Part shown: one piece after another, positions 1 to 39,832 of the stretch | How the letters are laid out: the number at the start of each line of letters is the position of its first letter | Position numbering within the stretch: position 1 is the stretch's first letter | Notes under the pieces: generated by a model | The model's database searches: none | What the model was told of the DNA's origin: nothing | What the model saw: only the letters and a program-made list of their open reading frames with translations | From: a virus | Taxonomy: Duplodnaviria; Caudoviricetes | Length of the DNA stretch: 39,832 bases | Strand: one strand, 5' to 3' | IMG/VR virus record: IMGVR_UViG_3300033513_000026 | Coordinates: 1 to 39,832 of that record | Made by a program: the position numbers and the translations under genes

Positions 1-127
1 ATGGAATTGTGCAAGCAAATAAACCAATCCTTAGCCTCGCCAAGCTAGAAGAATACGAATTCGCCATTGCCATCGTAGAGGGTAAGCCGGTGTTTCGTGG
101 CGATAAGGTGTATGATACTACTACCGG
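1..127. repeat. Terminal direct repeat, left copy (circular assembly overlap)
   Basis: Bases 1-127 are identical to 39706-39832, and an ORF starting at 39594 reads through the junction in frame. Confidence 0.95.
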
Positions 128-350
128 AGTCGAGTTTATCGCTGGGGAACACCCTTCCTCTATGTACCGGGCAACATGGAATCCTCCCCGCCGAACCATC
201 ACAATAAACGGGGAGGAATTGCCTGCCCCGGATGGTGGAAATTTCACAATGAACATTATTTTCCACGGCTGGAAACGTTCCGAAGATCGAGACGCCGCAC
301 AAGCTGCAATTTTAAGGGCGCTTGATGGTATTGCTACCCTTTTGCGTTAA
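9..350 (+). CDS. Hypothetical phage protein, 3' part (true start at 39594 across the circular junction, ~153 aa)
   Basis: The ATG at 39594 with an AGGAGA RBS is in frame with this ORF through the terminal repeat. Confidence 0.75.
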   Translation: MQANKPILSLAKLEEYEFAIAIVEGKPVFRGDKVYDTTTGVEFIAGEHPSSMYRATWNPPRRTITINGEELPAPDGGNFTMNIIFHGWKRSEDRDAAQAAILRALDGIATLLR

Positions 351-819
351 TCTGCCCTATCTCTCCTTGCTGCCATGCCTTAACCCCTAAAATCGCCGCA
401 ATCATCAGCCATACAGTCGGATCAATCAGCGGAACAGGGACTTTAAGAATTGGCAGCAAGATATAGATAGATGCAACCATCAGCAGAGCAAACGAAGATT
501 CAAAGGCATGATGATTCCTTTGCCACCAGCTTTCACCTTTAGCCTCTTCCTGTAGAGTTTGGTTTACCGATTGAACCTGACTCGCCGCTGCCGTAAGTTG
601 CGCAATCTGGACTTTTGCCTCGATGTCTTTAAGCTTCACCGCCGCGTCAGGATCGCTTACAAGCGCCTGTTGAACGTCAGTAGGGGTGTTACCACATCCC
701 AATGCGGATGCAATCATTCCGCCCACTTTAATGACCTGTCCTGCTGGCGTTGCGGCTAACAATGTCCCCAATATCGGGGAGGCTTTCGCTACATCCTGCG
801 CTATTTCTTTCCAGTCCAT
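334..819 (-). CDS. Holin (3TM/GTA-type, DUF3154-like)
   Basis: N-terminal 'PILGTLLAATPAG..GGMIASALG', a coiled middle, 'SWWQRN' then two hydrophobic helices; last gene of the late operon, next to a peptidoglycan enzyme. Confidence 0.7.
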   Translation of the reverse strand: MDWKEIAQDVAKASPILGTLLAATPAGQVIKVGGMIASALGCGNTPTDVQQALVSDPDAAVKLKDIEAKVQIAQLTAAASQVQSVNQTLQEEAKGESWWQRNHHAFESSFALLMVASIYILLPILKVPVPLIDPTVWLMIAAILGVKAWQQGEIGQINAKG

Positions 820-1205
820 GAATCACTCACTTTCACCTGAATTGTCCTGTCAGTAGAGGAATAAACCTCTTCCCTGACGGGTCTAGGCATGATTATACAG
901 CCCTCCGAGGCATGTCCTGGGATCGCGGTATCCCCATGCATGTAGAAATGACCTCTACCGAACATTTCATTCTCTTTGTCAGGAATTAGAGGGATTGCGA
1001 ACGGCCCCAGCTTAGACTCCATTACCACTTCGCCAAATGTGTAAAGACCTATAGGAAGAGGGCCGACATTCCATACGGATTGCATCAATGGATTGTTAAT
1101 CCCTTCTGGATTCTTTCCTTCATTCCCCCCGGCATATCCTTTTGCAAAAAAACTCCCATCAGGGCGGTAAAGTTTTCCGGTATCACTCTCGAATGTCCAA
1201 CTCAT
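801..1205 (-). CDS. Tlde1/DUF2778-like L,D-transpeptidase-fold protein, putative endolysin
   Basis: Motifs GYAG..NNP..Q..GPLPIGLY and RGHFYMHG-x7-ASEGCI (His...SxGC catalytic signature of the YkuD/Tlde1 fold); adjacent to the holin. Confidence 0.8.
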   Translation of the reverse strand: MSWTFESDTGKLYRPDGSFFAKGYAGGNEGKNPEGINNPLMQSVWNVGPLPIGLYTFGEVVMESKLGPFAIPLIPDKENEMFGRGHFYMHGDTAIPGHASEGCIIMPRPVREEVYSSTDRTIQVKVSDSWTGKK

Positions 1206-1215
1206 TTTTTCATCC

Positions 1216-1386
1216 TCAAGCGTAAGTGAGTTTTTGCGGTTTCTTCTGTTTCTTTGGCTTTGCCCGCTTCATTTTTTCGATCATCATGTCGTTTTTCATC
1301 TTACCACGTTCCATGAGGCGGCGATTGATTCCATCTCCTTTTTGCATGTCTCGGGCTGTTTCCAGTTTGCTTTTCGTTTTTGCCAT
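1216..1386 (-). CDS. Small Lys-rich hypothetical protein (56 aa; below the ORF-track cutoff)
   Basis: Manual translation MAKTKSKLETARDMQKGDG...KPKKQKKPQKLTYA*; the start overlaps the upstream stop (TAATG). Confidence 0.55.
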   Translation of the reverse strand: MAKTKSKLETARDMQKGDGINRRLMERGKMKNDMMIEKMKRAKPKKQKKPQKLTYA

Positions 1387-1709
1387 TATTGCCTCCGGTC
1401 TTCAATCTTGGTTAGCCTACGGTCCACATCGTTTATCTTCTGCTGCATCAGGGCAGAATCCTTTTGCGCGTCAGATTTTGTGTATTTGTCTGCATTCAAC
1501 GATGCTACTTGAAGAGACAAATCATCTAGCTTAGTGGTTACGGTAGCCTGGAAGCCAGCAGCCCACCACACAGCGCCGAAGGTTTGAATTATCATCATTG
1601 CTATAAGCGCGATAGGGATTTCTTTACCTACGTGCCATTTGTCATTTGTTGATTTGCTGTCAAAATCTTCAAGCATAATTACGATCCTATTCCGTTTAAG
1701 ATTAAACAC
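1386..1709 (-). CDS. Single-TM plus coiled-coil membrane protein (lysis-associated?)
   Basis: Hydrophobic IPIALIAMMIIQTFGAVWWAAG followed by a heptad-like C-terminus; lies between the tail fibre and lysis genes. Confidence 0.55.
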   Translation of the reverse strand: MFNLKRNRIVIMLEDFDSKSTNDKWHVGKEIPIALIAMMIIQTFGAVWWAAGFQATVTTKLDDLSLQVASLNADKYTKSDAQKDSALMQQKINDVDRRLTKIEDRRQ

Positions 1710-1713
1710 CAGT

Positions 1714-3609
1714 TCATGCGTATTCCTCTACAATTACATAGCCTACTGAGGCCGCTCCGGGTGATCCTCCACTAACTGTTCCTGCGCCAGTAGAATATCC
1801 TCCACTTCCACCACCTCCCCCGCCGCCATTAGAGCCCGCAGTTCCTGCATTTCCGATTGTGGATGAAGACGCTCCTCCATTCCCCGCACCTTCGCTTCCT
1901 CCTGCTCCTCCATTCCCCGAAGAGGTGCCCGATCCGGGAGACCCTGATATACCCGGATGCCCTGAAATTTGTATATCGCCGCCCGTACCTGTTCCACCAT
2001 TGCCGCCCAATCCCCCACTATACGTGGTCGCTGTTGTCGCTGGCGGTGCTGCTGATCCCGCACTCCCGGCGGTTGCGGAAATCAATGATCCAAAGGATGA
2101 TGTTCCGCCTGATGCGAGAGTTATAGTTTCGGAATTTATTAATGACGCATCAAACATTCCTTTTGCATATCCGCCACCGCCACCACCGCCGCCGCCGCCC
2201 CCACTTGACCCGGCACCGCCAGACGATGTTCCGCCGCCACCGCCAACGCCACCACCGCCTTTCACGGTTACGTTGATTGCGGTAGTCTGCGCAGACTTAA
2301 TCCAAGTAAATGTGCCAGCAGTTGTATATACTGAACGTTTCAGCAATGTACCGGACATTTTCCCGGTGAATGTCTGAGGCTTGCCGTAACTGTACGCTTG
2401 TGTAGCCGTTATATTTCCGCCTGATGTTGTAGCGGTTCCTATCACGACAAGCGGCGTTTCTACAGCACTCACACCGTTACCTAGATACGTCTCCCCAAGC
2501 GTTACGTTTATCGTAATCTGCCCGGATACAACGGATGGAGTTGTTACACTTCCATAAACAATAACAGGAGCTAGTGCGGTAAATGCCGGAGTTAACACAC
2601 CAGCCGCCAGTGTGCAGTATAGGTAAAGAGTGGAGTTGTTTGTTAGTGCAGTCCAAGTGAGTTGAGTAGTGGTCAATCCTACGGAGTTTATTTCACCGTA
2701 CAGGCTATCGTTCCCGGAGTACGCAGTTATAACAAGAGGGTTCTGAATACCAGCCCATGCTGTTTGCGTTCCGGTGCCCGCTGTTGAGAAAGCAATAGCT
2801 GACCCTCCCGGCGTGGCTGATACGTTAAATGCGTTTGTAACCGGAGATAATACATAGTACGTAACCCCGGCTGTCAATGCTGCTGGCAATCCGCCGCCCG
2901 CGTTGGTGAATGAGATAGCTTGATTCGCTACCAGCGTGTGACCTGTCCAGTTCACCACGCCCGGAGTCGCGGCGGTAAAGGTAACGGTCGCAGTTTGGGT
3001 TGTTTCCGCCGCTGCTATATTCTGAGTTGTCAGATTCAACCCGGTAACAGATTGTGGAAGGAAAGACGGCATTCCAGAAATATCTGTCGGGCCTATCAAC
3101 ACTGTATTTCTTCGAGAGGTAATCGCTTGAGCCGAACCCTGATAATATGACATGGAATAATATCCATTTGCCGCAGTGTTTGTTTTGTAAATGATCCCCT
3201 GAGATGGTTGTAGAGAAAACGTGCCGTTAACAACGCTGTCGAGCGTGTCTGTAGCGGTTTGGAGATTGATGTTAACAACACCTGTCCCGTTGTTCTTGAT
3301 ATGGACGATAAACCCAGAACCTACTACGGAAGCGGTAGGAAGGGTTTCGGTTATAGCAGCGGTTACTTCAATCGTCCGCATGTGATCTGATGCGGAAGCG
3401 GTGTCATTAACCGCTACAGTTCTACTTGAAAAGTCTAGAGCGTTTAGAAGTGCCGAATTGATACCTTGGGCAAGATTAAGAAGAGGGTCGCCAATCTTGG
3501 TCTTGTGGTTAGACCATTTGACAAGGTTATTAGCGCCAGTGCTTCCATCGTCAGGAGGAGGACTAGCATTGTAACCGGAGACAAGTTGCGTTGTGTATTT
3601 CGCGCCCAT
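1714..3609 (-). CDS. Tail fibre / receptor-binding protein with C-terminal glycine-rich domain
   Basis: 631 aa, T/A/G/S-rich beta composition; C-terminal 'YTTAGTFTW..VTVKGGGG...GYVIVEEYA' Gly-rich module typical of phage fibres. Confidence 0.8.
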   Translation of the reverse strand: MGAKYTTQLVSGYNASPPPDDGSTGANNLVKWSNHKTKIGDPLLNLAQGINSALLNALDFSSRTVAVNDTASASDHMRTIEVTAAITETLPTASVVGSGFIVHIKNNGTGVVNINLQTATDTLDSVVNGTFSLQPSQGIIYKTNTAANGYYSMSYYQGSAQAITSRRNTVLIGPTDISGMPSFLPQSVTGLNLTTQNIAAAETTQTATVTFTAATPGVVNWTGHTLVANQAISFTNAGGGLPAALTAGVTYYVLSPVTNAFNVSATPGGSAIAFSTAGTGTQTAWAGIQNPLVITAYSGNDSLYGEINSVGLTTTQLTWTALTNNSTLYLYCTLAAGVLTPAFTALAPVIVYGSVTTPSVVSGQITINVTLGETYLGNGVSAVETPLVVIGTATTSGGNITATQAYSYGKPQTFTGKMSGTLLKRSVYTTAGTFTWIKSAQTTAINVTVKGGGGVGGGGGTSSGGAGSSGGGGGGGGGGGYAKGMFDASLINSETITLASGGTSSFGSLISATAGSAGSAAPPATTATTYSGGLGGNGGTGTGGDIQISGHPGISGSPGSGTSSGNGGAGGSEGAGNGGASSSTIGNAGTAGSNGGGGGGGSGGYSTGAGTVSGGSPGAASVGYVIVEEYA

Positions 3610-3618
3610 ATTTAACCT

Positions 3619-4926
3619 CTATTCGTATTCCATTTCTGTCGCTATTCCTACTTCGTGAAGAGTAGGAAGGTCGTCTTCTAATTTCTCGCCAACGTCATCG
3701 CGGCAAATTTTGTTCGGTATCCCGATGTACTTTGCAATTTCGTAAGTTTTCTTCGCCGCATCGCTCACGGTTTTACCTGTGTTTGCTACTACCATCACGT
3801 ACTCGCCCGAGGTCTCATATTCTGTTTTCTTGCCTTTTCTAACATCGCAAAAATGCAAGTGGTCTATGTTCTCTTCGTTTACTCCCAAGATCGGAATTCC
3901 TTGTGCATCTTGGTTTACATGAGTAGTGTAGGGGAAATTTGGTTGGGCTACCACCACTCCCATACATACATCGGTAGACACTTGTAACGTGTCCTCTCCA
4001 TCTATGCAATCAAGCATCCACTGTGCTGGGTCGCCTTTGTGGGTTTCCTGAACCAACAACCAATGCGGCCAGCCTGCTCTAGCAGTGTATTCCAAGAAAC
4101 CTATTTTACCCTTTTTGTTGACAATACAGTTAACCGCTATATCTCCTACGTAGTTTACTGCGTGAAGATATTCCTCGATTGGTTTCAGCATCTCGTCAAA
4201 GATTTTCGACTCTTTGACGTACTGAACTACAGTCCCCATTTCTCCCGTCGCGGGGCCGAAATTGTTAGACATGAGTTTTTTATGCTCAAAGCATATATTA
4301 ATCCACTTCGAGAAACCGCCCGGCCCAAAGAAACACGAAGCTCCCACCTCGATTCCTGGGAAGAACTCTTGCAGTAGAATTTTCCCCTTCATCTTTCCGA
4401 TTCTCTTCCACTTGTCGAAGATATGAATTAGTTCTTCCTCTGCATAGTCTTCATGAGAGGGGACGTGAGTAAGGCTTTTGTCCGCTTCCGTTCCAAGAGT
4501 TTTAACGACATACATCCCGCCGTTTTTCTTGATGTAGTCTTGAGCGGAATTGAGATTATCTACCTCGACATACGGAATCATCTCGATCCCTTTTCGCTCT
4601 AGCAACTGCATAGCAAATTTACGGTCTATCTCAAGCTTACAACCTAGAGTCCCCGCGCCGAAAATCGGAAACCCTTCCTCGATAAGCTTGTCTCTCTCGC
4701 TGAGGAAGTGAGCATTGCCCGTTGGGAAAATTAGATCTGCCCACTTCAACGACGGATGATAGTCGGAGACCTTGGGAACAAGCCCCAACCCTGCCGTGTT
4801 GATTCCTCCGGGCGGGTTTTTGTTGAACATACGGACGTTATGCCCGTAATTCTGGCAACGTAGTGCGAAGTCCGTACCGCATCCGCCTTCAGAGTCAATT
4901 ATCAGGATATTCAATCTACACCCCAC
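3619..4926 (-). CDS. PurD (phosphoribosylamine-glycine ligase)-like ATP-grasp enzyme; probable TTG start at 4914
   Basis: Motifs IFGA..KLEIDRKFA, YVVK, LLQEFFPGIE, FEHKKL..GPATGEMGT and LEYTARAGWP parallel the PurD motifs GPNTGGMG and LEFNARFGDP. Confidence 0.8.
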   Translation of the reverse strand: MGCRLNILIIDSEGGCGTDFALRCQNYGHNVRMFNKNPPGGINTAGLGLVPKVSDYHPSLKWADLIFPTGNAHFLSERDKLIEEGFPIFGAGTLGCKLEIDRKFAMQLLERKGIEMIPYVEVDNLNSAQDYIKKNGGMYVVKTLGTEADKSLTHVPSHEDYAEEELIHIFDKWKRIGKMKGKILLQEFFPGIEVGASCFFGPGGFSKWINICFEHKKLMSNNFGPATGEMGTVVQYVKESKIFDEMLKPIEEYLHAVNYVGDIAVNCIVNKKGKIGFLEYTARAGWPHWLLVQETHKGDPAQWMLDCIDGEDTLQVSTDVCMGVVVAQPNFPYTTHVNQDAQGIPILGVNEENIDHLHFCDVRKGKKTEYETSGEYVMVVANTGKTVSDAAKKTYEIAKYIGIPNKICRDDVGEKLEDDLPTLHEVGIATEMEYE

Positions 4927-5255
4927 TCATGGGCAATGAGATTTTCTACCAGCATAGCAAACATATGCTCTTTTCGATATGGGGCGTCTTTATGTTCTCC
5001 GGGTTCTTCTAGATGCTGACCAACTCCCATATCAAACTCGTCCACTTGATCTTGATTGATCCCGTTTTTGTCACACGAGAGCGCCTCGATAAGCTCATGC
5101 AACGCTACGAGATAGTGCTCTTCTTTTTTCGCAAATTCTGGATGATCTATAGATACGCGGATTACCAAGTCTCCGTTGTGATCGTAAAACCAATCTCCAG
5201 CGGTGTCGTACCTTTGGAATTTGTGCTGGATGAACTCAATCCTGATGTTATGCAT
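4911..5255 (-). CDS. Hypothetical protein with HExxE metal-binding motif (114 aa from MHNIRIEF)
   Basis: 'RYDTAGDW', 'VALHELIEA' and 'APYRKEH'; translationally coupled to both neighbours. Confidence 0.65.
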   Translation of the reverse strand: MHNIRIEFIQHKFQRYDTAGDWFYDHNGDLVIRVSIDHPEFAKKEEHYLVALHELIEALSCDKNGINQDQVDEFDMGVGQHLEEPGEHKDAPYRKEHMFAMLVENLIAHEWGVD

Positions 5256-6657
5256 TCTCTTTTCTCTTCTTCTTTCTCTCTTCCCTTGCGGTTTCAGCAG
5301 GAGCCAATGGAGCCACAACACGGGTAGTTGTCTCTGCGCCTGATTCAAGGTTTTTAGACGCCGCGTTCATGGTTCTAGCCAAAAGTGATTTGAACACAGC
5401 CGATTTATCCGCCATAAATGCAGCCCATGCCGCTGGGTTGTGAGCTAATACAGAAAGGCCCAACGGGTTTTTGTTTGCGTCCATCAACGCCCGTCTCTCC
5501 ACAACCGAGAGTGTTTTTAGAAGCTTCGATTCTTCTGCATTCAGCCCCCTTATAGACGGCACTTTCTCTGCTATTTGTTCTTTAATTCCGCGAGCAATAG
5601 ATTTCTGTGCTTCGGTTTCTGCGCTTCCAATTTGCCCATACTTTTTGCTCAACTGTCTGTAAGTTCCCTGTTTCAATTCTTGCGCCAAAGGAACAGGAAT
5701 ATCTCTACCTTGTATAAGAGGATGGTTTTTGAACTCTGCCCATGTTTTCTTGATCTGCGCAACATCTGCTTGTGGAGTTACTTGATTTCTGAACTCCCTC
5801 AGTTTTTCAACCACGGGACGGGCGATTTTTGCAGTAGTTACTCGCTCTGGAGAGTTGGCTATTTCCTGACCGATTTGCTTGTTCAAATCGTCAATTCTGG
5901 AACGGATTTGCTCTACACCCTTAGCTGTTGGGCTTAGACCCTTTTCTAGCATAGTATCTATTGCCACCGCTGCTTTACCGTTTTTCAGGTCATGCAAAGT
6001 TGGTTTTAATGCGCTTTGCATGGTAGATTCCGCAGCATTTCTGAGAGAGGTTGCCGCGGCCCTAGCGGGGATTCTTGCCAATGGCGCACCCTTTGCACCT
6101 AAAATAGAAACAGCGGCAGGGATAGCTTCCCTAATGGCGTTTATCGTCATGCCCTCAGGTGTTGAAGAGTCTATTGGCTTGTCGGGTCTGATTGCATCAA
6201 TAGCCTTCCCAATCGCGGCAGGAAGGGCGTTTAATGGATTCCATTCTGATTTGCCGGCCTCGGTTTTTGGAGAGTAGGTCATCAAATCCTGAAACCGTTG
6301 CTGTACTTCTTCCGGTGTCTTATCAGTCAATCCATAAGCGTGCAAAGGGATAGCTAGTAGTCCTGCAACATCTCCTGCTCCTTTTGCTACTGTTCCGGTA
6401 GCAGCTTTAAGAACCGGCTCAACTACCGCAGGCCCGCTTATTCCTGAAATTGCCTCAAGCGTCTTGTTTTGTTGCGGTGCTTGTTGTGGCTGAACGGGTT
6501 GCTCAGGTTGCGCCTGAGGGAATCCTGGTTGCGGTTGCTTGGACAATGTTTCCCAATTGTCCTGAGCGTATTTTATTGCTTGTTCTTCGGTAGCGCCTTC
6601 CGGGGCGGTAACTTCTACCGTCCTGCCATCTGGAGATGTAACGTGGAAAATCGGCAT
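5248..6657 (-). CDS. Internal virion / DNA ejection protein
   Basis: N-terminal 'FHVTSPDGRTVEVTAPEGATEEQA' motif common in podophage ejection proteins; helical and Ala-rich; follows the tail genes. Confidence 0.6.
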   Translation of the reverse strand: MPIFHVTSPDGRTVEVTAPEGATEEQAIKYAQDNWETLSKQPQPGFPQAQPEQPVQPQQAPQQNKTLEAISGISGPAVVEPVLKAATGTVAKGAGDVAGLLAIPLHAYGLTDKTPEEVQQRFQDLMTYSPKTEAGKSEWNPLNALPAAIGKAIDAIRPDKPIDSSTPEGMTINAIREAIPAAVSILGAKGAPLARIPARAAATSLRNAAESTMQSALKPTLHDLKNGKAAVAIDTMLEKGLSPTAKGVEQIRSRIDDLNKQIGQEIANSPERVTTAKIARPVVEKLREFRNQVTPQADVAQIKKTWAEFKNHPLIQGRDIPVPLAQELKQGTYRQLSKKYGQIGSAETEAQKSIARGIKEQIAEKVPSIRGLNAEESKLLKTLSVVERRALMDANKNPLGLSVLAHNPAAWAAFMADKSAVFKSLLARTMNAASKNLESGAETTTRVVAPLAPAETAREERKKKRKENA

Positions 6658-7847
6658 TATTTAACGATCCTTGCAGACCAGCCAGAGGTAGAGGAAGGAG
6701 GAGGAGAAATTTCCTCCCTGACTTGTTTTCTCGCTTCTCTCGGAGCGGCTCTAGCGGCTTCCATTTCCTGTTTCATTGTTTCAATAACCGCTTGCACTTG
6801 TTCGGGAGAATCAGCCGCGTCCAGTAATTCTCTGGCGTGTTCTTTGTCGCTAACCGTAGCCGCTCCAGTAGGGCTTACTGCTCTTGAATAGGCATTTACC
6901 AGTGAGTTAAGCGCAGCACCATACGCTTTGATCTTCGGGTCGCCAGTGTTTCTATTATAGGCATTGATTGCCTTATTCGCGGGGATGAAGTCAGTCGGAC
7001 CTACCGCTTTCATCTTGTCTAGTGTTATGTCCATCATCTTCAATGCCTCGTTAGAAGCCATTGAAACAGTAGCCGCACGGGTTCCCATTGCTCTCTCTTG
7101 CGCGCCCAATCCTTTAAGTTCAGTTTGAGCTGCCAGAATAGCTTCTGCACTTGTTTTGCCTTCCGCTTTATCTTTAGAAAGCATCTCTAAAACCGCCCTA
7201 ACGTCACCGGGGGCTAATCTTTGCCTCCACGTTGTATCTCCTGCTTTTGCCTGATCGGCAAGCAACCTAAGCGTGTTCTGAGGAAGGGTACTTGGCGCAG
7301 TCCAGAACGAACCCATTCCTCCACCTTTAACTACTCCTTTTACGCCAGTCTTTTTAGCTTCCGGTGCTCCTACTGTTGGCATTTGAATCTCTACCCAATT
7401 CCCTTGTGCATCCTGCACCGTCTTGGTTTGCGGTTTGGTCAAAGCCGTTACTGCCTCTCCTGCTTTACCTACTTGGCTTTGCAAAGTCAGGGCTTGAACT
7501 CGCGCTTGTTCGGGCGTTATCTCACCTTTTTGCAATTGTTCCAGAATAGGAGTCATACCAGCGCGAAGTTGTTTTTCTCTTGCGTCGGCTTCTATTCTAT
7601 CTTTTGCAGCTTGCAGACGTTCCTGCGTCATTGCACTTTGACCTGTGGGCATTGCTCCCAATTTACGTAGCGCGTCATTACCCGCTGTTGGGTCAATCGC
7701 TCCCGATTGGATTCCCGCTGATATTTGGTCGATTTTATATTGGCGGTTTTGGGATTCTTGACGCACAATGTCTGACATTGTTTGAGGTGCAAAAGCAGTC
7801 CCCAAAGCTCCCGTCACTCCTCTTAGGATATCGGTAAAATCAACCAT
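6657..7847 (-). CDS. Internal virion / DNA ejection protein
   Basis: 396 aa, A/Q/K-rich helical protein in the ejection-protein position. Confidence 0.55.
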   Translation of the reverse strand: MVDFTDILRGVTGALGTAFAPQTMSDIVRQESQNRQYKIDQISAGIQSGAIDPTAGNDALRKLGAMPTGQSAMTQERLQAAKDRIEADAREKQLRAGMTPILEQLQKGEITPEQARVQALTLQSQVGKAGEAVTALTKPQTKTVQDAQGNWVEIQMPTVGAPEAKKTGVKGVVKGGGMGSFWTAPSTLPQNTLRLLADQAKAGDTTWRQRLAPGDVRAVLEMLSKDKAEGKTSAEAILAAQTELKGLGAQERAMGTRAATVSMASNEALKMMDITLDKMKAVGPTDFIPANKAINAYNRNTGDPKIKAYGAALNSLVNAYSRAVSPTGAATVSDKEHARELLDAADSPEQVQAVIETMKQEMEAARAAPREARKQVREEISPPPSSTSGWSARIVK

Positions 7848-7849
7848 TG

Positions 7850-8386
7850 TTAACCTCCTGACGGCCCCATCGCACCTCTAATTCCGCCCATCAATTGCCC
7901 AAACAATCCAGCGTTCGCAAGTTGGTTTCGAGCCTGCAATCCTGCCGCGTCAATGTTGTATCCCATATTCCGACCAATTATGCCGCTTTCGTAACCTCCC
8001 AATGCCCCATAACCGCCCAGAATGTCTCCAATAAGGTTAGATTGCATTCCATAGGATTGTTGGAGCGCCCTCGAACGTGCGTCTTCTACGTTCCGGTTAG
8101 CTTGTTCTATCAACGCGCCAGTAGATTGGTCTGCGAAAGATGAACCCTCTATTCCTCTTTGTGCTTGTTGTTCACGCAACGCGCCATATGCTTGAGCGTT
8201 AGAGGCTATGGTGGGATCGACTACAGACTGAACATACCCGCCTTGTGCTCCACCAATATCTCCTAGAAGATTTCTGTATTGGTCTATAGCTCCTGTCATC
8301 CCCATTGTTACGGTTGGGTCAATATACGCTCTAGGGTCAATTTGACCAGGTGCCCCGCCTTTACCGAAAAGACTCGTTAGGTTCAT
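7850..8386 (-). CDS. Putative ejection/pilot protein
   Basis: G/Q/A-rich with 'AQRGIEGSSFA', resembling P22 gp7-like pilot proteins; position in the operon. Confidence 0.5.
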   Translation of the reverse strand: MNLTSLFGKGGAPGQIDPRAYIDPTVTMGMTGAIDQYRNLLGDIGGAQGGYVQSVVDPTIASNAQAYGALREQQAQRGIEGSSFADQSTGALIEQANRNVEDARSRALQQSYGMQSNLIGDILGGYGALGGYESGIIGRNMGYNIDAAGLQARNQLANAGLFGQLMGGIRGAMGPSGG

Positions 8387-8580
8387 ATCATGCCTCCCGG
8401 TACAAATTGACCGTTTGTTACCTTTCCAACCGTTTTTCCAGTCTCGTCTTTCACTTCGCCTTTATCCGAGACTAGAAACTTCTGCCCCTGTATTACCGTC
8501 ACTCCTTGTGCTACTTGCACTGGCTGACCCATCACGTTTACCGTCCCGGTGAAGCCTTTTACTGGCTTCTCCACGCCCAT
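8383..8580 (-). CDS. Small hypothetical virion-region protein (65 aa from MGVEKPVK)
   Basis: AAGGA RBS before the ATG at 8580; stop overlaps the next start. Confidence 0.5.
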   Translation of the reverse strand: MGVEKPVKGFTGTVNVMGQPVQVAQGVTVIQGQKFLVSDKGEVKDETGKTVGKVTNGQFVPGGMI

Positions 8581-9136
8581 TATCCTTTTTTCCGAGGAGC
8601 GAAAATACGTAGACAGTTCCACGGGGATCACCTCCGGGTATGGTTCCGACAAAATTCAGACCGATGAAACTCTTCATATACTTGAAGAGATTCACCGTGT
8701 TTTCCAGCGATTCGATGATGCATATGCCTACGTCCTTCTGGAAGCTTATCCAGTTTAAAAAACAAACGGTTGTGCGGATTATATTGTATTTTGTTGCCCA
8801 TTTGAAGTATTCCACATGCGGAAGATATTTCCATCCATCACTGTTTGCACCGATGATACAAATCGGCCCTCTTCCGGCCTTCCATTTTTTGTTGTTATCT
8901 TCGACCAAGTAAAGGCACTGATAATTACTGAGCCGTGAACGTATAACAGAGTAGAAAAGCTCCTTGTCCATTTCGGGCATTTCAGGAAATGAACCTTCTT
9001 TGTACGCGGCCCAAAGAATCCACATATCTTCAAGCTCAAACCTTCTAATGAATGGTTTGTCTCCTTTGAACAGTCGCTTTTTTTTCCTTGATCGTTCACT
9101 CGGAATCACATTAGTTCTAGATGATCTACCTGCCAA
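8462..9136 (-). CDS. Hypothetical protein, possibly GNAT-like fold (probable GTG start at 9109)
   Basis: Follows tail tubular B, where podophages often carry an acetyltransferase-like gene; 'IRRFELEDMWIL' resembles a GNAT N-terminus (weak). Confidence 0.45.
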   Translation of the reverse strand: MAGRSSRTNVIPSERSRKKKRLFKGDKPFIRRFELEDMWILWAAYKEGSFPEMPEMDKELFYSVIRSRLSNYQCLYLVEDNNKKWKAGRGPICIIGANSDGWKYLPHVEYFKWATKYNIIRTTVCFLNWISFQKDVGICIIESLENTVNLFKYMKSFIGLNFVGTIPGGDPRGTVYVFSLLGKKDNGRGEASKRLHRDGKRDGSASASSTRSDGNTGAEVSSLG

Positions 9137-10734
9137 TTTGCTCCTCCTTGGTTTCCGAGCGTGATGTAGAATCCCGTCCCTTTACCTGTTGGTGAAAAGT
9201 TTTGATGGCTTAAAACGTTTGCAAACTGAAACCCTTGAGAATAATACGAGGTCGCATTGTAATACGCTGCTCCGTTATAGACAGGGCCAGAGTTTCCTAC
9301 TGGCGGGCCTTTAAGCGGTATGGAACAGATAGATGTGTTGTATTCGTCCATCCACTGAAACGAAATATCAAGACTCGACGGAGCGGAAATTCTTCGATAC
9401 TGCACCCTTCCTAATAGAATCTCTTCGTTCCATGGGAAAGGCATCATCACTTCTTCGTCAATCGCCTTTGAGGTTCTGGAAACCTGAACAGGATAAATTC
9501 CCGCATCGCTTAATCCAGTCCCGTTCATGTCGTAGACGTTTCCAGAAGAGTCCCCCCAATATACAGAGTAGTTAGTAGTTCCGGGAATCTGTAGATACTT
9601 CGCCGCGCTGGTGTTGAAGCTGTTGGGATGGTTCGTCTTATAGATGCTCCACGGACTCAAGCCTTGATTGATCGCTGTGTCTGTTTCTGCGCCGTACAGA
9701 ATATCCTTGAATAGAACTAGAACCATTCCAGTGATGAAGAAGTAAATCTTCTGTGCTGTCTGATCGTACACAGTAATACAGTCTCTTACGTTCTTTACCG
9801 TGTTTGGAATCCATCTCCCGACGTCATTAGACCTTACGTCACCAAATGCAAGAACAGACCGCATAAGGTTGATATTCCCACCCTTGCGAATATACATCAC
9901 ATCGTTACCGATGTTCGCCATTGTCTCAGTTCCAACAGCCGACGAACCAAGGTAAAAATTTGTAAATTGGTAATCCGCTGCACTTGTCCCGGTAAGCTTG
10001 AATAACTGTCCATCAGAAGTTGAGATTATTAGAACATTCTGAAATACTGTTGCACCGTTGATTGCTTTCAAATCTGGAACGAACAGGTAAAACGCCTCCA
10101 ACCCTGTGGCAAAGGTAGTACCTCCAAGGTTGGTAGGCCCGCCCCTCGCAGCGATGTTTAGAGACTGAGGGTTTTCAAATGCGCTAACTACTATCATGTG
10201 CGGGTAATTCACACCCGCTGATGTGATGTTGAAGAACCACACACGATTATTGAACACTAAGGAATACTTAGCAGAGAACGTACCCGCAAGACCTGTCGGC
10301 ATTGCTTGGTAAGTAGTACCGTCCCACATAGATACTACATTTGACCCTCCCACATCGGAAAAGATCAAGTAGTCACCGAGAGACCAATAAGTATCTCTCA
10401 TTTTTGAGTTGACGGTAACAGAGCCTTTCAGCGTCCACGTAGAAGTTCCGTCCCATTGATAGACATTGGTTCCTGCGAATACAAGCGTAGTCTGAGTCCC
10501 AGAATGCTTGATAAGTTGACTTATACCCGTTATCGCAGAGTTGTTTGGTGCGGTTCCTTTGAGATCAAAAGGCAACCTGGGGGTTAGTATTGATTGTCTA
10601 GCTCCTAACTCGAAATTGTACCCGTCCGACGCCTCACCAATGTCTGGAGTTTGATTCTGATTGAGACCGGCAGGGAACCTGAGAATTAGCCTTGGCTCTT
10701 CTAGCGTCTCATTGGCAGGTTGATAAATTGGCAT
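9106..10734 (-). CDS. Tail tubular protein B / P22 gp10-like nozzle (head stabilisation) protein
   Basis: 542 aa, beta-propeller-like repeats (VYQWDG, FNNRVWFF), directly after the adaptor gene. Confidence 0.7.
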   Translation of the reverse strand: MPIYQPANETLEEPRLILRFPAGLNQNQTPDIGEASDGYNFELGARQSILTPRLPFDLKGTAPNNSAITGISQLIKHSGTQTTLVFAGTNVYQWDGTSTWTLKGSVTVNSKMRDTYWSLGDYLIFSDVGGSNVVSMWDGTTYQAMPTGLAGTFSAKYSLVFNNRVWFFNITSAGVNYPHMIVVSAFENPQSLNIAARGGPTNLGGTTFATGLEAFYLFVPDLKAINGATVFQNVLIISTSDGQLFKLTGTSAADYQFTNFYLGSSAVGTETMANIGNDVMYIRKGGNINLMRSVLAFGDVRSNDVGRWIPNTVKNVRDCITVYDQTAQKIYFFITGMVLVLFKDILYGAETDTAINQGLSPWSIYKTNHPNSFNTSAAKYLQIPGTTNYSVYWGDSSGNVYDMNGTGLSDAGIYPVQVSRTSKAIDEEVMMPFPWNEEILLGRVQYRRISAPSSLDISFQWMDEYNTSICSIPLKGPPVGNSGPVYNGAAYYNATSYYSQGFQFANVLSHQNFSPTGKGTGFYITLGNQGGANWQVDHLELM

Positions 10735-11453
10735 TATGCGTAGGGAGAGGTATAGATCGGCCCATAGTATTTATTGGGCTTCTTTGGATTAATCAGTCTC
10801 AGAAGCGTAGAGCGGAAATTTCTGTATTCCGGGTTTTGATCCACTGGCGCAGATGGTTGTTTTGGGTTTGCGTTAAATAGAGACTGAAACCTAATCGCTG
10901 CCATTTGGCAAAAGATGTTTGACTCAATATCCCGAATGAACGGCATGTTGTCAGTCGCATTGATGGGGATTACGTCCTTTTCATAGTCGAACGTCAATAC
11001 CCTGTTGTTAAAATTCACGTCAGGAATTTGGTAAAACCCTACTTGTTTGGTAGCTCCTTCGACGTAATACCACCAGTTAGGGCTTCCAATATCTGTTTGG
11101 TACGTCCATACAGACTTAGAAAGTTGTTTTTCTCCACCCGAATACTCAAACATTTGGTTGGAGCCAACGGAGTCGTAGAAAAATTGGTTATCTTGCCAAA
11201 ATTGGACAAAATCACTCGGAAGGGCGTAAGTTCTAGTTCCGGTTAACAGAGTGATGGAAGAAGACACTCTTTCTGAGGGAAAATCATAGAACGCTGTTAG
11301 GTCGGTCATAGTGTCCTGCACCGCGATGATGGCGAGGTTCAATGTCGCACCATGTTGCAGGTCGGAAAACGTCACTACGGGGTCGGTATCGCCTCGAATC
11401 ACCCCTGTTATTCGGAGTATCCGATTGACCGCACCTACGAAGTTCATAGACAT
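10734..11453 (-). CDS. Head-tail adaptor / tail tubular protein A
   Basis: 'AVNRILR..G', 'ITLLTGTRTYALPSDF' and 'GFYQIPD' typical of adaptor proteins; follows the capsid gene. Confidence 0.7.
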   Translation of the reverse strand: MSMNFVGAVNRILRITGVIRGDTDPVVTFSDLQHGATLNLAIIAVQDTMTDLTAFYDFPSERVSSSITLLTGTRTYALPSDFVQFWQDNQFFYDSVGSNQMFEYSGGEKQLSKSVWTYQTDIGSPNWWYYVEGATKQVGFYQIPDVNFNNRVLTFDYEKDVIPINATDNMPFIRDIESNIFCQMAAIRFQSLFNANPKQPSAPVDQNPEYRNFRSTLLRLINPKKPNKYYGPIYTSPYA

Positions 11454-11466
11454 AATTTCACCTTAG

Positions 11467-11491
11467 AAAAAGCCCCCAATTAAGGGGGCTT
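11467..11491 (-). terminator. Rho-independent terminator after the major capsid gene
   Basis: Minus strand reads AAGCCCCC-TTAATT-GGGGGC-TTTTT. Confidence 0.85.
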
Positions 11492-11497
11492 CCCATC

Positions 11498-12583
11498 TTA
11501 CAGCTTCGCAGAACCGCTACGGATTTTGTAAATCCAGTTGTTGTTCAGGATCGTTCCAACGTGCCATGCCTTCCACGCGAGAGAAGCGGCTTCGTTGAAA
11601 GCATCCATCACACCAGCAGAACCCAAAGGTTTGTAGATGATTTCTACAGCCGGAGGATTCTTCGGATTATACATTTCGTAGGAGTTGGTAGCGTGCATGT
11701 TTCCAAGCCCCACAGTACCGATTGCCTCCTGACCATATACAAACGAGTCGTACACGTCATGGGCCTTGGTAGATGCGCCACGCAGACCCACAGAAGACAC
11801 TTTTCCAGCGCCAGAGGCGATAGTGGATACCTGAGTAGACGACCAACGAACACCAGCTACCGCGCCAAATTCAAACGGCATGGTTTCGGTGTAACCCGCG
11901 TACTGCTCTACCGGGATGAAGCCAGTCAGTGCGCGAATATCTTCTTCTACGTCCACATGGCAGATACCGTAGTAGCTAGAACGGATCGGCTGTGTACCGA
12001 TGTTCGTAGAACCCATTCCGATAGGCGTAAATGTTCTCGCGGCCTGCTCGTTCAGGAAGTTGGTAGCTGCCTTAATATCCGTCAAAGAGATTGCCGCAGA
12101 GATGGTAGAAACGCTAGTACCACCACCTACCGCACCAGTCGAGTAACGGACGTTTGTGGCTCCCTGGTACGCGGTGAACATCAGCGAGTTCAGAGATTCA
12201 CCCGCGTTCGCTCCCAAAGTATCAAGCAGTTTGGCTGCTTTGGTGTTGACGTTGAAAAGGTCTACTTCCTCCGTCAAGAGAATAGCATTACCCTTTTTCA
12301 ACACCTGAGCGGTAACAGCCGACAGAGTGGGCGTTACGAAGTTGCGCCCGAAGAACGCGCCCTGCGAACCGGCCAATTCAGTCAGGGTAGTTGTAGCAGC
12401 GGCGAGGTTGTTGATACGCTCCCACTTTACGCTCGCCGAACCACCGGACTTTTGCAGGCTACCAGCAAGAGTTCCGTTAAAATACGGCAGCTTTTTACGA
12501 GCCGCCGACAGCAGACCTTTCATGAGTACGTAGTTAACTGGTTGGGTTAAATACGTACTCGTATTTGTGATCGTTTGTGCCAT
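11498..12583 (-). CDS. Major capsid protein (N4-gp56 family-like)
   Basis: 361 aa; 'SVKWERINNL', 'YYGICHVDVEEDIRALTGFIPVEQYA..EFGAVAGVRW' and 'AWKAWH..ILNNNW'; AAGGAG RBS and a downstream terminator. Confidence 0.85.
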   Translation of the reverse strand: MAQTITNTSTYLTQPVNYVLMKGLLSAARKKLPYFNGTLAGSLQKSGGSASVKWERINNLAAATTTLTELAGSQGAFFGRNFVTPTLSAVTAQVLKKGNAILLTEEVDLFNVNTKAAKLLDTLGANAGESLNSLMFTAYQGATNVRYSTGAVGGGTSVSTISAAISLTDIKAATNFLNEQAARTFTPIGMGSTNIGTQPIRSSYYGICHVDVEEDIRALTGFIPVEQYAGYTETMPFEFGAVAGVRWSSTQVSTIASGAGKVSSVGLRGASTKAHDVYDSFVYGQEAIGTVGLGNMHATNSYEMYNPKNPPAVEIIYKPLGSAGVMDAFNEAASLAWKAWHVGTILNNNWIYKIRSGSAKL

Positions 12584-12621
12584 TTAAATCTCCTTAATCG
12601 TTAAATTAAGGCAACACAAAC

Positions 12622-13311
12622 TCAGTTATGTCCGCGAACCATTCTTTCCCAATTCGCTTGAAACTCTGCGCCGTTTTTGGAACCCCAGTCCGGCTCATTG
12701 CTATCATCCTGAGTCGTTGTTGCCGATGCGTTTCTGGATGCAGCAAGCGCCTTTCGATTAGCCACCAATTGCGGGTCGGCACGAACCTCGTACTTCTTAC
12801 CAATGTCCTTGGCAATCACGTTTAATGCCTTTGTAAAGGCTGCTTTTGCTTGGGGAGACGAATTCCTGCCTTCCCATAGCGCCTTAAACTTGACATCCGT
12901 TCTTGCTCGTTCGTTCAGTTCAAAGGTTGCGAGATTTTCGTTCTCGATCCCGGATTCTTTAGCTATATGCGAAGAAGCCTGCTTTATATCTTCCTCCAGT
13001 CGAGCAACAAAGGCTTGCTGTTGTTCAGCACGAATCCTGTTGTTGATTTCGGCTTGGGTTTGTTCTGTTTTGCGTACCTTGCTCTCAAGATTTGCAAGAA
13101 ACTCTCGGTGCCGGTCAACATCGAACGCATCTGGAACTTCTACGCGTTCTTCTGCTTGATTGGCAGGCGAAGTAACTTCTTGAGGGGCCGCATGTGTTTG
13201 CGTCGTTGACGCTTCAAGTCCTGACTCCTTGTAGAGATCGTCAAGCGTCGGCTCAACGGTGTCTACTTGAGTATTTTGGGTGTTTTCTACTGCTTGAGTA
13301 GTATCGTTCAT
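12622..13311 (-). CDS. Capsid scaffolding protein
   Basis: Acidic low-complexity N-terminus and coiled coil, directly upstream of the capsid gene. Confidence 0.65.
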   Translation of the reverse strand: MNDTTQAVENTQNTQVDTVEPTLDDLYKESGLEASTTQTHAAPQEVTSPANQAEERVEVPDAFDVDRHREFLANLESKVRKTEQTQAEINNRIRAEQQQAFVARLEEDIKQASSHIAKESGIENENLATFELNERARTDVKFKALWEGRNSSPQAKAAFTKALNVIAKDIGKKYEVRADPQLVANRKALAASRNASATTTQDDSNEPDWGSKNGAEFQANWERMVRGHN

Positions 13312-13512
13312 TTACTTTCTTTCCTTAAAGGGGTTGATAATTTGTAATGCTCGATCAAATCCTTGCTGGATTAGCATATTAGAACACACTAATCTGTAGT
13401 TATCAACAGCAGGATCATATTGGGGTACTATTGGACGTGATTTTTCCAAAGCATCAAGCAACATTCTGAATTCAGGTTGTTCATGCAGGTTTTGGAGAAT
13501 TTGCTTGTTCAT
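13312..13512 (-). CDS. Small hypothetical protein between portal and scaffold
   Basis: ORF MNKQILQNLHEQPEF...; position typical of podophage head modules. Confidence 0.5.
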   Translation of the reverse strand: MNKQILQNLHEQPEFRMLLDALEKSRPIVPQYDPAVDNYRLVCSNMLIQQGFDRALQIINPFKERK

Positions 13513-15487
13513 TACCGGCGTCCTTAAAAGTTGATTCAATCTCGTTTTTGAGTTCGTCTATTAGCTTCTGGACGTTCTGTTCTGTCCTGTCTGTTGCCTG
13601 ATGGTGTTTTTGAGCAATGGAAAGGATGTTTTTAATGTGAGACTCCTTGATCTTCGCCATTTTAGCTGTAAAGTCCAACATCATTTTCTTTTCCTTGACC
13701 GCAGTTTGGGCCTTCTCCTGTTCCAGTTCCTTCGCAAGTTTTTGAACGGTCATAGCCATTTGATTCAGTTTAGCCTGAACATCTGGAGAAATATCTCCTT
13801 GCTTAAGGAATCTCTCTCCCCCTTTAACCCCGGCATCCATGAATACTTGCTTGATTATCTCCATGGGCTCTAGAAGGGGAGCGAATAACGGATTCTTAGA
13901 GATAGCGTCAGCGGTAGCTAAAAACTGTTGCTGACGCCTCATTTCACCCAATACACCCTTAGAGCCTACTACTTCAAAGTGTACGGTATCGGGTAACTCT
14001 GCTCCTGTTACCCTCAAGAAGTCGGGAGAGTCTAATTCCGGGTTGTAGTAGTTATACGAAAAATTCTTCTTGGTCTTGTTCATGTAATGCTGCATATACA
14101 AGAACGTCCTAAGAGCATCATCCAACTTGATAGCGAACCCGAACGGTCCCGCTTCTGAGTCTGCTTGCTTGGTAAGAACTTCCGTCCTTGTGGCCCTGTC
14201 TCCTACCTCTACTCCCGGCCTTCCAAGAGATTCTTTCATGGACGAAACCATGTACTGAAGACCGGCAAGAGTAGATGCAGGATCGCCTACATCCATTGTC
14301 TTGTAGTTTGCAGAACCCTTTGTAGAAGTCTTTGCACCCGGAGCGATAGTAGGGCCGCCATTCAGAACAAAATCAGGGTCGTTCCCGTCATACACGATAG
14401 GCGGACGGGTTTTTAACTGGGCACCGTTTACAAACTCATTCGCCAGAATAGAAGAGATTTTTTGTACCGGGCTTTGCTTGATGAGAGGAGACATGAAGTA
14501 CGGGTCTCGAACGTCCATCTTTTCGTAACCCTTGAAGATGATGGGAGGGTATGGAGTTTCGATTGCATCTATGTAAACCATCTTCCCGTTAGCCATGATA
14601 ACGTGGTAATTCGGGAAAAACATATCATCATCCGAAGGCTCCATTCCATCAGAGCTTTTCTTGATTACTACGTCGCCCCAATACTTGATTATTTCGAGAT
14701 CATAGGTCTTGTTTTCCTTCTGCTCGTTTTCCCTCTTGGGGATTTTTTTCAGTGCTTTGGGAATCCACCCTTCGCCTTTTGCCATTTCAAGGAATTTATG
14801 CCGTGGCATGTATTCCCGAATGAACATTGAGCCGTTATAGAACATATTCGACCCCACCAAAGAAGGGGAGGGGTCGGGCCAACAGTTCCACATCGAATGC
14901 GGAACCCAAACCGGGGAGCATATTTCTTTAGGCTTTACGCCATCGAAATACATATCCATGTAATCGCGCTTCACTTCCGCCACGAAAGCGCCATGATGAA
15001 GGCCTTCTTTAATTGACAGTTCTACTCTCTCGTAGAATCCGAAGTCTCTATGCTGTTGAGTCATTACAGCGCGGAGACGACCGTCTACCATGTCCTGATA
15101 TTTCTTATCTGTCTTTTCTGCTTCTCCGGTTATTGGGTTCAGTTCGGTAGGAATTTCTACATGCGCTTCGAACCAGCTTCGGCTTTCAGGAAAAACCACT
15201 CGCTTAAGGTCGGTTGTCATAATATCTGACGCCCTACCGAGTTCCCCTAGTTCAAACGTCGCCAACCATGTCTTTTCCGACTCCTCTGTGTTGTAGGAAT
15301 CCATTGGGTCTAGAACTACTTGGCGGTCTACTTCCTTCCATTTCGCTTCATGAGAGCGCCTGTAGTCGGAGTTCTTCCGCTTCTCTAATTCTGCCTTTAG
15401 AGACTGTTCAATCTTCTTGTAATCCTTGTCCGTAATCTTACGGGCTTTAACTTCTTTCTCTTCGTTTTCTGCCATGATTAACCCCAA
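13481..15487 (-). CDS. Portal protein
   Basis: 668 aa directly after TerL; 'PIIFKGYE..PYFMSPL', 'RATRTEV' and a C-terminal coiled-coil barrel as in P22/T7-like portals. Confidence 0.85.
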   Translation of the reverse strand: MGLIMAENEEKEVKARKITDKDYKKIEQSLKAELEKRKNSDYRRSHEAKWKEVDRQVVLDPMDSYNTEESEKTWLATFELGELGRASDIMTTDLKRVVFPESRSWFEAHVEIPTELNPITGEAEKTDKKYQDMVDGRLRAVMTQQHRDFGFYERVELSIKEGLHHGAFVAEVKRDYMDMYFDGVKPKEICSPVWVPHSMWNCWPDPSPSLVGSNMFYNGSMFIREYMPRHKFLEMAKGEGWIPKALKKIPKRENEQKENKTYDLEIIKYWGDVVIKKSSDGMEPSDDDMFFPNYHVIMANGKMVYIDAIETPYPPIIFKGYEKMDVRDPYFMSPLIKQSPVQKISSILANEFVNGAQLKTRPPIVYDGNDPDFVLNGGPTIAPGAKTSTKGSANYKTMDVGDPASTLAGLQYMVSSMKESLGRPGVEVGDRATRTEVLTKQADSEAGPFGFAIKLDDALRTFLYMQHYMNKTKKNFSYNYYNPELDSPDFLRVTGAELPDTVHFEVVGSKGVLGEMRRQQQFLATADAISKNPLFAPLLEPMEIIKQVFMDAGVKGGERFLKQGDISPDVQAKLNQMAMTVQKLAKELEQEKAQTAVKEKKMMLDFTAKMAKIKESHIKNILSIAQKHHQATDRTEQNVQKLIDELKNEIESTFKDAGNEQANSPKPA

Positions 15488-17772
15488 TTCGTGTGACGCT
15501 GGTAGCTTACTTGTTTACGAGGTGCAACCGTCATAGTGCGGGCATGACGAAGCATCATGATCGCGTATCGAACGGCTGAAATAACGTCATCGTTCATCTT
15601 TACGAGCTTGCTTATCCTTGCACCATTGGATTCTAATATAGCTCGGTGATACATTCGCTTTTCTTCCATGAAATACTTGCAGGTTTTGAAGACTTTAAAT
15701 CTTCCTGTCTGCATTCTTTCGAGCATTTCCATCAAAGATGCTTCTACCGAATTCCCGCCTTCCCCTTCTTTCTGTCCCGGAGAGGGGGGGTTTGTAGCTT
15801 TCCATGGAAGCATGTTAAGTCCAGCATCTAGATATTGCTGTCGTAACTGAATACCAGTCCCTTTTTCTGTATTCAACCCGTCATGCGGCCACGTAACCGG
15901 AACCCATTCGCCCCATGCATTGATAGATTGGGCGTGTACCACCGGAAGGGCGCGAGTCTCCCGATAATCATTCACAAGATAAACGCAGTCTGATTCCCTA
16001 TCCCATGCGATTTTACCAGCGCCAAATGGGTGATCCCAACCAAAGTCAATCCCTGTAATCTGCGGCCAGTGTCTAGGTATATCGAACGGGTCTATCAATA
16101 TGTCATCGTCTGGAACGTCAAACACTAGGCCCGCTCCCATTAATGGGGAACCTTTAGACCGCATTTCTCTTTCATGCGCCGGAAAGGCTTTTAAACGTTG
16201 CTGTTTGACTTCATCCGTCATGTGGGGGGCATCGTCCCATCCTGCTTGAATGATTGCCTGACCATAAGACAAATTGTTCATAAACCCCGAAACTACTTCA
16301 GTCATGCCTTCTTCGGGGGTTTCTGTGATGTAGAGAATGGAACCAGGCATTGCAAGGCCCATACGTATAAACTGGCTCCAAATCTCAGGCGGGGGTTCTT
16401 CGTCCAACCATCCACCATGAGCACGAATGCCCATGAACTTCTTGAATCCCTGCTCATAGGCTCGTATGTAGACCTTCGACCATCCACCAGTTACGTGTTT
16501 AACTAGGGCGGAATCTATCGCGTTAGGGACCCCTGCCTTTCTGTGCGTCTTTCCGATGCAGTCTATAGGAATCGTTCCAGTCCCCAATTCCTTGTCACTC
16601 ATTGGGTTTCCGAAGAGTTCTTTCTGGACAATATCCCTAGCCGTCTCATTTGTGTTAGATCCAATCATAAACTCGACAGGGTGTAAATACCTTGTTCCCT
16701 CCCACCAATCGGGGTATCTTCCAGTTAGATGAATGGCGGTCTCCATCGCTCCGCTAAAAGTATTGTGGTGAACCAATCCACCAGCAATATAGTTGTGTCT
16801 GTCTTCTACCTCCATATCGTATAGAGTGTGTACGCCAACAGAATAGACTGTTATAATGTTGTTTCCGTCAATAGTTAAAGGAGATAACAATGCCCGCAAA
16901 GAAGATTGTTGACCTTGAGTTGTTTCGTGAACTGTTTTCTCAGGATTTGCAAAATCATAAGATTGCTCAACTTCTTGGCGTTTCTGAACGATGGGTTGAG
17001 AGGTATGCTCGACGCTTCGGCTATAAAAAGACGCGTACGGGGCCGAAATCCGGCGACCGACATACGAACTGGAAAGGGGGGCGAAAACTCGTTGGAGGAT
17101 ATTGGTACATTTATTCACCAGACCATCCAAACTGTACCAAATCAAAGTACGTCCTCGAACACCGCTTGGCAATGGAGAAAAAACTTGGACGCCTTCTTGA
17201 TCGTAAAGAAGTTGTCCACCATAAAGACGGAAATAGCCAAAACAACGATCCTTCAAACCTCGAAGTGTTCCGAACAAACGGCGAGCACCTCTCAGAGCAT
17301 TTTTTAAATAATCCTGCTCAGAGGCAGCGTATCCGGGAAGGAATGGCAAAAGTTGACCTAAAGGGACGTAAGCGCCGCCAGCGGTCAAAATCATATGACC
17401 TTTCGGGCACTCCACCCAGCGGCCATCTGACAGAACAATCCTAAAACATTCCTCTGGTGGCTTGCGTACCCACGCAACAACTTTTCGTGGTTCTTTGTTT
17501 GGGTACGTCAATACATTGCATTCTCTTCCCCATACCTCACTAAGACGCTTTTCTCCCCCGTCAGTTTCTATCTTGACGGAAATAGAGTTGCACTTGCCAA
17601 TCTGATTTCCACCGAGTAGTAGACGCTGAGATGCCGGTAGATTTGTTCCTTTGCCTTTTGCGTTGTGGAATTCTTTCTGCTTTGGATAGGGGGTGTAATA
17701 CTCAAGACGGTGAGTATTCTTGTACCTCTCTATATCTGAGAGTGCTTTTACGATGTCTGAAATGTCAACCAT
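15478..17772 (-). CDS. terL: Terminase large subunit, intein-containing (764 aa precursor, ~487 aa spliced)
   Basis: Walker A GGNQIGK|T split by the intein, Walker B 'WLDEEPP', coupling motif 'ITETPEEG', nuclease 'GIDFGWDHP' and 'DDVISAVRYA'. Confidence 0.95.
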   Translation of the reverse strand: MVDISDIVKALSDIERYKNTHRLEYYTPYPKQKEFHNAKGKGTNLPASQRLLLGGNQIGKCNSISVKIETDGGEKRLSEVWGRECNVLTYPNKEPRKVVAWVRKPPEECFRIVLSDGRWVECPKGHMILTAGGAYVPLGQLLPFLPGYAASEQDYLKNALRGARRLFGTLRGLKDRCFGYFRLYGGQLLYDQEGVQVFSPLPSGVRGRTLIWYSLDGLVNKCTNILQRVFAPLSSSYVGRRISAPYASFYSRSVEHTSQPIVQKRQEVEQSYDFANPEKTVHETTQGQQSSLRALLSPLTIDGNNIITVYSVGVHTLYDMEVEDRHNYIAGGLVHHNTFSGAMETAIHLTGRYPDWWEGTRYLHPVEFMIGSNTNETARDIVQKELFGNPMSDKELGTGTIPIDCIGKTHRKAGVPNAIDSALVKHVTGGWSKVYIRAYEQGFKKFMGIRAHGGWLDEEPPPEIWSQFIRMGLAMPGSILYITETPEEGMTEVVSGFMNNLSYGQAIIQAGWDDAPHMTDEVKQQRLKAFPAHEREMRSKGSPLMGAGLVFDVPDDDILIDPFDIPRHWPQITGIDFGWDHPFGAGKIAWDRESDCVYLVNDYRETRALPVVHAQSINAWGEWVPVTWPHDGLNTEKGTGIQLRQQYLDAGLNMLPWKATNPPSPGQKEGEGGNSVEASLMEMLERMQTGRFKVFKTCKYFMEEKRMYHRAILESNGARISKLVKMNDDVISAVRYAIMMLRHARTMTVAPRKQVSYQRHTNWG
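16849..16883 (+). promoter_or_regulatory. Extended -10 sigma70 promoter and RBS for the antisense HNH gene
   Basis: TG-T-TATAAT at 16849-16857 and AAGGAG at 16878-16883, 6 nt before the ATG at 16890. Confidence 0.7.
16890..17444 (+). CDS. HNH homing endonuclease (N-terminal HTH + HNH_3), antisense within the TerL intein
   Basis: HTH 'KIAQLLGVSERWVERY', 'HTNWKGG', and 'YVLEHRLAMEKKLGR..EVVHHKDGNSQNNDPSNLEVF'; strong RBS. Confidence 0.92.
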   Translation: MPAKKIVDLELFRELFSQDLQNHKIAQLLGVSERWVERYARRFGYKKTRTGPKSGDRHTNWKGGRKLVGGYWYIYSPDHPNCTKSKYVLEHRLAMEKKLGRLLDRKEVVHHKDGNSQNNDPSNLEVFRTNGEHLSEHFLNNPAQRQRIREGMAKVDLKGRKRRQRSKSYDLSGTPPSGHLTEQS

Positions 17773-18007
17773 TCATCAACTCTTCAACTACTCGTTTTGC
17801 CTCTTGTGGGTTGTCTCGACGCAAACATGCGATAGGAGACAGCGATTCCGTTTCGATTGAAAATACATCTATAGGAGCCTCAAACGGGCTTGATTTTGTC
17901 TCTGGATCGTAAGACATAACCACCAACTTACCGCCCATTTGCCATGTGGTGTAGTAATGACCCTCTATTAGAGACTTGTACGCCTTAACGCATTTGCGAA
18001 CTTCCAT
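17765..18007 (-). CDS. Hypothetical protein
   Basis: 80 aa ORF overlapping both neighbours in the operon. Confidence 0.55.
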   Translation of the reverse strand: MEVRKCVKAYKSLIEGHYYTTWQMGGKLVVMSYDPETKSSPFEAPIDVFSIETESLSPIACLRRDNPQEAKRVVEELMNG

Positions 18008-18608
18008 CCCACTCTTCCTTTACCCAGCCAAATGAAAAATCATGCGGCTTGGGGTGACCGTGGAAACAACAAATAGCCGCTTTTAGTGGCATTCCAGTAG
18101 TCGCATGGGCCTTGTATGACACAATCTTGTAGGGAAAAAGGTCTTGCAGCCTCTTGGCGTGTTTTACCTGCTTCTCTATGTAGATTTGATCCCCACCTGA
18201 GATATGAGGACACCCATCTTTTTCGTAATTGTCGGTAATTTCATGTCCGAACCCACCTTTCCAAATCATCATCCCAGATCCATATCCATTGGGACGGTAA
18301 AAATCCCTCAGAATGGCAAATTTGCCGTTGTACTTGTCAATGAAATTGATGTTATCAACAATCAAGGTATCAAGGTCGAAGAAAACAACTTTCCCCTCGG
18401 TAAATTCCTTGAAGAGATATAGTTTTGAATACCATCCTTCACCTTTAATCGGTCTGGTTTCGCACTCTATACCTGTAGGATCGTCGGTAAAGCACACAAA
18501 TTTATGAGGGACGGTCAAGTACCACTCTACTGCCCTGTAAAGCTTGTTGACGTACTCCGCCCCTCTTCCGCAGTAGTTGTTAACTTGAACGCAACAGATT
18601 GTCAACAT
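17985..18608 (-). CDS. Glycosyltransferase, GT-A fold (GT8-like)
   Basis: 'YVNKLY..V..HKFVCFTDD', 'GWYSKLYLF', DxD in 'FFDLDTLI', 'GGDQ' and 'CFHGHPKPH'. Confidence 0.8.
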   Translation of the reverse strand: MLTICCVQVNNYCGRGAEYVNKLYRAVEWYLTVPHKFVCFTDDPTGIECETRPIKGEGWYSKLYLFKEFTEGKVVFFDLDTLIVDNINFIDKYNGKFAILRDFYRPNGYGSGMMIWKGGFGHEITDNYEKDGCPHISGGDQIYIEKQVKHAKRLQDLFPYKIVSYKAHATTGMPLKAAICCFHGHPKPHDFSFGWVKEEWDGSSQMR

Positions 18609-19042
18609 GTAAATACCGCCGTATGGGGAACGTGTTTAGTGTACATTTCTACATTTGAAAAAATTGAGGTTAGAGTATCCCACGGTGTAGTGTCTTTGGC
18701 CTGACTTGCATCGTGCATTACGATTACCTTAGCATGAGGTTTCAACAGGGCGAGTTTTGCCATTCGTCCGGGTGAGTGCTCTTCGTTATCCAGAAAGATC
18801 AATCCGTATTGTCCTTCGAGTTTGTAGTTCGCCCAATCCACGATATGAATGTCTGCAATTTCTCGATAGCGATTAGCCCAGTCAGGATCGGAAGCATGAA
18901 CAGTGAGCTTACTACCACGGTCACGACAAATTGCAGCAAGTATAGGAGTAGAATAATCGCCGCAACCAAGCTCAAGAATATCTCCGGGAGTTTCCAAAGC
19001 AGCTTTGACAAGTGGTTCAATATGAGTAGCATAGGCATCCAT
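18602..19042 (-). CDS. Class I SAM-dependent methyltransferase-like protein
   Basis: 'ILELGCGDYST', 'LIFLD' and 'IVMHD'. Confidence 0.7.
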   Translation of the reverse strand: MDAYATHIEPLVKAALETPGDILELGCGDYSTPILAAICRDRGSKLTVHASDPDWANRYREIADIHIVDWANYKLEGQYGLIFLDNEEHSPGRMAKLALLKPHAKVIVMHDASQAKDTTPWDTLTSIFSNVEMYTKHVPHTAVFTC

Positions 19043-19651
19043 TCAGTTTTCAATCCTCCAAAGCGCTATAGCCTTATCGCAATAATACGGGTGTGGGTTT
19101 CCTTCGTTCAACACTAGAAGCGGTTTCGGGAAGTTAAAAGGATCGTCCATGAGATTGAGCGGCCTCCATCCTCCAGTTTCAATGTCTTCGTTATGATGAA
19201 GAGTAAATGTAGTTGTAAGCAGATATTTTGAGTTTGAGGCGCAGATATTCGCCAGCGCATTCATTGCGTCCTGATATGAAAGATGGACTAGGCAATCTCT
19301 ACAGATTACCAGGTCAACCTGTGGAAGCTTGTCTTTAGTAACGTCCAGAATTTTAAATGACACATCATTAAAATCTGCGGTCAGATAATAAATTTCATCT
19401 ATCAACTCGGGAACAATGTCTGCTCCAATATATTGTATCCCAGTTAGATCAACATGCCGCATCCAGTTGAAGTCACCGCAAGGAATATCAAGAATAGACT
19501 TGATGTTAAGGTTCTTGATAATCTCCGGCAGAGCTTCCCTGAGCCTCTTGGTTTCTTCAAGACTCGATCCGGAGCCGGAAACGGATTCTCCATTGCCCCA
19601 AGCTTTCTTGTGATAGATTTCAGTGAAGATGTTTTTTATCTCTTCTGCCAC
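19043..19651 (-). CDS. Class I SAM-dependent methyltransferase
   Basis: 'ESVSGSGS', 'SILDIPCGDFNWM', 'YIGADIV' and 'DLVICRDCLVHL'. Confidence 0.85.
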   Translation of the reverse strand: MAEEIKNIFTEIYHKKAWGNGESVSGSGSSLEETKRLREALPEIIKNLNIKSILDIPCGDFNWMRHVDLTGIQYIGADIVPELIDEIYYLTADFNDVSFKILDVTKDKLPQVDLVICRDCLVHLSYQDAMNALANICASNSKYLLTTTFTLHHNEDIETGGWRPLNLMDDPFNFPKPLLVLNEGNPHPYYCDKAIALWRIEN

Positions 19652-20613
19652 GATTTCAAATCCCTATATACGGTTACGTTAGGATAAACATGGGACGGGC
19701 CTTCGGGAACATGCCAGTCTAGCTCGTCCACTACTTTATCAACTTCTAACTCGGTTTTCTTGTCTGGAATAACTATCTCGCATTTAGCCCCTATAGAGCC
19801 TGCGAAATGCATTACTGAGGTAGGAACACAGACAACCTTATCCAACACCGAAATAAGCGCCAGAACCCCCTCTATGTCGTTTCTGAGGTCTATATCCGGG
19901 CGCTCTACTTCCTCGGTTGTGTGGTCGTACTGCAACGAAATAGGTTTTTCGATTCCGAAAGATTCGGCAGAGATATAGCCATGCCTTCCCCTCCATGACA
20001 GCCCGACTCTTCCCCGGTATTTCTCGAACTCTTCAACTCTGCTTTTGAGTATTTTAATGAAGGGTCGGCGGGGAAAGTCTCCGGGTCGTCTCCTAAAAAG
20101 AGGGAGGAGGTCAGCAGCAGGTATAAAAGCAGTATTATCACCAAGTAGATCATCTCTCGCGTCGATGTATCTTTCTCTCGCATCTATGCCAAAGCTCCGT
20201 TTGATGATCTCTACTAACCTTCCGTCACAAGCATACGTGACTTTTTTACATCTTACCATTGCCTCGGGGATAAGAGAGGAAAACAACACCTCATCACCTA
20301 TCCCTTGTTCACCTATGATAATCAGACTTTCCGTGTAGTTCCCATCCCAAAACGGTATAGATTTAATCCCATACCGCATTGCTTCGGCCCACTCGTCTCT
20401 GAATTGCCATCCGTCCCACTCGGAATAATTCCCTTGAAGGATTCTAGCACAGCAGAGATTGTGCTTTACTCTCGGGTCTAAACGCTGGTAAACCTCAAAG
20501 TCGTTTTGCTCTCGAAGTTTCTTCTTGAAATGCTGAAGCGTTCGATCAACCTGCAATCTACTTGCGGTTGACGAACGCCTTAACATAAAAGCTACGTCAG
20601 AATAGAGGCTCAC
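19636..20613 (-). CDS. GT-B glycosyltransferase (GT9/heptosyltransferase-like)
   Basis: 'WDG...LIIIGEQGIGDEVLF', 'RVGLSWRG', 'ISLQY' and 'LDKVVCVPTSVMHFAGSIG'. Confidence 0.75.
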   Translation of the reverse strand: MSLYSDVAFMLRRSSTASRLQVDRTLQHFKKKLREQNDFEVYQRLDPRVKHNLCCARILQGNYSEWDGWQFRDEWAEAMRYGIKSIPFWDGNYTESLIIIGEQGIGDEVLFSSLIPEAMVRCKKVTYACDGRLVEIIKRSFGIDARERYIDARDDLLGDNTAFIPAADLLPLFRRRPGDFPRRPFIKILKSRVEEFEKYRGRVGLSWRGRHGYISAESFGIEKPISLQYDHTTEEVERPDIDLRNDIEGVLALISVLDKVVCVPTSVMHFAGSIGAKCEIVIPDKKTELEVDKVVDELDWHVPEGPSHVYPNVTVYRDLKSWQKR

Positions 20614-21044
20614 GCCTGTTTATTTGCTGCTGCCCATTGTTTGTATTCCTTCGTCCTCTTGTCCATCGTGGAAGGATGAAGTAGTCCTTGACGATCAAGA
20701 CCTTTGGACGTTGGAGGAAGAATTGTAGGCTGAGGAGGGTGCTGAACAGCCGCCATGTCAGCAATCATTTCCTCCAACCACTTAATGGTTGCTTTCAGCT
20801 CTTCAATCTCGGAATTCTCAGAACCCCCCCGAAGAGAGGAAGTATTAATTTGTTGAACAGTATTGCCGAAATAACGGTCATTAGACCATTCGCGGTGAGG
20901 TTCTACTCCACGAACAAAGACAGACTTTCCGTAGTCTATCCCGTTGGACTCTTGGTATTTACGAATAGCTTCTTCGCTCCAAAACCCCACATCATTTGGC
21001 GGGGAGAGTTTGAGAATGTCCTGTTCACGAATAATTCTGCTCAA
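20610..21044 (-). CDS. Hypothetical protein
   Basis: 144 aa ORF with GGAGG RBS and TTG start. Confidence 0.55.
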   Translation of the reverse strand: MSRIIREQDILKLSPPNDVGFWSEEAIRKYQESNGIDYGKSVFVRGVEPHREWSNDRYFGNTVQQINTSSLRGGSENSEIEELKATIKWLEEMIADMAAVQHPPQPTILPPTSKGLDRQGLLHPSTMDKRTKEYKQWAAANKQA

Positions 21045-21058
21045 TTTTACCTCCGTAG

Positions 21059-21277
21059 TTAATTGTTAGGCCATCCTGCAAATGGCATGAATTGTGGAAT
21101 ACTTCCTACTACATTTGACAATTTATTACTTACTCCATCCCAATCAGCGGTAAATGTCGGGGTGAAATTTGGATATGTCACAAACCCAGTCAATTTTCCG
21201 TTCACATCGTACACGGGACATTGCTGGCCGTCCTGCCAGCACACCGATTGAGTGGAATTAATGGCGCAATGCATCAT
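21059..21277 (-). CDS. Hypothetical protein
   Basis: 72 aa, coupled by ATGA overlap to the upstream gene. Confidence 0.5.
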   Translation of the reverse strand: MMHCAINSTQSVCWQDGQQCPVYDVNGKLTGFVTYPNFTPTFTADWDGVSNKLSNVVGSIPQFMPFAGWPNN

Positions 21278-22248
21278 GCCGTTATTGCCTGCAAGATTGA
21301 GTCAGTAAGCGTCGTTTGCCAAAACCTTACATTTTTTATGTTCCCATAAAATTGTTGGGTTGATCCGTCCGACCCAATCGCAATTGTTGACGGCGCTGCT
21401 GGAACAGTCGCATTGGCGGAAGTTGTTAATGTCGAATTAACTGCAATCGCATAATTACTGGTTGCGTATCTTGCACCGACTTTTGCAGATGCACTTGTCG
21501 CCGCTGTTAATGGATTTGCGACCCCAAATAACGTTCCGACCATTGTACTTGAACTTTCATAAAGTCCAAACGCGCCTACTCCTTGGTTCAATGCAAATTT
21601 TGTAGTGGCAGATGTTAATGCAGGAGTCGATAATGACAATTCCATATACACACTTCCGATTGCGGATACCGAAGTGGCGGAATACGTCAACATATCCGCA
21701 TTCCTAGTAACAGCCGCTCCCGCTGTCGCAATATAGCTTGTCGGAAATGCTGTATTCTCGACCTGCGCAATAGTCACTGTTCCCGCCACTGTGAACACCA
21801 CGGTTCCGGCTACAGTTACAGTTATTGTGTTCGGCGTTCCTGACGTTGCTACTCCATATCCGGTAGCTGTCGCAGTACCAGCGGATGTTGTAATGCTTCC
21901 CGCTCCTTCTATCCAAGTAGTATATGTTCCGGTACCAAGAGAAATAGTTTGTGTTACAGGAGCTCCAGAATTAAGGAAATAGTTTGTTGCCGCTCCTTCT
22001 GACAAATATCCTAGATATTGATGGGTTACAGGATCGTAATAAGACCTTGCTACACCTGCTCCAACGGTAATTCTCGTTCCGGTTACATCAAATGTGGTCG
22101 CAGAAGTCGCACGGGTAAATGTCGCTGCTCCTGTCCCTCGCCCGAGAGACAAATCAACCGCGCCGCTTCCTAGATCATTCAATGGCAGAATGAAATTTGC
22201 CGAATTGAATACTCCCGATAGTCCGCTCGCTTGATCGAATAAAAACAT
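21274..22248 (-). CDS. Virion structural protein (head spike/fibre-like, LamG-like C-terminus)
   Basis: 'TFTRATSAT..ARSYYDP..GYLSEGAATN', 'AQVE..FPTSYI.T...VTRNAD' and 'GNIKNVRFW..LTD', typical of phage spike/fibre proteins. Confidence 0.7.
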   Translation of the reverse strand: MFLFDQASGLSGVFNSANFILPLNDLGSGAVDLSLGRGTGAATFTRATSATTFDVTGTRITVGAGVARSYYDPVTHQYLGYLSEGAATNYFLNSGAPVTQTISLGTGTYTTWIEGAGSITTSAGTATATGYGVATSGTPNTITVTVAGTVVFTVAGTVTIAQVENTAFPTSYIATAGAAVTRNADMLTYSATSVSAIGSVYMELSLSTPALTSATTKFALNQGVGAFGLYESSSTMVGTLFGVANPLTAATSASAKVGARYATSNYAIAVNSTLTTSANATVPAAPSTIAIGSDGSTQQFYGNIKNVRFWQTTLTDSILQAITA

Positions 22249-22538
22249 TATGAGAATGATACAGTACAGTCAACCGTTCCGCTGATCGCAACGTAAAGAC
22301 CCGTGGCAAATGCAAAAGGAAGAGGATACCACGTCCCTGCAATGGGTGTAAAGGTATTGACTAAAATTGGTACGGCGGCGGATGTTTGGTCGTAAATTGT
22401 AATCGTTGGAGTAGCAGAAGCCGACGCAACAAAAATTCCCAACAGCACCCCACCACCAGTCTTTAACAAAGAGCTTGCCGTAATATGCGCGCTATGCTCA
22501 CCTGCCATTATTGGCTGAACCGACTCTTGTTTATTCAT
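22248..22538 (-). CDS. Small beta-sandwich virion (decoration/spike-base-like) protein
   Basis: 'LKTGGGVLLGIFV..TITIYD..FATGLYVAISGT.DCTV'. Confidence 0.55.
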   Translation of the reverse strand: MNKQESVQPIMAGEHSAHITASSLLKTGGGVLLGIFVASASATPTITIYDQTSAAVPILVNTFTPIAGTWYPLPFAFATGLYVAISGTVDCTVSFS

Positions 22539-22858
22539 TTTTCTTGCTCTTCTATGTATTGTTTACGACGACGATCCCCGTAACCCCCATAACCTCCCAT
22601 TCCTTCCATCGGGATTTGATTGGGGATATGTACGCCTACTTGGTTAGGAATGTTCTTCCCTACTTGATTTGGAATGTCCTGGGAGGCAATCCGCTTGCGT
22701 TTTTCTTCACGCTGGGCCTGCTGTCGGCGGACTTCTTCGCCTGGGGTGAATTCTTTACCCCGTTTACGAAGTTCGGCCTCGATACGTTTCGAGCGTTGTT
22801 GTGGGGTTTCATTGTTCGCCATGTTCATCCTCCATGATAACTTGATCTTCCATCCCAT
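22535..22858 (-). CDS. Hypothetical protein with 3x IPNQ(VG) repeats
   Basis: Charged N-terminus; DIPNQVGK-NIPNQVGV-HIPNQIP. Confidence 0.5.
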   Translation of the reverse strand: MGWKIKLSWRMNMANNETPQQRSKRIEAELRKRGKEFTPGEEVRRQQAQREEKRKRIASQDIPNQVGKNIPNQVGVHIPNQIPMEGMGGYGGYGDRRRKQYIEEQEK

Positions 22859-23021
22859 CTTCTTCGATGTAGATCATGGGTTTCCCGTCTACAGTGGCAA
22901 AAACGTAAGTCTTGCCATTAAAAACGCCAATTTCTGCGCTTTGAATGTTCTGTTCTCTGTTTTCCTGAATGAATTCTTCGTAATCATGCTGTAAAGCACA
23001 TACATCGTCGCAATCAATCAT
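22809..23021 (-). CDS. Small acidic hypothetical protein
   Basis: 70 aa, ATGA-coupled to the upstream gene. Confidence 0.45.
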   Translation of the reverse strand: MIDCDDVCALQHDYEEFIQENREQNIQSAEIGVFNGKTYVFATVDGKPMIYIEEDGMEDQVIMEDEHGEQ

Positions 23022-23203
23022 TTCTTCCCTTTCTTTTTGGCCGGTTTCATGCCTTTTGCCGTGGTTTTTGAGCCTTTTTTAAGGCCGATTTTGTTCAAAG
23101 TCCCGTAAACCGCACCGGGGTTGTTAGGATATTCCTTCTTTAGCTTCTTTTCAACATCTGCAACAGCGGTTCCTTTAGGCATAACTTGCTCCTTATTTCC
23201 CAT
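23018..23203 (-). CDS. Small Lys-rich protein (likely start MPKGTAV at 23182)
   Basis: AAGGAG RBS before MPKG; K-rich C-terminus. Confidence 0.55.
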   Translation of the reverse strand: MGNKEQVMPKGTAVADVEKKLKKEYPNNPGAVYGTLNKIGLKKGSKTTAKGMKPAKKKGKK

Positions 23204-23939
23204 CAGTAAACAAACGTATAAGGTAACTGTTAAGCGTTAATGTATCTCCGGCTGTTGCTTTTTGTCCAGTGAACACGATTGTTTGGTCAACCGTGGTATC
23301 TATGGCAGAGGTGACAAGTGCGGATGTACTGGTTCCAAAACCAGCGGCGGAATACCCAACCTGTGAATTCGTCGCGTTTTGGTTTGTGATTGTCGCGTAA
23401 GTGTTCGCAGAGGCGAAGTTTGCTAGGGATACAGATTCATAAATCGTACCTCCAATTCCACCGAAACGAACCCGTGCGGTCTTCGCGTTCGCATTATTCG
23501 TACATGACCACAACGCTACAACTTCAATAACTCCATTAGCCCCCATCGAGTTAGCCGGTATGGTGACGGTAGCTAAAATATCTTCTGTGGTGTCAGCTGG
23601 AGTATTAACTGCCAGCCCCGATTTACCCACGATCCTCACCACAGAGACGGATGTAGCCAATTGAATTACGCCCGGTTGGTTTAGGTCATTGGCTACAAAA
23701 GTAGTGGTCTTTGACGCGAACCCGGATACAGCGGTAGTCACTAGGTCATATTGACCATTGGCTACGTAGAAATCAAAATCCCCCTCCACATCGGAAGTTA
23801 TAGGTTGAGCAAGGGCCGTCACCCCATTATCCGAGTACAGAGATGCCTTTACCAACGTTCCCTTAAGATATACGTTCGCCTGTATGACAGATTCAAGATT
23901 TCCTGTATCGTTGATTGCTTGAATAATTTGCCGTTGCAT
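23193..23939 (-). CDS. Virion appendage protein (tailspike/fibre-like N-terminal anchor)
   Basis: 'VYLKGTLVKASLYSDNG..LAQPITSDVEGDFDFYVANGQYDL' anchor motif plus a beta-rich C-terminus. Confidence 0.6.
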   Translation of the reverse strand: MQRQIIQAINDTGNLESVIQANVYLKGTLVKASLYSDNGVTALAQPITSDVEGDFDFYVANGQYDLVTTAVSGFASKTTTFVANDLNQPGVIQLATSVSVVRIVGKSGLAVNTPADTTEDILATVTIPANSMGANGVIEVVALWSCTNNANAKTARVRFGGIGGTIYESVSLANFASANTYATITNQNATNSQVGYSAAGFGTSTSALVTSAIDTTVDQTIVFTGQKATAGDTLTLNSYLIRLFTDGK

Positions 23940-23941
23940 GA

Positions 23942-24154
23942 TTAGCCTTTCAGATTTTCGGAATGTAATCGGGGGGATTTCATCCCTTTAACCTGTCTTG
24001 CCTTCTTGGCTATCTTTCCAGCTTCTTCCCTACCGACAAACTTCCCCGAGTCAGTAACAAATCCTTCTTTCCCCTTGCCGGGTATAAGAGCGTGCCTCTT
24101 CCCGGTCTTTACCTTACCTCCTGGAGTTTTGACAGCGGGGCTTTTGATCCTCAC
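23942..24154 (-). CDS. Small basic phage protein
   Basis: 'GKRH..GKEGFVTDSGKFVGREEAGKIA..A.Q' resembles a recurrent phage family. Confidence 0.55.
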   Translation of the reverse strand: MRIKSPAVKTPGGKVKTGKRHALIPGKGKEGFVTDSGKFVGREEAGKIAKKARQVKGMKSPRLHSENLKG

Positions 24155-24253
24155 GATTTCACCACTTGAAGATTAGGGCTCTACGGAATAACGTGTAGAA
24201 TTCATCATAAAGGAATATACTCATAAATCGGATTAACGTGTGGAACTGACATT

Positions 24254-24886
24254 ATGATTGCTGCCCTTTTTGTAGAAACAGACGGCGCGTACTTCGGTAT
24301 TCCTGGTGTGGAGCCGTGGGACGAAGCGAAAGACGCTAGGCGTTACACTGGTCCGCTGCCGGTGGTGGCGCACCCCCCTTGCCAGCGCTGGGGGAAGTTC
24401 TGGGCTGGACAGCCGCTCTGGATAGCGCGTACCGGAGAAAGGAAGAAGAAAGGTGATGACGGCGGCTGTTTCGCGTCTGCCTTGGCATCGGTACGCGAGT
24501 TTGGTGGTGTGCTTGAACATCCGTGGGGAAGTCATGCGTGGCCGCACTTCGGGCTGACTGTTCCTCCGCGCTCCGGGGGATGGGTTAAGGCCGACGAGCA
24601 AGGGGGCTGGACATGCTGCGTTGAGCAAGGTCGATATGGTCACTACGCCAGAAAACCGACGCTTCTTTATGTGGTTGGGGCAGACCTTCCTGAACTTCGA
24701 TGGGGGAAAAGCGACCCTGTGTTTCCTCAATGGGCAATAGACAGATACGGGATTGAAAGATGCAAACGGGCTGGAGAATTGGCTTTCAAGGGCGGCGGTA
24801 AGGACAATTCCCATCGTATCGCTACGCCGCCGGAGTTCAAGGAGTTGTTGCTGTCGATAGCAGCAAGGGCGAAAGGCGGGAACTGA
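24254..24886 (+). CDS. Divergent short DNA cytosine-C5 methyltransferase-like protein
   Basis: 'IAALFV' (motif I-like), 'VVAHPPCQRW' (catalytic PC), 'VLEHP' (ENV-like), 'YGHYARKPT' and 'IATPPEF'. Confidence 0.6.
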   Translation: MIAALFVETDGAYFGIPGVEPWDEAKDARRYTGPLPVVAHPPCQRWGKFWAGQPLWIARTGERKKKGDDGGCFASALASVREFGGVLEHPWGSHAWPHFGLTVPPRSGGWVKADEQGGWTCCVEQGRYGHYARKPTLLYVVGADLPELRWGKSDPVFPQWAIDRYGIERCKRAGELAFKGGGKDNSHRIATPPEFKELLLSIAARAKGGN

Positions 24887-24889
24887 CCG

Positions 24890-25279
24890 ATGACCGACAT
24901 CCTCGACCTTCCAGGCTGGACCGTGCTCTCCAAGTCTCAATCCGGCGGTGAATACCTGATTGAGGCCGAGTACACCGTCCAGCCCACGGCATGCCCCAAG
25001 TGCGGAGTTATCGACACCCCGTACAAGCATGGCGTCAAGCCCATCAAGTACCGCGACAGCCCCATCAGGGGCGATTCGGTGAACATTCTGGCTCAGGTCC
25101 AGCGGTACAGGTGCCAATCCTGCCTTGGGGTGTACGAGCCGTCCGAGCTTTATGTCACCCGCATGGGCGTTGTCCTTGAGGACGAACCCATGACAAACAG
25201 GACTTTGATGTGCGCCCACTGCAAAGAGCGTTTCCACACGGAAGGCGTTAAGCATGGTCACTCACCTTCCACACCTTAA
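24890..25279 (+). mobile_element. Truncated ISL3-family transposase N-terminus (zf-ISL3) with a non-transposase tail
   Basis: 'DILDLPGWTV..CPKCG..YKHG..YRDSPIRG..V..QRYRCQSC'; no DDE domain follows. Confidence 0.7.
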
Positions 25280-25641
25280 TCCGCAGAGCCAAGATTAGGA
25301 ACTTCCTCTTCCAGAAGTTGCTTGAGCATATGTCGAATAGAGGGATTGGCAATCATCGCCTTTAACGTGGCTTGCATCTGCTCGGGGGTCTTCATGTCTT
25401 CATTGAGATTGGTTTGCTCAACTGCTGACAATGACGGGATGGTTTTGGAGAGATACAGTTCAGCAGCTTTGATCTCTGCCGGTTTCATCTCAACTTTACC
25501 TATGGCGGCATCGTGAACCCGGTTCATGATGTACGAAGCCCTTTGCTGTTCCTTGTGCTTCGGAGACAGCTTAATCCCCCTCTGATGGCCTCTAGGCCGC
25601 TTGGGTTTGGGTTCTTTAGGAGGTTGAGGAACGAGAGGCAT
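25276..25641 (-). CDS. terS: Putative terminase small subunit
   Basis: 'ASYIMNRVHDAAIGKVEMKPAEIKAAELYLSKTIPSLSAVE' resembles a common TerS family; near the start of the late operon. Confidence 0.6.
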   Translation of the reverse strand: MPLVPQPPKEPKPKRPRGHQRGIKLSPKHKEQQRASYIMNRVHDAAIGKVEMKPAEIKAAELYLSKTIPSLSAVEQTNLNEDMKTPEQMQATLKAMIANPSIRHMLKQLLEEEVPNLGSAD

Positions 25642-25785
25642 TTACTTCTGTCCTTTGATCTTCGGCTTCTTACTTTCTGCCTTAGACTTGCTCATGGTCT
25701 TAATCTGAGACTTGGATTTATTCTCGGGCAGACTCTTCCCCTCAGAATACTTCTTAACCTCACCCTTGGCGTATTTGATAGGCAT
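25642..25785 (-). CDS. Small Lys/Ser-rich protein (47 aa)
   Basis: Manual translation MPIKYAKGEVKKYSEGKSLPENKSKSQIKTMSKSKAESKKPKIKGQK*; abuts both neighbours. Confidence 0.5.
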   Translation of the reverse strand: MPIKYAKGEVKKYSEGKSLPENKSKSQIKTMSKSKAESKKPKIKGQK

Positions 25786-25982
25786 TATTTCTGTCCTTTC
25801 TTCAAACCCGTACCATTCAACTTAAGGGGACTCAGAACTCCACCAGGGGATTCATGTACACCTTCCATCTTGGGTTGGACAACATGATTCGACCAAGACG
25901 AGGAAAAAGGCGCAGAAGAAACCTTAACCGATTCTTTGTCTCGAAAATCACTACCAGCAGTTTTCAACGGTTTCTTGTTCAC
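25785..25982 (-). CDS. Small basic hypothetical protein
   Basis: AAGGAGGTGAT RBS and GTG start. Confidence 0.55.
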   Translation of the reverse strand: MNKKPLKTAGSDFRDKESVKVSSAPFSSSWSNHVVQPKMEGVHESPGGVLSPLKLNGTGLKKGQK

Positions 25983-26040
25983 GGATCACCTCCTTTAAAG
26001 TTTCCTAATGCTTTCACATTTAACTCATTCGGTCAAGACC

Positions 26041-26244
26041 TTAGTACCCCAATAACGCAAGAATTTGTGCAGGGGTTTGGGTAACGCCAAGCGGAGGGTC
26101 TCCGGCAGTAAACAGCATCGTAGACCTGCCGTCTTCTGCCTGTTTGAAGTTAACGATTTGATCTGCGTTTACCCATACAGGCAAGTCTGTCGCATCGTCG
26201 GTCAACTGGATTACTGGTATCAGAGGTAGGTTAGGGTTAGCCAT
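26041..26244 (-). CDS. Small hypothetical protein (FlbD-like pattern)
   Basis: 'IQLTD..PVWVNADQIV..STM.F..G..LGVTQTPAQIL'; GAGGA RBS. Confidence 0.55.
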   Translation of the reverse strand: MANPNLPLIPVIQLTDDATDLPVWVNADQIVNFKQAEDGRSTMLFTAGDPPLGVTQTPAQILALLGY

Positions 26245-26323
26245 GATTGATCCTCAAGGTTGGGGGAAAAATTAGGGAAGGGGTATATGTTAACACTCAA
26301 GAATGCTTTTGGGGGTTCCCATA

Positions 26324-26335
26324 GTAAGTATTTAC
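26324..26335. promoter_or_regulatory. SlmA-binding-sequence-like palindrome 1
   Basis: GTAAGTATTTAC (followed by TAAC) compared with the SBS consensus GTGAGTACTCAC. Confidence 0.45.
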
Positions 26336-26427
26336 TAACAAAGGATGCTTATCCACAGGGCTATGATCTGTGGATAACTATACCACTCTCGATCACTCTC
26401 TGCCTATTATTTGCACTGGTCATTAGT

Positions 26428-26440
26428 AATCAATGAGTTA
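26428..26440 (+). promoter_or_regulatory. IHF binding site
   Basis: AATCAATGAGTTA is an exact match to WATCAANNNNTTR. Confidence 0.65.
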
Positions 26441-26445
26441 CACTA

Positions 26446-26473
26446 AGATAGCATAATGGTCATTATGTTAAAT
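26446..26473 (+). other. dif-like XerC/XerD recombination site
   Basis: AGATAGCATAA-TGGTCA-TTATGTTAAAT versus E. coli dif GGTGCGCATAA-TGTATA-TTATGTTAAAT: XerD arm 11/11, inner XerC arm GCATAA conserved. Confidence 0.88.
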
Positions 26474-26599
26474 TCCAGCATCCATGCGGGTTACAGAGCA
26501 TGTGTGTAAGTCTGTGCATAACTTATCATGGTGTCACATGTGGATAAGTGAGAGTTATACACATTCGTCTAGCTTGTGGATATGTGGAGAAGTTAGTGA

Positions 26600-26611
26600 G
26601 TGAGTGCTTAC
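26600..26611. promoter_or_regulatory. SlmA-binding-sequence-like palindrome 2
   Basis: GTGAGTGCTTAC preceded by GTTAGTGA. Confidence 0.5.
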
Positions 26612-27161
26612 GTACGAGAGTTCTGGAGGAATGAGGACGGACTCGACTAGCATCCACTCTCTTCCCTTCATTACCCATTCATCACTACTACTTATCCAAT
26701 CTACTCGACCTATAAGTTTCGCTTATGCTTAGACTGTTGAGTCTAAATAGATATTGACGTTTGAGTAATGTACGAATTAAGGACGTAGGATCGTGGCGTC
26801 TCCCCTTAATACGATCCGGTCTAGGTTTAGGTCGTGTCAATCTTTTGTCGATTGAAATAGTGATGACTGACCTACAGTGCGATTATGTTTAGAGAGGGTC
26901 GGCTTAGTGCTGGCTGTGCCCTCTACCTGGCTTAAGAAGGTTTAAGCTTTGTTCAGGTCGCTAGTTTATTACTTCCGGCTTGCGAAGCCTCTCGGTGTGT
27001 TTTGGTGCGTTTGTGGGCCTATTGTAACTTACTCGTCCCACTCATTCGAGTCCCAATCGTGATCTTTCATTTCTGATTACCGCTTGATGTGCTATCCAAC
27101 CTCCACGGCACTACCACCTCTATTTGCATGGATGCAGGACGAAGATTGAATAGCTGGTTAG

Positions 27162-27170
27162 ATTATACCA
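27162..27170 (-). promoter_or_regulatory. Candidate late-operon promoter (extended -10)
   Basis: Minus strand TGGTATAAT right after the nin-region terminator, facing the packaging genes. Confidence 0.45.
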
Positions 27171-27199
27171 AAAAAATCCCCGGCAAGCTGCACCGGGGC
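27170..27199 (-). terminator. Rho-independent terminator ending the replication/nin transcript
   Basis: Minus strand CCCCGG-tgcagcttg-CCGGGG-ATTTTTTT. Confidence 0.7.
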
Positions 27200-27238
27200 T
27201 AGTTCCGGAATTTCACCGGATCGGGGGAGAGAGACGGC

Positions 27239-27421
27239 TTACCCGTCAGCATCGGGACAGCGCCCGAGATGAGTCTTTAACCAGTCCTCAAGCTTGACCG
27301 CATCTTCTTGCAGCTTTGAAACCGCCCAAAGTGCGTATGTCCATTCTTTGTTCGTCAAATGCTCATTGATGCTTTTAACAACTCCGGGAAGTGATGCGGT
27401 TACTTCGCTGTAGTCTTCCAT
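27239..27421 (-). CDS. Hypothetical protein
   Basis: AAGGAG RBS; 60 aa. Confidence 0.55.
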   Translation of the reverse strand: MEDYSEVTASLPGVVKSINEHLTNKEWTYALWAVSKLQEDAVKLEDWLKTHLGRCPDADG

Positions 27422-27947
27422 TATTTCTCCTTAGCTCTCTCGCCATCCTCAAATACTTCTGTTTTATCTCTTGCAGGTCTTGGATTGTGTATTTAGCTGG
27501 TTCGTGTGGGCCTTCTAGCCATTCTACGCGCTCAATTCCTATCCGATCAATTAGCCCTTTTCGGTATCCGATGAGATTCCCGTGGAGGTGCAGATTGTCC
27601 CGTATTGACTGAGCGTGTACATTATCTTCATTGAATCGTAATTCTGGTCTGATGCTTGTAGCGAGATAGTGGCCGGCTTGGAATAGTTCACTCCATGCAA
27701 TGCCTGAAGATATGCAGGGCTTTCCTCTATCACGAATCCTGATGTAAGCGTTAAATGCCGATTGAGCCTCTCGCATCCAATCTCCACGGGATTTGGCCTT
27801 AATTTTTGCCTCACGATATTCCTTTTTGGTTTTCTTTTCAGATTGCTTTCGACCATATGCTATAGAGCATTCAAACGAGCAAACAACTTGTGTAGAGGTT
27901 CGGCGTGTAAATGGCTTCTTGCACTCTTTGCATTTAGGCAGACGCAT
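27375..27947 (-). CDS. ninG: NinG/Rap recombination endonuclease
   Basis: 'KCKECKKPF..QVVCSFEC', 'AQSAFNAYIRIRD..PCISSG..AGHY..ELRFNEDNVHAQ..GNL..YRKGLIDRIG'. Confidence 0.9.
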   Translation of the reverse strand: MRLPKCKECKKPFTRRTSTQVVCSFECSIAYGRKQSEKKTKKEYREAKIKAKSRGDWMREAQSAFNAYIRIRDRGKPCISSGIAWSELFQAGHYLATSIRPELRFNEDNVHAQSIRDNLHLHGNLIGYRKGLIDRIGIERVEWLEGPHEPAKYTIQDLQEIKQKYLRMARELRRNNGRLQRSNRITSRSC

Positions 27948-28368
27948 TCCTTAACACCTTGGAGAATGGTTCACGGATGTATTCGTGAAAATATCTTGCC
28001 GCCAGTTCATTGCAATCAAGTTCCGCTCGGCTTTCGATACCACACACATCACGAAGCCATGCCGCGGCTTCTTGCTCAGAAGTAATGTTGTGTTTACTTG
28101 CCCATTCCCAAAACTCCGGCATCTTGCACCAGTTAGCAGCGAGCTTCGCAAGCGGCCCACCTTTAGGTTCTGCGTCCTTTATCATCTCTTTCCTTGCAGA
28201 CTCACTAGACGCCTCTTGGGTCAATGCGGCTAGAGCCATAGGGGTATCGGGTGCGCCGAAAAGTTTAAACGCATCCTGGGACTTCCTAGGGTCTATGTCC
28301 ACGGTTAAGCGCAAGGTTCCGTCTGCCATGGTGGTACAGCGCCGGCTTGTTGCTTCAATGATGCTCAT
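27934..28368 (-). CDS. Hypothetical phage protein
   Basis: 'TMADGTLRLTVDIDP' and 'CGIESRAELD' patterns; nin-region position. Confidence 0.6.
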   Translation of the reverse strand: MSIIEATSRRCTTMADGTLRLTVDIDPRKSQDAFKLFGAPDTPMALAALTQEASSESARKEMIKDAEPKGGPLAKLAANWCKMPEFWEWASKHNITSEQEAAAWLRDVCGIESRAELDCNELAARYFHEYIREPFSKVLRNASA

Positions 28369-28826
28369 TCTGTCTTTCCTTCTGGTTGTGGGGCGGGAGG
28401 AAGGGGCATCCAGTGGGTAATGCCGGAATACATGATCGTTAATTCATGGCTGTACCACCCAAGGTTGACCACAAATCTCATCACTATTGGGATGCATTTC
28501 CCGTGCATAGAGCAAAAAACCAAATAGAAACCGTCCGACTCAGGCAATCTTTCTTTTGATTTGACCCATCCGTCCGAAAGCTGCGCAATACGAGCTTGCA
28601 GTTTCTCAACTTTATGTTTCAGTCCGAATGCCGGTTCGCCTCCGATAGCATCGCCCTCGTTGTTAACACCAAGAACCTCACGGTTATAGCGATCCGCCCA
28701 TTGAAGCTTAGACTGGCGTTCTTCTTCGCATAGTTTCAATGCTACAGCCAACTTGTTTTCTGCCTCAACAAGGCTATCGTGTAACCGCATGTTTCGTACA
28801 ATCAAATCTGATTCGCATTGACTCAT
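28365..28826 (-). CDS. DUF551-domain (Eaa/Ea22-like) protein
   Basis: 'WVKSKERLPE...ITHWMPLPPAP'. Confidence 0.8.
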   Translation of the reverse strand: MSQCESDLIVRNMRLHDSLVEAENKLAVALKLCEEERQSKLQWADRYNREVLGVNNEGDAIGGEPAFGLKHKVEKLQARIAQLSDGWVKSKERLPESDGFYLVFCSMHGKCIPIVMRFVVNLGWYSHELTIMYSGITHWMPLPPAPQPEGKTE

Positions 28827-28832
28827 GTTTTT

Positions 28833-29270
28833 CTACTCCTCATCGGTAAGTGCAAAATGGTTTTCTCCGCAACAGGAGATAGCTCGGTTTTCTGGTCGTC
28901 TTGATCCGCAATATACGCAGGCTTCAATTTGGTCTTTCCCGCCTTCCTCCAGCCCCTTCTTCGCCTCGGCCAGTTCCTTGCGCAGCCGCTCGTTCTCCTG
29001 TTGTATGTGGGCGATGTCGGGATGGAGGGCATAGAGTTCTTGTGTAACTCCATACGGGCATCCCCTGCTCTTATAGTAGTCAACCCATTCATCCGCAACA
29101 GGCCATCCAGTTTGCCCAAGAGGCTGCCCGCCTTTTACAACCGGCTCCTGCTTCCTCGCCTGCTCAAGCTCTTGAAGGTAAATCCTTGCCTCCATGATGT
29201 CTACTCCATCATAGTCACCGCTTTTCAGCTTGGCGCACAACAATGCTATTGGTTGTTTGCTCATCTTCAT
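28833..29270 (-). CDS. Hypothetical protein
   Basis: GAGGA RBS; C-terminal CxxC...CC. Confidence 0.55.
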   Translation of the reverse strand: MKMSKQPIALLCAKLKSGDYDGVDIMEARIYLQELEQARKQEPVVKGGQPLGQTGWPVADEWVDYYKSRGCPYGVTQELYALHPDIAHIQQENERLRKELAEAKKGLEEGGKDQIEACVYCGSRRPENRAISCCGENHFALTDEE

Positions 29271-29276
29271 AGTCCT

Positions 29277-29510
29277 CTAACGTTTCTTGGGTTTATGAAT
29301 AGGCGCATAGCTTTTGCGGTATTCTGCGCACACTTTATCTCCGAGATATACCGTGAACTTAGCAAATCGCGCTTCTTTACCGTTGCGATTGAGTTCGCAG
29401 TACCCACCTCGCAACATGTCCATGCAAACTTGCATCAGTTCTTCGTGGATAATTGCGTAGATTTTTTGTTCTCTGAGCTTGCTATAATTTTTTCTGTCAG
29501 CCATCTTCAT
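29277..29510 (-). CDS. Hypothetical protein
   Basis: AAGGA RBS; 77 aa. Confidence 0.5.
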   Translation of the reverse strand: MKMADRKNYSKLREQKIYAIIHEELMQVCMDMLRGGYCELNRNGKEARFAKFTVYLGDKVCAEYRKSYAPIHKPKKR

Positions 29511-29517
29511 AGTCCTT

Positions 29518-30516
29518 TCATTTAAGTGCGGAGCGGAATAGCTCCGCTGATTTATCGGCTCTTACTCTGTTTCCCGGATGACGTTTGTAAATAAACTCTT
29601 CAAATGCCATTTTTTTGAAAAACGCCGGCTGGTTTCCGTATGCCGCAAGGTCAACATAAAAATCATGATGCTCGCTCCCCCAGCATTCAATATCTCGCAT
29701 GACATAAGGAAGCAATTTTCGGTTACGCAGGAATTCAACCCGTTTCACCGTCTCGGTTAGCGGCATTGCAGGATTTACATACACATAGAATTTTGCGCCC
29801 CACGGCTTAATCCATTGCAGCAATTTAAGCTGTCTTTCTATAATGCGCCTATAGCCCCAATTATCGAACGCGAAAATATATTCGCCCATATAGTTTAGTT
29901 TAAATAAAGCAGCAGAATTTTCCTCGGTTATCAACCGTATATCCAATCCCTGATTAAACTGACACTTGATTTTCCTCTCCGCCAGCCATTCAAGAATTTC
30001 AACGTGGTTTGGAAGTTGAAGAAAATTGTTATCCATGAACTTCACTTTTTTGAACTTGCGGATTATGTTTTCCAAGTCTGCTTCTACTTGGTGAATTTTC
30101 CCCTCTTTTTGCGGGACTACGCACCAATGGCATTTGCGATCACACCCGCGACTAATGAACCCATAGGCCGTATCGTTGTCTGAATAAATTGAGTAATCCA
30201 ACTCCTGTTCGTCTATCTCATCTGGCAACGTTGCGTCCAGACTAATACCTGTGCCACCGAATAAGCAAAGTCCTTTCTGGCTGTAAAGGTCGAAATCAAC
30301 GCAATCCATTGTCCCTCCGAAAATAGCTGACAAATAAACTGCATCGTATCCAGCCGTCGAAATAGTTGTGCGCGTTCGCTTGTCCGGGTAATAGGATATT
30401 CCTAATCTTTTCAACTCCACTTCATCCCCCATTGATTTGTGGTATGAAGATATTTTCATCAGCGCAAGGTTCGGGATTGTTGAATCTACGTCGATCAATA
30501 GAATGCGCAAAGCCAT
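29518..30516 (-). CDS. Radical SAM-family protein
   Basis: 'LIDVDSTIPNLALMKIS' N-terminus, CxxxCxxC in 'SRGCDRKCHWCVVPQKEG', 'MDNNFL' and 'FNQGLDIRL'. Confidence 0.85.
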   Translation of the reverse strand: MALRILLIDVDSTIPNLALMKISSYHKSMGDEVELKRLGISYYPDKRTRTTISTAGYDAVYLSAIFGGTMDCVDFDLYSQKGLCLFGGTGISLDATLPDEIDEQELDYSIYSDNDTAYGFISRGCDRKCHWCVVPQKEGKIHQVEADLENIIRKFKKVKFMDNNFLQLPNHVEILEWLAERKIKCQFNQGLDIRLITEENSAALFKLNYMGEYIFAFDNWGYRRIIERQLKLLQWIKPWGAKFYVYVNPAMPLTETVKRVEFLRNRKLLPYVMRDIECWGSEHHDFYVDLAAYGNQPAFFKKMAFEEFIYKRHPGNRVRADKSAELFRSALK

Positions 30517-30519
30517 TCT

Positions 30520-31161
30520 CTACCCCTCCGCTTTCTCTGCCAGACAAAGCAATACTGACGCAATATCTTGTCCGGAATATAACTGATAGTTCAACTCAAA
30601 ATTATTTGCCGCCTCTTCCAGCACCTCTTTCCTGATCCTCTCCCGGTAGGCTTGTATGTCTGGAAAGGTGGCTGAGAGTGCGTTCTTTATCATGCAATCT
30701 TTGGCGTGCTTTACCCCCGACGAATCTGAGGCTTTATTGAATTCGCATTCCGGGCAAGTAAAGTAGATATTGCTAGATTCCTCGTAATGCATACCAACCA
30801 CTTCCACTGCCTGTAATGCATCCGCCAGCATCGCCATCTTCCCGGCCTGATCTGCCTGAATATGCGCAGCGTATTCTTTGGCAAATGCCCATGAAGCATC
30901 AGCTACAGTCTCGAATACCCCATCATCAAGGTAGCGAGCAAGCAGCCCACCAAGGTGTTCCCTCGCCTTGCGCAAGCTATCTGGTTTCATGGTTTGCGCA
31001 ACTGCATCTTGCTGCTCGGCCTGTGCTTGTTGGCGGACGTGGGTGAGTAGGGAATCCAGTTGTGCCGCAGTCATTTGAATAGGGCTAATAGCAAAATCAT
31101 TTACATACGTTGCGCCATATTTGATCGCCAGTGCAATATCTTCTTCTTTGGTCATGGTCAC
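30520..31161 (-). CDS. Hypothetical mosaic phage protein
   Basis: 213 aa with a CPEC..H..DC motif. Confidence 0.55.
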   Translation of the reverse strand: MTMTKEEDIALAIKYGATYVNDFAISPIQMTAAQLDSLLTHVRQQAQAEQQDAVAQTMKPDSLRKAREHLGGLLARYLDDGVFETVADASWAFAKEYAAHIQADQAGKMAMLADALQAVEVVGMHYEESSNIYFTCPECEFNKASDSSGVKHAKDCMIKNALSATFPDIQAYRERIRKEVLEEAANNFELNYQLYSGQDIASVLLCLAEKAEG

Positions 31162-31436
31162 TCTTTCCCAATATCAACGAATACTCTGCGGACGGCGCTG
31201 GCACGGAGATCAGCGCTCTTGTCGTTGTAGCTCTGGCTGCCGTAGTCGAAGTTCTGGAACCAGGCATAGTAAGAGTCGGCCGCGTGCTGCGTATTGCTCC
31301 AGTACGCGGCTTTCTGAAATTCCTCCGGCAGGTATTGGAACAGGAGGGCCTGCTCGGCCCGATCCGGCAGGTCGCCGCCGAGGGAGTTTGCCCCCAAGTA
31401 TTCCTCCACCAGCGCCCGCGAAAAGAGCCAACTCAT
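31158..31436 (-). CDS. DUF1566 (Lcl-type) domain protein, N-terminally truncated or chimeric
   Basis: 'GGDLPDRAEQALLF..YWSNTQ..YAWFQNFDYGSQ..K...RASAVRR'. Confidence 0.7.
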   Translation of the reverse strand: MSWLFSRALVEEYLGANSLGGDLPDRAEQALLFQYLPEEFQKAAYWSNTQHAADSYYAWFQNFDYGSQSYNDKSADLRASAVRRVFVDIGKE

Positions 31437-31440
31437 TCAT
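31381..31440 (-). pseudogene. Remnant 5' end of a DNA cytosine methyltransferase
   Basis: MNELALFAGAGGGILGGKL is C5-MTase motif I; the frame then runs into unrelated sequence. Confidence 0.65.
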
Positions 31441-31504
31441 TTACCCCTATTCCTATTTAATTTGATGTTCGTATGTTAAGCCCTTTCTGAACTAATTGCA
31501 AGAA

Positions 31505-32176
31505 CTATTTACTCGAAAAAGTAGACTTGCTCAAAATCTCTTTCATTTTGGCTATTTTCTCTTTTGCTTCGTTCGTTGGCTTGTAAGCAAGAGCTAACTT
31601 TTTCTCCCCTGCCGCCTCAAGAAGTGGCACGGCATTCTCCGGCGGAAGTAAACTAATCGCGTGTTCCGGCTTCAATCTTCCAAGCCTGATTGCTTCTGCT
31701 AGGCATGCTTCCCTTGATTCTTTGTCTTGACCGAGTGAAGGTAACCATTTAACAAGCTCGCCAAGACGTTTTGCGGTATCTACAAGGCGCGTATAGGCAT
31801 CTTTGAAGGCCATCCTAGCAGCTACTTGGTCGCCTTCGTCTAAGAGCGGTTGCGCAACTCTTAGAGCTTTTGCCATTTCCTCAGTCATTACTACGCTGGT
31901 GTATTCGTCTCTAGGGATCATCGCCCAGGCTTCCTCTACAGACGGACGGCCATCAGGAACGATCTTATCCAGAATGTCGAGAATATCGGCAGGACGCGGA
32001 GAAAATTTGCTGAGTCTGATGTGTTCGTCAAGTGCTGAACGAACATGCTCAATGTCGAATCTGTTTAGGGCAGACCACCACAGTCTAAGCGCATCAGGAG
32101 ACAAAGGGGATTGATCGTAGGTTTCCCGAGTAACTTTCATGAGCGCGGCGAATTCAGTTTTTTGTCTATCCAACAT
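31505..32176 (-). CDS. Replication-associated protein (helicase-loader/inhibitor-like N-terminus, DUF6475-like)
   Basis: Downstream of the initiator; 'LWWSAL..FDIEHVRSAL..H..SKFSPRPADI..DGRPSVEEAW..AARMAFKDAY'. Confidence 0.6.
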   Translation of the reverse strand: MLDRQKTEFAALMKVTRETYDQSPLSPDALRLWWSALNRFDIEHVRSALDEHIRLSKFSPRPADILDILDKIVPDGRPSVEEAWAMIPRDEYTSVVMTEEMAKALRVAQPLLDEGDQVAARMAFKDAYTRLVDTAKRLGELVKWLPSLGQDKESREACLAEAIRLGRLKPEHAISLLPPENAVPLLEAAGEKKLALAYKPTNEAKEKIAKMKEILSKSTFSSK

Positions 32177-32945
32177 GCTTAGATTCCCCCTCGATTATGT
32201 TATCCGTTCCCAAGAAGTCCCGAAGCTCTGCATCAAAATCTCTCCCGGATGATTTGTTAGATTTCAGCCAGTCTGCATTGAATCCTTGCCAGCTTCGCTT
32301 GCAGCAAATCTTTACGGCTTCGTCTACAGAAATTCCCGCCTTGCCAGCTTCTCTAATCAAATCATATAGTGCTGTCCGCGTCAGTGGAGCGCGCTTTGCT
32401 TTTCTGATTGTCAACCAGTCTTTGGCGTGTTGTTCTGCTACACCGAGTTCAAGCAAAAGTTTGAACGGCGATTTTGTTGCCGACTTGTCGGCAGAAGGCG
32501 AATCAGTAATCAGTGAATCAGTGTTAAGGGAATCAGGAATCACTGAATCAGGAATCAGAGAATCAGCAGGAGTCAAACCGTTTTTTAACGGTGCTATAAC
32601 CGTTACTTGGCAACCTTCTGTATATTCTGGATATTCTGAATCCTTCTCTGTATGGTGAGGATTCTGATGTTCTTTGAACTTCACCACTTGAATTAGCTTC
32701 AATCCATTGACTTCATACCTATGGATTAACTTGAACGAAACAAGCACGGTTAGATAACCGTTAATGTCAAAATTATCACGGTACGGGAACAACTCTGCTT
32801 TAATGCGCAACGGACGATCTTCAAGAATCCCGGCCTTGTCTGCTAAAGTCCAAAGTCCGGCGAACAGGAGAGAAACGAACGGATCAGCAGTTCCTAGGTC
32901 TTCGTTCTTGAAAAATCCTGGCTTGATGTTTCTAGCTCGCGCCAT
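32166..32945 (-). CDS. Phage replication initiator (lambda O-like / replisome organiser)
   Basis: 'MARARNIKPGFFKNEDL..LLFAGLWTLADKAG.LEDRP.RIKAELFPY', internal repeats, and C-terminal 'W..IRKAKRAPLT..WQGFNADW'. Confidence 0.8.
   Translation of the reverse strand: MARARNIKPGFFKNEDLGTADPFVSLLFAGLWTLADKAGILEDRPLRIKAELFPYRDNFDINGYLTVLVSFKLIHRYEVNGLKLIQVVKFKEHQNPHHTEKDSEYPEYTEGCQVTVIAPLKNGLTPADSLIPDSVIPDSLNTDSLITDSPSADKSATKSPFKLLLELGVAEQHAKDWLTIRKAKRAPLTRTALYDLIREAGKAGISVDEAVKICCKRSWQGFNADWLKSNKSSGRDFDAELRDFLGTDNIIEGESKHVG
32478..32604. repeat. Iteron-like repeats inside the initiator gene (putative phage ori)
   Basis: GAATCAG at 15-bp period (32500, 32515, 32530, 32545, 32560), palindrome TGCCGAC-TT-GTCGGCA (32478-93) and AACGGT-N6-ACCGTT (32587-604). 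Confidence 0.55.
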
Positions 32946-32958
32946 ATTTGCTTTCAAT

Positions 32959-33058
32959 AAAAAAGCCCTGAGAGAGACTCCAACAGAAATTCTGTTTTGG
33001 CGGCGCATCAGGTGGATGCCGGAGTCTCTTTCAGGGCTTACCTTAATCATCCCGCCAA
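32959..33058 (-). ncRNA. Multibranch structured RNA / attenuator upstream of the replication initiator
   Basis: 19-bp closing stem (32963-81/33021-39, 18/19 paired) enclosing two hairpins, followed by a U-run on the minus strand. Confidence 0.55.
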
Positions 33059-33172
33059 GGATGCAAAGTAATTGTATCATGCACGGTTAGCACATTCAAG
33101 GCCGGGCGTCCCTGTTTAACAATGCCTAGCGTGCGTAGTATCCGCTAGACTATCCCATGTGCAATAGGTGCA

Positions 33173-33247
33173 TGGTGCCCCGAAACAGACTTGAACTGAT
33201 AACCTTCGCCTTACAAGGGCGCTGCTCTACCATTGAGCTATCGGGGC
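33173..33247 (-). tRNA. trnT: tRNA-Thr(UGU)
   Basis: GCCCCGA acceptor stem, D arm GCTC/GAGC, anticodon loop CT-TGT-AA, T loop TTCAAGT, encoded CCA. Confidence 0.9.
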
Positions 33248-33252
33248 GGATA

Positions 33253-33783
33253 TCACTTGCTCTTACCCTTCCATTCTTCGTCTTTCTCTAGGGTTTTCTT
33301 GAAATACCATCCAGCCGCGTGATGGTAAATAACGATCCCTTCGGGATTCATAAAGCCAGGCGCTGCTTTGCTCCCGTTTTCTTTGAGATTATGCAGTGCA
33401 TCCGCAATTGCAGACTGAACAAATAGTCCTTCATAAAGCACAGGGACAATTCCGCAGCACTCAGGGCGAGACTCTGACCATTTCTTAGTATTGAACAGAG
33501 AAAACTTCTTTTCTGTTTGTGAATAATTACGCTGGATTCCAGAGCCCCACCATTCTCCGAAATGTCTACCAACACCCAAAGTCATCAATTCGTCTTTATG
33601 ATCGAATGCCCATTTCGCAAATCCGAAGTTGTCGTCTTCCGGCGTAATCCAGCGCGTGCGGGAGCCTACAAAAAACTCTCCATTTTCACCAATACAGATT
33701 TGCGCATTTGTGCCATCAATTTTTTCCGTAATGGTACATTCGCGTGATAACCGATAAATTTTCCCGAACGATTCAAATTCCAT
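33253..33783 (-). CDS. RNA ligase-family nucleotidyltransferase (Rnl2-like adenylation domain)
   Basis: Motif I 'TEKIDGTNA', 'GSRTR', 'FGEWWG', 'FSLF', 'EGIVI' and 'FKK'. Confidence 0.8.
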   Translation of the reverse strand: MEFESFGKIYRLSRECTITEKIDGTNAQICIGENGEFFVGSRTRWITPEDDNFGFAKWAFDHKDELMTLGVGRHFGEWWGSGIQRNYSQTEKKFSLFNTKKWSESRPECCGIVPVLYEGLFVQSAIADALHNLKENGSKAAPGFMNPEGIVIYHHAAGWYFKKTLEKDEEWKGKSK

Positions 33784-33794
33784 TTCGTCTCCTT

Positions 33795-33977
33795 TTAAGA
33801 TGCTTTCACAAGATCAGGATTCTCTTCCTTAGCCTTTGTCAGAATTTGCCACATCCTAGCAGCCGTCATTCCTTTGTGCAATGCAAATTGCCTCCCGGAT
33901 TTACCGAATTTCAGAAACTCCTCGTAAATCTGTTTCCGTCGAGCGATTCCATCTGCCTTACGTGTCTTTGCATCCAT
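33795..33977 (-). CDS. Small HTH regulator (Cro-like position)
   Basis: 'SGRQFALHKGMTAARMWQIL'; first gene after the leftward promoter. Confidence 0.6.
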   Translation of the reverse strand: MDAKTRKADGIARRKQIYEEFLKFGKSGRQFALHKGMTAARMWQILTKAKEENPDLVKAS

Positions 33978-34007
33978 GTTAGTCCTTTAGTGGTTAATGG
34001 CAAGGAC

Positions 34008-34036
34008 ATAATACATTGTTTATCTGTTGTCGGCAA
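34008..34036 (-). promoter_or_regulatory. Leftward sigma70 promoter
   Basis: Minus strand TTGCCG-N17-TATTAT. Confidence 0.65.
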
Positions 34037-34054
34037 GTTCTTTTTACAAAGTGC

Positions 34055-34083
34055 TTGACATAGTATGTTGAGGTGAGGATAAT
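34055..34083 (+). promoter_or_regulatory. Rightward sigma70 promoter
   Basis: TTGACA-N17-GATAAT. Confidence 0.8.
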
Positions 34084-34115
34084 GCAAAGTAGTTGTTAAC
34101 CAAAGGAGAGAAGGA

Positions 34116-34469
34116 ATGACCAAACTTAAACCGTTTTTATTGGTGGCGTTGCTGTTTTGCATCAATGCCAATGCTATCGAACAGGATAAACTGCTACATG
34201 CTGGTGGAAGTTATGCAGTGGCAATCACCACATCTTTCCTTGTGGAAGATTCCGACCACCCAGTTCTGTACAGCTTCGCGGCTGGTATGGTTCCGGGATT
34301 GGTGAAATATGCGCATGATCGGCAAGTCTCTGGATTCTATGCACGGGAAAAAAATCAAGACATGATTGCAAATGTCATTGGGGCTGCTTCGGGAGCATGG
34401 ATTGGGCACGGTCTGTTTGTATATGCGTCAAAAAAGCAGGCCGGTATTGGTGTCACTGTAGGATTTTGA
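34116..34469 (+). CDS. Exported/membrane protein, YfiM/DUF2279-like
   Basis: Signal peptide (ANA), 'DKLLHAGGS', 'GLVKYAHD' and 'DMIANVIGA'. Confidence 0.6.
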   Translation: MTKLKPFLLVALLFCINANAIEQDKLLHAGGSYAVAITTSFLVEDSDHPVLYSFAAGMVPGLVKYAHDRQVSGFYAREKNQDMIANVIGAASGAWIGHGLFVYASKKQAGIGVTVGF

Positions 34470-34480
34470 GGGAGATGGAA

Positions 34481-34711
34481 ATGGATAAAGTAAACCTGTT
34501 CGAGCAACAAGCGCGTATGGATGCCTCAACATCGAAAGCGATAAATGAGATGTTTGAGAGAATCAAGAGCCAGCAGAAAAGGAATAAGCTGTTCGGCTTC
34601 AAGGATTCCACATTTGAATGCCAGTGTGAAAATTCGGGTGAGTGTGATTCATGCGTAGCAAGTCGCTCTGACGAGCATTTTGATCGTAAACGTGATGGAG
34701 AGATGAAATGA
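34481..34711 (+). CDS. Hypothetical protein
   Basis: GGAG RBS before MDKVNLF; C-terminal Cys cluster. Confidence 0.5.
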   Translation: MDKVNLFEQQARMDASTSKAINEMFERIKSQQKRNKLFGFKDSTFECQCENSGECDSCVASRSDEHFDRKRDGEMK

Positions 34712-35913
34712 CAACTAAAGGAGAGAATATGATTAAGGCTTACAAGGGGTTTGACAAGAACCTGCAATGCCGTTGTTTCCAATTCGAGATTGGCGGCGAA
34801 TACACACATGATGGGGAGGTTGAAGCTTGTGCAAGCGGGTTCCATTCGTGCGAATACCCGCTTGACGTGTTCGGATACTATGCGCCAGCCGAGAGTCGAT
34901 TCTGCGAGGTCAAGGCGTCGGGCGAAATGTCACGCCACGAATACGACAGCAAGGTGGCATCGCAACACCTGAAAGTGGTTGCGGAAATCGGGCTGGCTGG
35001 TTTGATTAAAGCCGCGATTGATTACACGTTTTCGCGCACCACGAAAGACAATGGTTCTAGCAGCACTGGGAATCGAGGCGCGGCAAGCAGCACTGGGTAT
35101 CGAGGCGCGGCAAGCAGCACTGGGGATTATGGCGCGGCAAGCAGCACTGGGAATCAAGGCGCGGCAAGCAGCACTGGGGATTATGGCGCGGCAAGCAGCA
35201 CTGGGGATTATGGCGCGGCAAGCAGCACTGGGTATCGAGGCGCGGCAAGCAGCACTGGGAATCGAGGCGCGGCAAGCAGCACTGGGTATCGAGGCGCGGC
35301 AAGCAGCACTGGGAATCAAGGCGCGGCAAGCAGCACTGGGGATTATGGCGCGGCAAGCAGCACTGGGGATTATGGCGCGGCAAGCAGCACTGGGAATCGA
35401 GGCGCGGCAAGCAGCACTGGGGATTATGGCGCGGCAAGCAGCACTGGGTATCGAGGCGCGGCAAGCAGCACTGGGGATTATGGCGCGGCGTCCAGCACCG
35501 GATACCAAGGCGCGGCGTCCAGCACCGGAAACTGTGGCGCGGCGTCCAGCACCGGAAACTATGGCGCGGCGTCCAGCACCGGAAACTATGGCGCGGCGTC
35601 CAGCACCGGAAACTGTGGCGCGGCGTCCAGCACCGGAAACTATGGCGCGGCGTCCAGCACCGGAAACTGTGGCGCGGCGTCCAGCACCGGAAACTATGGC
35701 GCGGCGTCCAGCACCGGAAAGCATTCTGTCGCCCTAGCGTGCGGCTATGAAGGCCGCGCAATGGCCGGAGAAACAGGAGCTATTATACTGGTGCATCGCA
35801 ATGACAACGGCGAAATCGTCCATATCCGCGCAAGCAAGGTAGGCGAGAACGGTATCAAGCCTAATGTGTGGTACGTTTTGGATGCTGATGGTAACTTTCA
35901 GGAGGTTCAATAA
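34708..35913 (+). CDS. DUF7666-like protein with GAASSTGxx solenoid repeats
   Basis: 'KAYKGFDKNLQCR.FQFEIG..C.SGFHSCEYPLDVFGYY' N-terminus, 25 repeats, and C-terminal 'IKPNVWYVLD'. Confidence 0.8.
   Translation: MTTKGENMIKAYKGFDKNLQCRCFQFEIGGEYTHDGEVEACASGFHSCEYPLDVFGYYAPAESRFCEVKASGEMSRHEYDSKVASQHLKVVAEIGLAGLIKAAIDYTFSRTTKDNGSSSTGNRGAASSTGYRGAASSTGDYGAASSTGNQGAASSTGDYGAASSTGDYGAASSTGYRGAASSTGNRGAASSTGYRGAASSTGNQGAASSTGDYGAASSTGDYGAASSTGNRGAASSTGDYGAASSTGYRGAASSTGDYGAASSTGYQGAASSTGNCGAASSTGNYGAASSTGNYGAASSTGNCGAASSTGNYGAASSTGNCGAASSTGNYGAASSTGKHSVALACGYEGRAMAGETGAIILVHRNDNGEIVHIRASKVGENGIKPNVWYVLDADGNFQEVQ
35059..35724 (+). repeat. 27-bp coding tandem repeat, ~25 units
   Basis: Units encode GAASSTG plus two variable residues; two synonymous codon blocks. 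Confidence 0.95.
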
Positions 35914-36128
35914 TGACCAAGAAGCTAAAGCTGTCTCAGTGGCACGATGGGAATGTTAAGCCAGTGCATGTTGGAATATATGAACGCCAATATCATTATA
36001 ATACTATGCTTAATTACTGGAATGGTGAGTCGTGGAGATGGCCCGCTGATGGATATTTGATGGCGTGGACACTGCGTCATGAGTTAAGCTCATCTCAAAC
36101 TTTGCCATGGAGAGGGATCGTAAAATGA
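35913..36128 (+). CDS. Hypothetical protein
   Basis: 'WHDGNVKPVHVGIYER..YWNGESW..LPWRG'; GGAGG RBS. Confidence 0.6.
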   Translation: MTKKLKLSQWHDGNVKPVHVGIYERQYHYNTMLNYWNGESWRWPADGYLMAWTLRHELSSSQTLPWRGIVK

Positions 36129-36322
36129 CGAAACGCAATCCTGATTTTCTAATCCGAATCGCCCGCACCATTGGGAAATATCGCTATTACCGAACTCTGT
36201 TTGGCCGGATCGCATCTATTTCGATGGCGTGGAGAATGGCAAAATGAGTGGTGCAGATTGGTGGCAACAGCAGCATCTTGAAGAACAGGAATTTTTTGAA
36301 CTTACGAATAAAGGAACAGATT

Positions 36323-36982
36323 ATGAGCATAGCAACAATCATCTTAGGGCAAAGCGGAACAGGCAAATCATCCAGTCTTCGCAACCTCGATCCGGCCAAT
36401 ACGCTGCTAATCCAAGCAATCAGAAAACCACTCCCTTTTAAGGCTGACGGCTGGAAGATTGCCACTAAAGAAGGTGGAAATATCTTCGTAGCTGACAAAT
36501 CTCCCGCGATCATTCACGCAATGACCAAAACTCAGCGTGATATAATCGTGATTGATGATTTTCAGTACACTATGGCAAACGAATTTATGCGCCGGGTGAC
36601 TGACCAAGAGCAAGGGAATTCGGCTTTCCAGAAGTACAACGAAATTGCCAAGGCCGCATGGGACATTCTCAATTGCGCATCAAATCTTCCCGACCACAAG
36701 CGCGTATATCTACTATCGCATACACAGACTGACGATAGCGGGAACGTGAAGATCAAGACCATCGGAAAGCTGTTGGATGAGAAGATCACCATTGAAGGTA
36801 TGGTAAGCATAGTCCTACGTACAAACGTGGTCAACGGCAATTACCTTTTCTCCACCCGCAACAATGGAAACGATACAACTAAGTCGCCAATCGGTCTCTT
36901 TGAAGATGAACTCATAGAGAACGATTTGGCACTCGTTGACGCAGCAATTTACAAATACTACGACCTTAAGGAGCAAGCATGA
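36323..36982 (+). CDS. Sak4-like AAA_24 ATPase (single-strand annealing recombinase)
   Basis: Walker A 'GQSGTGKS', 'KPLPFK', Walker B 'IVIDDFQY', 'KTIGKLLDEK'; upstream of an SSB. Confidence 0.8.
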   Translation: MSIATIILGQSGTGKSSSLRNLDPANTLLIQAIRKPLPFKADGWKIATKEGGNIFVADKSPAIIHAMTKTQRDIIVIDDFQYTMANEFMRRVTDQEQGNSAFQKYNEIAKAAWDILNCASNLPDHKRVYLLSHTQTDDSGNVKIKTIGKLLDEKITIEGMVSIVLRTNVVNGNYLFSTRNNGNDTTKSPIGLFEDELIENDLALVDAAIYKYYDLKEQA

Positions 36983-37599
36983 GCTACAACCTCGACACAC
37001 AAGCAGCAGCAAAAGCAGACAACATTTTTTCCAAGATTGAACAAAAGGGTAAATATCTAGGGACGATTACCCGCGCCGAGCAAACAATCAGTGATAAAGG
37101 AACAAAGGGAATTGATTTCTCTTTCAAATCCAACACCGGAGAAACAGCAGATTATCTAACGCTCTGGACGCACAAAGAGGATGGAACCGCCCTGCCTGGA
37201 TATAACGCTCTCATGGCAATCATGACATGCCTCAGGCTTCGTTCTATCAGCCCAAGCGACGGCGAAATTGAGAAGTGGGACAATGACCAGCAGAAGCGCG
37301 TCAAAACAAGCGCAACGCTGTTTAAAGACCTGATGAACAAGCCAATCGGTTTCATTCTTTACATGGAAGAATATCCCAAGAAGGCTGGCGGAACAGGATG
37401 GAAACCCGTTATTTATTCTGTATTTGATGAACATGGATTTACCGCGAGCGAGATACTTTCCAAGGCCGTCAAAGCTGAAACGCTCGACAAGATGCTTACG
37501 GTGCTGAAAGATAAGCCAATGCGCAAATCCGAACATGCGGCCCACGCAGAAGAACAGCGTCCGGCAAATAATCCTTTCGACGATGACATTCCGTTCTGA
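36979..37599 (+). CDS. Single-stranded DNA-binding protein (DUF669-like)
   Basis: OB-like 'GKYLGTITRAE', acidic C-terminal tail DDDIPF; paired with the Sak4-like gene. Confidence 0.75.
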   Translation: MSYNLDTQAAAKADNIFSKIEQKGKYLGTITRAEQTISDKGTKGIDFSFKSNTGETADYLTLWTHKEDGTALPGYNALMAIMTCLRLRSISPSDGEIEKWDNDQQKRVKTSATLFKDLMNKPIGFILYMEEYPKKAGGTGWKPVIYSVFDEHGFTASEILSKAVKAETLDKMLTVLKDKPMRKSEHAAHAEEQRPANNPFDDDIPF

Positions 37600-37641
37600 T
37601 ACAACCACTTGCGATTTTCTTAACTTTTTCACGAAAACCGC

Positions 37642-37670
37642 TTGACATGCTCCATTCTCTCCTGTAAAGT
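37642..37670 (+). promoter_or_regulatory. Sigma70 promoter for the small early genes
   Basis: TTGACA-N17-TAAAGT. Confidence 0.7.
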
Positions 37671-37708
37671 TCTATCCATCATCAACGCAGCGCTAACTAC
37701 AGGAGAGA

Positions 37709-37963
37709 ATGAACATGGTAACGCGTTTTGTTAAATTGGCTGGGAAGGTATATCAACTCACATTCGACGATGAAGCTGTTCTCGATACTGTTTTCCAGAT
37801 TTCGAGAGATAGTGCACCAAAGCAGTTGAATAGTAAAAATACCGCAGTTCAAAAATTCGTGCGCGCTCAAGTTCAACTATTTAATGGGTTCTGCATGAAT
37901 GTTGATTCTAAACTTCACATCCTAAGCAGGAGTGATGTTGCCGGATACAACGTGGTTTCTTAA
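37709..37963 (+). CDS. Hypothetical protein
   Basis: AGGAGA RBS; first gene after the promoter. Confidence 0.6.
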   Translation: MNMVTRFVKLAGKVYQLTFDDEAVLDTVFQISRDSAPKQLNSKNTAVQKFVRAQVQLFNGFCMNVDSKLHILSRSDVAGYNVVS

Positions 37964-37976
37964 GGAGAGAATGAAC

Positions 37977-38270
37977 ATGACGGACAGACATACACCGGGG
38001 CCGTGGATACCTGATCTTGGTGAAGTTTACCGAGTCCGCTCACAGCAAGACGGAGGACAGATCGCAATCATGATGAACCTAAAAGGTGCTGGCCTAAGGG
38101 CTGGGGATGAGGTCGCTGCCAACGCTCGCCTTATCGCCGCCGCTCCTGATCTTCTAGAGGCGCTCGGAAATTGCGTGTCATTGCTGTCTGCATATACCAA
38201 TGATGATGCGGTTGGAATTGTAATTCTAGAACAGGCCCGTTCCGCAATCGCTAAAGCAAAGGGAGAATGA
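37977..38270 (+). CDS. Hypothetical phage protein ('HTPGPW...ANARLIAAAPDLLEAL' family)
   Basis: Recognisable widespread motif; RBS upstream. Confidence 0.75.
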   Translation: MTDRHTPGPWIPDLGEVYRVRSQQDGGQIAIMMNLKGAGLRAGDEVAANARLIAAAPDLLEALGNCVSLLSAYTNDDAVGIVILEQARSAIAKAKGE

Positions 38271-38272
38271 AC

Positions 38273-38446
38273 ATGAAAACCTTTTTCATTGCCTGTGCAC
38301 TATTTTGCCTCATGCTTGCAGTAACTCTAATAGATGATGTTCGTGACGGTTCATATGCAGCTATTATGGTTTTTGCATGGTTAAACATCGCAACCGGAGT
38401 ATGTATTGCGTTTTTTTATGCAACACTGATGTCGGAGAGATCATGA
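38273..38446 (+). CDS. Small two-TM membrane protein (57 aa)
   Basis: Manual translation MKTFFIACALFCLMLAVTLIDD...GVCIAFFYATLMSERS*; GGAGA RBS. Confidence 0.55.
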   Translation: MKTFFIACALFCLMLAVTLIDDVRDGSYAAIMVFAWLNIATGVCIAFFYATLMSERS

Positions 38447-38613
38447 TAATCCCTCACCTCTCCATGACAGTTCTACAAGCTCACCAGCTTGCTAAACAAC
38501 ATGGAATGTTCCTGATAAGGAATAAACAGGGAGAGTTTCGTATCTCTCCGGTAATTCCAGAAGGATGGGTGAGGGATGGTGCGTGGATTAAACAAGGAAA
38601 GGACATGAAATGA
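38443..38613 (+). CDS. Hypothetical protein
   Basis: GGAGA RBS and ATGA overlap. Confidence 0.5.
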   Translation: MIIPHLSMTVLQAHQLAKQHGMFLIRNKQGEFRISPVIPEGWVRDGAWIKQGKDMK

Positions 38614-38894
38614 GCATAACTCTTCAAGATTACTGCGACATATTGGGAATTGAACTCAACATCACATACTACCCAAATCAACAGGGAAGATGGTGCGCTT
38701 CTTTTGGAAGCAAGTGCGAATTTAAAGAAAACGAACACTCCAAGGTTCTGTCTTCAACGCATGGAAATGCAACCACTCCAGATATGGCTATTGCCACTTT
38801 GTTAGATAAGATACGCGGTAAATGGCTCGTCATAAATGCCACGAATCCAGAAAAACGGCGCGAGTATCAAGTACCACATAATCTAGTACCATAA
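38610..38894 (+). CDS. Hypothetical protein
   Basis: AAGGA RBS; 94 aa. Confidence 0.55.
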   Translation: MSITLQDYCDILGIELNITYYPNQQGRWCASFGSKCEFKENEHSKVLSSTHGNATTPDMAIATLLDKIRGKWLVINATNPEKRREYQVPHNLVP

Positions 38895-38929
38895 GGCACA
38901 AAATCTTTAACCACAAAAGGAGCAACAAA

Positions 38930-39280
38930 GTGAACATTGAGGACTTGACGTTGAAGCAAATCCGCGAAATTTCCGCTTTGGTTGGCGGACAGAAGATGCA
39001 CACAGATTCACCGTATATAACGGCACTGATCGGGAAGAATGTCATTGTGCGCACAGTGACAATGATCTATACCGGCAAGCTGTTGGAAGTAACTCCTACC
39101 GACTTCGTGCTTGTTGATTGCTCATGGATTCCAGAAACAGACCGTTTTGCGCAGTTTGTTGCAAACGGTTCTGTGCGTGAATGCGAGCCTTACCCGGAAG
39201 GACTCCCTGTCGCAATCAGCAGGGGTGCATATCTTGATATGTGCGAACTGAAAAAAGACCTGCCACGGAGACAGAAGTAA
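38930..39280 (+). CDS. Sm/SH3-like small phage protein (DUF6948-like)
   Basis: 'IGKNVIVRTVTMIYTGKL..V...FVL.DCSWI'; AAGGAG RBS. Confidence 0.6.
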   Translation: MNIEDLTLKQIREISALVGGQKMHTDSPYITALIGKNVIVRTVTMIYTGKLLEVTPTDFVLVDCSWIPETDRFAQFVANGSVRECEPYPEGLPVAISRGAYLDMCELKKDLPRRQK

Positions 39281-39357
39281 TGAACGCCGCATTATTGCAT
39301 GAACAATGGTCGTGGTCGGGGTCGCGGTCGCGGTCGGGGTCGGGGTCGTGGTCATAA
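39280..39357 (+). CDS. 25-aa Ser-alternating micro-protein
   Basis: MNAALLHEQWSWSGSRSRSGSGSWS*; start and stop both overlap neighbours (TAATG). Confidence 0.55.
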   Translation: MNAALLHEQWSWSGSRSRSGSGSWS

Positions 39358-39590
39358 TGCGTTTTTTTGTCCTTTCCCTAATCCTTTATTCACATACCAT
39401 AGCTGCTGGTTATGCAGAGCAAATCATCGCAAAGCATCACTACTTCATGTCCGGCAAGGTTTGCAGCAACCAGGAAGACGTGAATGATTACGGAAATGGG
39501 GATTGGGTAAGGTGCATATTGCACGAACGGGAAGACTTAAACGTCAAGTGGCGCTCGTGGCGTCCGGCTGGGTTAGAGATAGGAGAATAG
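39357..39590 (+). CDS. Hypothetical exported protein
   Basis: MRFFVLSLILYSHTIAA signal-like N-terminus; TAATG coupling. Confidence 0.45.
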   Translation: MRFFVLSLILYSHTIAAGYAEQIIAKHHYFMSGKVCSNQEDVNDYGNGDWVRCILHEREDLNVKWRSWRPAGLEIGE

Positions 39591-39593
39591 AAC

Positions 39594-39832
39594 ATGAAAT
39601 TTGAACCGCAATGCAAGAAACGGAGCGACCTGTATAGGGAATGGGCGATGGTGTTGGATATGTGCGAGGCTGCTGGAATATCTACATATGGCACATGGAA
39701 ATTTGATGGAATTGTGCAAGCAAATAAACCAATCCTTAGCCTCGCCAAGCTAGAAGAATACGAATTCGCCATTGCCATCGTAGAGGGTAAGCCGGTGTTT
39801 CGTGGCGATAAGGTGTATGATACTACTACCGG
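39594..39832 (+). CDS. 5' part of the hypothetical protein that continues to 350
   Basis: MKFEPQCKKRSDLYREW... in frame through the terminal repeat. Confidence 0.7.
   Translation, partial: MKFEPQCKKRSDLYREWAMVLDMCEAAGISTYGTWKFDGIVQANKPILSLAKLEEYEFAIAIVEGKPVFRGDKVYDTTT
39706..39832. repeat. Terminal direct repeat, right copy
   Basis: Identical to 1-127. Confidence 0.95.

Follow-up and report, generated by a model that had tools for sequence, protein, structure and literature searches.

A terminase intein with an antisense HTH-HNH endonuclease gene, and a family of such elements in uncultured phages

Non-canonical inteins that carry an anti-sense endonuclease, of either the LAGLIDADG or the VSR-like type, have been described by Gosselin, Arsenault, and Gogarten (bioRxiv 10.1101/2025.01.02.630785), who cite the inteins of Synechocystis DnaX and Chloroflexus SpoVR (Gorbalenya 1998) as earlier antisense cases. 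The mycobacteriophage TerL1-a inteins are inserted in the P-loop of the terminase large subunit, TerL (PMC5050341). Two further systems place an HNH endonuclease gene within another phage gene: the ShiLan domain, an out-of-frame HNH insertion in a phage methylase (PMC11855218), and the phage group I introns that encode enzymes of the I-HmuI/I-BasI type, which nick near the insertion site (PMC3017599).

The stretch of DNA analysed here (the window) comprises 39,832 nucleotides of the Caudoviricetes virus record IMGVR_UViG_3300033513_000026, and its gene content is tailed-phage-like, with capsid, portal-like, terminase, replication, and recombination genes. The original prediction, made from the letters of the window, was that its TerL gene is interrupted by an intein with an HNH gene on the opposite strand, and this observation was confirmed (Table 1). 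The TerL precursor is 764 aa long, or 487 aa minus the intein; intein-free homologues are approximately 480 aa long and up to 77% identical to the window TerL.

Table 1. Features of the TerL intein locus, in window coordinates
Feature	Coordinates	Strand	Basis
Terminase large subunit (TerL) gene	15478..17772	-	ORF list; Pfam Terminase_6N + 6C; homology to empty TerLs
Class 1 intein, 277 aa, between Walker A Lys and Thr (GK|T)	16762..17592	-	boundaries; empty-allele alignment; AF2 Hint fold; Foldseek
N-terminal splicing region, ~residues 1-85 (Cys1, block B His66)	17338..17592	-	pLDDT; invariance; dN/dS
Antisense-derived intein middle, residues 90-240, open, unconstrained	16873..17325	-	low pLDDT; intein-frame dN/dS 2.0 in family pairs
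C-terminal splicing region, residues 241-277 (block F Asp259, His276-Asn277)	16762..16872	-	pLDDT; invariance; dN/dS
HTH-HNH endonuclease gene, 184 aa	16890..17444	+	Pfam HNH_3 E 1e-10; PHROG HNH E 6e-25; model pLDDT 87; codon-position pattern
Predicted extended -10 promoter, TG-n-TATAAT	16849..16857	+	antisense to intein codons Ile246-Ile247-Thr248; sequence
Shine-Dalgarno-like AAAGGAG	16877..16883	+	6 nt 5' of HNH ATG; sequence

A canonical intein (Cys1...His-Asn|Thr) in the Walker A motif had been predicted, and its boundaries proved exact. The intein is preceded by GGNQIGK and has class 1 terminal residues, beginning with Cys1 and ending in His276-Asn277 before Thr+1. Intein-less TerL alleles align end to end, contiguous over GK|T, which means that the insert is in frame and absent from these homologues. 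His66 (block B) and Asp259 (block F) are invariant among the 20 inteins compared, as expected of class 1 inteins, which lack the class 3 Cys at F4. The usual Thr of the block B motif TxxH is replaced by Pro in the window intein (PKGH). The AF2 model of the intein has pLDDT values of 85-95 over residues 1-80 and 73-94 over residues 241-277, with values below 50 over residues 90-240, the two terminal regions together making up a Hint fold, and a Foldseek search with this model gave 35 matches at E<=0.001, all of those listed being inteins (best E 2e-6). Judged by its motifs and its modelled fold, the insert is a real class 1 intein that is predicted to splice.

The intein frame had been said to contain no LAGLIDADG or HNH motif, and the searches agree: Pfam returned solely Intein_splicing at the C end of the window intein, below cut-off, with no endonuclease domain in frame, and where a possible in-frame fold was looked for, the middle of the protein models as unstructured. 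In a canonical bifunctional intein the endonuclease is in frame with the splicing domain; the Pfam result, the pLDDT below 50, and an intein-frame dN/dS of 2.0 all argue against that arrangement here. Like the TerL1-a inteins, the window intein sits between the invariant Walker A Lys and Thr and has class 1 termini. Unlike them, it has no in-frame endonuclease and its host is a Terminase_6-type TerL, for which the TerL1-a article gives a C-motif site (PMC5050341).

The antisense ORF is, as originally proposed, an intact HTH-HNH gene. Its product consists of an HTH (approximately residues 1-50), an I-HmuI-like HNH domain (approximately 55-169), and a passive tail (161-184) that lies over block B. 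The HTH is indicated by a weak Pfam HTH_23 match and by matches of the N-terminal 50 residues of the model to HTH domains, while the HNH (beta-beta-alpha-metal) motif is indicated by the above-cut-off Pfam match and by conserved His and Asn residues: among 95 elements of the family described below, the active-site-type residues H111, N119, and N123 are present in 95/95 and H133 in 94/95. This HNH_3-type protein has only one Cys and lacks a CxxC zinc site. It shares an HNH catalytic domain with I-HmuI and I-BasI, but the structural match is weak. I-HmuI was the top Foldseek row for model residues 55-169 at only E 0.086, the VIA alignment gave Z 5.7 and rmsd 6.5 over 107 residues, and the profile comparison gave E 0.056. 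In contrast to these intron-encoded enzymes, the window protein has its HTH at the N-terminus, and the I-HmuI match is restricted to model residues 55-169. A PNWT-type motif found in 89/113 elements is absent from the window HNH through a 5-residue deletion, which it has in common with two other loci (L002 and L270). The L002 HNH is only 55% identical to that of the window and yet its frame is open, suggesting that the deleted form is long-lasting. Given the loss of this motif, the window copy may be retargeted or weakened.

In its general layout, the window element resembles the inteins of Gosselin et al., being a full intein with an open, structureless middle and a nuclease ORF on the opposite strand. 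The two groups also have in common phage hosts (TerL is in the non-canonical set of the preprint), signs of horizontal spread, and a proposed invasion by a free-standing endonuclease. The features by which the preprint's main text defines the antisense class are found here, namely an opposite-strand ORF in an uninterrupted intein and a distribution that points to horizontal invasion (rho 0.15 between intein and extein identity, with the occupied allele nested among empty ones). The subtypes described in that main text are LAGLIDADG and VSR-like, however, with HNH listed only in frame, whereas the window nuclease is an HTH-HNH of the HNH_3 type. Our full-text literature search, which covered subscription journals thinly and the preprint by its main text, showed no published intein with an HNH gene on its opposite strand. 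The question of novelty, which the original prediction had flagged for checking, is thus answered in part each way: antisense endonucleases in full inteins were already published, while for the HNH form no paper was found. The element probably works like the published anti-sense-endonuclease inteins, yet lies outside the subtypes described in the preprint's main text, and its HNH form is apparently new. Like the ShiLan domain, the window intein holds a hidden HNH ORF over an open host frame and shows signs of homing. The ShiLan HNH is described as lying out of frame and being read from the transcript of its host gene, and it has neither a splicing domain nor a detectable RBS (PMC11855218); the window HNH, in contrast, is antisense, lies in an intein, and is accompanied by promoter-like and RBS signals.

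The overlap of the two genes is not confined to the intein centre, where it had been placed, since the HNH gene is antisense to intein residues 50-235 and its tail therefore crosses splicing block B (His66). In codon terms, the first positions of the two frames face each other, and the second position of an HNH codon faces the third position of an intein codon. We estimated the chance of a double open frame by synonymous recoding with window codon usage, counting antisense stops. On average, the recoded HNH had 6.2 antisense stops (P(0)=4.5e-4) and the recoded intein had 6.0 stops in the HNH frame (P(0)=1.05e-3), close to the crude figure of approximately 1e-4 first offered, and the low probability in both directions indicates that the double-open frame did not arise by chance. 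The two other antisense phases are closed in the elements, with 526 and 945 stops in 112. The position of the HNH stop varies from intein residue 11 to 93 and lies beyond the block B His in 69/81 elements, so that the HNH tail is read-through; according to the main text of Gosselin et al., by contrast, second ORFs typically lie outside the splicing domain.

Selection was measured in both frames as dN/dS in 18 disjoint pairs, taken from 40 pairs (66-99.5% nucleotide identity) among 121 distinct sequences; the window, for which no partner was close enough, is in none of them. Over the HNH core (18 pairs), pooled dN/dS was 0.19 when the bases were read as HNH codons and 2.0 when they were read as intein codons, and over the splicing regions it was 0.17 at the N-terminus (15 pairs) and 0.14 at the C-terminus (18 pairs). 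The value of 2.0 mirrors selection on the opposite strand and does not denote positive selection, and set against 0.19 it indicates that the intein middle need only stay stop-free. These values show that the HNH and the two splicing regions are under purifying selection and that the antisense peptide is under none at the amino-acid level. When the window itself was compared with its 8 closest relatives, identity at HNH codon positions 1/2/3 was 0.64/0.73/0.45 over the core, an HNH-type pattern, and 0.61/0.40/0.64 over the tail, an intein-type pattern, block B of the intein being dominant there. The earlier claim that both strands are constrained consequently needs to be read zone by zone. Selection acts on one protein per zone, and there the opposite frame need only stay open; over the HNH core the intein frame is solely stop-free, and in the tail the HNH is the passive partner. 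The locus offers a model of how two genes can split one sequence into zones with amino-acid selection on one frame each, and the tolerance of the splicing domains for at least ~150 residues of freely changing filler may help protein engineering.

The candidate -10 box of the window reads TG-T-TATAAT and lies 32 nt 5' of the HNH ATG. Promoter likeness was scored with E. coli sigma-70 weights, against a null of recodings that preserve the intein protein. The window box alone gave p=0.06 against synonymous recoding, and a simple sigma-70 two-hexamer scan of 16600-17900 detected no promoter. Across the family, counting elements that share ancestry and are not independent events, the score was above the null mean in 97/109 elements and reached p<=0.05 in 55/109; in a fixed 126-nt region, 58/112 elements reached p<=0.05 as against 6/112 on the sense strand, 2/108 in the adjacent extein, and 0/6 mini-inteins. 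The codons that build the box are biased as well in the 38 placeable elements, the first ending in T in 31/38 (Ile background 38%) and the second ending in A in 31/38 (background 21%). As a matter of sequence, these comparisons show a family-wide excess of promoter-like sequence in the intein C-terminal codons; the word "promoter" is absent from the main text of Gosselin et al. A Shine-Dalgarno match of at least 4 nt precedes the HNH in 82/109 elements, a count biased by the starts having been picked by Shine-Dalgarno score. In five elements (L055, L064, L068, L082, and L155) a TTGACA box is accompanied by a -10-like box that lies 6-9 nt 5' of an ATG lacking a Shine-Dalgarno, and this subgroup fits leaderless mRNA. 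A hairpin after the HNH stop (approximately 17456-17518, z -3.2) was considered as a family terminator and rejected, the mean z being 0.05 in 94 elements and the window's own z against recoding being -0.8.

Among the 120 TerL homologues listed (420 found), 11, the window counted, have a 270-290-aa insert at the window's site, one has a 135-aa mini-intein, and one has a LAGLIDADG-type intein at a different site, the remainder being approximately 480 aa long. The antisense HNH was read from DNA in 2/10 of the other long-intein TerLs (L270 and L104, by flank matches) and is inferred for the others. HNH- and intein-based scans fetched 188 loci, or 182 after 4 duplicates and 2 loci without a profile match were removed; the two big scans took the best 80 of 533 and the best 80 of 439 matches, so the sample leans to close relatives. 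In this best-match sample the antisense frame is open in the window's phase in 155/182 loci, and among near full-length HNH matches it is open, in one phase, in 149/153 loci, duplicates included. The intein C end was recognised in 146/155 open-frame loci, which form at least 113 clusters at 90% HNH identity. For 113 elements, the insertion sites are GK| in 40, just before the S/T/C-x-K of the P-loop in 53, |TGxGK in 8, and other or unclear in 12. The 30 C-exteins tested include Terminase_6N, Terminase_3, AAA_34, SNF2, AAA_25, clamp-loader-like, and Helicase_C proteins, with a Pfam match missing in 11/30.

A scan blind to the HNH, made with an intein C-terminal motif, gave 69 loci, of which 8 were incomplete and 5 duplicates; the scan was confirmed with the window's intein and may favour similar elements. 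Of the 56 complete distinct inteins left, 48 have an antisense HNH (that of the window among them), 7 are mini-inteins, and the other 1 has a broken HNH; the scan gave no further type. Antisense endonucleases in inteins had been considered rare, and antisense layouts are called so by Gosselin et al. in their main text, whereas the HNH layout is common in uncultured phages, where most members of one large intein lineage have it. Among 50,697 records of cultured phages, a tblastn search with the intein gave no match, and the HNH query matched 116 records, none of which reached 80% query cover. Gene callers will miss the antisense HNH or label the intein as decayed.

The original prediction also credited the HNH with giving the intein mobility, and the distribution of the family agrees. 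An empty allele (P0002, 77%) is the sister of the window extein, and none of the 39 exteins nearest to the latter (60-77% identical) has an intein at the window's site, which fits horizontal spread; a separate TerL scan of 79 other loci, with a ranking that may favour empty ones, gave 68 empty, 0 occupied, and 11 unreadable. The window splicing domain is close to those of inteins in remote exteins (69% for P0003, extein 53%; 64% for L115, extein 39%; 63% for L105, extein 25%) and only 32-37% identical to those of P0019, P0026, and P0033, with exteins of 54-58%. When all pairs are taken together, intein identity is nearly uncoupled from extein identity (rho 0.15), although very distant exteins are perhaps poorly aligned. 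The sequences show a patchy, mobile-looking distribution. HNH identity follows splicing-domain identity more closely (rho 0.54; nearest neighbour shared in 53/95), and the HNHs of L033 (GK|T) and L038 (NQ|SGK), whose insertion sites differ by three codons, are sisters (support 0.999). Decay is also seen: L049/L308 has a stop within the HNH, and mini-intein L323, 85% identical to L030 and sister to L029/L030 (support 1.0), retains a C-terminal remnant of the HNH on its antisense strand, immediately after an SD-like word, showing that it is deletion-derived. By sequence, related mini-inteins look derived by loss rather than ancestral. The original idea that a free-standing HNH gene invaded a mini-intein backwards therefore keeps possible donors in the free-standing HTH-HNH relatives (L079, L080, L167, and L184) and loses the mini-inteins as likely ancestors. 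That invasion is old and common to more than 100 elements, not particular to the window. Use of the HNH tree as a guide to donor or root was rejected, as the tree combines short partial free-standing sequences with the elements and is too weak for this purpose.

We consider it probable that the window holds a TerL P-loop intein that splices itself out, with an antisense HNH gene whose product, made from its own promoter, nicks empty alleles into which the element is then copied by repair. By this account, translation of terL mRNA would run through an antisense-derived filler of approximately 150 residues; the class 1 splicing domain would then excise this filler and rebuild GK-T, as the motifs, the fold, and the essential host suggest. 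Sequence statistics point to a host sigma-70-type polymerase that would start the antisense transcript in the intein C-terminal codons, and this transcript would be led by a Shine-Dalgarno in most members and appear leaderless in the subgroup. By analogy with I-HmuI, the match to which is weak enough that nicking is itself an analogy, the HTH-HNH may, in a mixed infection, nick an empty allele close to its Walker A codons, after which gene conversion would copy the intein into the nicked allele. A point against this account is that approximately 150 residues of filler of shifting sequence could slow splicing. The family may have been founded long ago by one event in which a free-standing HTH-HNH gene inserted backwards into the endonuclease loop of an intein, as the constant relative phase suggests; given the only moderate rho of 0.54 and an L012 domain order that deviates from the other elements, a single origin is likely, not proven. 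The founded element would later have moved among nearby P-loop positions and ATPase genes, sometimes decaying to a mini-intein.

A relic is one alternative, and an unlikely one: the family would be as described, with the window HNH recently weakened or dead and carried along by the intein. The 5-residue deletion of the PNWT-type motif could be read in this way, and decay does occur in the family (L049/L308 and the 7 mini-inteins), but the window ORF is intact, with a promoter-like box and a Shine-Dalgarno, its core retains the HNH-type codon pattern, and the deletion is common to L002 and L270, L002 having diverged to 55% HNH identity with its frame open, as expected of a long-lasting form. 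The HNH might instead be an independent selfish gene that shelters in the intein and cuts elsewhere (trans or collaborative homing) rather than at the empty Walker A site. Its free-standing relatives would suit such a gene, as would the occupation of more sites and genes than one fixed specificity would serve. We nevertheless regard this as quite improbable, since the HNH lies inside an intein in 149/153 loci of the best-match sample, HNH relatedness partly tracks insertion-site and host groups, and spread of the intein among empty alleles requires a nuclease aimed at or near the site.

An HNH gene lies beside the terminase genes in many phages (PMC3592412), so that the window HNH could be pictured as a domesticated terminase accessory nuclease for genome-end cleavage, with the overlap as genome compaction; however, most close terminases lack the insert, AAA_34, SNF2, AAA_25, and clamp-loader-like proteins also harbour the element, and the protein is of the HNH_3 type and lacks the CxxC zinc site, so we give this reading very little credence. 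Removal of the insert as an RNA intron, or an assembly or annotation artefact, has a negligible probability in view of an in-frame insert with complete intein motifs under purifying selection, the Hint-fold model, and an identical layout on more than 100 independent contigs.

Beyond the probable self-splicing intein with a putative antisense homing nuclease in the window, we lean towards a wider reading in which these are widespread, unpublished two-way selfish elements. Their splicing-domain codons would double as the antisense HNH promoter together with an RBS or leaderless start, and one founder would have given rise to elements at several Walker A positions in terminases, helicases, AAA_25, and clamp-loader-like ATPases. 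A promoter inside splicing-domain codons would let the HNH be made independently of host-gene timing and of splicing, leaving it free to retarget, and it offers a model for antisense homing-gene expression. The family bears on how inteins gain and lose endonucleases, and if this reading is true, the two-way element would illustrate the "splicing first, endonuclease later" route on a large scale and in present-day phages.

The open antisense frame also leaves a trace in the HNH protein itself. Phe followed by Ile, Met, Thr, Asn, or Lys accounts for 0/254 Phe residues in the element HNHs as against 11/43 in free-standing relatives. The missing pairs are a logical outcome of the open antisense frame and are a cost to the HNH, not independent evidence for the overlap.

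Among the loci (L numbers) retrieved as relatives of the window's element, L323 has a 141 aa mini-intein that arose by deletion from an element of the L029/L030 type; its antisense strand retains a Shine-Dalgarno-like word and a remnant of the HNH C-terminus. At L049, a stop codon breaks the antisense HNH and the intein frame is still open, which reflects either decay or a sequencing error. The HTH-HNH of L080 is free-standing and lacks intein motifs, yet no stop interrupts its antisense strand in the element's phase (the relative frame of HNH and intein, constant across the family). This gene may be either a copy that has escaped or one that resembles a donor.

The TerL-like intein of L012 lies at a different site, HQY|T. 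It also carries an antisense HNH in the family's phase, with the HNH domain placed close to the protein's N-terminus, and is possibly of independent origin. The antisense HNH of L166 is 418 aa long, has numerous additional HTH-like repeats, and sits within a host open frame of 1126 aa, with a far longer double-open stretch. In L021, a DNA-polymerase-I-like protein (family assigned by eye) hosts an intein whose HNH is encoded in frame and is broadly of the same type as the elements' HNH. P0029, a close relative of the window's TerL (64% extein identity), has an empty GK|T site and a LAGLIDADG-type intein immediately ahead of the DEE motif.

In the subgroup L055, L064, L068, L082, and L155, TTGACA and -10-like boxes lie 6-9 nt upstream of the HNH ATG, which has no Shine-Dalgarno sequence; this arrangement suggests leaderless translation of the HNH. 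The window has a hairpin directly 3' of the HNH stop (z -3.2), which is not conserved across the element family. The gene cluster adjoining terL possibly has a role in virion or DNA modification.

Coordinates of features in the window and in related loci
Feature	Source	Position	Strand	Remark
Hairpin	window	17456-17518		
Glycosyltransferase-like and methyltransferase-like gene cluster	window	17985-20613	-	PHROG matches; adjoins terL on upstream side
Radical SAM protein	window	29518-30516	-	
RNA ligase-like protein	window	33253-33783	-	
401-aa protein, tail-fibre-like similarity	window	34708-35913	+	among recombination genes
TerL-like intein	L012	1841-4141	-	
Antisense HNH	L012	2977-3630	+	
DNA-polymerase-I-like protein, intein with in-frame HNH included	L021	2152-4371	+	
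Interrupted antisense HNH	L049	2435-3088	+	
HTH-HNH	L080	2956-3501	+	
Antisense HNH	L166	1759-3012	+	
Mini-intein	L323	420-842

Follow-up and report, generated by a model that had tools for sequence, protein, structure and literature searches.

What does a tailed phage gain from a gene-free stretch of DNA in which look-alikes of host DnaA boxes, an IHF site, a dif site and SlmA-binding sites (SBS) are nested around one another? The locus, here called the hub, belongs to IMG/VR record IMGVR_UViG_3300033513_000026, a complete virus whose 39,832 bp are the window analyzed; its IMG/VR class, with end repeats, reflects a circular assembly and not mapped ends. A preliminary description had seen in the hub an element that could maintain an integrase-less genome as an episome, or titrate DnaA and block division. 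Our preferred reading, to which we give somewhat less than even odds (about 0.45), is that the hub is a terminal-repeat cassette where the XerCD recombinase of the host would join the genome ends, with accessory sites that can be swapped.

Motifs of the hub and their gene context

The phage encodes a podovirus-like head module (Table 1), and genes for NinG, an O-like initiator, a P-like loader, Sak4 and SSB were also recognized. A gamma- or betaproteobacterial host is probable, since the replication and SSB proteins match those of Pseudomonas, Acinetobacter, Ralstonia and Bordetella phages. The two sequencing runs that contain the phage come from wetland metagenomes, a possible source. No tyrosine integrase could be identified in this complete genome, no repressor was recognized, and no partition genes were recognized among the 65 ORFs scanned. 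Direct repeats inside the O-like gene look, from their sequence, likely to be the phage's own origin. The hub sits in a 994 bp gap free of genes (26245-27238), between NinG and a 121 aa ORF that is putatively terS-like, by position only; the ORF had no PHROG or Pfam match, its three homologues are in unnamed viral clusters, and homologues abut the dif site in relatives.

Table 1. Features of the hub, the adjoining terminus-like motif and selected genes, in window coordinates.
Feature	Position	Strand	Remarks
Capsid gene	11498-12583		head module
Portal gene	13481-15487		head module
Large terminase gene (terL)	15478-17772	-	intein-like insertion at about residues 73-337
Small-terminase-like ORF, 121 aa	25276-25641	-	candidate; named from position
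Terminus-like motif	26267-26320	+	A-tract 26267-26271, G-rich run ending 26285, G/C palindrome 26311-26320
SlmA-site-like palindrome, left	26324-26335		one mismatch, at a preferred position
Exact DnaA box pair, inverted	26349-26357 (+), 26369-26377 (-)		11 bp apart
Exact IHF consensus	26428-26440	+	5 bp from the XerC arm
dif-like XerC/XerD site	26446-26473	+	XerC-like arm 26446-26456, spacer 26457-26462, exact XerD arm 26463-26473
Six DnaA boxes	26501-26591		26501 (-, two mismatches), 26513 (-), 26539 (-, exact), 26555 (+), 26575 (-), 26583 (-)
SlmA-site-like palindrome, right	26600-26611		all preferred positions fit
P-like loader gene	31505-32176		neighbor of the O-like initiator
Lambda O-like initiator gene	32166-33080	-	internal direct repeats (iteron-like) at about 32500-32566

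Several features elsewhere in the genome are recorded here for their own sake. The insertion in TerL is of ~265 aa, is absent from relatives and gives a weak match to intein splicing. Just downstream of the terS-like gene is a GC-rich patch (24254-25279, +) with a 210 aa ORF and, on the opposite strand, a fragment of an ISL3 transposase zinc finger; contigs from a run on mine drainage share 98-99% identity with positions 24229-24867, which suggests a recent insertion. Glycosyltransferase and methyltransferase genes (17985-20613, -) lie between the terS-like gene and terL and possibly serve to modify the virion or the DNA; a similar block is present in MW202713. A 19 bp inverted repeat (32963-33039), whose arms are 95% complementary and separated by 39 bp, lies within the 5' portion of the O-like ORF and is possibly an operator or terminator. 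Among the early genes are a 401 aa ORF (34708-35913, +), which lies in a high-GC, strongly skewed patch and matches tail-fibre-like repeat families, and genes for a radical SAM protein and an RNA-ligase-family protein (29518-30516 and 33253-33783, both -). A Tlde1-domain protein (801-1205, -), encoded beside a holin-like gene, is probably a lysis enzyme. GATC is depleted genome-wide (115 vs 173 expected), which may reflect a GATC-cutting restriction system in the host.

The motifs of the hub all occur where the preliminary description had placed them, and in the same order (SBS, DnaA, IHF, dif, DnaA, SBS). Its count of three perfect boxes among the six on the right stands under the consensus TTWTNCACA, but only one of the six is an exact 9-mer. 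The dif-like site has two 11 bp arms, partly symmetric about a 6 bp spacer, in which the XerD arm matches at 11/11 positions and the inner XerC arm at 6/8, and the spacer differs from the chromosomal type of two metagenome-assembled genomes (MAGs) at 3/6 positions. Judged by the rule for a 12 bp palindrome (G, T, purine, A, G, pyrimidine in each half), the right SBS-like site conforms throughout and the left one fails at position 5 of one half; by the preferences given in PMC3020112, the left site breaks one strongly preferred position and the right fits all preferred ones. All three exact DnaA 9-mers of the genome, its sole exact IHF consensus and its sole exact XerD arm are within the hub.

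Could such a cluster have come together by chance in so long an intergenic region? Of 2000 dinucleotide-shuffled versions of the 994 bp gap, none reached its seven DnaA boxes with at most one mismatch (shuffle mean 0.3) and none contained the dif pattern. Two SBS-like sites had P = 0.0055, the IHF site alone P = 0.05 and KOPS P = 0.08; the motif definitions were picked with the claim known, so the SBS and IHF values are optimistic. The borderline IHF and KOPS values, and this choice of motifs after the claim, are what a chance assembly has in its favor, but the dif and DnaA results, and the retention of dif in half of the relatives (see below), make it scarcely conceivable. Over the whole genome, the richest 250 bp hold seven boxes, against a maximum of three in 200 shuffles.

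Other signals were sought as well. KOPS was rejected as a hub element, its single KOPS-like 8-mer belonging to the end motif and being not above chance, and the genome has two KOPS vs 3.8 expected. There were no matches to matS, and a promoter and terminator scan gave counts at chance level. Single-strand folding of 26286-26640 (z = -2.3) is explained by the inverted DnaA boxes. A BLASTn search with the intergenic region against cultured phages returned only matches of 23-26 bp to the dif core.

A stretch of 250 bp with eight DnaA boxes and one IHF site is what a DnaA-dependent, oriC-like origin might look like, and such an origin could keep an integrase-less genome as an episome, as had been proposed. 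That role is not supported and is very improbable: an AT-rich unwinding element is missing, with AT content reaching no more than 73% in 30 bp windows sampled every 20 bp, GATC is depleted, the only two short trio-like runs are outside the array with none beside the boxes, the phage has its own O-like initiator gene with repeats 6 kb away, and the DnaA array is absent from the fetched relatives.

The dif-like site in relatives and the predicted genome end

A capsid search gave 80 loci; 25 records were screened and 16 were fetched whole. Sites were scored by their matches to the XerD arm plus the inner XerC arm, and with a cut-off of 15 of 19, set after the scores had been seen, one dif-like site was found in 8/16 whole relatives, vs 0/16 with the reversed pattern. 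In the eight clear relatives the arms and their exact 6 bp spacing are kept, all spacers differ, and the orientation flips. The other eight are without a clear dif; in two of them (G010 and G015) a degenerate site occupies the corresponding position, and relative G011, without dif, retains the IHF site and end motif. An IHF-like site lies within about 45 bp of dif in six of the eight (exact in G012, G014 and G021), and an SBS-like pair lies beside dif in one (G003). No DnaA array was seen in the fetched relatives, and the exact DnaA-IHF-dif pattern, searched across IMG/VR, matched this phage only. The full nested layout is thus not a conserved unit; conservation applies to dif, usually with an IHF-like site, and not to the DnaA array.

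A further 160 loci (1.83 Mb) gave 12 dif-like matches vs three controls, and the five strongest of these were this phage, two known relatives and loci L406 and L030. Among GenBank phages with related terminases, 13/14 are without dif, phiM5 included; taken with the eight unclear relatives, this indicates that the dif site is dispensable.

A dif-like site on a complete genome without an integrase, and with an exact XerD arm, could be an attP for integration at the chromosomal dif of the host, as in the IMEX (CTXphi, VGJphi and gokushoviruses), and Xer-dependent integration is established for small phages (PMC5357621, PMC7062461). For this phage it is quite improbable. A tyrosine integrase is encoded 14-18 kb from dif in 5/6 complete dif-bearing relatives (G014 is without one), and MW202713, close kin of G007, also encodes an integrase; as the two occur together, dif is not an integrase substitute. 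The absence of an integrase from this genome, noted at the outset, holds, but the idea that the hub replaces one is not supported. Among 20 dif-bearing records of other lineages, 17 are less than 90% complete, and one of the three complete ones has an integrase. The hub spacer departs from the two-MAG chromosomal type at half of its positions, spacers vary freely in relatives, and the lack of a recognized repressor also speaks against integration. No dif-flanked prophage or other integrated copy was found among 185,579 GTDB genomes, in a scan that reaches close relatives only; its three matches are all MAG contigs, in which no dif-like site or host flank was recognized.

The preferred reading of the hub as an end-joining cassette starts from a motif that the earlier work overlooked and that is the anchor of the cassette. 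In this terminus-like motif (Table 1), the G/C palindrome starts 25 bp beyond the G-rich run, and the same layout is present in eight relatives (G003, G007, G008, G009, G010, G014, G015 and MW202713). In this phage and in 6/6 regex-positive records with the motif beside dif (G003, G007, G008, G009, G014 and MW202713), 40-160 bp separate the two, and dif, although its orientation flips, is always on the side facing away from terL; the regex was built after the data were seen and has eight off-target matches. In G012, G020 and G021 a similar arrangement of motif and dif was recognized by eye.

The boundary motif was compared by eye with phages of known or computed repeats. It has the layout found at the inner repeat boundary in T7 (placed from the length of the T7 terminal repeat), of RpY2 (repeat of about 237 bp, computed) and of phiM5 (357 bp, annotated); Ab22 matches loosely and Hena1 does not. 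By this analogy, the motif is predicted to mark where a short direct terminal repeat ends on its inner side, with the terminase cut near 26285. We infer that the repeat would reach about 190-350 bp into the hub, of which 190 bp would cover dif and 330 bp the whole hub. No contig of the sequencing runs extends over the hub. TerL is 48-49% identical to that of Vibrio VPp1-like phages, 41% to LUZ24-like and 40% to headful-packaging P22, and given this mixed kinship it does not settle the packaging mode; under P22-type packaging the hub might stay unduplicated.

The site could also serve a circle formed by other means, with XerCD resolving multimers as at cer, psi or loxP, IHF, DnaA or SlmA acting as accessory factors, and theta replication or an episomal carrier state as the setting. 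The non-chromosomal spacer, the phased IHF site, the lack of an integrase and the absence of integrated copies from the GTDB genomes agree with this, as does the need of cer and psi for about 180 bp of accessory sequence (PMC5357621). We nevertheless hold it to be unlikely, as it leaves unexplained both the fixed position of dif beside the terminus-like motif and the dif sites inside rV5-subfamily and T7-like repeats described below, and the phage has no recognized partition genes.

Occurrence in IMG/VR and cultured phages

Across IMG/VR, about 1300 stretches carry the dif pattern vs about 310 with the reversed pattern. Around 104 distinct dif sites, 19 exact IHF matches fall in 66 near positions vs 8 in 410 far ones, with a few offsets dominating, and an exact IHF site lies within about 45 bp of dif in 13/79 loci vs 2/80 controls. 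A terL gene is found within 3 kb of 29/79 dif loci (32 with PHROG calls) vs 10/80 control loci, an enrichment that is inflated, as 8/9 seed proteins came from test loci, many matches are of one family, and the control GC is 0.34 vs 0.45. These terL tests used only the 80 loci with flanks; L169, a duplicate of L168, was left out of the counts. The chromosomal-type spacer occurs at 0/32 terL-linked sites, which have 27 different spacers, vs 11/47 other sites, and its absence there fits recombination of each site with its own copy; binding without recombination would account for varied spacers just as well.

Parts of the hub layout recur outside the phage's own family. A succession of end motif, DnaA box, a second, DnaA-like box, IHF site and dif is also present near terL in L179, L220 and L489, which belong to a different terminase lineage. 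SBS-like pairs flank dif near terL in L494 and L496 (mutual kin) and in L499, which are three of six matches genome-wide, against two in controls; in a random sample, an SBS was near 5/120 viral dif sites vs 0/120 (P = 0.06). The slmA gene was present in 39/201 sampled Gammaproteobacteria, and also in a MAG (G046) that holds a contig of the phage family. Together with the recurrence of each type of site beside dif-like sites in other phages, the motif matches support the view that the hub sites resemble real targets of host proteins.

Two individual loci are of separate interest. The 155 kb contig of an unrelated large phage (G044) has, near its start (L493:184-400), three XerD arms clustered in about 130 bp, of which two are parts of full dif-like sites, with five DnaA boxes and an IHF site. 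Pseudomonas phage vB_PsaM_M1 (OP714164.2; L488:1496-1523) has an intergenic copy of 23 bp identical to the hub dif core, spacer included, with an SBS-like site 151 bp away.

Among cultured phages, 423 records match a chromosomal-type dif query, and two copies were present in 4 of the 60 listed. The site lies at 289 in Hena1, inside an annotated repeat (1-519), at 274 in Klebsiella phage DP, inside an annotated repeat (1-514), and at 129-156 in RpY2, inside its computed repeat; HdK5 has two copies, one at 169-198. Cultured phages of the rV5 subfamily bear dif within annotated terminal repeats. Both rV5-subfamily and T7-like phages are lytic. The first 700 bp of Hena1, DP, RpY2 and HdK5 have neither an exact IHF site nor a DnaA box nor an SBS, and since the phages with related terminases mostly are without dif, the accessory sites are optional and so is the core.

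The accessory sites raise the alternative that host proteins bind the hub and no recombination follows, the sites serving for end capping, help to the terminase, datA-like titration of DnaA, or a hold on division via SlmA. Eight DnaA boxes around one IHF site are datA-like in outline (PMC10380432), and T5-like phages keep eight DnaA boxes in the terminal repeat (10.1101/866236). The recurring SBS-like pairs in L494, L496, L499 and G003, a patchy pattern with which the scattered occurrence of slmA is consistent, point the same way, as does the relative that keeps its IHF site and end motif without dif. We find this alternative doubtful. The DnaA array is not retained in relatives, SBS near viral dif is rare by both counts given above, and the exact 6 bp arm spacing of all eight clear relatives is explained more simply by the geometry of recombination.

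Proposed end joining by host XerCD and comparison with known systems

In the preferred reading, joining of the genome ends, the terminase would cut near the G-rich run so that a dif-like site, directly repeated, is present near both ends of every virion DNA. XerC and XerD of the host would bind to both copies, with IHF as an accessory factor that bends the DNA next to the core. A crossover within the identical 6 bp spacers would then give a one-genome circle, or end-to-end concatemers. The circle could serve O/P theta replication and, in relatives, also their own integrase. As lineage-specific add-ons, the DnaA and SlmA-like sites would organize or shield the genome end. They might also sequester DnaA or hold division back while copies accumulate; the titration or division block proposed in the preliminary description is, on the motifs, a possible effect of these sites.

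What argues for end joining is the fixed place of dif beside the end motif, the dif sites in the repeats of cultured phages, the enrichment of IHF sites and terL, and the non-chromosomal spacers. Against it, XerD would have to be activated without FtsK, and IHF does not occur in the Xer review (PMC5357621), which counts against IHF-aided joining. The phage also encodes a Sak4-like annealing protein, which could circularize the DNA by homology.

The route by which phages with short blunt repeats reach circles or concatemers is only partly understood, and end joining, if true, would be a host-catalyzed route of phage circularization. A dif and IHF core recurring at the ends of tailed phages, to which DnaA and SlmA-like sites are optional additions, would extend both the uses of Xer and its accessory factors. 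Our literature search, outside which most subscription journals lay, turned up no report of dif or SBS sites at the ends or terminal repeats of tailed phages; the papers found describe only integration by small non-tailed phages as a use of Xer by phages (PMC5357621, PMC7062461). More tentatively, many unrelated tailed phages, lytic ones too, might carry such a modular landing pad in the terminal repeat, for FtsK-free end joining by XerCD with IHF, DnaA and SlmA as new Xer accessory factors, and with DnaA and SlmA sites that throttle host initiation and division without a phage protein; this phage would be the fullest version seen. The cultured rV5-like coliphages with dif in the terminal repeat make the idea testable at once, and SBS-like sites may help host prediction because slmA is patchy among bacteria.

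Several known systems share parts of this arrangement. Chromosomal dif, with XerCD and FtsK/KOPS, has the same exact XerD arm and 6 bp spacer length, with a partly matching XerC arm, but the hub spacer differs, there are no converging KOPS, and SBS-like sites flank the hub dif, whereas SBS are kept out of the terminus region in E. coli (PMC3116907). The E. coli loci datA, DARS and oriC likewise have DnaA boxes around one IHF site and oppositely oriented box pairs; the likeness is one of outline, and the hub has a Xer site in its middle and neither an unwinding element nor a GATC cluster. The iss region of T5, a non-coding part of the terminal repeat with about eight DnaA boxes of proposed function, also resembles the hub, but its boxes are paired 3 bp apart, its repeat is long and its injection has two steps (Davison, bioRxiv 10.1101/866236); this preprint mentions neither XerC nor SlmA.

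The IMEX attP sites of CTXphi, VGJphi, TLCphi and an enterogokushovirus are also phage-borne dif-like sites without a phage recombinase beside them, but those described so far are small, non-tailed and integrate at the host dif, whereas relatives of the hub phage keep an integrase, their spacers vary and no integrated copy was found. The sites cer (ColE1) and psi (pSC101) share with the hub a XerC/XerD core of 28-30 bp, a non-chromosomal spacer and adjacent host accessory sites (PMC5357621). They differ in that their accessory proteins are PepA, ArgR and ArcA, whereas the hub's sites are look-alikes of IHF, DnaA and SlmA sites, with those of IHF and DnaA occupying the XerC side, and in that the hub site is on a tailed phage, beside a predicted genome end.

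At loxP of P1, recombination by Cre between the terminally redundant copies circularizes the injected DNA and resolves multimers. P1 has its own recombinase for this, whereas the hub would borrow XerCD from the host. The hub lacks the features of a chromosomal dif and of oriC given above and appears, from its sequence, to resemble a plasmid Xer site or P1 loxP most.
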